Notes under the pieces: model-generated
The model's database searches: none
Seen by the model: the letters and a program-made list of their open reading frames with translations, nothing else
What the model was told of the DNA's origin: nothing
Made by a program: the position numbers and the translations under genes
Assembly: GCA_048939465.1 (NCBI GenBank)
Contig: JBHLPL010000024.1
Location: 1-21,203 of the forward strand
Direction: 5' to 3'
DNA length: 21,203 bases
Source of the DNA: Promethearchaeota archaeon
Lineage (GTDB): Archaea; Asgardarchaeota; Odinarchaeia; Odinarchaeales; JBHLKK01
Shown here: piece by piece, positions 1 to 21,203 of the stretch
How the letters are laid out: every line of letters starts with the position of its first letter
How positions within the stretch are numbered: the first letter of the stretch is position 1

Positions 1-14
1 TAATTCTCTGTGTT

Positions 15-120
15 GCGGGGGTACCCGAGTCAGGTCTAAGGGGCAGGACTCAGAATCCTGTGCCGTAGAGGAATAAAAAAACCGCGGACGGCTTCGTGGG
101 TTCGAATCCCACCCCCCGCA
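15..120 (+). tRNA. tRNA-Leu(CAG) with a 21-nt non-canonical intron (69-89) in the variable-arm loop; CCA not encoded
   Basis: Acceptor stem GCGGGGG (15-21)/CCCCCGC (113-119), discriminator A120. Anticodon stem CAGGA/TCCTG with loop CTCAGAA (anticodon CAG, 51-53). T-arm GTGGG-TTCGAAT-CCCAC. Removing 69-89 gives an 85-nt tRNA with the typical archaeal Leu variable arm T-GCC-GTAG-GGC-TTC. Confidence 0.95.
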
Positions 121-198
121 CTCTACTCCGCACACATCTACCCGCGCAAGCCTCAAACAAAAAATCAATCGCCATAATTGTCCTAGGGGCGTTTATAT

Positions 199-798
199 AT
201 GAAGACAGTTGTTCTCTATGGAAGCCCAAGAAAGGATGGTAACTCAGCCACGCTGGCCAAGTACTTCTTGCAAGGATTAAGAACGAGCGGAATTAATGAG
301 ATTAAGGAATTCTATTCGAACGATTTGAACATCTCTCCTTGCCAAATGTGTGGATCCTGCGGCAAACCTGAACGAATCGAACTCACACCACACAACTGTA
401 TCACTTCAGACGATATGCACCCCATCTACGAAGCTTTCGCTGAAGCAAACATCGTCGTTTTTGCGACACCGATAATCTGGGGTTATATGACTGCCCAACT
501 CAAAAAAGTGTTAGATAGGCTGGAAGCGCTCGCCTCCAATAAATACTTCGGACACAAAACATTCGTTGTAATAATCACCTGCTGGCATCACCACGAGACC
601 TTAGTCGGGTTCTTCAAACGCGCGATAGAGGGCTATTATGAGGACGTTCAACTACATACTATCATCTACCGCTCTTGGGACCAGAATAATCGTAGTGACA
701 GACACGTTTTGACTTGTAATGAGAAGTTGCAGGAAGCACAAGAACTCGGCAGAACCATAGGAGAGAACCTGCAGATACGTGCAGGCAAAAAGCGATAA
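199..798 (+). CDS. Flavodoxin-fold NADPH-dependent FMN reductase / iron-sulfur flavoprotein (Isf)-like protein
   Basis: N-terminal GSPRKDGNS FMN phosphate-binding loop, CQMCGSC...C cysteine cluster followed by DDM, and VFATPIIWG...AQLKKVLDR motif. Confidence 0.85.
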   Translation: MKTVVLYGSPRKDGNSATLAKYFLQGLRTSGINEIKEFYSNDLNISPCQMCGSCGKPERIELTPHNCITSDDMHPIYEAFAEANIVVFATPIIWGYMTAQLKKVLDRLEALASNKYFGHKTFVVIITCWHHHETLVGFFKRAIEGYYEDVQLHTIIYRSWDQNNRSDRHVLTCNEKLQEAQELGRTIGENLQIRAGKKR

Positions 799-846
799 CT
801 CTCCTCAAAAAGACGAGTTAGAGACATACTGTGAAGGTGTCGGTTT

Positions 847-1365
847 GTGATTTCCATCAGAAAAGCGAATGAGAGAGATATAACAGATCTGAGCAGAAAG
901 CTCTCCACGTTCTTGGAGGACAAGAGCAGCAAGATTTACCAGGATAACATTGCCAAGTTTGGCATTCCCGATGAATATGTAAAGAAAGCTCTGGCAGAAG
1001 AAACACTGCTCGAGGCAATGCTTTCAGAAAGAGCTGCTTTCTATGTAGCAGTTGAAAGAAATGAAATTGTAGGTTTTGCCCAGATAATCCAGCAAAATGA
1101 TCAAACTACGGAGCTAGACCGTATTGTAGTTTTTCCTCCACGTGAGAGAAAGGGGATTGGAACCCAACTGCTGCGCAAAGTCATTAATGATGAACGAAAT
1201 AAGGGAGTAAATACAATTACTGTAAATGTTGGGAAGAATGAGACTTATGTCAGAAAATTCTATGAAAAGAATGGCTTTAGATTGAGGACGGAGATTGCAG
1301 TCGATGCCCCCTGGGGAAAGAGAATCGACCTAGCTGTTTACGAACTTTCTATGAATTCCTATTAA
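847..1365 (+). CDS. GNAT-family N-acetyltransferase (PaiA-like)
   Basis: GTG start with GAAGGTG RBS. Acetyl-CoA motif A (RIVVFPPRERKGIGTQLL) and motif B (N..VRKFYEKNGF). Confidence 0.85.
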   Translation: MISIRKANERDITDLSRKLSTFLEDKSSKIYQDNIAKFGIPDEYVKKALAEETLLEAMLSERAAFYVAVERNEIVGFAQIIQQNDQTTELDRIVVFPPRERKGIGTQLLRKVINDERNKGVNTITVNVGKNETYVRKFYEKNGFRLRTEIAVDAPWGKRIDLAVYELSMNSY

Positions 1366-1446
1366 CCGATGCTTTCAGCGATATTACATAATCATAATCC
1401 AAAGAGTGGAAGTACTTGCGGGAAGCTTGCGAAGAAAGGATTTTTC

Positions 1447-3000
1447 TTAAGATATCTCTCCTATAGAAACCCCGTCACCCCTTATATCGGCTGAGAGTAT
1501 CGCGACATTTCCTCTTTTCATACAGCAATGAGCCACACCCGTTCTGCTTGGATATTCTCGAGGTAATATCTCGTGACCAATTTTCTTGAGTCTCTGCAGC
1601 TCTTTGAACCCCCTTTCCACCAATACCTTTTTTCCTCCGGTCCAGAGGAACCTCGGTGCCTCGACTGCTTCTTGGAGACCCATGCCGTAATCGAATAGGT
1701 TCGTCAATAACAATACGTGCTGCTGTGGCCTGAAATCTCCTCCACTCATCCCCAAGGCCCACATTTCGTCTTCATCTGATGCTGCAATAACGGACGATAG
1801 CGTGTGCAAAGGTCTTTTCCTTGGTTCAAGCTTGTTTGGGCCTTTGAAATTAAAGTAAGACCCTCTTGAGTTCAAAACGATGCCTGTATCTGGATCCAAC
1901 AGGCCTGACCCAAAATGGTAAAAGATGCTTTGGATGGCCGAGACAACGTTTCCCCATCTATCGACAACTACAAAATTCGTAGTGTCAAGGGGTTTTAGAG
2001 AAGCTTCCACAAACACGCTGTTCAAATCAATGGTTTTTCCAAGTTTCTTTGCATGTTCTTTTGACAGAATTTCCTCTAAAGGCATTTGAGCAAAACGAGG
2101 GTCCGCCAAGTACCGATTCTTGTCTATGTATGCTCTTTTGGCAGCCTCAACAGACAGGTGAACTCTATCGGCATCAAAAGGTTTGAAATCGCCCAGATCA
2201 AAATCCTCTAAAATGTTGAGAATCTGGAGAGTTGTAGCCCCTTGGGTATTAGGGGGCATCTCATAAACATCAAAACCTCTATATTCTTCTTTCAACGGGT
2301 CGACCCACTCGGCAGTAAAATCTTCAAAATCATCGACTTCCAGCACTCCGCCCTCAGTTTTTAAGAACTTGCATAGGCTTTCTGATATCCATTTATCGTA
2401 GAAATCACGGGGATTGGAAGCCAGACTTTCAAAAGTTTTTGCCAATGACTTCTGGATCAAGATCTCACCGGGTTTAAGGGGTTTTCCTTCTCTGAAGAAG
2501 AGATCTCGGGCAGCCTTGCTCATTAGCTTAGATGCATTGACTTTTATGGCTCTCGAAAGTCCATGGCTAACTGGAAACCCCTTTTTGGCCAGCGAGATTG
2601 GGTATTCGAGTAATTGCTTGAACTCAGCTGTTCCAAATCTCTCGTGAGCCATGCGTAGACCGTCCATCATACCGGGTACGACAACAGAATGCGGAGATTC
2701 TACCGGTATGTCTCTGAATCCTTTATCCGCCAAGTATTCTAGCGTAAGTCTCTTTGGGCTCCAACCACTTCCATTCAGGCAATGGATGTTACCACTTGAA
2801 GACTCATAGATTAATGCAAAAAAGTCGCTACCCAAAGAGCCTAAATGGGGCTGGGTAACGGCTAATGACAAGCTTGTAGCCACAGTTGCGTCAATAGCAT
2901 TACCCCCACTAGAGAGAACTTTCATACCTGCGACGGACGCCATTGGATGTTCTGATGAAACTCCTCCTAAGGTTCCCATGAAGGGTGCTTTCAAAACCAA
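1447..3000 (-). CDS. ggt: Gamma-glutamyltransferase family protein (YwrD/HpxW-like Ntn hydrolase)
   Basis: TTG start with AGGTG RBS. GGNAIDA..A......V.QPH..SLGSD.F motif, autoproteolytic nucleophile site DTTNFVVVD, KRPLHTLS and GGDFRPQ motifs. Confidence 0.92.
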   Translation of the reverse strand: MVLKAPFMGTLGGVSSEHPMASVAGMKVLSSGGNAIDATVATSLSLAVTQPHLGSLGSDFFALIYESSSGNIHCLNGSGWSPKRLTLEYLADKGFRDIPVESPHSVVVPGMMDGLRMAHERFGTAEFKQLLEYPISLAKKGFPVSHGLSRAIKVNASKLMSKAARDLFFREGKPLKPGEILIQKSLAKTFESLASNPRDFYDKWISESLCKFLKTEGGVLEVDDFEDFTAEWVDPLKEEYRGFDVYEMPPNTQGATTLQILNILEDFDLGDFKPFDADRVHLSVEAAKRAYIDKNRYLADPRFAQMPLEEILSKEHAKKLGKTIDLNSVFVEASLKPLDTTNFVVVDRWGNVVSAIQSIFYHFGSGLLDPDTGIVLNSRGSYFNFKGPNKLEPRKRPLHTLSSVIAASDEDEMWALGMSGGDFRPQQHVLLLTNLFDYGMGLQEAVEAPRFLWTGGKKVLVERGFKELQRLKKIGHEILPREYPSRTGVAHCCMKRGNVAILSADIRGDGVSIGEIS

Positions 3001-3052
3001 TTCTTACACCTACCAATTTCGTTGCATCTACCAAACTCTTATTGGATTTAGC

Positions 3053-3135
3053 ATAAGTTACTTATAATGCAGTTAGTAGGTGCGGAAAAAGTATTTATTC
3101 TGCTTTGCATTTCTCTCCCTGATTAATGATCAGGG
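3053..3135. promoter_or_regulatory. Divergent promoter region between ggt and the disulfide reductase, with two inverted repeats
   Basis: Plus-strand BRE-TATA GGAAAAAG-TATTTAT (3084-3098); minus-strand TTATAAG (about 3062-3068). Palindrome ATAAGT-T-ACTTAT (3053-3065) and inverted repeat CCCTGAT-TAATG-ATCAGGG (3117-3135). Confidence 0.5.
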
Positions 3136-3144
3136 TGGTTTGAA

Positions 3145-4581
3145 TTGAAGGAATACGATTTGATAGTGATAGGATCGGGCTCTGCAATGAGTATTGTAGA
3201 TGCGATGATTCAGCAAAATCCGAGTCTTAAGGTCGCTGTCATAGATAAGGATGAACCTGGTGGAATCTGTTTAACTCGCGGCTGTATACCTACTAAGATA
3301 TTGACATACTCTGCCGATACGGTGAGAGCGATAGAAAAGGCAAGAGAGTTTGGCATAGAGGCCAAAATTGAGAAGATAGATTTTCAGAAGGTCATGGAGA
3401 GGATGCGAAATATTATCTACCCAGATATAAACCAGATCGGAGAAGGCCTCTCTCACTCCAAGAATATAGACTATCATCGAGATGTTGCTGAGTTTACAGC
3501 TCCGTATACACTCAAGGTGGCCAATGACACCATAACCTCGAAGTTGATTATTCTCGGGACAGGCTCGAAACCCAAGATCCCACCTGTCAAAGGTCTCGGG
3601 GATGTAGGCTATCATACCAGTGATACGATTCTCAAAATAGATCGGTTGCCTAAAAGTATGGCCATCATCGGTGGAGGATACATAGCCGCTGAATATGGTC
3701 ACTTCTTCTCAGCCATGGGATCGGACGTAACTATTGTAGGAAGGAATCCTCAATTCCTTCCAGAAGAGGAACCAGAGATTTCGGCTTTGGCAAAAAGGGA
3801 GCTACAGAAACACATGAAGATCTTTACCAATCATGAGGTTCGTAGCGCTGAGAGATTATCAACAAATAAGAAGAAATTAGTGGCGGTTAACGGGCGGAAT
3901 GAGAAGGAGTTGGAAGTGGCCGCTGAGGAAATACTGGTCGCGGCAGGAAGAGCTCCAAACACAGACATACTCCATCCGGAAAAAGGTGGAATCCAGGTGG
4001 ATGGAGGAGGCTGGATCGTTGTCAACGAACATCTGGAGAGTTCACAACCAAATATCTGGGCATTGGGTGATGCTAACGGAAAACACCTCTTCAAGCATGT
4101 TGCAAACTATGAGTCAATGATAGTCTATTACAATGCCGTATTGAAGAGCAATCTGAAGGTGGATTATCATGCCATACCACATGCCGTTTTCACGAATCCC
4201 GAAATAGCGAGTGTGGGACTTAGAGAGAAGGAAGCTTTAGAAAAATACGGGGATGAGAAGGTATTAATCGGGATTAATAGATACCAAGACACCGGCAAAG
4301 GAGAAGCTATGGGTGCAAGGGACTACTTTGCTAAGATCATCCTTGAAGGGGAAACCATGAAGATCTTGGGAGCTCACATAATCGGGCCACAAGCTTCTGT
4401 CCTCATACAAGAAGTAATTAACCTGATGTATACCCCCGAGCAAAGCGCCGAACCGATTATTAGAGGGATGCATATTCATCCTGCTCTGAGCGAAGTGGTG
4501 GAACGGGCGTTTGATTCCCTCATGTCGCCTGAACAATACCATCACCTTATGGAGCATCACTACGGATTGCCCACCGGCTAG
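3145..4581 (+). CDS. Class I pyridine nucleotide-disulfide oxidoreductase (dihydrolipoamide dehydrogenase / mycothione reductase-like)
   Basis: FAD-binding VIGSGS, redox disulfide GGICLTRGCIPTK, C-terminal HIHPALSE. The second dinucleotide motif GGGYIAAE and the strand VTIVGRN suggest NADP(H) preference, so lpdA is not asserted. Confidence 0.9.
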   Translation: MKEYDLIVIGSGSAMSIVDAMIQQNPSLKVAVIDKDEPGGICLTRGCIPTKILTYSADTVRAIEKAREFGIEAKIEKIDFQKVMERMRNIIYPDINQIGEGLSHSKNIDYHRDVAEFTAPYTLKVANDTITSKLIILGTGSKPKIPPVKGLGDVGYHTSDTILKIDRLPKSMAIIGGGYIAAEYGHFFSAMGSDVTIVGRNPQFLPEEEPEISALAKRELQKHMKIFTNHEVRSAERLSTNKKKLVAVNGRNEKELEVAAEEILVAAGRAPNTDILHPEKGGIQVDGGGWIVVNEHLESSQPNIWALGDANGKHLFKHVANYESMIVYYNAVLKSNLKVDYHAIPHAVFTNPEIASVGLREKEALEKYGDEKVLIGINRYQDTGKGEAMGARDYFAKIILEGETMKILGAHIIGPQASVLIQEVINLMYTPEQSAEPIIRGMHIHPALSEVVERAFDSLMSPEQYHHLMEHHYGLPTG

Positions 4582-4602
4582 CCAAATCTCTTGGGCCAAA
4601 TT

Positions 4603-5250
4603 TCAATCCGCATTATTCGATTCAGCAAGATAACTAATTACATCGTTGAAATCATCGATTTCAAGACACTTTAACCCTCGTTTCTTGCAGAAGCTAGCTA
4701 GTTTACCCCCTCTGATAGCAAATACGAAGTCTGCCGCTCTCGCAGCATTGTAATCTCCTATACCGTCTCCTATGTAGGATACATTCATAGCAATCTCCTT
4801 GGAATTCTCAACTATGCCTTCCTTGAAGTCTTCAGTTCCAGGAAGATGTTTGAAGGAAAGAGTTATTCCCTCCTCTCCGTGGCATCTTGCTACAGGGGCA
4901 TAAATGGGGATTTCACTAATACTGTTGATTCTCAGTATGTACTTTATTACAAAATCAAGTCCTGCGCTAACTATCGATAAAGGAATATCGTTCACCCTAC
5001 AGTACTCAACAAAATCATTAAACCCTGACCTTATCTTTACCCCCTCGACCAGGTGTATTATCTCATTTCTTGTTTTCTTAATCATAGCAACTTCTTTCAT
5101 CATACATTCTGCAAGAGTAATCTCTCCACGTTCCAGCTGTTCATCGTAAACCTTCCAGCTGTCAGGAACAAGTTCCTCAAGGATGTATTCCACTGTATCA
5201 AATTCCACAATTGTGCCATCAAAATCGCACATTATTACTCTTCTATACAT
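4603..5250 (-). CDS. HAD-superfamily phosphatase (MtnX/phosphoserine phosphatase-like)
   Basis: Motif I CDFDGTI, motif II IVSAG, motif III K (DFKEG), motif IV YIGDGIGD. ATG at 5250 chosen; an upstream GTG at 5259 is also possible. Confidence 0.88.
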   Translation of the reverse strand: MYRRVIMCDFDGTIVEFDTVEYILEELVPDSWKVYDEQLERGEITLAECMMKEVAMIKKTRNEIIHLVEGVKIRSGFNDFVEYCRVNDIPLSIVSAGLDFVIKYILRINSISEIPIYAPVARCHGEEGITLSFKHLPGTEDFKEGIVENSKEIAMNVSYIGDGIGDYNAARAADFVFAIRGGKLASFCKKRGLKCLEIDDFNDVISYLAESNNAD

Positions 5251-5313
5251 ACAGATCACATCGTTTTGCGACTGGAGGCTCTAACCCTCTGAATTGAGGG
5301 GGACGATTCCCTT

Positions 5314-6177
5314 CTACTTTTTTAGTTGTGTGGTTTGGTTTCTTATGGCTTCCGCAACTTCCACAGCTTCTACGGTCTCATGCACGTCATGCGTTCTGAT
5401 CATGTGAACCCCCTCATAAACTGCGATGGCCGTCGCGGCGAGACTTCCTACTAGACGGTCTTCGGGTTTCTCTATTCCAAGTACTTTGCCGATGAAATTC
5501 TTTCTCGATAAGCTGATCAGGATTGGTTTCTCCAATATCCGAAATTCAGCCAGGTTTCGGATAATTCGTAAATCGTGGCGGTGATCCTTTCCAAATCCCA
5601 CACCTGGATCTATTACAATGTTGGTCTCATCTATCTCGTTCCTAAGAGCTATTGAAATGCTTGTTTTTAATTCCCTGATGATGGATTCTATATTGCCGAC
5701 GTCGCCTGGCTTTTCTTTTGTTGCCATTAATACTGCTGCGGCACCGTACTCTGATATTACTCTCGCCATATTTGGATCTGTCTTGAGACCACTAACATCG
5801 TTTACTACGGAGGCACCTAATTTCAAAGCAGCTTCTGCTACCTCTGCTCTCTGTGTGTCGACTGAAATGGGAGTTTCAGTTGCATCTCTTATTATCGATA
5901 TTGCCCTAATCATTCGCTCTTTTTCGACAGAAAGCGACTCCATATGAGGTTTTTCATATATTTCCGGAGGAGCTGTTGAAATTGCCCCAACATCAATAAT
6001 TGCTGCGCCCTCTTCAGTCAGTTCTAGGGCAAAATTAGCTATCTCATCATCTTCAAGTCTCACCGAAGGCTTGTAGAACGAGTCCGGTGAACAATTGATA
6101 ATGCCAACAACCTTAACGGAGTAAGAATCTCCTACTCTAATCTTTGCTATTTCCCCATATACTGCCAAACTTGACAA
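5314..6177 (-). CDS. folP: Dihydropteroate synthase
   Basis: GIINCSPDSFY, IIDVGAIST.P, ISVDTQRAEVAEAAL, NDVSG, DPGVGFGK, SRKNFIG and IRTHDV are all DHPS signature segments. Confidence 0.95.
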   Translation of the reverse strand: MSSLAVYGEIAKIRVGDSYSVKVVGIINCSPDSFYKPSVRLEDDEIANFALELTEEGAAIIDVGAISTAPPEIYEKPHMESLSVEKERMIRAISIIRDATETPISVDTQRAEVAEAALKLGASVVNDVSGLKTDPNMARVISEYGAAAVLMATKEKPGDVGNIESIIRELKTSISIALRNEIDETNIVIDPGVGFGKDHRHDLRIIRNLAEFRILEKPILISLSRKNFIGKVLGIEKPEDRLVGSLAATAIAVYEGVHMIRTHDVHETVEAVEVAEAIRNQTTQLKK

Positions 6178-6204
6178 CCCCTTGTTAGACTCATAAAGAC
6201 TTTT

Positions 6205-6266
6205 AGTAAGTTTTTTTATACGTGATACTATTAAGTTTGCTCAAAATCATATCGATTTGAGGAGGT
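6205..6266. promoter_or_regulatory. Divergent folP/gcvT promoter region with an inverted repeat touching the gcvT RBS
   Basis: Plus-strand TTTTTATA (to 6220); minus-strand CAAAC-TTAATA (6239-6229). Imperfect inverted repeat CTCAAAATC-ATATC-GATTTGAG (6240-6261) runs into the RBS GAGGAGGT. Confidence 0.45.
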
Positions 6267-6273
6267 CTATCCA

Positions 6274-7425
6274 ATGGGAAAGGAGCTCAGAGTCACCCAT
6301 TTACATGAGTGGCATGCTGAGAGGGCTAAAATGGTAGAATTTGTGGGCTATCATATGCCAATTTGGTACAATGAAACTGGAATAGTCGTTGAACACATGG
6401 CCGTCCGACGGAGTGTGGGCATCTTTGATGTTACACACATGGGACGTTTTATGTTTAATGGGGCAGAAGCTGAGGATTTTCTGAACTATACGACCACAAA
6501 TGATGTCTCCAAGCTTGGTCTTGGTCAAGGACTATATTCAACCATTTGCAACGATAATGGAGGCATAATTGACGATCTGATTATCTACAGGCTGGAGCAA
6601 AATCGATTCTTCGTCATTGTCAATTCTGCGAACAAAGAAAAAGATTTTGATTGGTTCAAGGCTCATGAGGGGGGTTATGGTGTCAAGATCGAAAACATAT
6701 CGGACTCTACGCCTCAATTCGCAGTTCAGGGTCCAAAGGCTGTTGCTACGCTGCAAAAACTGACTGACGATGACTTGAACAGGTATTCTTCTTTTGGGGA
6801 TACGGTTGTTACAGCACTGGCTGGCCATCAGGTTATTGCAACAAGAACTGGTTATACTGGGGAAGATGGATTCGAGATTTCTCAGCTGAATGTTCCTCTA
6901 GCGAAACCCGCGAATGCTATACGCCTCTGGGAAAAGATCTTGGAAGCTGGTAAGGAATTTAAGATCGTGCCCGTTGGTTTGGGCGCCAGAGACACTCTGC
7001 GATTAGAGGCAGGAATGCCACTTCACGGTAGCGATATAGACGAAACTACGACACCTCTTGAAGCCAGACTCAGATTTGTGGTTAAGCTAAAAAAAGGAGA
7101 CTTCATCGGTCGTGAAGCCCTTCTAAAACAGAAAGAAGAGGGAGTAAAACGATTTCGCGTAGGGCTAATAATGATAGACAAAGGTATCCCCCGTCCTCAC
7201 TATGATATCTTTAACGGTGGCGGAAAAATCGGTGAGACCACAAGCGGCAACTACTCTCCATTATTGCCTCGAGGACAGGGTGTTGCTCTAGGTTATGTCA
7301 AACGTAAATGGCGTATCAGCGGGACAATGGTACGCGTGGCCATCCACGGTAAAAGACGTGTGGCGGAGGTTATTAGTCCCCGTAAGATGCTGGGAAGACT
7401 GAAGTCACGTGCAGCACAGTTATGA
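6274..7425 (+). CDS. gcvT: Glycine cleavage system T protein (aminomethyltransferase)
   Basis: GAGGAGGT RBS. MVEFVGYHMPIWY, EHMAVR..VGIFDVTHMG, GGIIDD, AVQGPKA, RTGYTGEDGFE and GLGARDTLRLEAG motifs. Confidence 0.96.
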   Translation: MGKELRVTHLHEWHAERAKMVEFVGYHMPIWYNETGIVVEHMAVRRSVGIFDVTHMGRFMFNGAEAEDFLNYTTTNDVSKLGLGQGLYSTICNDNGGIIDDLIIYRLEQNRFFVIVNSANKEKDFDWFKAHEGGYGVKIENISDSTPQFAVQGPKAVATLQKLTDDDLNRYSSFGDTVVTALAGHQVIATRTGYTGEDGFEISQLNVPLAKPANAIRLWEKILEAGKEFKIVPVGLGARDTLRLEAGMPLHGSDIDETTTPLEARLRFVVKLKKGDFIGREALLKQKEEGVKRFRVGLIMIDKGIPRPHYDIFNGGGKIGETTSGNYSPLLPRGQGVALGYVKRKWRISGTMVRVAIHGKRRVAEVISPRKMLGRLKSRAAQL

Positions 7426-7480
7426 CTTATCTGGCAGAGTTCTATTACGTGCTCAGTACACCAGTTCTCTTTTCATCTCT

Positions 7481-7497
7481 GATAAAAAATTTTTAAG
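7481..7497 (+). promoter_or_regulatory. Candidate BRE-TATA promoter of gcvH
   Basis: GATAAAAAA-TTTTTAAG about 50 nt upstream of the GTG start, within a 122-nt intergenic gap. Confidence 0.5.
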
Positions 7498-7547
7498 GTA
7501 GATTATTCTCCTACTAGGTTGACTAAATATCCGGAGGAGGATTTTGG

Positions 7548-7988
7548 GTGAAGGTCAACGATTATGAAATCTCTGAGGGTTTCTACTATACAAAAACTCA
7601 TGAGTGGGTAAAAGTTGAAGGAAGCAATGTTCGTGTAGGGCTTACAGATTATGCGCAGAAACAGCTTCGGGACATCGTCTATGTAGAGTACATCGATGCT
7701 GAGGACAATACTGTCGAAGCAGGAAGCCAGGTGGTCCCGGCTTCGCAGTTTGCCTCCGTAGAGTCTGTGAAAGCAACTTCAGAAGTATATGCTCCTGTTA
7801 AGGGCGAAGTTGTGGAAGTGAATGATGCTTTGGAAGATAGTCCAGAGCTAATCAATAGTGATACTTACGGTCAGGGTTGGCTTGTTATTATAAGGGCAGG
7901 GGATTTAGATAAGCAATTATCCAAGCTGATGACACCCGAACAATACGCAGGATTCCTTAAGGAGGAAGTGAAGAGAGAACAAGAATAG
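7548..7988 (+). CDS. gcvH: Glycine cleavage system H protein (lipoyl carrier)
   Basis: GGAGGAGG RBS and GTG start. YYTKTHEW, VGLTDYAQ..L.DIVYVE, lipoylation site VESVKA, P.LINSD.YG.GW. Confidence 0.96.
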   Translation: MKVNDYEISEGFYYTKTHEWVKVEGSNVRVGLTDYAQKQLRDIVYVEYIDAEDNTVEAGSQVVPASQFASVESVKATSEVYAPVKGEVVEVNDALEDSPELINSDTYGQGWLVIIRAGDLDKQLSKLMTPEQYAGFLKEEVKREQE

Positions 7989-8109
7989 TCTTGCTCCTTA
8001 TTTTCAAATCTTTTATTTTGGTTCGAAGGTATCAACTTATGTCAACATTTCTTCAATTTAAGATAATCTGCCTTTGTCTTATTTCTCCTACTTCGTTGGG
8101 TGCAAACAA

Positions 8110-9228
8110 ATGAGTAAAATCAGAAGATTAGGGCTGATCGTTAATCCAATTGCAGGACTGGGTGGCAGCGTAGGCCTTAAGGGCACGGATGGCATAGAGA
8201 TCATCAACAAAGCAATAGCCCTTGGTGCCAAACCTGTTGCACCAGACAGAGCAAAAGAGACTCTGGGGGAATTGAGATCCATAAAGGGTATGATTGAACT
8301 TATCACATATCCAGAAGAGATGGGCGAGACGGAGGCGAAGGAATGCGGCTTTGATCCAATCGTCATAGGTGACTTGTCAGCTGACAAGACCACAGCTGAT
8401 GATACCAAGAACGCGGCTAAAGCTATGCAGAAGTTGCCCGTTGATTTGCTTTTGTTTTGCGGGGGTGATGGAACCGCTACAGATATTGTCGACGCCATAG
8501 ACAAGAAAGTACCTATTATTGGAATTCCTGCTGGAGTTAAGATGCATAGCGCTGTTTTTACGACAACACCCACGGCTGCTGCCGAAATCACAATTAGATA
8601 CCTCAAAGAAGGTCTTCCTCTCAGAGAAGAGGAAGTTGTTGATATTGATGAAGTTGCATTCAGAGAAGGAAGGCTTTCTACATCATTAAAAGGATATGCT
8701 CTTGTTCCTTACGAGCCGGTTTATCTACAAGGGGTCAAGGTTGCCAGTCCGATTACGCACGATGACGAACTTGACAAGGAAGCAATTGCAAGAAGAATCG
8801 TTGAGGAGATGGAACCGAATATACTCTATATTTTGGGTCCAGGCACAACTCTCAAAGCCATAACTGATCTCTTAAAAGTAGGGAAAACACCCTTAGGGGT
8901 GGATTTACTTGAAAATAAACAGATTGTTGCAAAAGACGTTAATGAAAAACAGATACTTAAAGCGATAAGTGGAAAGAGCGCTAAGATAATAGTTACTCTC
9001 ATAGGAAATCAAGGTTTTATATTTGGCAGAGGAAATCAACAGATAAGTCCGAAGGTTATCAAAAAAGTTGGGTTAAAGAACATAATTGTTATTGCAACAC
9101 CTTACAAACTCTCAACAACACCTGTTCTGCGAGTAGATACCGGCGACAAAGAACTGGACTCCTCACTTAAAGGATACATGAAGGTGCTTTCGGGCTATAC
9201 TGAGAAAAGGGTATTGAAAGTTCACTAA
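8110..9228 (+). CDS. ATP-NAD kinase-like protein (COG3199/AcoX-type)
   Basis: GLIVNPIAGLGG.VGLKGTDG, GGDGTA, GIPAGVKMHSAVF, LGPGTT and QGFIFGRGNQQISP motifs. Start moved to ATG 8110; the ORF track begins at 8074. Confidence 0.88.
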   Translation: MSKIRRLGLIVNPIAGLGGSVGLKGTDGIEIINKAIALGAKPVAPDRAKETLGELRSIKGMIELITYPEEMGETEAKECGFDPIVIGDLSADKTTADDTKNAAKAMQKLPVDLLLFCGGDGTATDIVDAIDKKVPIIGIPAGVKMHSAVFTTTPTAAAEITIRYLKEGLPLREEEVVDIDEVAFREGRLSTSLKGYALVPYEPVYLQGVKVASPITHDDELDKEAIARRIVEEMEPNILYILGPGTTLKAITDLLKVGKTPLGVDLLENKQIVAKDVNEKQILKAISGKSAKIIVTLIGNQGFIFGRGNQQISPKVIKKVGLKNIIVIATPYKLSTTPVLRVDTGDKELDSSLKGYMKVLSGYTEKRVLKVH

Positions 9229-9285
9229 ACAAGTTCTGCCTCCGATTTCCAGCAGAACATCAAAAAAAGTGTGTGTGATGTAAGA

Positions 9286-10053
9286 ATGCGATTATTGCCC
9301 ATTAGAACCAGAGTTATTAAACCAGATGATGACATCGTGGAAATATTATTAGATGTGCTGAATCATGATGGCATTGAGCTTGAAGACAAAGATATTCTGG
9401 TTATCGCCGAGACTGCTTTGGGCACAGCGCAAGGAAGATTGGTCAAGCTGGATGAAATAAAACCTTCAAAGCACGCCAAGGAACTTGCAGCAAAATATCA
9501 ATTAGAATCCGAAATTGCTGAGCTAATAATACGTGAAGCTGATACAATACTTGGTGGCATTCCTCATGTCTTACTCACAATCAAGAGCAAAGTATTCATG
9601 GCGAATGCAGGAATTGACAAGAGTAATGCTCCTCTGGGTTATGTCTCTCTGCTTCCAAAAGATCCCACACGTGATGCCAATGAGATAAAGAATAATATAT
9701 TTCAAAGAACCGGAAAGCAGATTGGCGTGATAATCGCAGATAGTCGGACACAACCTCTACGTCTTGGAACAGTTGGACTTTGTATCGGTGTTTCAGGCAT
9801 AGTGCCTGTATCTGATGAGCGAGGTCATCCTGATATCTTTGGAAGACCCCTTCAGATCACGAGGAGGGCTGTGGCAGACAATTTGGCGTCAGCCGCTGAA
9901 GTGTTGATGGGTGAGGCGGACGAAAGGGTTCCTGCTGTCTTGATAAAGAATGCTCCTGTTGAATTTACTGAAGAACTGACTCCGTCCGATTTGATGTACA
10001 TTCCACTTGATGAGTGTATGTATATGGCTGTATTCAAAGATAAAGCACGTTGA
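9286..10053 (+). CDS. cofE: CofE-family gamma-glutamyl ligase (F420-0:glutamate ligase family; possibly a folate FolC2-type enzyme)
   Basis: DILVIAET, MANAGIDKSNA, LLPKDP, GVIIADS...PLR.G, D.FGR.L..T...VADNLASAA.VLMGE.DE..PAVLI. Start moved to ATG 9286. Confidence 0.85.
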   Translation: MRLLPIRTRVIKPDDDIVEILLDVLNHDGIELEDKDILVIAETALGTAQGRLVKLDEIKPSKHAKELAAKYQLESEIAELIIREADTILGGIPHVLLTIKSKVFMANAGIDKSNAPLGYVSLLPKDPTRDANEIKNNIFQRTGKQIGVIIADSRTQPLRLGTVGLCIGVSGIVPVSDERGHPDIFGRPLQITRRAVADNLASAAEVLMGEADERVPAVLIKNAPVEFTEELTPSDLMYIPLDECMYMAVFKDKAR

Positions 10054-10072
10054 GACGCCGCGTGATTAAGAA

Positions 10073-10831
10073 ATGGATTTCAACAACAATCCCAACGTCC
10101 TGTTCCGCGGTAGAGTTTTCTTGAGAACATGGTATCCAAAAATCTTAAAGAAGTTTGGTTATTCTCGAGAAGGAGATATCAGGGCCGAGAAAGTTTTGCA
10201 TAGGCTTCTTGATAAACGGGGACTAACGTTTGATGCTATCAAACCTATTCTTGAGAACAGGACTACAATAATATACGGTGCTGGCCCCTCCCTACCTGAA
10301 GATATTTCAGTGGTTGCCAAAAAACCCGACTCTGGGTTGTTCATTCATGTGGCAGCCGATGGTGCTGCATACGCTTTGCTAGAGCACAACATTCTCCCCC
10401 GCATTGTTGTTACTGATTTAGATGGACTAGACCTAGATATTTTGATTCGATTACACTCATTAGATACCATATTTGCTGTTCATGCCCATGGAGACAACAT
10501 TGATCTCATTGAAAAACTCGTACCCAAGATAGCTGACAAAGTTGTTGGTACAACTCAATCCATACCGTCGGCGCCACTTATCAATACTGGTGGCTTTACA
10601 GACGGAGATCGCGCTGTTTGCTTTGTAGAAGCGGCAAAACCCAGAAGAATACTGCTTGCCGGGATGGACTTTGGCCCGGTAATTGGGAAGTATTCGAAAC
10701 CCTTCCTAGACAAAGATATTGTTGCCCCAACTGTAAAAAGAAAAAAACTGGAGGTTGCCAAGGAAATTGTGGAATGGATAGTTGAGACTACGAGTATACC
10801 AATAACTGATGTCAAAAAAGAAGACTTTTAA
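10073..10831 (+). CDS. mptE: 6-hydroxymethyl-7,8-dihydropterin pyrophosphokinase, archaeal type (DUF115)
   Basis: YGAGPSL, AADGA, VVTDLDG, VHAHGDN, GGFTDGDRA and LAGMDFG motifs. Confidence 0.9.
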   Translation: MDFNNNPNVLFRGRVFLRTWYPKILKKFGYSREGDIRAEKVLHRLLDKRGLTFDAIKPILENRTTIIYGAGPSLPEDISVVAKKPDSGLFIHVAADGAAYALLEHNILPRIVVTDLDGLDLDILIRLHSLDTIFAVHAHGDNIDLIEKLVPKIADKVVGTTQSIPSAPLINTGGFTDGDRAVCFVEAAKPRRILLAGMDFGPVIGKYSKPFLDKDIVAPTVKRKKLEVAKEIVEWIVETTSIPITDVKKEDF

Positions 10832-10877
10832 GAGATTTTTGCTTAACAAAATCTCTATCGGAAAACAAGGTGAAACC

Positions 10878-12974
10878 ATGACTACTCTAATAATCACCGA
10901 AAAACCTACGGCTTGTTCCCGTATTGCGAAGTCTCTAGATGAAACCAAGACTTTGGAGGAACACACCGAAGACGGTGTTACCTTCTTTAAAATATCACGA
11001 GACGGGGAAGACATCTTTTTGGTCTCTGCATTAGGGCATCTTTATAACTTAACTCAAAGGGGGACTGGATGGATCTATCCTACTTTCAATATGACTTGGA
11101 AACCTTCTCATAAGGTGAGCAGGAGGGCTTCCAATACCAAGAATTTCATTGAAGTGATAGAAAGACTGGCAAAGAACGCTTCTATATTCGTAAACGCATG
11201 CGACTACGATTTAGAAGGAAGCCTGATCGGATACTGTATTTTAAGATATGCATGTGGTGGAGACGCCTCAAAGAATGCAAAGAGAATGAGATTCTCAACG
11301 CTTACCAAAGCTGATTTAATCAAAGCATATGAAAACGTATCTCCGCATCTGGATTATAACATGGTTGAAGCAGGAAAAACCCGCCACGAGGTGGATTGGC
11401 TGTTCGGGATAAACCTGACTCGTGCTTTGACCCTGTCATTGAAGAACATATCTGGATACTATCATACTATTGGCACTGGTCGAGTTCAGGGTCCAATTCT
11501 CTCCTTCATTATGAACCGAGAAAGAAAAGTCCGCAGTTTTGTTCCAATTCCATATTGGATAGTGAACGCAGAAGCAACAATTAACGATGAGGTTTTTCTA
11601 TTAGATTATTCCAAAAGCAAGATCTGGATCAAAGATGAAGCGGAAAAAGTGATCGAAGACTGTAGAGATCAGAAGGGTATTATCTCCTCGATAAATAAAA
11701 GAGAATACAAGCAAACCCCCCCCATTCCTTTTAACATAGGTGGGTTACAGATAGTCGCATACAGTCTTTTTGGCTACACACCAAGCAGAACATTAAACAT
11801 TGCCGAGAGATTATACCTCGCCGCATTAATATCCTATCCCCGAACCAGTAGTCAAAAGATTCCCCCTTCAATTAACAGCCGTGAAATTCTAAAGTCGTTG
11901 GCAAGACATCCAGATTATGAGAAACTAGCCAATGAGCTTCTTAAGTTGGAGAATCTTGTTCCCAATCAAGGTAAAAAAGATGATCCTGCACATCCATGCA
12001 TTCATCCTACCGGTAATTTGCCTGAGAAGGACTTGAGTGGACCTGAGAAGAACTTGTATGATCTCATAGTTCGAAGATTTATGGCTATTTTTGGCGAATC
12101 TGCTGTTAAACTAAGCGTCAAAGCCTCCATTGACTTCGGAGAACATACCTTTTCTCTTAAAGGTCGGGAAGTCTTATCACCTGGCTGGCTGAAGTTCTAT
12201 GGACCCTACTCCAGAAGTGACGAAATACTTCTGCCTCCGCTGAGGGAAGGACAGAGACTCTATTTAAGTCATTTACAATCTGATGAGAAATTTACTTCTC
12301 CCCCTTCCAGATATAATCCCAGTTCGCTTCTGAAGCTGATGGAGGAAGAGCAACTCGGAACTAAAGCAACAAGAGCAGGAATAATCGACATACTTTTCAA
12401 GAGAGGCTATATCCGAGGGCAACCTATTATGATAACTGATTTGGGATCTTCCGTTGTGGGTGTATTGGAAAAGCACTGCCCAGACGTTCTATCTCCGGAG
12501 TTGACAAGGGATTTGGAGCGGGATATGGATGACATACAGAATGAGAGAAAGAACAGAACTGATGTCCTTTTGAATACAGTGAATATTCTGAAACCAATCT
12601 TGGAGAAGTTTAAGTCTGAAGAGAGTGAAATAGGGTCCGAATTATCGGACGCATTGCAGAAGCTTTGGAAGCAGCAACGAGTCCTGGGAAGGTGCCCTGT
12701 TTGTGAGACCGGGGAATTAACCATAATTATCTCTAGAAGAACTGGCAAACGTTTTGTAGGCTGTTCTAACTACCGAGAAGGTGGGTGTAATGCGAGCTTT
12801 CCATTACCTCAAAAGGGATCCTTGGAACCTTTAAACAAAGAGTGCCCGCATTGTGGTTATCCCATGGCCCGAGTAATACAAAAAGGTCGCAGACCTTGGA
12901 ATATGTGCGTTAACTGGCTAGAGTGCCCCGGTAGAAAAACCTCTGCCAAGGTGAATAGAAAGGGGAAGAAATAA
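10878..12974 (+). CDS. topA: Type IA DNA topoisomerase, archaeal TopA/Top3-like, with C-terminal zinc ribbons
   Basis: AGGTGA RBS before ATG 10878. TOPRIM motifs IITEKP and NACDYDLEG, GRVQ, catalytic tyrosine in ISYPRT, AHPCIHPT, LGTKATRA, and C-terminal CPVC..C / CPHC..C..C. Confidence 0.96.
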   Translation: MTTLIITEKPTACSRIAKSLDETKTLEEHTEDGVTFFKISRDGEDIFLVSALGHLYNLTQRGTGWIYPTFNMTWKPSHKVSRRASNTKNFIEVIERLAKNASIFVNACDYDLEGSLIGYCILRYACGGDASKNAKRMRFSTLTKADLIKAYENVSPHLDYNMVEAGKTRHEVDWLFGINLTRALTLSLKNISGYYHTIGTGRVQGPILSFIMNRERKVRSFVPIPYWIVNAEATINDEVFLLDYSKSKIWIKDEAEKVIEDCRDQKGIISSINKREYKQTPPIPFNIGGLQIVAYSLFGYTPSRTLNIAERLYLAALISYPRTSSQKIPPSINSREILKSLARHPDYEKLANELLKLENLVPNQGKKDDPAHPCIHPTGNLPEKDLSGPEKNLYDLIVRRFMAIFGESAVKLSVKASIDFGEHTFSLKGREVLSPGWLKFYGPYSRSDEILLPPLREGQRLYLSHLQSDEKFTSPPSRYNPSSLLKLMEEEQLGTKATRAGIIDILFKRGYIRGQPIMITDLGSSVVGVLEKHCPDVLSPELTRDLERDMDDIQNERKNRTDVLLNTVNILKPILEKFKSEESEIGSELSDALQKLWKQQRVLGRCPVCETGELTIIISRRTGKRFVGCSNYREGGCNASFPLPQKGSLEPLNKECPHCGYPMARVIQKGRRPWNMCVNWLECPGRKTSAKVNRKGKK

Positions 12975-13198
12975 TGTCTTGTCCTATTTGTGGTGGAGTG
13001 AGTATCGGAAAGGAAGACTTTTGTGCCAATCATGGATCGGCTTACAAGAATTTGCTTGTTGCGTTCGATGATTGGAAAAAGGCTCTTAAAATTACGTGGA
13101 AAGAGTACCTAGAAAGAATCAGCAAAAATGACAACACCGGACTGTGGGCAAAAGAAGTTGCAGAACACTTATTAAAAAATGATAGAAAAAGCAGGTGA
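12974..13198 (+). CDS. Small putative zinc-binding protein (CxxC-x12-CxxH) translationally coupled to topA
   Basis: TAATG stop/start overlap with topA at 12972-12976. Sequence CPIC...CANH is followed by a Trp-rich helical region. It fills the gap to the convergent atpA. Confidence 0.75.
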   Translation: MSCPICGGVSIGKEDFCANHGSAYKNLLVAFDDWKKALKITWKEYLERISKNDNTGLWAKEVAEHLLKNDRKSR

Positions 13199-13205
13199 AA
13201 CGCTT

Positions 13206-14987
13206 TTAGGCAGCGAGTCGTGAAATCAGCCCACTGAACTGATTGTCGACTTCACTCTCTATCTCGTTGAATGTCTGTTGCATCTTCTTCCTGTCTTCAT
13301 ACGGTATAATCTTCATCCTAGCTATCCTTTCCATAACTGGCAATTCCAAGATGTCTTTGATAGAAACTCCTCTGTCAATCGATCTTATCATACTGTGGTG
13401 AAACTTCAGTATTATTTCTAACATTCTGTACATTTTCTCCATCGGACAGAAGGTGTCTATTGGATGCAGAGCGCTTTGCTGAAGGTAGTCTTCTCTAATT
13501 ATTCGAGCAGATTCTAAAACCAGTCGCTCCGATTCTGGCAGTGCGTCCGGACCTACAAGCTGGACAATCTCTGTGAGTTCCTCTTCCTTTTCTAGGATGG
13601 CCATAGCTTCCTCACGCAGTTCATTCCATCGTTTTCCAATTTTAACGTACCATTTCTGCAGATTCTCGAGGTAGAGTGAATAGCTGGTCAACCAGTTAAT
13701 CGCTGGGAAGTGTCTCCTGTAGGCCAAATCTGTATCCAAACCCCAAAATGTCTTGATTATGCGGAGGGTACTTTGGGTTACAGGCTCGGAAAAGTCTCCA
13801 CCGGGAGGGCTTACCGCCCCCGTCAGTGAAACCGAACCCATTCTTGGCTCTGTTCCCAGCGTCTTGACTCTGCCTGCACGTTCATAGAATTCAGCCAGCC
13901 TACTGCCAAGGTAGGCTGGATATCCTTCCTCACCGGGCATCTCTTCTAATCTTCCTGAAATCTCTCGTAGAGCTTCTGCCCATCTGGATGTTGAATCAGC
14001 CTGAAGTGCAATATCGTATCCCATGTCCCTGAAGTACTCGGCCATGGTAATACCGGTATAGATACTTGCCTCTCGTGCAGCCACAGGCATATTTGACGTA
14101 TTGGCTATCAATACCGTCCTATTCATTAGCGGCTCACCTGATCGCGGATCCTTGTAAGTTGGGAACTTCTCGAGCACTTCCGTCATTTCGTTTCCCCGTT
14201 CTCCACATCCAACGTAGACGATGATTTTTGAATCTGCCCACGCAGCAAGCTGGTGTAGCATAACAGTTTTTCCAGTGCCAAAACCCCCTGGTATTGCTGA
14301 GGTACCTCCTTTGGCTACCGGAAAGAAGGTATCAATAATCCTCTGGCCTGTTATAAGAGGAACCTCTGTGGGTACTTTCTCTTTATAAGGACGTGCGACA
14401 CGAACTGGCCATTCTTGCATCATTTGAATCTCTCTGGCTTTTCCGCCGTTGGTTTTGACTTTTGCAATGGTGTCCAGCACAGTATACTCTCCTTCGGAGG
14501 CGATATCCACGATTTCTCCTGATATAGTGGGGGGAACCATTATTTTGTGCTCTACTAGCGTGGTTTCCGGTACTATTCCGAGTACGTCTCCGGCCTGCAC
14601 CTTGTCGCCTTTGTCGGCTTTTGGAGTGAATTTCCAATTCTTGTCTTTAGATAAAGCAGAAACCGAAATCCCTCTCCGAATGAAATCTCCGCTTGCCTCT
14701 TCCATCGCGGGCAAGGGTCTTTGGATCCCGTCGAATAATTGACCTAGCAGACCGGGTCCAAGCTCCAGGGACAGAGAACTGCCAGTCGCTACAACTTTTT
14801 CACCGGGTCTGATTCCTGCAGTCTCCTCATACACCTGAATAAAACTCATGTCCTCTTCTACTCTGTTAACTTCTCCTATGAGTTCTTCGTTTCCCACTTT
14901 ACAAACTTCATACATTTTTACGCCTGGCATGCCTTTGGCTACAACCAACGGCCCTGTAATCTTAACTATTCTTCCTGCTCGGGGCAT
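13206..14987 (-). CDS. atpA: A/V-type ATP synthase catalytic subunit A (no intein)
   Basis: GGGTGAGG RBS before ATG 14987. Walker [30 protein letters not shown] and [13 protein letters not shown]. Confidence 0.97.
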
Positions 14988-15022
14988 ATTCCTCACCCAT
15001 TTTACTTTCTTAACTATCATGC

Positions 15023-15337
15023 TTACCTTTTCAGATCTATTCCAACCGCTTTTCTAATGAGGTCACGTATAATATCGGTTTCTCCACTCACCGGCCCAAA
15101 TTTATCCGGAATTTCTACTAATATCGGCAGATCCTGCTCTAGGATTCTTCGTATTACATCCCGGACTTGATTTGCAATCTTCTCTGTTATTATGATTAAA
15201 CCGATGTCCTCTGTTTGTGAGAGTTTCTTGATTGTGCTTTCTGCCTCTTGCTTATCGTTTACTATGTAAGCGTCGCTAACTCCAGCAAGCTTCAATCCGA
15301 CAGCCGTATCCGTATCTCCCACCACTACAATTTTCAT
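15023..15337 (-). CDS. atpF: A/V-type ATP synthase subunit F
   Basis: [31 protein letters not shown] and IRKAVG; about 104 aa, directly upstream of subunit A. Confidence 0.93.
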
Positions 15338-15987
15338 GATTCGACCTCTTTATCTGCCGCTTGGAACAACACTCCGGCAATAGAAGGTCTAAGCTCTCGC
15401 TTAAACCTATCAAGCAATGCATCAAACGTATTATCAACTTCGATCTTACCATCGGCTGTCCTTACAATGACTCCTCCTGTAGCGTTTACGTTATCCTTGG
15501 ATACGGTCATCGTCGTTGTTTTCTTGGTCTTATTTGTAACCTCATCTGCAATCTTTTTCAGGTTAACTCCTCCTTCAGCGCTTTCACCGGTAAAGGAAAC
15601 CTCTAGACTCCCTCCGTTTAGATTAATTGCGGCATTGAGAATCAAATCCTCTAGGATCTTACCATACTTCGTCTCCTTTGTAAGTTTGGCCAATTTCTTC
15701 TTTGCCTCTTCAAACGCAGTCTCCAGTAATTGTTCCTTGGTTGTAAGAATCCTTCGTTTTGCACGGACCTTGGCCTCAGCCAGTTGCTGCTGTCTAAGAA
15801 GCGCGGCTTCTTCTTCCGCTTGTTTAACACTCTTGGCCATTGCTTCCTTGAGTGTCTCTTGATCTTGTTTAAGGATTCTTTGTCTCTCTTTTCCAACTTC
15901 TTTGATGATTTCCTTTGCTGTTTTTTCCGCATCTTCAATAATCTTCTGTTTAAGATTAGTGGAAGACACACTATTCTTCTTTTTCAT
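15334..15987 (-). CDS. atpE: A/V-type ATP synthase subunit E
   Basis: Long N-terminal coiled coil and C-terminal GGVIV...DG.I.VDNTF motif. GGAG RBS; 4-nt ATGA overlap with atpF. Confidence 0.92.
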   Translation of the reverse strand: MKKKNSVSSTNLKQKIIEDAEKTAKEIIKEVGKERQRILKQDQETLKEAMAKSVKQAEEEAALLRQQQLAEAKVRAKRRILTTKEQLLETAFEEAKKKLAKLTKETKYGKILEDLILNAAINLNGGSLEVSFTGESAEGGVNLKKIADEVTNKTKKTTTMTVSKDNVNATGGVIVRTADGKIEVDNTFDALLDRFKRELRPSIAGVLFQAADKEVES

Positions 15988-16002
15988 AGCTTCGCACTCC
16001 TT

Positions 16003-16323
16003 TTAGCTTCTTCCGGTGAGAATGAAATCAACAATCTTATCCACCGCTTTGTTCATGTGCTTCCGTGCAGTCTCTTCTAGCTCTTCGATCTCCTTATCGT
16101 TTTTCTTAACCAATCTTTTAATTTCCGAATCAGTTGCTCTCTGAGCTTCCTGTCTAATCTCTTCTATCTTCTTTGAAATCTCACTTTCTACCTCTTCTTT
16201 TTGTCTTAGTTTCGCATCATCCCAGTCTGCTCTCTCAGATTTTGCCTTCTCTTGAGCACTGTCAAAGATTTTCTGAGCTTCTTCTTCGGTCTTTCTAATT
16301 TCCTTTATGATTTCAACGGTCAT
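16003..16323 (-). CDS. atpH: A/V-type ATP synthase subunit H (G-like peripheral stalk)
   Basis: EIIKEIRKTEEEA start, 106-aa charged coiled coil ending AVDKIVDFIL, first gene of the ATPase cluster. Confidence 0.82.
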   Translation of the reverse strand: MTVEIIKEIRKTEEEAQKIFDSAQEKAKSERADWDDAKLRQKEEVESEISKKIEEIRQEAQRATDSEIKRLVKKNDKEIEELEETARKHMNKAVDKIVDFILTGRS

Positions 16324-16423
16324 CTGTCATCCGTCCATCAGCCTGTTTTTTGCTCCGTATTGTGCCAAATTAGTCTCTACGTACAGGGCGACTCCTGCGG
16401 ATTTTACTGTATACTAGTTTAAT

Positions 16424-16438
16424 TTATATAAGTTACGG
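16424..16438 (-). promoter_or_regulatory. Candidate BRE-TATA promoter of the atpH-E-F-A cluster
   Basis: Minus-strand CCGTAAC-TTATATAA, about 100 nt upstream of the atpH start, implying a roughly 75-nt leader. Confidence 0.55.
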
Positions 16439-16449
16439 ATATTGTTTCT

Positions 16450-16923
16450 CTACTCTGAGGCAAACTGCTCAATGATATCTTCCTGCTCCATTACACGGGT
16501 GCAGTATCTACACCTCAGTCTAACTGGCTCCTTGCTATCAACTGAAAACTTTGGTTCTACGGGCTCTCCGCTATTGACAATACAACTTGGATTAATACAC
16601 CGTGGAAAACCCTCCAGCTCGTCCGGCAATTCAACTCTTTGCTTATCTACTACCCTGTAATTCCTAACGATGTTTATTGTAGCATTTGGAGCAAGCAAAG
16701 CTATCTTATCGACTTCTTTAGGATCCAGTTCTCGTTCTTCGATTTTGACTATGTCTTTCTTGCCAAATTTCTTGCTGGGTACATTGATTGATATACTAAC
16801 GACATATCCTTCCTTCCCGCTAATCCTCAGAATCTTGAGTACATTTAGGGCATTCCCTGCCGAGATATGATCAATGACAGTGCCTCTTTTTATTTTCCTA
16901 ACCCTCAGTTCTTCCTCTGACAC
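16450..16923 (-). CDS. pyrI: Aspartate carbamoyltransferase regulatory chain
   Basis: AAGGAGG RBS directly after the pyrB stop, then GTG 16923. L.V.KIK.GTVIDHI, KKDIVKIE, APNATINI and Zn ligands CINPSC...CRYC. Confidence 0.95.
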   Translation of the reverse strand: MSEEELRVRKIKRGTVIDHISAGNALNVLKILRISGKEGYVVSISINVPSKKFGKKDIVKIEERELDPKEVDKIALLAPNATINIVRNYRVVDKQRVELPDELEGFPRCINPSCIVNSGEPVEPKFSVDSKEPVRLRCRYCTRVMEQEDIIEQFASE

Positions 16924-16936
16924 GCGAAAAACCTCC

Positions 16937-17857
16937 TTAAGTTCCGCCAAGGATTAATGCAAGCAGCGCCATACGAACAAGAACACCATTCCAAGGTTGT
17001 TTGAAGTAGACTGCGCCTGAGATTCCATCCACCTCGGCATCGATCTCGTCTACTCTGGGGAGCGGATGCATTATAATGACGTCACTTCTCCCGTTCTTCA
17101 AGAGATCCAAATCAATCTTATACGAGCCCCTAACCTTTTCATATTCTGTTGCGTCTGGAATTCTCTCCCTCTGGATGCGCGTAATGTATATCACATCAAC
17201 ATCTTCTATAACCTTCTCAATACGTTCCACTTCCGTTACTTTGACACCCTGTTTTTTGACATCGTCAATTATCTCAGATCTCATTCTCAGTAGCGGGGGT
17301 GAGACCAGGAATAGATTCACATCATACATCGATAAGGCGTAGGACAATGAATGGACAGTACGACCGTACTTTAGGTCACCTACTAGCGCTATACTCAGTC
17401 CATCAATGTCCTTTTTTTCTCTTCGAATCGTCAACAAATCAAGCAATGCTTGAGTGGGATGCTCTTCCGACCCAGAACCGGCATTGATGATCGGAGTCTG
17501 AGAAAGCTCGGATGCCAGTCTTGCTGCCCCCTCTAACGGATGCCTGAGTACAATTACATCTGCATAACTCTCAACGACTCTAATGGTATCACTGAGATTT
17601 TCTCCTTTAACGGCAGACGTTGTACCAGGCTCTGCAAAACCAACTACCCCTCCTCCAAGTCTTTTCATGGCGGTCTCAAAGGAAATCCGAGTTCTGGTGC
17701 TGGGCTCATAGAATAAAGTTGCCAAAATCCTTCCTCTAAGAAGGTCTGATCCCTTCCTAGCAAATTCTTCCATCTTTTCTGCAACATCAAGAATGTGCTC
17801 CACCTCTTCGCGGGTGAAATCGTGAATTGATACCACACTGCGTCCCTCAAAACTCAC
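16937..17857 (-). CDS. pyrB: Aspartate carbamoyltransferase catalytic chain
   Basis: FYEPSTRT, KGE.L.DT, INAG.G..EHPTQ.LLD, GDLKYGRTVHSL and MHPLPR. Start is GTG 17857 or ATG 17866; the longer ORF-track start runs through the promoter. Confidence 0.96.
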   Translation of the reverse strand: MSFEGRSVVSIHDFTREEVEHILDVAEKMEEFARKGSDLLRGRILATLFYEPSTRTRISFETAMKRLGGGVVGFAEPGTTSAVKGENLSDTIRVVESYADVIVLRHPLEGAARLASELSQTPIINAGSGSEEHPTQALLDLLTIRREKKDIDGLSIALVGDLKYGRTVHSLSYALSMYDVNLFLVSPPLLRMRSEIIDDVKKQGVKVTEVERIEKVIEDVDVIYITRIQRERIPDATEYEKVRGSYKIDLDLLKNGRSDVIIMHPLPRVDEIDAEVDGISGAVYFKQPWNGVLVRMALLALILGGT

Positions 17858-17901
17858 CGCACACATCTCCCACCATTTTAGAAAATAATTCCTATATGTT
17901 A

Positions 17902-17948
17902 CCTTTAACCTTTTCCAAAAGCCCTCAGCCATAAGCTTTTTCAAATAA
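17902..17948. promoter_or_regulatory. Back-to-back promoters for pyrB (minus) and tRNA-His (plus)
   Basis: Minus-strand GGAAAAGG-TTAAAGG (17916-17902) is a good BRE-TATA. Plus-strand ATAAG-CTTTTTCAAATAA (17931-17948) is a weaker TATA-like element upstream of the tRNA. Confidence 0.5.
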
Positions 17949-17970
17949 TTCATCTATATTCCAACAGAGT

Positions 17971-18140
17971 GGCCGGGATCAAGATGGCCGGGATACGCGA
18001 AAAAAAGCGTCCCGAAGGGGTAGGGGTAGTCCTGGCGGCCTGTGGACCCCGACATATAAAGGGGGACAGACAGACGCCATGTAAACCACTACGTGGTGCC
18101 ATAACCGCAGGCGGGGGTTCGAATCCCCCTCCCGGCCCCA
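17971..18140 (+). tRNA. tRNA-His(GTG) with three introns (8/9: 17995-18016; 37/38: 18046-18071; 39/40: 18074-18104) and a possible fourth (5/6: 17977-17991); G-1 and CCA encoded
   Basis: After removal the 76-nt mature sequence is G-GCCGGGA-TG-GGGTAGGGGTAGTCCT-G-GCGGC-CTGTGGA-GCCGC-AGGC-GGGGG-TTCGAAT-CCCCC-TCCCGGC-C-CCA. It has a perfect 7-bp acceptor stem plus G-1:C73 (the His hallmark) and perfect anticodon and T stems. The gene starts at 17986 instead if the 5' duplication is only leader. Confidence 0.93.
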
Positions 18141-18153
18141 CTTATACTTGGGC

Positions 18154-18158
18154 TTTTT
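18154..18158 (+). terminator. Candidate oligo(T) terminator after tRNA-His
   Basis: TTTTT run 13 nt after the CCA; archaeal intrinsic terminators are T-tracts. Confidence 0.35.
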
Positions 18159-18235
18159 GGTCTTATCCAAAATACGAAGGCATCTCTCATTTTGCTAAGA
18201 TATGAAATAGGTGACCCTTGATAGAGGGGTGAGGA

Positions 18236-18460
18236 ATGGTCAAAACAAGAACTATATTGATTCTCTTAGTCATTTTGGTAGAATTTACTTCCATGATGAA
18301 TCTCGGTTTGTACTTTATCAACTATGATTCAATGTGTGGATTGACCAATGCTTCAATGTACGCGCTAGGAATCCTCTTAATGCAAATAGAACTAGTATTA
18401 ATAACAGTCCTGCTAATTAGATATCGTTCTTCAATTAAAGAGGTCCAAAGCGAGTCATGA
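18236..18460 (+). CDS. Small hypothetical membrane protein (two predicted TM helices)
   Basis: Strong GGGGTGAGG RBS directly before ATG. Two hydrophobic stretches (TILILLVILVEF..; ALGILLMQIELVLITVLLI) and a basic C-terminal tail. Confidence 0.65.
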   Translation: MVKTRTILILLVILVEFTSMMNLGLYFINYDSMCGLTNASMYALGILLMQIELVLITVLLIRYRSSIKEVQSES

Positions 18461-18594
18461 CAATGAGAGGAAATAAGCTTTTTTGCTCAAGATCATGCCA
18501 CACTACTTTTCTAAAATTCTTTGTCTGCAAGATTTATAAAAGTCCTTTGAGTGTGTTTACCTGTTTATAACTACCAAAATAACAAGAAATAACT

Positions 18595-20499
18595 CTATTG
18601 TTGTCCCTTTCTCATGTTTCGCCCTCGGCTGGTTGGTAGGGGTGCTGTTTCGAGCTCCTCTTGAGCCGTCCTTAATATTTCGTCAGAAATCTCCTCAGGG
18701 GATTGATGTGCATAATATGTATCATAAAGTGCTCTGTATCGTCCTCCAAGTTTGAGCAGTTCATCATGAGTTCCCTGTTCAATTAATTTGCCATGCTCAA
18801 ATAGCAACACACGTGAGGCGTTAGCAATCGTTGTTAGCCGATGGGCGATTACAACGGTAGTCCGCTTGGCAAATAATTTCTCCTGTGCTGCCTGTACCAA
18901 CGATTCTGAATAAGCGTCCAGTCGACTGGTCGCTTCATCAAGGATAAGAATTCTGGGATCTGCCAACATGGTTCGGGCAATTGCTATCATTTGGACTTGT
19001 CCGGCGCTCAGATTCTTGCCACCCTCTGTGACCAGTGTATTGTAGCCTTGGGGCAAAACCTCAATGAAGTCATGCGCACCAATTAGGGCGCTCAGTTTCA
19101 TGATTTCTTCATCTGATGCAGAAGGGCGTCCATACCTGATGTTTTCTAAAACAGTATCATCAAAGAGGTAGGGCTCCTGTGAGATCAGAGCCACATCATC
19201 ATGTAGTGACCGTAGAGTAACCTTCCGAAGATCCTGTTCTCCGATTAGTATTCTCCCTTTTTGAGGATCATAAAACCGATTTATGAGAGCTGCTATGGTC
19301 GTTTTTCCAGCTCCTGTATGACCAACGATAGCAACGGTTTCTCCAGGGGCAATTGTGAAAGTCACATTTCTCAGAACGTCTATCCCTTCCACGTAAGCAA
19401 AAGTCACGTTATCAAAAACAATACCATCACTACTTGGTTTGAGGGGTTTTGCTGTAGGACTATCTACGATGGTGGGCTGTGCCTCAAGAACATCCAAGAG
19501 CCGATCCATAGAAGCCATGGATGCTTGAAACTGGGTTGCCATCATACTCAGGGTGAGAAGTGGCCAGAGAAATCGTTGAACCAAAATAATGCCGAGAAAC
19601 ACTTCGCCCAAGGTTAAAACAGGTAATGTCCCCGCTGCTAGACCTCCTGCCACAAACAGCATGGCCGAAATTGCAGCAATCCCGGTTGCACGGACGAGGG
19701 GTTGCATTACGGTCATCAAAATCATGAAGCGAAAGCCATGATGATAGGCCTCTTGATTCAACGCGTTTAACGTAGCAGCGGTTTCGTCTTCGCGGTTGAA
19801 AGCCTTGGCTATGTGAACACCGCTCAAGTTTTCAGCGATTTGCCCAGAGACATAACCTTGTGCGCGTTGTGAAGCAAGCATCGTTCGCTGACCAACGGTT
19901 CCGAATAGGACCATAATGAGAATAACGACGGGAATTACTATAAGCGCTGTGAGAGCTACTAGAGGCGATGCCAACCACATCAGAAGAAAGGTAGCAATCA
20001 GCAAGAGAATCTGACTGGAAACGTCAATAATTATTTGAACACCTTGAGCCAGCGAGTCGGTATCCGTGGTGACTCGTGAGGTAACATTGCCACTCTGTTC
20101 TGATCGATGATAGGACAAATCTGCCTTTATCAGGCGGTTATAGACATCTTGCTGCAGGGATTGAACAAACCCTGCTTGTGCGCCCGAAAGAATCCAAGTG
20201 TTGATCGAGCCAAGTATCCAGCTAAGAACTCTTAACACTACATATACAAGACCGAGAATGATAATTCCATTTAACGTACTTCCCGGTGAGAGGAGGAGGT
20301 CAATTCCCCACGACAGTACAAGTGGATCCACAGCACTCATCGTAATCGCTATCAACGACAGTATTGCTGCAACTGCAATTATCCTCTTGAACTTACCCAG
20401 ATAACCGAACATTCTTCTTAAAAGAACACGAAGGGGCCGACTTCGTTTATCACGTCCTCCCAATAGGGCGGGCGGTCCTCTATGACCTCGCATTCCCAT
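18595..20499 (-). CDS. ABC exporter, fused TMD-NBD (type IV), TM288/TmrA-like subunit
   Basis: Six-TM domain, Walker A GHTGAGKTT, Q-loop SQEP, variant signature LSAGQ, Walker B ILILDEAT, H-loop IAHR. Confidence 0.93.
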   Translation of the reverse strand: MGMRGHRGPPALLGGRDKRSRPLRVLLRRMFGYLGKFKRIIAVAAILSLIAITMSAVDPLVLSWGIDLLLSPGSTLNGIIILGLVYVVLRVLSWILGSINTWILSGAQAGFVQSLQQDVYNRLIKADLSYHRSEQSGNVTSRVTTDTDSLAQGVQIIIDVSSQILLLIATFLLMWLASPLVALTALIVIPVVILIMVLFGTVGQRTMLASQRAQGYVSGQIAENLSGVHIAKAFNREDETAATLNALNQEAYHHGFRFMILMTVMQPLVRATGIAAISAMLFVAGGLAAGTLPVLTLGEVFLGIILVQRFLWPLLTLSMMATQFQASMASMDRLLDVLEAQPTIVDSPTAKPLKPSSDGIVFDNVTFAYVEGIDVLRNVTFTIAPGETVAIVGHTGAGKTTIAALINRFYDPQKGRILIGEQDLRKVTLRSLHDDVALISQEPYLFDDTVLENIRYGRPSASDEEIMKLSALIGAHDFIEVLPQGYNTLVTEGGKNLSAGQVQMIAIARTMLADPRILILDEATSRLDAYSESLVQAAQEKLFAKRTTVVIAHRLTTIANASRVLLFEHGKLIEQGTHDELLKLGGRYRALYDTYYAHQSPEEISDEILRTAQEELETAPLPTSRGRNMRKGQQ

Positions 20500-21203
20500 T
20501 AGGCAGCCCCTCCTTTCGGGGAATGTTTTCGAGCATATGGCAACGCTCCGGGAAGATGTTCAAAAATACGCTGATAGCGCTCCGAAGAGCTGAGTAGTTC
20601 TTCATGCGTTCCAAAGGCTACTAGTTTGCCTTTATCAACGATCACAATGAGATCGGATTCAAGCAATGTTCTCAGTCGCTGCGTAACGGTAATACTCGTT
20701 CGACCTTTCATCGCTTCATCCAGTGCCTTCCGAAGTTGAAACTCTGTCTGTGCATCAATAGCACTGACGGAGTCATCTAAAAGGAGGATCTTTGGGTCTT
20801 GTATAAGAGTTCGAGCAATGGCTAGGCGTTGTCGCTGGCCCCCACTTAGGGTCATCCCTCGCTCTCCAATAACCGTGTCATAACCTTCAGGTAGTTCTTC
20901 TATGAATTCATCAGCTTGGGCTCTCTTTGCAGCCTTAAGAATATCCTCATCACTCGCATCTATGCGGCCAAATCCGATATTATCACGGATTCTCATACGG
21001 AAAAGGAAGATCTCCTGTTCTACGAGTCCCACAGCTGCCCTTACGTCTCGTGTGCAAACATCTCGAAGATCAACTCCCCCGACAAGGATTCTCCCCTCTG
21101 TTGGATCATACAGGCGGAGCAGCAACTTCAAAATCGTACTCTTTCCCCCTCCTGGCCCTCCGATTAAAGCAACGCGGGAACCGCCAGGAATCGTCAGATT
21201 TAT
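20499..21203 (-). CDS. ABC exporter partner subunit, TM287/TmrB-like; partial, 5' part beyond the window edge
   Basis: The frame stays open to the window end (INLTIPGGSRVALIGGPGGGKSTILKLL). Signature LSGGQ, Walker B ILLLDDS, switch VTQR. TAATG overlap with the next ABC gene. Confidence 0.92.
   Translation of the reverse strand: MNLTIPGGSRVALIGGPGGGKSTILKLLLRLYDPTEGRILVGGVDLRDVCTRDVRAAVGLVEQEIFLFRMRIRDNIGFGRIDASDEDILKAAKRAQADEFIEELPEGYDTVIGERGMTLSGGQRQRLAIARTLIQDPKILLLDDSVSAIDAQTEFQLRKALDEAMKGRTSITVTQRLRTLLESDLIVIVDKGKLVAFGTHEELLSSSERYQRIFEHLPGALPYARKHSPKGGAA

Follow-up and report, generated by a model that had tools for sequence, protein, structure and literature searches.

A CofE-family ligase encoded beside folate genes as a predicted replacement for FolC in Asgard archaea

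The window analysed here is a stretch of 21,203 nucleotides from an Asgard metagenome-assembled genome (G000, 91% complete). Gene calls and profile searches placed within it, at 5314-10831, a cluster made up of folP on the minus strand and then gcvT, gcvH, an NAD-kinase-like gene, a cofE-like gene and mptE on the plus strand. The folP gene (5314-6177, minus strand) encodes a dihydropteroate synthase (TIGR01496 237.3 bits, cut-off 162.6; PF00809 207 bits) and is divergent from gcvT, with 96 bp between the two. The gcvT gene (6274-7425, plus strand; NF001567 412 bits, PF01571 298 bits) encodes the folate-dependent aminomethyltransferase, a consumer of folate cofactor, and is followed on the same strand by gcvH for the glycine cleavage H protein (7548-7988; NF002270 149.5 bits), a gene for a long NAD-kinase-fold paralogue of ~380 aa (8074-9228; PF01513 and PF20143), the cofE-like gene (9271/9286-10053; PF01996 249 bits; 255 aa from 9286) and a gene for an MptE-like 6-hydroxymethyl-7,8-dihydropterin diphosphokinase (10073-10831; PF01973 80.8 bits, cut-off 34.6), for which no NCBIfam model exists or matches. 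MptE is the archaeal substitute for FolK and supplies the pterin substrate of FolP. The gaps between these five plus-strand genes are 122, 85, 57 and 19 bp, and the 3' end of mptE is overlapped over 23 bp by topA.

Directly downstream of folP and on the same strand lies a gene for an HAD-IB (MtnX-like) phosphatase (4603-5259, minus strand; TIGR01489 87 bits, cut-off 81.55), a placement kept in the same genus only; it is a possible candidate for a pathway phosphatase. Moreover, lpdA (3145-4581, plus strand; NF004947 748 bits, cut-off 592) encodes a dihydrolipoyl dehydrogenase, which acts as L protein in glycine cleavage. A sequence-only reading of this DNA had described the same gene order, with folP divergent from gcvT-gcvH, and had seen none of cofC, cofD, cofG and cofH; we confirmed every gene at its position and the lack of these four cof genes within the window, as well as the motif D-S-R-T-Q-P-L-R, which occupies residues 152-159 of the 255-aa cofE-like product.

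The cofE-like protein exceeded the cut-off of the CofE equivalog TIGR01916 (205.2 bits, cut-off 180.65) and scored under those of the CofE model NF009809 (209.8 bits, cut-off 274) and, by far, of the FolC2 model TIGR04132 (123.2 bits, cut-off 350). G000 contains two PF01996 genes, and the second, a canonical-looking CofE on another contig, contig 31, was over the cut-offs of both CofE models (TIGR01916 290 bits, NF009809 286.5 bits). On TIGR04132 the window copy reached 123 bits versus 79 bits for this G-R-type paralogue, and in phmmer comparisons with CofE of Archaeoglobus fulgidus (Af-CofE) it reached 149.5 bits versus 189.6 bits for the other copy. In a midpoint-rooted tree restricted to Asgard and metagenomic relatives, the window copy fell in a separate clade, W (SH-aLRT 97), outside the canonical-CofE copies; a grouping with CofE, which the sequence-only reading had named among the results that would speak against its folate proposal, was not observed among these sequences. 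The two CofE paralogues are also partitioned by genomic context: in the closed Asgard genome G038, the G-R-type cofE (C1:998259-998909) abuts cofD (C1:997370-998164) and the window-type cofE (C1:1929264-1930013) abuts folP (1930160-1930921). The neighbourhoods of G-R-type cofE copies in a Thorarchaeota genome gave no information.

Members of the window clade share the signature D152-S-R-T-Q-P157 together with a C-terminal E-C-x-Y (C244 in the window protein). In Af-CofE, G153-C155 and R234 (partner subunit of the dimer) contact the F420 ring (PMC10861534). Alignment showed that T-Q-P replaces this G-R-C/P ring-binding segment throughout the clade and that an equivalent of R234 is absent, whereas the second CofE of the genome retains G-R-P and the arginine, in line with the earlier argument that the motif is not of the GRP type. 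Across 17 diverse FolP-linked members, D111, D152 and E210 (Af D109, D150 and E208) were invariant, with S153 (Af T151) almost so; following the 2007 structure paper, we take D109, D150, T151 and E208 of Af-CofE to be catalytic, with the acidic residues as metal ligands. An AF2 model of the window protein (pLDDT 80), of low confidence at the hairpin 91-107 and the loop 155-162, matched Af-CofE with a TM of 0.81-0.84 at 33% identity, and the protein is a single domain with no Mur-ligase domain. The kept fold and catalytic residues, together with the TIGR01916 score, would suit a true F420-0:L-glutamate ligase, i.e., a second CofE isoenzyme (for example with a different glutamate number) that sits beside folP through inherited gene order rather than a common role, but the clade-wide replacement of the ring contacts and the position of the other paralogue next to cofD in G038 argue against this explanation.

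The distribution of the window-type gene bears on the same question. It lies at most 3 kb from folP in 65 of 122 Asgard genomes and at most 5.5 kb from it in 71 of 122 (counts obtained by cross-matching two genome searches by hand), and this linkage spans 11 families and several gene orientations, a recurrence that also speaks against an F420 ligase. Since the same genes co-occur in many other Asgard genomes, the neighbourhood goes beyond chance; cofE and mptE also remain neighbours within the genus and in Odin-like genomes. The fusions found point the same way, as G-R-type CofE copies were fused with nitroreductase (FbiB-type) or Fno domains and all F420-related fusions carried the G-R motif. 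The sole CofE-FolP fusion found (P0263, 555 aa) has a non-G-R motif; because it comes from a single 4.4-kb contig and could reflect a stop codon lost in assembly, it lends weak support.

Linkage to folP was not universal: a window-type cofE was found near folP in 0 of 36 Thorarchaeota and in 0 of 4 genomes of family f7. Thorarchaeota showed instead a conserved run mtrH-mtrA-mtrH-DUF2114-cofE-larC in about 50-60 of 80 loci, mtrH and mtrA being pterin methyltransferase genes. Although the distribution of window-type cofE across families tracks FolP, the families f13 (closed genomes) and f5 carry the gene without FolP, which weakens strict co-occurrence and is compatible with folate salvage; FolP-less families keep the gene beside gcvT (locus L013). 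Relatives of the window cofE were also linked to folate genes in Thermoplasmata, and in Patescibacteria-type bacteria non-G-R relatives overlap or precede a gene for a PurN-like formyltransferase, several of them scoring best on the FolC2 model. These independent links in Asgard archaea, Thermoplasmata and Patescibacteria-type bacteria, together with a family distribution that follows FolP, make it highly improbable that the window protein glutamylates a target outside folate and F420 (for instance a different cofactor, a peptide or protein), with misleading folate neighbours, even though the CofE family is poorly sampled biochemically and one relative, P0252, carries a fused cytidine/dCMP deaminase domain.

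We then considered the inventory of folate and F420 genes. None of the 201 Asgard genomes searched, G000 included, had a FolC above the cut-off of TIGR01499, a model that matched in 11 of 14 control genomes, whereas FolP was over cut-off in 164 of the 201. In G000, CofD was not found, no CofH was over cut-off in this 91%-complete assembly, and the only CofC-like match was a weak one in a MobA-like gene. The genus, with 3 genomes including G000, likewise yielded no CofD; it was present in 7 of 43 Thorarchaeota genomes and in 133 of 201 Asgard genomes overall. A full F420 pathway plus a canonical folC, which the sequence-only reading had also named as contrary to its proposal, was not seen in these searches, although the genome does hold the second, canonical-looking CofE. 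Since G-R-type cofE persists in genomes that gave no CofD and CofH hits (the genus of G000, Thorarchaeota), a missing F420 pathway alone does not separate the paralogues. The broad occurrence of CofD in Asgard genomes and an FrhB-like gene in G000, which may indicate some deazaflavin use there, favour an F420 function for the window protein, and the occurrence of its clade in genomes that yielded no CofD, CofH or RFAP synthase counts against it; together with the residue, linkage and fusion data, this leaves the F420-ligase explanation quite improbable.

We propose, with a probability of roughly 0.7, that the gene at 9286-10053 encodes a ligase of the CofE branch that has shifted from F420 to pteroate or folate and replaces FolC. 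The computed evidence thereby supports the sequence-only reading, which had proposed dihydropteroate/folate rather than F420-0 as the substrate. Its candidate activities, judged from sequence and genomic context, are most likely those of a dihydrofolate synthase and a folylpolyglutamate ligase. In the proposed pathway, MptE would form hydroxymethyl-dihydropterin diphosphate, which FolP would condense with p-aminobenzoate into dihydropteroate; the CofE-like ligase would then use a nucleoside triphosphate to activate the carboxylate of its substrate and would add L-glutamate (dihydrofolate synthase), and probably also add further gamma-glutamates (folylpolyglutamate synthase). CofE itself uses GTP and Mn2+. 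By supplying the glutamate-adding step, the CofE-like ligase would stand in for FolC, and the glutamylated product would be used by GcvT, SHMT and MtrH-type enzymes. Among the genes of G000 are one for a GTP cyclohydrolase of the MptA type and two for SHMT. An unrelated ligase, e.g., an ATP-grasp enzyme, could nevertheless be the real FolC substitute.

The same genomic context would equally accommodate a gamma-glutamyl ligase of the folate/pterin type whose substrate is other than dihydropteroate, namely tetrahydropteroate (after a pteroate reductase), p-aminobenzoate (giving pABA-Glu for FolP), a modified archaeal folate, or an existing glutamate tail that it only elongates. Tail elongation on salvaged folate would fit the FolP-less families that keep the gene by gcvT, and a different substrate would fit the MtrH/MtrA methyltransferase partners in Thorarchaeota and the additional C-terminal region of ~140 aa in FolP of several families (open frames of 402-456 aa), for which no Pfam match was obtained in G038. 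However, FolP of G000 lacks this extension (287 aa) and FolP passes the classical DHPS equivalog; moreover, because FolC was not found, some enzyme is still needed to attach the first glutamate. RFAP synthase was not found in G000, which makes a methanopterin-type carrier unlikely there, and we rejected a methanopterin-type substrate for this genome on that ground. Altogether, a folate or pterin substrate other than dihydropteroate appears unlikely, and dihydropteroate is retained as the predicted substrate.

The long NAD-kinase-fold gene at 8074-9228 is a further candidate for folate metabolism. No NCBIfam NAD kinase model was over cut-off for it, and G000 encodes a normal 278-aa NADK elsewhere. 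Of 201 Asgard genomes, 166 encode the long protein, whose family pattern is nearly that of window-type cofE, and its gene is frequently co-located with folate genes; in a Thorarchaeota genome it sits with fhs-folD-FTCD. As a speculative extension, in which we place limited confidence, this COG3199-type kinase would be a new pathway enzyme and would form, with the non-G-R CofE and MptE, an undescribed late archaeal folate module in which the ligase takes pteroate in a reduced or modified form, so that Asgard archaea would need neither FolK nor FolC nor classical DHFR for their C1 carrier. On that view, the whole non-G-R branch (Asgard archaea, Thermoplasmata, Patescibacteria-type bacteria and Chlamydia FolC2) would be a single folate-ligase family of ancient origin, mislabelled as F420 ligase.

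If the proposed folate role is correct, it would supply the dihydrofolate synthase step missing from Asgard archaea, which among prokaryotes are the closest relatives of eukaryotes, and would correct a systematic label, 'coenzyme F420-0:L-glutamate ligase', on thousands of database entries. Because a folate role in place of FolC is the most likely one, databases that call the window protein an F420 gene are probably wrong, and the family could be split by a simple sequence rule, G-R versus D-S-x-x-x-P plus a C-terminal cysteine. A review counts Odin- and Thorarchaeota among the holders of "several" F420 genes (PMC8498797), and part of that signal is probably the folate-linked paralogue. Full-text searches of the literature returned no description of the archaeal window clade; archaeal CofE and FolC are possibly discussed in PMC3500442 and PMC4151868.

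Compared with known systems, the window protein shares its fold, the aligned D109/D150/E208, a similar length and a single-domain architecture with Af-CofE (PDB 2PHN, 2G9I, 7ULD, 8G8P), which like CofE of Methanocaldococcus jannaschii is an F420-0:L-glutamate ligase. It differs in that G153-R154-C155 of Af-CofE reads T-Q-P, in that R234 and the C-terminal E-x-D-L-F-R have given way to other residues, and in that its neighbours are folate genes rather than cof genes. Mycobacterial FbiB (CofE plus nitroreductase domains) has the CofE domain in common with it, but the FbiB-type fusions found carry G-R, unlike the single-domain window protein. With FolC, a Mur-ligase family enzyme (TIGR01499), it would share the reaction and the position in the pathway; the folds are unrelated, so that the proposed shared function would be one of analogy rather than homology. 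The closest functional precedent is CT611 (FolC2) of Chlamydia trachomatis, a CofE homologue able to complement an E. coli folC mutant (PMC1971073). The analogy with FolC2 drawn by the sequence-only reading stands as regards family (PF01996/COG1478) and folate context, as the window-type gene clusters with folate genes where folP is present and folC was not found, and falls as regards membership in TIGR04132 (123 bits against a cut-off of 350); the window protein is moreover archaeal, is partnered by MptE rather than FolK, and has its own signature (D-S-R-T-Q-P, E-C-x-Y). The relation to FolC2 is judged by HMM scores, and by analogy the window protein may represent an archaeal ligase of the Chlamydia FolC2 type.

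The sequence-only reading had placed folP, gcvT, gcvH and kinase-like, cofE-like and mptE genes between positions 5314 and 10831, and profile scores bore out this gene set. folP (5314-6177, minus strand; TIGR01496, 237 bits, cut-off 162.6) lies 96 bp from gcvT (6274-7425), which is followed on the same plus strand by gcvH (7548-7988), a 384-aa gene with an NAD-kinase fold (8074-9228), the CofE-family gene (9286-10053; PF01996, 249 bits) and an MptE-like gene (10073-10831; PF01973, 80.8 bits) whose end is overlapped by an archaeal topA. Intergenic gaps along the plus-strand series from gcvT to the MptE-like gene measure 19-122 bp, a spacing compatible with a single transcription unit. Upstream of the folate block lies lpdA (3145-4581, plus), and just upstream of the lpdA/folP block are genes for a gamma-glutamyltransferase (1447-3000, minus) and an NADPH-dependent FMN reductase (199-798, plus); as candidate roles, a gamma-glutamyl hydrolase could bear on folate tails and a flavin reductase on pteroate reduction. 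Directly downstream of folP and co-directional with it, a HAD-IB (MtnX-like) phosphatase gene (4603-5259, minus) could encode the enzyme that dephosphorylates dihydroneopterin phosphate in the pterin branch. Its position by folP is conserved in the same genus only.

Judging from sequence and gene context, we put at about 0.7 the probability that this CofE-derived ligase would glutamylate the FolP product, standing in for FolC. The window is contig 46 of an Asgard metagenome-assembled genome, G000 (1.96 Mb, 152 contigs, 91% complete), and the nearest relatives of its CofE-like protein are, by name, Promethearchaeota, Baldr-, Odin- and Thorarchaeota. G000 carries two PF01996 genes. The second (249 aa; contig 31, L004:8471-9220, minus) lies above both CofE equivalog cut-offs (TIGR01916, 290 bits; NF009809, 286.5), scores 79 bits on the model of FolC2, the CofE-family FolC replacement of Chlamydia, and overlaps a MobA-like nucleotidyltransferase gene (9217-9840, minus) with a weak CofC match. 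Contig 31 also encodes an RtcB RNA ligase (L004:2958-5873, minus; 971 aa) that contains an intein and carries a LAGLIDADG homing endonuclease domain. The window copy clears one CofE equivalog, TIGR01916 (205 bits), which favours a true F420 role for it; it falls below the cut-offs of NF009809 (210) and of the FolC2 model TIGR04132 (123), and it scores 149.5 bits against the solved F420-0:L-glutamate ligase of Archaeoglobus fulgidus (Af-CofE), the contig-31 copy 189.6.

We consider such an F420 role very unlikely, in part in view of the residues that would contact the deazaflavin. In the 2024 Af-CofE structures, the deazaflavin ring packs on G153-C155, with R234 from the partner subunit stacking onto it (PMC10861534). 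Aligned to Af-CofE, the contig-31 copy retains G-R-P and the arginine, with a C-terminal ...I-R-P-x-E-E-D-L-F-R, whereas the window copy has T-Q-P at the ring segment and ends in ...D-E-C-M-Y-M-A-V-F. The DSRTQPLR segment remarked on in the sequence-only reading, in place of a GRP-type one, proved to be a fixed difference across 120 close relatives per paralogue (D-S-R-T-Q-P-L-R-L-G for the window copy, S-D-T-h-G-R-P-l-R for that of contig 31). A set of 17 diverse FolP-linked members, drawn from at least 12 families, shows no variation at D152, P157 or C244 and hardly any at S153; likewise invariant are the acidic residues aligned to Af-CofE D109, D150 and E208, reported with the 2007 structure to be metal ligands. 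Since these acidic residues are invariant and the ring contacts replaced, the window enzyme looks catalytically intact, and the pocket that receives the non-glutamate part of its substrate looks remodelled. The CofE fold is recovered in an AF2 model of the protein (pLDDT 80; TM 0.81-0.84), where confidence is low in the T-Q-P loop and in the swapped hairpin.

A midpoint-rooted maximum-likelihood tree of 65 sequences, built without characterised outgroups, set the window copy apart from G-R-type copies: a single branch (SH-aLRT 97) unites all copies beside folP, gcvT or mtrH, and the contig-31 copy groups with Bathyarchaeia and Jord matches and with a cofD-abutting copy from the closed Asgard genome G038. 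In G038 the other paralogue abuts folP, and the genome also carries cofH and cofG.

Linkage to folP recurs across Asgard archaea. Within 20-kb loci, folP stood beside the window-type copy in 12 of 19 genomes. When coordinates were cross-matched by hand in the 122 genomes with both genes listed, the two shared a contig within 3 kb in 65 and within 5.5 kb in 71, counts that, coming from one phylum, are non-independent observations. The linkage spans families f1, f2, f3, f4, f9, f12, f14, f15, f19, f21 and f25, in divergent, convergent and co-directional arrangements, and its exceptions are mostly f6 (Thorarchaeota, 0/36) and f7 (0/4). Thorarchaeota have a conserved run, mtrH-mtrA-mtrH-DUF2114-cofE(non-G-R)-larC-polB; at the loci of the best 80 of 124 pattern relatives plus one further Thor locus (L009), mtrA/mtrH occurred in 49-51, DUF2114 in 60 and larC in 62. 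An example is L067:1900-8267, with about 50 more Thorarchaeota loci (L036-L108). MtrH is a pterin-binding methyltransferase, and the run ties the ligase to corrinoid/pterin methyltransferases.

A search for FolC (TIGR01499) that matched 11 of 14 control genomes gave no score above cut-off in the 201 Asgard genomes sampled, which include 86 of high quality; FolP was above cut-off in 164. No CofD or CofH was found in G000 or its two congeners. CofD was present in 133 of the 201 genomes (7/43 Thor; 0/3 of the G000 genus), and CofH with RFAP synthase only in G038 among five genomes checked. The missing F420 pathway cannot by itself separate the paralogues, because G-R-type copies persist in genomes that yielded neither CofD nor CofH, Thor genomes as well as G000. 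Families lacking FolP mostly lack the window-type copy too (f11, f16, f17, f20, f22); FolP-less f5 and f13 retain it, in f13 adjoining gcvT. The main alternative to glutamylation of the FolP product, a different folate-pathway substrate (tetrahydropteroate, pABA or tail elongation only), would keep the ligase within the same pathway, and we consider it improbable. G000 further encodes an MptA-type GTP cyclohydrolase, two SHMT and two MtrH-like genes; neither FolD nor Fhs was found there.

The NAD-kinase-fold gene has nearly the same distribution as the ligase. Each of five genomes has both a normal NAD kinase (~280-300 aa) and this long paralogue (about 380 aa; window 8074-9228, plus; L109:8562-9692; G038:C1:1677944-1679044), which 166 of the 201 Asgard genomes encode, in a family pattern nearly that of window-type cofE: present in FolP-less f5, f8 and f13, absent from f11, f17, f20, f22 and most of f16. 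It is the immediate neighbour of cofE in Odin-like genomes and the G000 genus, whereas 3 kb separates the two in Baldr-like genomes. In a Thor genome it belongs to a run unknown-NADK-like-SAM hydroxide adenosyltransferase-x-fhs-folD-FTCD. It is a candidate new folate metabolism gene. In the closed Odin-like genome G001 an SDR gene (L006:13599-14399, minus) is co-directional after folP; it and a 56% identical SDR in G000 (C71:14179-14964) may be FolM/PTR1-like DHFR substitutes. In several families (f6, f7, f15, f19) FolP bears a C-terminal extension of ~140 aa with no Pfam match (open frames 402-456 aa; for example L011:10477-11715, plus), which G000 FolP does not have.

Scanning 185,579 species genomes with the strict pattern [IA]-D-S-R-T-Q-P-L-R returned 124 relatives, the best 80 all Asgard, and profile searching across 1.84 billion representatives uncovered a far wider non-G-R branch, the first G-R-type sequences appearing at about rank 76 (242 bits). 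Every nitroreductase (FbiB-type) or Fno fusion belongs to G-R-type sequences. Named non-G-R members include Heimdall-, Thermoplasmata, Peregrinibacteria, Gracilibacteria and the Patescibacteria group. One non-G-R CofE domain is fused to FolP (P0263, 555 aa; L125:1400-3067; seen once, on one metagenomic contig) and another to a cytidine/dCMP deaminase domain (P0252, 397 aa; one metagenomic ENA contig of 3.3 kb). A PurN-like formyltransferase gene follows both P0290 (named Peregrinibacteria) and P0344, bacterial non-G-R members of different 50%-identity clusters.

Full-text literature searches, incomplete in coverage, returned no description of the archaeal window-type clade. A review of F420 credits Odin- and Thorarchaeota with only "several" F420 genes (PMC8498797), a count to which the window-type paralogue may partly contribute. 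Of ten bacterial-looking non-G-R representatives that were scored, six had the FolC2 model as their best match, and a CofE-family protein standing in for FolC has its precedent in Chlamydia CT611 (PMC1971073).

Follow-up and report, generated by a model that had tools for sequence, protein, structure and literature searches.

A conserved duplicate of the 5' acceptor strand ahead of a three-intron tRNA-His gene in an Asgard archaeon, and its possible part in removal of the 8/9 intron

Transfer RNA genes of archaea can contain introns. The tRNA-His(GUG) gene described here carries three of these, and it is also preceded by an exact duplicate of its own first bases. The question raised by this locus is what a second copy of the 5' end is doing outside the mature tRNA. 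An earlier note on the window (the whole stretch of 21,203 nucleotides that was analysed) read the duplication as a candidate fourth intron. The duplicate can also be considered as a part of the leader, as DNA of the promoter region, or as a second splice site for the first intron.

Anatomy of the gene and of its duplicated 5' end

The sequence TGGCCGGGAT is present twice, at 17970-17979 (copy A) and at 17985-17994 (copy B); this agrees with the earlier note, which had reported a 10-nt repeat occurring twice, 15 nt apart. Copy B is the 5' end of the tRNA-His(GUG) gene, and copy A is a duplicate just upstream. The repeated unit consists of U-2, G-1 and tRNA positions 1-8, and the copy is exact. 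The tandem unit reads AU-GGCC-GGG-AU and contains the palindrome GGCC, which extends from G-1 to C3 of tRNA-His. The encoded G-1 is found at 17986, opposite C73. The 5' strand of the acceptor stem occupies 17987-93; the 3' strand occupies 18130-36 and is followed by an encoded CCA (Table 1).

The gene model is based on homology and on an ARAGORN run on the spliced sequence. With 17995-18016, 18046-71 and 18074-18104 excised, what is left is a normal tRNA-His of 75 nt plus G-1; unspliced, the gene is detected by neither ARAGORN nor Rfam. The exon boundaries agree with the 5' ends of tRNA-His in the sister genus and in another family, both of which are without the 8/9 insertion. The gene is single copy, no other tRNA-His gene being found in the 91% complete assembly. 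With the Rfam tRNA model, only 24 tRNA genes are recovered from this genome; at 91% completeness so low a number suggests that many others are probably concealed by multiple introns. Within the window Rfam detects just one tRNA, a tRNA-Leu gene at 15-120, which has an insertion in the variable-arm region.

Table 1. Features of the tRNA-His locus, with positions in the window
Feature	Position	Strand	Basis or remark
BRE/TATA-like element (ATAAGC + TTTTTCAAATAA)	17931..17948	+	homologous to sister-genus tRNA-His promoter
Second TATA-like element TCTATATT	17953..17960	+	about 33 nt before copy B
Copy A: spare U-2, G-1 and positions 1-8; candidate stand-in acceptor strand	17970..17979	+	exact repeat, conservation, predicted fold
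15 nt removable by candidate splice motif (proposed fourth intron)	17977..17991	+	formal class 4/2/2
Spacer between copies	17980..17984	+	4-6 nt in relatives
Copy B: U-2, encoded G-1, exon 1 (positions 1-8)	17985..17994	+	8 bp with 18130-37; homology to intron-free relatives
Intron 1, position 8/9	17995..18016	+	central helix CGGG 17989-92 with CCCG 18011-14
Exon 2, positions 9-37, anticodon GUG	18017..18045	+	
Intron 2, position 37/38	18046..18071	+	
Exon 3, positions 38-39	18072..18073	+	
Intron 3, position 39/40	18074..18104	+	central helix only after intron 2 removal
Exon 4, positions 40-73 plus encoded CCA; 3' acceptor strand 18130-37	18105..18140	+	

Introns 2 and 3 are separated by only 2 nt. 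The central helix of intron 3 is formed by GUGG (positions 34-37) and CCAU (18099-102); it has four pairs after the removal of intron 2 and one pair before, which implies an obligatory order of splicing. A compensatory change from A18088:U18094 to G:C is present in the inner hairpin of intron 3 (18086-18096) in four relatives' sequences, and one further relative has the intermediate A-C mismatch at 18088:18094. In the sister genus (four species, with genomes of 1.3-1.4 Mb), tRNA-His has one insertion after the anticodon loop and another in the T-arm; insertions at 8/9 or 39/40 are absent. Given these differing sets of insertions, intron positions have turned over between the two families of this small class.

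A direct repeat of at least 10 nt within 45 nt is found only in tRNA-His among the 29 tRNA loci of this genome; shuffles predict 0.11 loci with such a repeat for the whole set of 29. The repeat is not a product of chance. In relatives, the similarity of the two copies reaches a few bases further upstream (CAGAAU versus UAAAAU), and the 3' boundary of the duplicated stretch coincides with the 5' splice site of intron 1. Copy A probably originated when 14-15 nt of leader and exon 1 were duplicated in tandem. Two other origins were considered and rejected. The repeats are only 4-6 nt apart, which does not fit an integration scar or the target-site duplication of a mobile element, and neither the repeat nor the introns have another copy in the genome, which speaks against derivation from a mobile element or a paralog. 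The neighbours of the locus are pyrB/pyrI and an ABC transporter, and they do not mark it as part of a mobile element. In relatives, pyrI follows the aspartate carbamoyltransferase gene. Homology places the start of the latter gene (16937-17866, minus strand) at ATG 17866 (MCAVSFEGRS...); the ORF list starts it at 17953. Outside the genus its closest homologues reach no more than 66-67% identity; where they have names, the label is mostly Bathyarchaeota.

Conservation and possible transcription of the upstream copy

Eight distinct haplotypes of the locus were gathered from GTDB genomes, NCBI, JGI, ENA and Logan contigs; the DNA sources which carry it are mangrove, sediment and soil metagenomes. 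The class contains only seven species in GTDB, and a phylum-wide pattern search reached only three genera. Two exact-pattern scans of JGI metagenome contigs gave no match. Both copies are unchanged in all eight haplotypes. Contigs from four independent studies span the duplication, and a 15-nt deletion is found in none of them. The duplication is not an assembly error, and the artefact against which the earlier note had cautioned is thereby excluded.

Among the eight haplotypes none of the ten sites of copy A varies, as against about 12 of the 26 sites in the preceding 21 nt and the spacer taken together (p about 0.008 by a hypergeometric estimate). The spacer occurs as CAAGA, CAAAA, TAAA, TAAAA, TATAA and TATTCA; it varies in length and at 4/5 sites, with only the last A (A17984) invariant. 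The 3' trailer is saturated with changes, almost all of its sites being variable. The exons are without variation, one T-loop change in exon 4 aside, and hence show no covariation. The haplotype of one relative, from a Logan contig, has the T-loop TTCAATT instead of TTCGAAT and also the longest spacer (TATTCA). Since copy A is invariant while its flanks vary, it must be constrained, whether as RNA or as DNA, and a duplicate conserved in this way is probably functional.

The tRNA promoters of this genome resemble AAAGCTTAAA, with a T run which is mostly 29-38 nt before base 1. Upstream of tRNA-His, ATAAGC-TTTTT at 17931-41 puts the T run 35 nt ahead of base 1 in copy A (G17972) and 50 nt ahead of the same base in copy B; a spacing of 35 nt is the commonest in this genome. 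The element at 17931..17948 is invariant in the eight haplotypes and shares AAGCTT with the best tRNA promoters of the genome. Its spacing suggests a start at about 17966-71, in which case copy A would be transcribed. The second TATA-like element is part of an 18-nt sequence repeated from the pyrB promoter region; transcripts started from it would begin at copy B (about 17983-86). Both candidates are weak (1.9 and 1.1 bits) when scored with a weight matrix from 20 tRNA promoters. In some tRNA genes the best promoter match apparently lies 45-63 nt upstream; a leader of 15-20 nt is thus no outlier, and the argument from spacing is only suggestive. The TATA-like element that the earlier note had placed near 17937 is real and suitably spaced for a start near copy A, but the second box, about 33 nt ahead of copy B, could serve instead. 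The 18-nt direct repeat (AAATAATTC.CTATAT) is present at 17883-17900, in the pyrB promoter region, and at 17943-17960, before tRNA-His; it may represent a promoter module that is shared or acts in both directions.

Copy A as a possible stand-in for the acceptor strand

The central helix of intron 1 occupies C3-G6 of the real 5' acceptor strand (17989-92, in copy B). The intron motif and the acceptor stem thus compete for copy B, which cannot pair with the 3' strand while it is held in the splice helix. The 8/9 intron and copy A are both present in every member of the genus and both absent in six species, of which four belong to the sister genus and two to another family. It should be noted that this co-occurrence amounts to one evolutionary event.

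In the predicted lowest-energy fold of the precursor, it is copy A (17971-78) that pairs with 18130-37, over 8 bp. Constrained folding puts the cost of forcing the intron-1 motif at 2.4 kcal/mol with copy A, and at 0.2-0.4 kcal/mol in four other haplotypes; without copy A the cost is 7.5-8.5 kcal/mol. While the motif is forced, copy A is predicted to pair with the 3' strand. Leaders taken from 20 other tRNA genes give costs of 4.0-8.5 kcal/mol, and the native leader beats 20/20. Random leaders of local composition match the native cost in 2/200 cases, and composition-matched shuffles of the leader do so in 52/200, which weakens the energetic argument. Since shuffles are often as good, the effect requires a G-rich leader complementary to the C-rich 3' strand, not the exact sequence; in these folding models, an exact copy would be the simplest form of such a leader. 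Once spliced, the RNA is predicted to favour the fold in which copy A holds the 3' strand over the cloverleaf by 6.8 kcal/mol, which represents a misfolding hazard. No spare 5' strand was found in the other tRNA genes of this genome or in 20 tRNA-like genes in relatives' loci, and no insertion was found within the first 12 bases among the family-model tRNA genes of the genome. An extension of the copy A helix by pairing of leader and trailer (AGAG with CACU) was considered and dropped, as it is absent in relatives.

These observations lead to a tentative proposal, favoured here at somewhat less than even confidence: copy A may be a cis-acting stand-in (decoy) for the 5' acceptor strand, which aids removal of the 8/9 intron. 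Copy A would be carried at the start of the primary transcript and would pair with the 3' acceptor strand over the 8 bp. Copy B, freed by this pairing, would form the splice motif of intron 1, and the splicing endonuclease would cut. Once intron 1 is gone, copy B would displace copy A from the 3' strand. RNase P would then cut before G-1, and copy A and the spacer would be discarded as a leader of about 15-20 nt. The transcription of copy A, the switch of pairing and the order of these events are what we infer. The genome encodes two EndA paralogs, on contigs C90 (9287-9538) and C139 (31376-31636), as well as an RNase P RNA (178.6 bits) by which the leader could be removed. Although tRNA-His requires G-1, Thg1 was not found in the 91% complete genome, which means that the encoded G-1 must be retained. 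The decoy model does not account for the invariance of U17970, U17979 and A17984.

Alternative readings, known systems and significance

In the reading of the earlier note, copies A and B fold together as a splice motif from which 17977-17991 are cut out. The endonuclease would cleave behind 17976 and behind 17991, with a ligase joining the ends. The 15 nt (14-16 in relatives) would then leave as a mini-intron, possibly co-transcriptionally, and tandem duplication would have created the motif in finished form. Candidate and accepted motifs were scored by the Marck-Grosjean rules (central/outer/inner pairs). The candidate has four central pairs (GGCC 17971-74 with GGCC 17986-89), two outer pairs (17969:17994 and 17970:17993) and two inner pairs (17978:17985 and 17979:17984), the outer and inner pairs all being A-U or G-U. 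Its bulges are of 3 nt each (GGG 17975-77 and GGG 17990-92, cut GG/G). The full bulge-helix-bulge (BHB) geometry which had been claimed is thus borne out, and formally it is more canonical than that of the accepted introns (4/1/0, 4/1/4 and 4/0/9). The arithmetic of the cut also holds: excision of 17977-17991 along with the three introns yields the same 75-nt tRNA-His(GUG) plus G-1 as removal of the three introns alone. All the proposed pairs are kept in the eight haplotypes: the G-to-A change at 17969 still leaves a pair with U17994, and A17984 continues to face U17979. Between the inner pairs, the loop differs among haplotypes both in sequence and in length, which is usual for intron loops. 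The two EndA paralogs are compatible with such an intron, and introns 2 and 3 of this gene already show ordered, mutually exclusive splice folds. The candidate fold likewise excludes that of the 8/9 intron, as had been noted, C17989 being common to both central helices.

However, this geometry is nearly automatic for short tandem duplications. A full motif which removes one unit arises in 13% of simulated duplications of 13-17 nt that span the 5' end of one of 21 other tRNA genes, in 11% of simulated tandem duplications of random sequence, and in 47% (33/70) of those across this gene's own 5' end; there is no excess over chance at such sites. Because GGCC and AU are each self-complementary, two copies in tandem are bound to pair exactly as in the candidate fold. 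The geometry is weak evidence, as it is expected from the duplication. There are no compensatory double changes at the proposed pairs. The isolated motif is worth just -0.2 kcal/mol. Forming it costs 7.5-8 kcal/mol while the RNA is nascent and 16-19 once it is full-length; the range for the accepted introns is 2.4-10, although introns 2 and 3 themselves cost 6.6-10 kcal/mol and folding cost separates real from candidate motifs poorly. The 15 nt do not interrupt the mature RNA, since a complete gene from G-1 to CCA follows from 17986. RNase P cleavage at copy B yields an identical product, a caveat which the earlier note had itself raised, and a fourth intron is therefore unneeded. It would also leave the link with the 8/9 intron unexplained. 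What stands of this interpretation is its anatomy and its arithmetic; that the endonuclease really removes these bases is improbable. The presumed novelty of a four-intron tRNA does not stand either, since a preprint census of Asgard tRNA genes reports up to five intervening sequences in single genes (10.64898/2026.10.13.758758), and four would not be unprecedented.

The copies could instead be redundant 5' splice sites, with the CCCG of intron 1 pairing with either of them. Use of copy A would remove 17980-18016 (37 nt) in one step; use of copy B would remove 22 nt, with RNase P doing the rest, and either route yields the same tRNA. Pairing with copy A gives an identical central helix, flanked by a single outer and a single inner pair (A17981 opposite U18010); all six spacer variants have A as their second base. 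Copy B, on the other hand, offers a far better inner helix (ACGC with GCGU), and redundancy would relax selection on each copy, yet both are invariant; this reading is very improbable. It is also conceivable, if rather unlikely, that copy A has no function at the RNA level, and is either a harmless relic of partial tandem duplication or untranscribed core-promoter DNA. Its conservation would then reflect low divergence or constraint on the DNA. A duplication across the 5' end leaves a complete gene and hence is tolerated; TCTATATT at 17953-60 is positioned about 33 nt before copy B; the upstream block 17927-17969 is also fairly conserved, with 7/40 sites variable; and divergence among haplotypes is low overall (13/80 intron sites variable). 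Low divergence does not fit the contrast between copy A and the adjoining sites, nor the saturated trailer. A relic, if transcribed, would carry the predicted misfolding hazard, so that a neutral copy should decay. As for a DNA element, in the sister genus the second TATA-like box is too near the gene to act as a TATA box.

Multiple and non-canonical BHB introns are described for tRNA genes of archaea (Marck and Grosjean 2003), including Thermoproteales (PMC4033280). This gene resembles them in carrying three, at 8/9, 37/38 and 39/40, and it belongs to an Asgard lineage, for which heavily interrupted tRNA genes are reported; the candidate fold, too, conforms to the formal motif. Unlike them, the 15 nt precede an intact gene and do not interrupt the sole mature copy. 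A conserved spare copy of an exon in the leader is not described in the literature on archaeal BHB introns that was examined. In split and permuted tRNAs (Nanoarchaeum equitans, Caldivirga and Cyanidioschyzon), the leader and trailer pair as a splice motif which the endonuclease removes (PMC4090602, PMC3978253). Here, too, sequence outside the mature tRNA joins a pairing that serves the splicing endonuclease. The gene is contiguous, however, and in the favoured reading copy A would pair with the 3' strand, form no cut site and be removed by RNase P. Ordinary 5' leaders are removed by RNase P, and the encoded G-1 of tRNA-His is kept. The locus conforms to this in its G-1 opposite C73 and in the presence of RNase P RNA; it differs from ordinary leaders in its exact, conserved copy of the acceptor strand. 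A literature search found no published description of a conserved spare acceptor strand in a tRNA leader.

Eukaryotic spliceosomal introns are reportedly gained by tandem duplication in Rogers' model, which involves the spliceosome and AGGT sites. The duplication considered here would similarly supply both splice sites at once, and excision would restore the original; the introns in question are those of archaeal tRNA. Were the 14-16 nt between the cut sites truly spliced, which is doubtful, this would be an intron caught at birth. A short tandem duplication with a self-complementary tetramer would then supply both halves of a splice motif, with excision restoring the gene, and about one in eight random short duplications qualify as splice motifs in simulation. 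No signature of tandem duplication was seen at the three accepted introns when their ends were compared by eye with the adjoining exon ends. If true, the mini-intron would represent a general route for the origin of archaeal tRNA introns, and would bear on the question of arrival in the 2026 Asgard census, which tested three other routes of intron gain and left arrival open (10.64898/2026.10.13.758758). The simulation also cautions against calling introns by motif, as short duplications readily yield formally perfect motifs.

The stand-in proposal has a different significance. Introns in the 5'-proximal part of a tRNA pose a folding conflict, since the bases which the splice signal requires are also those of the acceptor stem; a conserved extra strand carried in the leader would resolve it simply and in cis. 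The locus is a clean test case: a single-copy gene with an exact repeat, a variable spacer, and no repeat where the 8/9 intron is absent. If the decoy holds, it would help to explain how introns exist at 5' positions in intron-rich archaea, including the Asgard relatives of eukaryotes.

Follow-up and report, generated by a model that had tools for sequence, protein, structure and literature searches.

A histidine tRNA gene with three, perhaps four, short introns in an Odinarchaeia-related archaeon

Introduction

Does the segment 17971-18140 (plus strand) of the stretch of archaeal DNA analysed here (21,203 nt, hereafter the window) carry a working histidine tRNA gene, and if it does, how is a locus of 170 nt reduced to a tRNA of 76 nt? 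In an initial annotation, made from the DNA letters, the locus was read as a tRNA-His gene interrupted by at least three introns of the BHB type, at tRNA positions 8/9, 37/38 and 39/40, each with its own 4-bp central helix and an internal hairpin; removal of the three introns was said to leave the 76-nt tRNA. A broad-specificity splicing endonuclease was postulated for the lineage, and standard tRNA finders were expected to miss the gene.

We conclude that the locus is, as read from its sequence, a genuine tRNA-His(GUG) gene with three, perhaps four, short introns. The explanation that best accounts for the data as a whole, and which we consider very probable, is that of a functional and apparently sole tRNA-His(GUG) gene of an uncultured Asgard archaeon, from whose transcript three BHB introns and one 15-nt unit of a duplicated 5' end would be removed.

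Results

The joined exons form a tRNA-His

When copy 2 of the 5' end, the D-arm exon, the micro-exon and the 3' exon (17986-17994, 18017-18045, 18072-18073 and 18105-18140; Table 1) were joined in silico, a 76-mer was obtained, which ARAGORN called as tRNA-His(gtg) with a G-1:C73 pair. The gene itself encodes both partners of this pair, G-1 (17986, or 17971 if copy 1 is taken) and C73 (18137), and the pair is invariant in all seven genomes compared. The anticodon, GUG, is at 18042-18044, within a 7-nt loop (CUGUGGA) on a 5-bp stem (GCGGC/GCCGC). The T arm has a GGGGG/CCCCC stem and a UUCGAAU loop, and the terminal CCA is encoded, as it is in many other tRNA genes of the genome. The locus is flanked by a divergent minus-strand ORF (16937-17953) and by downstream ORFs; the oligo-T run is 14 nt past the CCA.

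The three pairs of intron boundaries given in the initial annotation proved correct: they are required by the cloverleaf, and BHB cores are found at them. The arithmetic did not hold. Removal of the three introns leaves 170 - 22 - 26 - 31 = 91 nt rather than 76 nt, and the product called by ARAGORN is reached only if one further unit of 15 nt, belonging to the duplicate at the 5' end, is dropped.

The 2-nt micro-exon is required for the C31:G39 pair and for the 7-nt anticodon loop. Two models without it were tried and rejected. A single intron 18046-18102 leaves a C31-A39 mismatch and has no central helix, and a single intron 18046-18104 results in a 4-bp stem and a shifted loop, with two of four central pairs.

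Table 1. Features of the tRNA-His locus, in window coordinates. H, central helix; arrows in the bulges mark the predicted cuts.
Feature	Position	Strand	Basis
Archaeal BRE/TATA-like promoter element (AAGCTT + TTTCAAATAA)	17933-17948	+	conserved in congeners and sister genus
Copy 1 of the tRNA 5' end (G-1 to U8), GGCCGGGAT	17971-17979	+	direct repeat of 17986-17994; invariant
Candidate fourth intron, 15 nt, position 5/6, mini-BHB	17977-17991	+	H GGCC/GGCC, 4/4; bulges GG↓G, GG↓G
Copy 2 of the tRNA 5' end (G-1 to U8)	17986-17994	+	contiguous with 8/9 intron; invariant
Intron 8/9, 22 nt	17995-18016	+	H CGGG/CCCG, 4/4 Watson-Crick; bulges AU↓A, AA↓G
Exon: D arm, 5' anticodon stem, anticodon loop to G37	18017-18045	+	invariant in relatives; ARAGORN cloverleaf
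Intron 37/38 (canonical position), 26 nt	18046-18071	+	H CUGU/ACAG, 4/4; bulges GG↓A, AC↓A
Micro-exon AG (A38, G39), 2 nt	18072-18073	+	invariant; separates 37/38 and 39/40 introns
Intron 39/40, 31 nt	18074-18104	+	H 1/4 in precursor, 4/4 once 18046-18071 is removed
Exon: 3' anticodon stem, variable loop, T arm, acceptor 3' strand, C73, CCA	18105-18140	+	invariant
Oligo-T run (TTTTT), likely archaeal transcription terminator	18154-18158	+	sequence reading only

Standard tRNA searches miss the gene

As had been expected, the gene escaped standard finders. ARAGORN reported no tRNA anywhere in the window. With the Rfam model RF00005 at the gathering threshold the tRNA-His locus was missed, the sole match in the window being a tRNA at 15-120; when the Rfam search was relaxed to E ≤ 10, the locus gave a T-arm fragment and spurious families only.

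The genome is a 1.96-Mb MAG, 91% complete, in 152 contigs. A search for a second tRNA-His by exon blastn, ARAGORN and RF00005 found none in this 91%-complete assembly; such a gene could be unassembled, or be hidden equally well. About 25 tRNA genes are detectable in the MAG by ARAGORN or Rfam, most of them with a length of 90-140 nt, and several isotypes are absent from this set; many hidden multi-intron tRNA genes are likely to be present.

Two further loci were noted. The RF00005 match at 15-120 of the window (plus strand, 106 nt, 57 bits) is a second interrupted tRNA, which ARAGORN misses in the window; by eye, it appears to be a class II tRNA-Leu(CAG) that carries additional sequence around the variable arm. 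On another contig, a 183-nt candidate tRNA (C66:10529-10711, minus strand) has an intact T arm, a 7-bp acceptor stem and CCA, and was called by neither ARAGORN nor RF00005; it is probably another multi-intron gene.

Three BHB introns, two of which must be removed in order

Intron boundaries were scored for three elements: a central helix (H) of 4 bp that stops 2 nt short of each cut, 3-nt bulges, and flanking helices h and h'. A complete (4/4) central helix is found at ca. 2% of random boundary pairs in the window, and at 0.7-6% after intron shuffling. Of the structural claims made for the introns, that of an own 4-bp central helix held for the 8/9 and 37/38 introns (four of four pairs each) and failed for the 39/40 intron, where a single pair of the four is available in the unspliced RNA. 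An inner helix adjoins the core in the 37/38 intron and, once that intron has been removed, in the 39/40 intron; in the 8/9 intron a single unpaired U (18010) separates the hairpin (CGC/GCG) from the core. By strict adjacency the 8/9 intron has therefore h' = 0 and belongs to the relaxed class.

The loop of the 8/9 intron varies in relatives (at 17999, 18001 and 18002, and by indels), and its core is invariant. The local MFE at this site favours pairing of A7 with U18010, with a bulge of 2 nt as the result. An alternative register for this intron (H GGGA/UCCC) was rejected: it leaves two surplus nucleotides after U8, and conflicts with the intron-free sequence of the sister genus (see below). 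The 37/38 intron has a 4-bp inner helix (CCCC/GGGG); when its boundaries were moved by one nucleotide, the central helix was lost.

The 39/40 intron acquires a BHB only in the intermediate from which 18046-18071 has been removed. In that RNA, the central helix is GUGG/CCAU (four of four pairs), the bulges are AG↓A and AA↓C, the inner helix is 9 bp long (4 bp in both congeners), and there is no outer helix (h = 0), a relaxed motif of the HBh' type. The local MFE of the intermediate forms this motif. Since the central helix uses anticodon-loop nucleotides 34-37, which adjoin the bulge only after excision of the 37/38 intron, that intron must leave before the 39/40 intron can be spliced. A different hairpin within this intron, ACCAC/GUGGU, to which an A-U to G-C change had drawn attention, was rejected because other variants disrupt it; the 9-bp helix beside the core is the better model.

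In the energy model, BHB conformers are not the MFE; their cost ranges from +3.6 to +10.7 kcal/mol.

Exons are invariant and stems covary

The set of homologues comprised three congeneric genomes and four genomes of a sister genus. The locus occurs in runs from mangrove, sediment and soil metagenomes; two run searches listed no RNA run that contains it. The two congeners of our genome carry the locus at 93% identity. In the three-way alignment, all substitutions and indels are in introns or in the spacer of the duplicate, and the exons are identical. When contigs from four metagenome runs were added to the three genomes, 18 variable sites were counted among 85 intron and spacer positions, and none among the 76 exon nucleotides or in copy 1 (by our own estimate, the probability of this distribution under uniformity is ca. 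4e-6). Three changes fall in predicted helices (17969 G>A, 18047 C>U and 18067 C>U), and all of them preserve pairing, the latter two as G-U. The BHB cores are unchanged in both congeners. In contigs of the four metagenome DNA runs, no copy of the locus without an intron or without the duplicate was found. A scan of metagenomes with a 30-nt degenerate exon pattern gave no match, and one with a shorter exon pattern gave 10 contigs, all of them chance matches in unrelated sequence. Given the base rate at boundaries and the distribution of variable sites, chance is excluded as the source of the sequence pattern.

The tRNA-His sequences of the sister genus (L005-L008) are also 76 nt long when spliced, and collinear with the product described here. 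All 22 stem pairs are standard in each of the seven spliced sequences, and four of them (7:66, 28:42, 49:65 and 50:64) have changed on both sides between the genera. From the compensatory pairs and the invariant exons we conclude that the gene is under purifying selection as a tRNA. The claim of a tRNA-His with at least three BHB-type introns is thus borne out by invariant exons, variable introns, conserved cores and covariation with the sister genus.

The same data bear on the possibility that the locus is a pseudogene in decay, or resembles a tRNA by chance, with the real tRNA-His elsewhere in the genome or unassembled. The MAG is incomplete and fragmented into 152 contigs, and a three-intron tRNA-His of Atabeyarchaeia-1 is flagged 'possible pseudo' by tRNAscan-SE in Supplementary Data 4 of PMC11291895. 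Against this, the exons are 100% conserved in three species whose loci are 93% identical, and in several metagenomes, in contrast to the diverging introns and flanks; the stem changes relative to the sister genus are compensatory; a promoter, an encoded CCA and a T-run are present at the locus; and no second tRNA-His turned up in the 91%-complete assembly. We regard a pseudogene as very improbable.

The intron content of the two genera differs. Genes of the sister genus share the promoter element, the 76-nt architecture and a homologous 37/38 intron (21 nt there), which is the sole intron common to both genera; they lack the 8/9 intron and the 5' duplicate. U8 is directly followed there by GGGG, which is the junction predicted for the 8/9 intron. 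The sister genus has an intron of its own in the T arm (53/54, 22-24 nt, with a perfect hBHBh' motif), absent from the present locus. As here, a second intron abuts the 37/38 intron in the sister genus, and would need ordered or nested removal. The 5' cut of this mini-intron, which is 13-14 nt long, falls on the 3' cut of the 37/38 intron; the 3' helix strand of the 37/38 intron serves a second time in the central helix of the mini-intron (GCAG/CUGC or CUGU).

A tandem duplicate of the 5' end

The additional 15 nt are due to the segment 17971-17994, which is a tandem duplicate, GGCCGGGAT-CAAGAT-GGCCGGGAT. The promoter motif AAG[CT]TTAAA precedes nine other tRNA genes of the genome (for example at C79:10439, C118:5588 and C66:10830), mostly 39-40 nt (range 34-59) before +1. 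At the tRNA-His locus it lies upstream by 39 nt if measured to G+1 of copy 1, and by 54 nt for copy 2. This spacing places copy 1 where the mature 5' end normally falls, and copy 1 is thus almost certainly transcribed, probably from a start a few nucleotides upstream of 17971.

In the predicted MFE of the precursor, copy 1 forms the acceptor stem, and it beats copy 2 for the acceptor strand by ca. 7 kcal/mol in the energy model. C3-G6 of copy 2 (17989-17992) supply the central helix of the 8/9 BHB, the modelled cost of which drops from +9.7 to +3.6 kcal/mol when copy 1 occupies the acceptor stem. The duplicate may be kept for a function in which copy 1 occupies the acceptor stem and leaves copy 2 to present the BHB of the 8/9 intron.

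Three routes of removal were considered, and all of them yield the identical 76-nt tRNA with encoded G-1 and CCA. The route that we tentatively place first is excision by EndA of a fourth, mini-intron at position 5/6. It fits best because the two 9-mers and the AU at 17984-85 are invariant, and the variation in the duplicate region (three substitution sites and two indels) is confined to the 4-nt loop 17980-83. The mini-BHB would be flanked by an h' of two base pairs (AU/AU) closing a loop of 3-5 nt (CAAG here), and by an h in which two outer pairs are formed with the leader. This geometry recurs in both congeners (G001 and G002); it is not independent evidence, since duplication of a segment that starts with the palindrome GGCC yields it automatically. 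When the 3' acceptor strand is present, the mini-BHB conformer is ca. 16 kcal/mol above the MFE.

This energetic penalty favours a second route, which is simplest and which we consider quite possible, if not the first choice: the gene has three introns only, copy 2 is the true 5' end, and 17971-17985 is a leader that RNase P would trim between 17985 and 17986, in which case the duplicate would be a relic, neutral or mildly deleterious. The genome has an RNase P RNA (178.6 bits), and copy 2 directly adjoins the 8/9 intron's best BHB. Variation would be expected all along a free leader, however, and copy 1 and the AU at 17984-85 never vary. Moreover, copy 1 is at a promoter distance typical of mature 5' ends, and its advantage in modelled pairing with the acceptor strand should lead to frequent cuts at the wrong copy.

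If, alternatively, copy 1 is the true exon, the first of three introns would be 37 nt long (17980-18016), and copy 2 would be intronic. CGGG of copy 1 can form an equal 4/4 helix with CCCG at 18011-14 (bulges AU↓C and AA↓G), copy 1 is at the ancestral promoter distance, and 37 + 26 + 31 = 94 nt covers the entire excess. Yet there is no inner helix beside the bulge, where A17981:U18010 is the sole possible pair, and the loop closed by the helix would be 31 nt long. Copy 2, being nearer, is a competitor for CCCG and is favoured by stacking on the CGC/GCG hairpin; an intronic copy 2 would also be free to vary, yet it is invariant. We regard this route as distinctly unlikely.

The mini-intron reading, which we prefer, raises the idea that the 15-nt duplicate is a young BHB intron, born by tandem exon duplication, of which EndA and RtcB remove one repeat unit. 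The palindrome GGCC would let the two copies pair as a central helix, and the same three nucleotides after each would serve as bulges, so that the duplication would have been spliceable, hence tolerated, from its first appearance. We consider this origin unlikely on present evidence. Direct repeats of at least 7 nt inside other tRNA loci of the genome are not above chance (6 seen versus ca. 8 expected by estimate), so tandem duplication is not shown to be general.

Splicing enzymes and predicted processing

Two matches to EndA (PF01974) were found in the genome, and both paralogues are present in all seven genomes of the order. The catalytic alpha subunit (contig C90) matches chain B of the Aeropyrum pernix enzyme (3P1Z) with E=1.5e-44. 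It has equivalents of Y125, H133, K164, R157 and W183 (VY, DHS and RKK are conserved in the alignment to 3P1Z_B), and its CSL/L1 loop has K-P-K opposite K44-P-R46 of A. pernix, the motif that confers broad specificity on that enzyme (Hirata et al. 2011, PMC3241643). The second paralogue (C139:31376-31636, minus strand; L022) is closest to M. jannaschii EndA (1A79, E=1.6e-28), and its catalytic His is replaced by Ala. [quoted passage not shown] The broad-specificity endonuclease that had been postulated is therefore encoded, with the Tyr/His/Lys triad and the Lys44 equivalent in one subunit and a His-less paralogue as the other. It resembles A. pernix EndA (PDB 3P1Z/3AJV; PMC3241643) in having the triad and the CSL loop in the alpha subunit; unlike in A. 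pernix, the partner is full-length and similar to the M. jannaschii alpha4 enzyme rather than a short crenarchaeal beta subunit. An (alpha-beta)2 EndA with a CSL loop has already been reported in Asgard archaea (Kaneta et al. 2018).

For RtcB (PF01139), three matches on two contigs were obtained. One homologue is in a 973-aa open frame (C31:2961-5708, minus strand), in which the Pfam match is in two distant pieces, an arrangement that suggests an intein or another insertion. A second RtcB, on contig C78, is uninterrupted.

From the gene structure, the conservation pattern, the BHB geometry and the presence of these enzymes, all of which were established here, we infer every step of processing in vivo as follows. 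A precursor of ca. 175 nt would have to lose 94 nt. EndA would cut the 3-nt bulges of the 8/9, 37/38 and 39/40 introns after the second nucleotide, the 37/38 intron leaving first and the 39/40 intron second, at junctions 2 nt apart, and RtcB would rejoin the exons.

Discussion

The locus supplies a histidine tRNA gene that ARAGORN and Rfam miss in this genome. A similar gap may be seen in published data: the table for a complete Freyarchaeia genome lists 38 tRNAs and no tRNA-His (PMC11291895, Supplementary Data 4), which is consistent with a missed multi-intron gene, and other Asgard annotations probably share this blind spot. The locus is also a compact substrate for studies of EndA specificity, since canonical, acceptor/D-junction and removal-dependent introns are combined in one RNA, together with junctions 2 nt apart and a possible minimal intron of 14-15 nt.

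The duplicate suggests a testable idea on the origin of such introns. If true, the young-intron reading would give a concrete route by which archaeal tRNA introns arrive. A 2026 Asgard census preprint (10.64898/2026.10.13.758758) leaves the route of arrival open and, in the part available, describes no test of tandem duplication; it reports that recurrence of intron sequences between tRNA genes is rare in Asgard archaea.

The statement in the initial annotation that multi-intron tRNAs have up to three introns and are described mainly in Thermoproteales is outdated. Asgard tRNA genes with up to four introns, including a tRNA-His of Atabeyarchaeia-1 with three, are listed in Supplementary Data 4 of PMC11291895, and up to five introns per gene are given in the census preprint, according to which tRNAscan-SE misses ca. 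30% of introns. In PMC11291895, 92-95% of the tRNA genes in three complete Asgard genomes are described as intron-bearing (Valentin-Alvarado et al. 2024). Closely spaced introns, one of which has to go before the BHB of the next can form, were already noted in the tRNAscan-SE 2.0 paper. Since up to four or five introns per gene and ordered removal have been published for Asgard archaea, the tRNA-His gene described here is not a new kind of gene.

The Asgard systems described in PMC11291895 and 10.64898/2026.10.13.758758 resemble the present one in that most genes are interrupted, introns are multiple and have non-canonical BHBs, EndA has two paralogues, and D-arm and 5' introns are missed by standard annotation. 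They differ in that the genome studied here belongs to another order, and its sister genus is labelled Odinarchaeota/Odinarchaeia; the word 'Odin' is absent from the main text of the preprint. The available sections of the two sources make no mention of intron positions 8/9 and 39/40, of a 2-nt exon or of a 5' tandem duplicate. Heavy interruption of tRNA genes, described for Atabeyarchaeia, Freyarchaeia and Jordiarchaeia, is now extended to an Odinarchaeia-related order.

The other known setting of such genes is the Thermoproteales, with 71 introns in 46 tRNA genes of Pyrobaculum calidifontis (Sugahara et al. 2008, as cited in PMC8450103). Multi-intron tRNAs of this group likewise contain up to three BHB or relaxed-BHB introns at non-canonical positions and are accompanied by an (alpha-beta)2 EndA with a CSL loop; Thermoproteales are hyperthermophilic crenarchaea, whereas the lineage described here is an Asgard lineage of sediment and soil.

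Follow-up and report, generated by a model that had tools for sequence, protein, structure and literature searches.

How can a tRNA precursor be matured if two of its introns are separated by an exon of only two nucleotides, and if the splicing motif of the second of these introns is missing from the primary transcript? The question is raised by an interrupted tRNA-His(GUG) gene in the window (the whole stretch of 21,203 nt that was analyzed). In its unspliced form the gene is missed by both ARAGORN and Rfam in a search of the window, in the whole of which ARAGORN reports no tRNA and Rfam finds only a tRNA-Leu at positions 15–120. The latter is a tRNA-Leu(CAG) with an insert of ~21–26 nt in the variable arm (scored at 57 bits by Rfam, with an insertion of 33 nt; the BHB-guided search removes offsets 49–74). 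The parts of the tRNA-His gene, together with two neighboring elements, are listed in Table 1.

Table 1. Features of the tRNA-His(GUG) locus (positions of the window)
Feature	Position	Strand	Remarks
tRNA-His(GUG) gene, G-1 to encoded CCA	17986..18140	+	155 nt unspliced, 76 nt spliced
Exon 1: G-1, acceptor strand GCCGGGA (positions 1–7), U8	17986..17994	+	pairs with TCCCGGC 18130–36
Intron A, 22 nt, position 8/9	17995..18016	+	BHB in all contexts
Exon 2: D arm, GCGGC (18035–39), loop C32–G37, anticodon GUG (18042–44)	18017..18045	+	
Intron B, 26 nt, canonical position 37/38	18046..18071	+	strict BHB in precursor
Micro-exon, 2 nt, A38 + G39	18072..18073	+	
Intron C, 31 nt, position 39/40, relaxed HBh'-type	18074..18104	+	BHB only in B-deleted RNA
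Exon 4: CCGC (40–43), variable loop AGGC, T arm, acceptor 3' strand, C73, CCA	18105..18140	+	
Upstream duplicate of 5' exon (GGCCGGGAT)	17971..17979	+	candidate alternative 5' exon, intron 17980–18016
TTTTT run, 14 nt past CCA	18154..18158	+	possible archaeal oligo-T terminator, by sequence inspection only

For the gene model, BHB-bounded segments were taken out of the locus in all combinations of up to three, which gives 618 products, and these were ranked according to the highest ARAGORN threshold (in % of the default) that they still passed. Only the joint removal of introns A, B and C yields a strong tRNA, at 118–124% of the default threshold, while the next-best of the 618 products passes 102% and has a malformed anticodon arm. 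The A+B+C product is a 76-mer recognized by ARAGORN as tRNA-His(gtg), with a cloverleaf of normal dimensions: an acceptor stem GCCGGGA/UCCCGGC, a 7-nt loop CUGUGGA with U33 and the GUG anticodon, a 4-nt variable loop and an encoded CCA. It also shows the anticodon stem GCGGC/GCCGC, as had been expected in the sequence-only reading of this DNA for the RNA freed of its introns. G17986 is G-1; it precedes G1 and lies opposite the discriminator C73 (C18137), which is followed by CCA, and the tRNA-His identity features (G-1, GUG, C73 and CCA) are thereby all intact in the spliced product. The AG of the micro-exon is needed for the C31-G39 pair and for the 7-nt anticodon loop, and hence for any tRNA-His-like product.

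Other parses of the anticodon arm were tried and rejected. A single composite intron of 59 nt (B+AG+C) leaves a 4-bp stem and a mis-registered loop, and its product is called Thr(tgt) by ARAGORN at 102%; taking the AG from 18060–61 or 18068–69 leaves no complementary central helix and no BHB, as read from the sequence; and a 1-nt shift of intron B, to 38/39, would require UGUG to pair with CAGA, which fails, again as read from the sequence. The sequence-only reading had named, as an outcome that would contradict its own proposal, that B and C depart as one unit with A38-G39 supplied by different junctions; removal in one piece leads only to the weak product just described, and an AG taken from elsewhere to no BHB.

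The genome (1.96 Mb in 152 contigs, 91% complete) contains no second tRNA-His gene according to Rfam, ARAGORN, BLAST of the locus and the BHB-guided search, and a second copy was found in none of the three congeneric genomes. With no other tRNA-His in a 91%-complete genome, the interrupted gene presumably has to be matured. Introns B and C themselves have no copy elsewhere in the genome, where only chance matches of 11–13 nt were found (E-value at least 0.4).

Intron A raises little difficulty: its helix CGGG/CCCG and its bulges AU|A and AA|G are present in every context, independently of B and C. It can also be drawn in an alternative register (17996–18015, helix GGGA/UCCC), and we favor the 22-nt version because the Odinarchaeum homologue, which has no intron A, reads U-GGGG at this place. 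The 5' exon, GGCCGGGAT, occurs twice within 17971–17994, in copies that lie 15 nt apart and that are both kept in the three congeneric genomes. Use of the upstream copy, with an intron of 37 nt (helix CGGG/CCCG), leads to an identical mature tRNA, and the ARAGORN threshold passed is slightly higher (124%, vs 118% with the downstream copy). AT-rich boxes at ~17940–47 and ~17953–60 could serve either copy of the 5' exon.

For the detection of motifs we used a strict BHB scanner, which requires a 4-bp central helix (G-U pairs allowed), each strand of which is followed on its 3' side by a bulge of 3 nt, and sets the cut after the second base of the bulge. Position 32 of the tRNA pairs with the intron base located three before the 3' splice site, and the rule of the scanner is consistent with such pairing. 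In intron B, CUGU (18040–43) pairs with ACAG (18066–69), the bulges are GG|A (18044–46) and AC|A (18070–72), and the hairpin CCCC (18047–50)/GGGG (18062–65) provides an inner helix of 4 bp; motif, bulges, hairpin and the position of the micro-exon had all been given correctly in the sequence-only reading. The strict scan reports this motif in the intact precursor as well as in all its partly spliced forms. Intron B thus resembles the canonical 37/38 hBHBh' intron, as outlined in the relevant passages of PMC4090602 and PMC5829648, which refer to Marck & Grosjean 2003, in that its central helix is formed by positions 32–35 and the 3' end of the intron, with bulges 36-37|i1 and i-2 i-1|38 and an inner hairpin. 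It departs from the canonical form in its outer helix, for which a strict hBHBh' motif asks at least 2 bp: as the 3' strand of the anticodon stem is split by intron C, a single contiguous pair is left in the precursor, and the helix grows to 5 bp once C has been removed.

The tandem repeat ACAGACAG at 18066–18073 offers CUGU (positions 32–35) two pairing registers. The fold of lowest computed energy for the precursor arm is the shifted, non-productive one, in which CUGU pairs with the second ACAG at 18070–73 (-26.6 kcal/mol at 37 C); the productive register of B is at -25.3 kcal/mol, and a three-way junction closed by GUGG/CCAU and holding both hairpins at -25.9 kcal/mol, so that the three conformers span 1.3 kcal/mol. 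The shifted register may act as a kinetic decoy, or it may be no more than a side effect of the sequence of the micro-exon. Constrained ensemble energies of the whole precursor assign a low probability to the BHB conformers in every context and do not separate the contexts, the precursor and the B-deleted RNA differing by <1 kcal/mol; the nearest-neighbor model penalizes the bulges that the enzyme stabilizes.

Intron C contains a hairpin of 9 bp, including 2 G-U pairs, between CGCCATGTA (18075–83) and TACGTGGTG (18090–98), followed on its 3' side by CCAT (18099–102) and then AA|C (18103–05). Its central helix depends on what stands upstream of the AG|A bulge. In the precursor these four bases are AGAC (18068–71), of which one in four pairs with CCAT; in the B-deleted RNA they are GTGG (18042–45), and all four pair. 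The hairpin, CCAT, AA|C and the exchange of AGAC for GTGG match the sequence-only reading base for base. When the strict scan was run over all subsets of removed introns, the motif of C (GUGG/CCAU, AG|A, inner helix of 9 bp) was found only where B had been removed, with intron A present or absent. The computed fold leads to the same result: at both 37 and 70 C, the minimum-energy structure of the B-deleted anticodon arm is the predicted C motif, with stem 27–30/40–43, U33–G37 paired with CCAUA, the 3-nt bulge A38-G39-A and the 9-bp hairpin. The motif of intron C therefore depends on the absence of intron B. This much of the dependent cascade put forward in the sequence-only reading is borne out by scan and fold, while for its other half, an obligate order in the cell, we infer only a conditional statement: if the endonuclease requires the BHB motif of C, B would have to be removed before C.

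The motif of C is not a strict one. In strict register its outer helix has 0 bp and a second clean 3-nt bulge is absent; the 3' cut (A18104|C18105) falls in a 2x1 or 3x2 internal loop beside the 4-bp stem 27–30/40–43. With the 3' cut in an internal loop and without the outer helix, we class intron C as a relaxed HBh'-type rather than a strict motif. As to chance, pairing with GUGG is possible for 16 of the 256 tetramers, and when intron C is shuffled and read in the B-deleted frame, a 4-bp helix arises in 5.8% of the sequences; GUGG/CCAU alone is expected by chance in ~6% of cases. In 0.16% of the shuffles this helix is joined, with the spacing exactly kept, by an inner helix of 3 bp or more, and the inner helix of the real intron has 9 bp.

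The class is represented in our collection by seven species genomes, three from the host genus and four from an Odinarchaeum-like genus. The two other genomes of the host genus keep all three introns, at 93–95% identity. Among the three congeners, the exons show no variable site in 76, vs 11 in 80 for the introns (Fisher p = 0.0007), and the flanks vary at 20 of 46 sites; within the introns of these three genomes, bases in helices or bulges are variable at 0/21 sites, vs 10/58 elsewhere (one-sided p = 0.036). Changes in the hairpins are located mostly in the loops, and those in the stems comprise one C-G pair replaced by U-G in B, and one U-G replaced by U-A and one A-U by A-C in C. No compensatory change was found in the central helix of C among these three closely related genomes, the only carriers of C that we found; the exon strand of that helix consists of the anticodon and G37 and cannot vary. 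Of the metagenome scans made for more relatives that could reveal covariation, one was empty, and another returned four chance matches, all of them inside a coding region for a lipoprotein signal peptide.

The four tRNA-His genes of the Odinarchaeum-like genus (L030–L033; L033 is that of G003) possess a B-like 37/38 intron and no 39/40 intron. They carry an extra 13–14 nt exactly at the 3' junction of the B-like intron, which brings the insert in the anticodon arm to 34–35 nt, and also a clean intron at 53/54 (helix CACG/CGUG, inner helix of 3–5 bp, outer helix of 4 bp). Two models of the anticodon-arm insert score equally. In one, a mini-intron with the helix GCAG/CUGY is removed and leaves a canonical 37/38 intron; as the strand GCAG is shared, the mini-intron would have to leave first. 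In the other, the insert is a single intron of 34–35 nt, located at 38/39, whose helix (UGUG/UGYA) is weak. In both genera the anticodon-arm introns of tRNA-His are hence complex, though not in the same manner, which suggests that intron C was gained within the host genus or family. Intron C starts with ACGCCAU (18074–18080) and the 37/38 intron of the Odinarchaeum gene L033 with ACGCCAC, a resemblance too short to distinguish homology from chance.

The explanation that in our opinion accounts best for the locus, and which we regard as probable on the strength of the predicted structures, is that the only tRNA-His(GUG) gene found in the genome is spliced stepwise, with removal of B, ligation, and then removal of C. 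In the primary transcript, only B (at 37/38) of the two would present a helix-bulge-helix-bulge motif, and the alpha/beta splicing endonuclease would cut after G37 and before A38. The RtcB ligase would join G37 to A38, thereby placing G34–G37 directly before the A38-G39|A bulge; the arm could then refold, with GUGG pairing with the intronic CCAU beside the 9-bp hairpin, and present the HBh'-type motif of C. The endonuclease would now cut after G39 and before C40, and joining of G39 to C40 by RtcB would allow the anticodon stem GCGGC/GCCGC to close, the removal of A being predicted to proceed independently of B and C. Because ligation would precede cleavage of C, the 2-nt exon would stay on the 5' half and never become a free dinucleotide; were all four sites cut at once, the AG dinucleotide would need to be recaptured twice.

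Candidates for the enzymes of this pathway are encoded in the genome. There are two EndA paralogs, each with the PF01974 and PF02778 domains, which share 33% identity. One of them, the alpha paralog on C90, has the motif DHS and a Lys-rich insert of 8–9 residues, and the other, the beta paralog on C139, DVA, with Val at the place aligned to the histidine of DHS, which we take to be the catalytic residue from the M. jannaschii enzyme. Judging from these domains and residues, the genome encodes a predicted splicing endonuclease of the alpha/beta type, of which one paralog retains the putative catalytic His. An RtcB ligase is encoded as well. One of the two RtcB matches, on contig C31:2961–5708 (-), is split into two pieces (profile positions 1–57 and 45–426) that lie ~1.4 kb apart in a single open frame of 973 aa, as an intein-containing RtcB would look. 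The passages of PMC5829648 that deal with the Asgard EndA describe an (alpha-beta)2 enzyme with a loop that confers cleavage of relaxed motifs, and the relaxed HBh'-type of intron C fits the encoded alpha/beta enzymes.

The same enzyme properties lend some weight to a different reading, which we consider possible, if rather unlikely: the gene model is the same, and the order is not obligatory, since a broad-specificity enzyme also cuts C in the primary transcript. In this case GUGG/CCAU would close the three-way junction with the hairpin of C stacked on it via the continuous 3' strand, and B would be looped out as a large bulge, to be removed later as a perfect hBHBh' intron. The three-way-junction conformer lies 0.6–1.7 kcal/mol above the minimum, splicing of B leaves the context of the 3' site of C unchanged, the outer helix of B gains its four further base pairs only upon removal of C, and the alpha paralog encoded here has its Lys-rich insert at the place that matches the reported loop. 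As the 3' site of C is already relaxed, the enzyme must be able to act on a relaxed motif, and its tolerance might reach further. However, the 5' site of C would then be situated in a hairpin-containing bulge of 29 nt instead of 3 nt, and we found no report of such a substrate being cleaved; moreover, the relaxed types listed in the corresponding part of PMC5829648 (HBh', hBH and BHL) all keep the central helix beside the bulge that is cut.

A concerted processing of the precursor, either by four cuts without intermediate ligation and subsequent joining, or by departure of B+AG+C in one piece, would profit from the fact that the hairpins of B and C are both present in every low-energy structure of the precursor, yet we judge it very improbable: four cuts free an AG dinucleotide that needs two ligations, one-piece removal gives the Thr(tgt) product described above, and no BHB in the precursor excises C. 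We give equally little credence to the idea of a decaying or non-functional tRNA-His copy, with the functional gene hidden in the unassembled part of a genome that is 91% complete and in 152 contigs, and with a motif of C that is coincidental (~6% for CCAU/GUGG pairing), because exons are invariant and introns and flanks variable across three species-level genomes, the identity features are all intact, the spacing of helix, 3 nt, hairpin and helix recurs in so few shuffles even when no more than 3 bp are demanded in place of the 9-bp hairpin, and none of the three genomes has yielded a second tRNA-His.

The tRNA-His gene is not the only interrupted one in this genome, in which Rfam detects 24 tRNAs and ARAGORN 25, neither set including His. 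Many of the detected tRNA genes carry inserts of 90–140 nt total length. A genome-wide BHB-guided search, which was anchored on intact T arms and acceptor stems and is a partial survey rather than a census, added more genes with multiple introns, among them Thr(UGU), Thr(CGU), Tyr and Lys. Several of its products (Lys, Tyr, Ile) are still too long, which suggests that further introns were missed. In tRNA-Asn(GUU) (contig C118:3941–4062 (-), locus L038) the D loop has an insert of 30 nt with respect to Odinarchaeum. No single strict BHB removes the whole insert, and it can be removed as two adjacent pieces, the motif of one of which uses sequence of the other, so that an order of removal would again be implied; several parses score equally, and the gene also has a clean 18-nt intron at 37/38. 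The Odinarchaeales family of the host seems to join the Asgard lineages whose tRNA genes abound in introns. Heavy interruption of tRNA genes in Asgard archaea is described for Atabeyarchaeia and Freyarchaeia in passages of PMC11291895, and for Jordiarchaeia and Atabeyarchaeia in passages of the preprint 10.64898/2026.10.13.758758; as in those classes, the standard finders miss many of the tRNA genes here, and multiple non-canonical BHB introns are present. A search by terms found no passage on Odinarchaeia tRNA introns in either text, and in the preprint no passage on splicing order or on the interdependence of introns.

The principle of dependent splicing has already been described in Crenarchaeota and is handled by iterative annotation software, and we claim no new mechanism. 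The relevant passages of PMC3728597, PMC3978253 and PMC8450103 report multi-intron pre-tRNAs from Crenarchaeota (Thermoproteales), with nested or closely spaced introns, in which one BHB forms only after removal of its neighbor; as cited in PMC3728597 and PMC3978253, these cases go back to Sugahara et al. 2007 (RNA 13:671) and Tocchini-Valentini et al. 2009 (PNAS 106:20246). According to the part of PMC8450103 concerned with introns, tRNAscan-SE 2.0 iterates its intron search for the very reason that some introns must go before the BHB of a neighbor can form. Our case shares with the crenarchaeal ones the presence of two or three BHB introns per tRNA gene, the requirement of the motif for prior excision and exon ligation, by which cleavage and ligation are placed in sequence, and a host that encodes a broad-specificity endonuclease of the predicted alpha/beta type. 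Unlike introns of which one lies inside the other, B and C follow each other at a distance of 2 nt, and the exon part of the C motif is broken by B at a point between its central helix and its bulge; the host, too, is different, being an Asgard archaeon of the class Odinarchaeia. What is particular here is therefore the lineage, the serial introns and the 2-nt exon between them. Multi-intron pre-tRNAs are also known from Cyanidioschyzon merolae, for which the passages of Soma et al. 2013 (PMC3728597) on intermediates report a reproducible order of processing, followed by RT-PCR. There the motifs fold independently, the order is related to stability or position, and the 37/38 intron leaves last, whereas here the order would be set by structure and the 37/38 intron would go first.

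A more far-reaching interpretation, which in its entirety we offer as a tentative one and think doubtful, combines three elements: that the serial arrangement is a distinct variant of dependent splicing, that the order safeguards the 2-nt exon, and that C was gained by a gene that already bore B. If this were true, an exon segment upstream of the first intron would supply the central helix of the second, the order of B, ligation and C would keep the 2-nt exon from being released and lost, and this exon may be the shortest of any enzymatically spliced RNA. The gain of C after B is suggested, as part of the same interpretation, by the Odinarchaeum sister genus, which has a B-like 37/38 intron and lacks one at 39/40.

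As the standard finders miss the gene, the genome looks as if it were devoid of tRNA-His, and the correct reading of the interrupted gene completes its decoding set. With the stepwise pathway that we prefer, the structure-enforced splicing of tRNA in steps would have a representative outside Crenarchaeota, in the Odin class of the Asgard archaea. The locus also provides a compact substrate of 155 nt for three predictions, which concern the intermediate that is formed, the need for a ligation between two rounds of cleavage, and the survival of an exon of 2 nt.

Follow-up and report, generated by a model that had tools for sequence, protein, structure and literature searches.

The closest described relatives of the element reported here are the non-canonical BHB introns of Thermoproteales and other TACK archaea (PMC4090602), including those with relaxed HBh' or hBH motifs (PMC5829648). 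[quoted passage not shown]" They are short, set two bulges around a 4-bp helix, lie outside 37/38, occur in multi-intron genes and belong to lineages with an (alpha-beta)2 endonuclease that carries a specific loop. The intron that we describe resembles them in all of these respects. It differs in its site, between positions 8 and 9, and in a central helix built from acceptor nucleotides 3 to 6; an earlier note, made from the letters of this DNA alone, had remarked that 8/9 does not belong to the commonly reported sites, and it is indeed missing from the sites named in PMC4090602.

Two other archaeal systems share part of this architecture. The acceptor-stem intron of Thermoproteales at 3/4 (Sugahara 2008, as cited in PMC4090602) likewise lies close enough to the 5' end for its motif to need acceptor or leader nucleotides, but its position differs from that of ours. 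In the trans-spliced split tRNAs of Nanoarchaeum equitans and Caldivirga (PMC4090602), extra complementary segments outside the mature tRNA keep the precursor cuttable, as we suggest here; our locus, however, has one transcript, and its extra segment duplicates a tRNA strand and does not complete the BHB itself.

Asgard tRNA genes have been reported to carry many interruptions, with insertions often missed by callers (PMC11291895; bioRxiv 10.64898/2026.10.13.758758). Like ours, the published Asgard tRNA-intron studies concern several introns per gene in an Asgard host, overlooked by callers and with BHB geometry enriched at their boundaries. Those studies, however, centre on Atabeyarchaeia, Jordiarchaeia and D-arm insertions and pool acceptor and junction sites as "other," whereas the genome studied here is Odinarchaeia-like; in the main text of the two studies we found no mention of a leader copy of the acceptor strand. 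A literature search, whose scope left aside the catalogues of Marck and Grosjean 2003 and Sugahara 2008, returned nothing on introns between positions 8 and 9 and no paper describing a leader copy of the acceptor strand beside acceptor-proximal introns.

Here we analyse a stretch of 21,203 nucleotides (the window) from the genome of a Promethearchaeota archaeon. Positions 17995 to 18016, which separate U8 from G9 in the only detectable tRNA-His gene, are very probably a genuine protein-spliced intron of the BHB type, with a relaxed motif served by an alpha/beta endonuclease and RtcB, and with a leader copy of the acceptor strand that probably holds the 3' strand. What is unusual about the 8/9 intron is its site; as an element it is of an ordinary kind.

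A tRNA-His gene interrupted three times

At the level of sequence, window positions 17986 to 18140 on the forward strand are confirmed as a tRNA-His(GUG) gene with three introns (Table 1). Removal of 17995-18016, 18046-18071 and 18074-18104 leaves a 76-nt product, with G-1, C73 and CCA all encoded, that ARAGORN reports as tRNA-His(gtg). The product has the GUG anticodon, G-1 (G17986) opposite C73 (C18137), a standard cloverleaf and a D arm of GGGT-AGGGGTAG-TCCT, and the spliced mature tRNA would be expected to read ...GCCGGGAU-GGGGUAG.... ARAGORN finds no tRNA in the unspliced window, and Rfam at its gathering score recovers only a tRNA-Leu at 15-120, missing tRNA-His. Searches by blastn of the assembly that holds the window (G000, 91% complete) yielded no second tRNA-His and no paralogues of the three introns, and there is therefore no sign of an intron family or of transposition. 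Genome-wide, only 24 tRNA matches reach the Rfam cut-off, most of them longer than 90 nt, which fits the heavy interruption reported for Asgard tRNA genes.

Several further observations concern the window and this gene. The tRNA-Leu at 15-120, found by Rfam and not by ARAGORN, has the anticodon loop CTCAGAA and an insertion of ~30 nt in its variable arm. The A-type ATPase subunit A encoded in the window is 92% identical to that of a Hodarchaeota-labelled metagenome-assembled genome (MAG) and 74% identical to that of an Odinarchaeia MAG. Introns 2 (37/38) and 3 (39/40) of the tRNA-His gene are separated by an exon of 2 nt (AG). In the unspliced gene the anticodon loop CTGTGGA (18040-46) borrows its last base, A18046, from the start of intron 2, and A18072 replaces it upon splicing. 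Intron 2 must be gone before the central helix of intron 3 (GTGG 18042-45 with CCAT 18099-102) can be brought next to its 5' bulge, which would imply an order of splicing.

Table 1. Features of the tRNA-His locus, in window positions
Feature	Position	Strand	Basis or remark
Promoter-like element (AAGCTT, then A/T-rich box)	17933..17949	+	resembles AAGYTTAAAWA of other G000 tRNA genes
Upstream GGCCGGGAT copy: G-1, 5' acceptor strand and T	17971..17979	+	identical in three congeners
Spacer CAAGAT between the two copies	17980..17985	+	variable among congeners: CAAGAT, TAAAT, TAAAAT
Exon 1: G-1 (17986), GCCGGGA nt 1-7 (17987-93), U8 (17994)	17986..17994	+	perfect complement is TCCCGGC 18130-36
BHB central helix, 5' strand (tRNA nt 3-6)	17989..17992	+	pairs with 18011-14
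Intron 1, 22 nt, 8/9	17995..18016	+	absent in G003-G006; kept in G001, G002
Extra T facing 5' bulge; T66's place in 5-nt 3'-acceptor copy TCCCG	18010	+	sequence comparison
BHB central helix, 3' strand	18011..18014	+	pairs with 17989-92
Exon 2: nt 9-37 (D arm, anticodon stem 5' strand, CUGUGG)	18017..18045	+	ARAGORN, relatives
Intron 2, 26 nt, canonical 37/38, central helix CTGT/ACAG	18046..18071	+	enumeration: 4 inner pairs, 1 outer
Exon 3: nt 38-39 (AG)	18072..18073	+	completes anticodon stem GCGGC/GCCGC
Intron 3, 31 nt, 39/40	18074..18104	+	9-bp inner helix in minimum-energy fold
Exon 4: nt 40-73 and encoded CCA	18105..18140	+	T arm GGGGG-TTCGAAT-CCCCC (18113-29), TCCCGGC, C73, CCA

Splice motif and splicing machinery of the 8/9 intron

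The boundaries of intron 1 are fixed by homology. Four same-order relatives from an Odinarchaeum-like sister family (G003-G006; ~1.4 Mb each, one closed) lack the insertion in their tRNA-His genes and read GGCCGGGGTGGGGTAG uninterrupted, which places the insertion exactly between U8 and G9. Its removal restores T8-G9-G10, as the earlier note had predicted: the product GCCGGGA-T-G-GGGT is colinear with the sister family's GCCGGGG-T-G-GGGT. The two intron ends fixed in this way are each spaced exactly 2 nt 3' from a strand of the CGGG/CCCG central helix, as the BHB cutting rule derived from canonical 37/38 introns requires.

That helix consists of four G:C pairs between the predicted cut sites. 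The 5' bulge is formed by A17993 and T17994 before the cut and A17995 after it, and the 3' bulge, a clean AAG, by A18015 and A18016 before the cut and G18017 after it; a hairpin of CGC (17996-98), GAAAAAAA (17999-18006) and GCG (18007-09) follows the 5' bulge, with T18010 as an extra base. All of these elements of the motif at 17989-18018 are present just as first described. Against the strict hBHBh' definition, the 4-bp central helix is in place; two clean 3-nt bulges are not, the 5' side being an internal loop of 3x1 that pairing of T18010 would reduce to a bulge of 2 nt, and adjoining helices of at least 2 bp are lacking, the outer helix being only C17988:G18018 and the inner CGC/GCG helix being offset by T18010. 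Our enumerator of strict hBHBh' motifs missed the motif because of this offset and the 1-bp outer helix. The earlier description of a relaxed motif with a 2-nt 5' bulge is upheld, but the proposed partner of T18010 was A17995, whereas ViennaRNA favours A17993:T18010, again leaving a bulge of 2 nt.

Chance would seldom produce this arrangement. Moved to alternative sites across the leader and mature tRNA (n=93), the same intron gives 4/4 central pairs at just 4, and shuffled introns do so at the true boundary in 0.65% of cases; the overall chance rate of the BHB geometry is 0.65-4%. Cuts placed 2 nt 3' of the helix strands, moreover, yield a tRNA-His(gtg) with U8-G9 that matches the intron-less orthologues.

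The host also encodes what a relaxed motif needs, namely an endonuclease with a broad-specificity loop and a ligase. Of two EndA genes in G000, one (G000:C90, L098:1168-1782) has its closest matches among the catalytic alpha subunits found in Aeropyrum, Sulfolobus and Pyrobaculum and aligns with the A. pernix alpha subunit gaplessly through the specific loop, with a lysine aligned to K44 and the catalytic histidine kept; the other (G000:C139, L099:1474-2049) resembles the structural (beta-like) unit. K44 of A. pernix is reportedly the key residue. RtcB and RNase P RNA are encoded as well. Relaxed motifs are cleaved only by (alpha-beta)2 and epsilon2 endonucleases that have the specific loop and the key lysine, and Asgard EndA has been reported as (alpha-beta)2 with an L1 loop (PMC5829648). 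The relaxed 8/9 motif fits a broad-specificity endonuclease of this crenarchaeal and Asgard type. As a separate observation, one of the two RtcB genes (G000:C31:2961-5708) lies in a 973-aa open frame, where ~1.4 kb of possible intein separates the two parts of its Pfam match.

In the precursor, we propose, tRNA nucleotides 3 to 6 (CGGG) would pair with the CCCG close to the 3' end of the intron, placing A7-U8/A and A-A/G9 (slashes mark the cuts) in two bulges with four base pairs between them. Each bulge would then be cut behind its second base by the alpha/beta splicing endonuclease, and U8 would be ligated to G9 by RtcB; meanwhile the leader copy at 17971-79 would probably hold the 3' acceptor strand, later to leave with the leader.

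The 8/9 site in relatives and in tRNA-Tyr

Two further genomes of the window's genus (G001 and G002) allow exons and introns to be compared. Across the three genomes the exons carry 0 changes in 76 positions and the introns 7 of 80 and 10 of 80 (Fisher p=0.014 and 0.0015), and the changes to intron 1 in G001 and G002 are confined to its loop, at 17999, at 18002 and as one inserted base. The genomes used are MAGs of 78-96% completeness, and the lineages with or without the 8/9 intron are few and related.

A pattern scan over 400 genomes of the phylum was used to search for tRNA-His genes interrupted at 8/9. The tRNA-His gene of an Asgard genome from another class (G012) also has 22 extra nucleotides at this site, and its BHB is strict: a CGGG/CCCG central helix, bulges GT/T and AT/G, and a 5-bp inner helix that directly adjoins the central one. 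Excision of this intron and of one at 29/30 gives a tRNA-His. Two genomes of G012's class but of a different family, G032 and G041, lack the 8/9 insertion in tRNA-His. The intron is therefore present in the window's genus but not in its same-order relatives, and in G012 but not in the other family of that class, a distribution that would fit either two gains or two losses. The window and G012 introns agree in length and layout and have 11 of 22 bases in common, which is indecisive as to origin. A CAAG spacer common to the two loci was considered as a mark of common descent and rejected, since the window's congeners have TAAA or TAA there. Also rejected was the strongest strict BHB in G012 (1488-1507), since transcription probably starts no earlier than its 5' strand and its product would have an A7-C66 mismatch and no G-1.

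The G012 gene (L100:1400-1710) sits in a tight cluster, flanked by two other tRNA genes; its second intron, at 29/30, is also 22 nt long, and three acceptor-like heptamers, GCCGGGA, GCCGGGG and GGCCGGGGT, follow one another upstream. The tRNA-His gene of G003 (L007:1492-1625) has an insertion after the anticodon, at 37/38 or 38/39, with an imperfect BHB in which C31-C32 is unpaired, and a second insertion of 24 nt at 53/54. Between families, the set of introns within one tRNA evidently turns over fast. Wider scans returned only spurious candidates. The first tRNA-His pattern had no match in the metagenome scan; a relaxed pattern gave 120 rows, 11 with a matching 3' strand nearby and none of them a true tRNA-His, the matches L151, L162 and L180 being the antisense of another tRNA's T arm. 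A scan of 36 genomes of the phylum (completeness 99, noisy pattern) gave two matches, both spurious, and a contiguous-gene pattern match in G145 (L115) is not a tRNA.

The same site is interrupted a second time within G000 itself. Its tRNA-Tyr(GTA) gene (G000:C66:10526-10711, minus strand; L123:47-232; 186 nt) contains one insertion of 29 nt at 8/9, a second of 49 nt at 37/38 and a third of ~33 nt in its variable loop, and ARAGORN detects it only once the 8/9 insertion has been removed. The tRNA-Tyr of G003 has no 8/9 insertion and has the other two introns in common with G000, while G001 and G002 retain the 8/9 intron with changes that keep the hairpin. An AGC repeated at both ends would by itself allow any junction from 8/9 to 11/12; the BHB selects 8/9, with a strict motif of central helix CGCC/GGCG, bulges GT/A and AA/A, and inner helix GCC/GGC. 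The D loop of this tRNA (L123) reads AGTCGCA in G000 and AGTGGCA in G001-G003, so that the near-universal G18 is a C, which may be either a genuine change or an assembly error.

In each of the three 8/9 introns, the five bases preceding the last two repeat nucleotides 66 to 70 of the intron's own tRNA (TCCCG in the window, CCCCG in G012, CGGCG in tRNA-Tyr), and the strict motifs of G012 tRNA-His and G000 tRNA-Tyr have, like the window, an outer helix of 1 bp. T18010 occupies the place where T66 would pair with A7; the corresponding C sits in the inner helix of both strict introns.

A leader copy of the acceptor strand

The nonamer GGCCGGGAT occurs twice, at 17971-79 and 17986-94, and both copies are the same in all three congeners. 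Because the central helix is built from acceptor nucleotides 3 to 6, the BHB and the acceptor stem are mutually exclusive, and the BHB conformation of the tRNA-His precursor is not its predicted minimum-energy fold. It had been noted earlier that the motif consumes the 5' acceptor strand, which is correct, and that the acceptor stem cannot form until splicing, which we refine: an acceptor-like stem may form earlier, for both the minimum-energy and the BHB-constrained folds have the 3' acceptor strand paired to the upstream copy. With the real 5' strand taken by the BHB, the 3' strand is thus probably held by the leader copy.

Such copies accompany 8/9 introns. Among 26 tRNA genes of G000, the longest leader copies of a gene's own acceptor strand belong to tRNA-His (8 nt) and tRNA-Tyr (5 nt), the other 24 having at most 4 nt. 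The tRNA-His of G012 also has a leader copy, and none is found in the intron-less orthologues. At position 7 the copy follows its own tRNA, with A in the window (nucleotide 66 is T) and G in G012 (nucleotide 66 is C). The entire tRNA-Tyr leader, GTTCCGCC, is complementary to the 3' end, GGCGGGAC, and with this leader the BHB becomes the minimum-energy fold. The native leader lowers the computed cost of the BHB helix by 6-7 kcal/mol in tRNA-Tyr and by 1.5-2.9 kcal/mol in the window's tRNA-His with all trailers tried; for the latter, 1-6 of 20 shuffled leaders match its effect. Folds of G012 with arbitrary transcript ends were contradictory, and we therefore repeated the folding over a grid of ends: there the leader has an effect only with trailers of at most 6 nt and none at 12 nt or more, so that it hinges on the assumed transcript ends.

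In many tRNA genes of G000 the motif AAGYTTAAAWA ends 21-34 nt before nucleotide 1, a spacing that implies very short leaders and makes the acceptor-copy leaders exceptions. From this spacing, transcription of the tRNA-His gene probably starts just upstream of 17971, so that the leader copy would be transcribed. Of the two ways of pairing, only leader with 3' strand and exon strand with intron would be nested; the other would be a pseudoknot. We consider it a well-motivated inference that the upstream copy is a stand-in, pairing with the 3' acceptor strand for as long as the real 5' strand is engaged in the BHB.

The duplication also admits an unlikely reading in which the tRNA begins at the upstream copy (G-1 at 17971) and the two copies mark a fourth intron, a 15-nt mini-intron at 5/6 (17977-17991), with the 8/9 boundaries unchanged. 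A strict hBHBh' motif does exist at 17969-17994, with a GGCC/GGCC central helix, GGG bulges, an inner AT-CAAG-AT and two outer pairs (T17970:A17993 and G17969:T17994), and cutting it would regenerate one copy; G001 and G002 vary in the loop only, a G17969A change keeps the outer pair, and the promoter spacing puts the upstream copy where mature 5' ends usually lie. The fold, however, hangs on the palindrome GGCC, its analogue in G012 is degenerate, the upstream copies in G012 lack G-1 and U8, the tRNA-Tyr leader copy forms no such motif, and the downstream copy is already a complete exon.

It is highly improbable that a single 37-nt intron (17980-18016) lies at 8/9, in which case exon 1 would be the upstream copy and the downstream copy would be intronic, even though the mature sequence would be identical, the upstream copy is paired to the 3' acceptor strand in the minimum-energy fold and the promoter spacing is compatible. 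Past the 5' bulge such an intron has no inner helix, A17981:T18010 being followed by an A17982/G18009 mismatch; the CGC/GCG hairpin stacks on the downstream copy only; and in G012 the upstream copies GCCGGGA and GCCGGGG lack G-1 and U8 and are followed by C. We give still less credence to a boundary at 9/10, with cuts after A17995 and G18017 and A9 in place of G9: by inspection of the sequence a cloverleaf still forms, but the cuts would fall 3 nt rather than 2 nt past the central-helix strands, and G9 is present in the tRNA-His of G003, G012, G032 and G041. Least credible is that there is no intron, whether because the tRNA begins at G18009, GTCCCGA then serving as its 5' acceptor strand, or because the gene is a decaying pseudogene. 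ARAGORN does report such a tRNA-His when intron 1 alone is left in, and gives nothing else, but this defective alternative contains two C-C mismatches within its acceptor stem, has A8 and lacks G-1. A perfect strand, complete with G-1 and U8, is present 22 nt upstream of it; across three genomes the exons stay unchanged as the introns vary; and this is the sole tRNA-His gene found.

With a 22-nt intron at 8/9 as the preferred reading, several consequences follow for Asgard archaea. Both ARAGORN and Rfam at its gathering score miss an essential tRNA gene here, and such genomes may wrongly appear to be without tRNA-His. The junction of the acceptor stem and D arm joins the sites at which protein-spliced introns persist, and the three introns form a natural series at one site, strict in another class, strict in tRNA-Tyr and relaxed in the window, that can probe the tolerance of the Asgard endonuclease.

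We tentatively suggest, in a proposal that could well be right although we do not quite lean towards it, that 8/9 introns bring a dedicated leader helper, which pairs with the orphaned 3' strand, favours the nested BHB and is afterwards discarded, either by RNase P or possibly, in this genus, through another cut by the endonuclease. If so, archaeal pre-tRNAs would possess a cis-acting folding device that is unpublished, and the leader helper would limit where new tRNA introns settle. A leader copy that is a real helper would also explain how an intron survives even though the tRNA's most stable helix is in competition with its splice signal.
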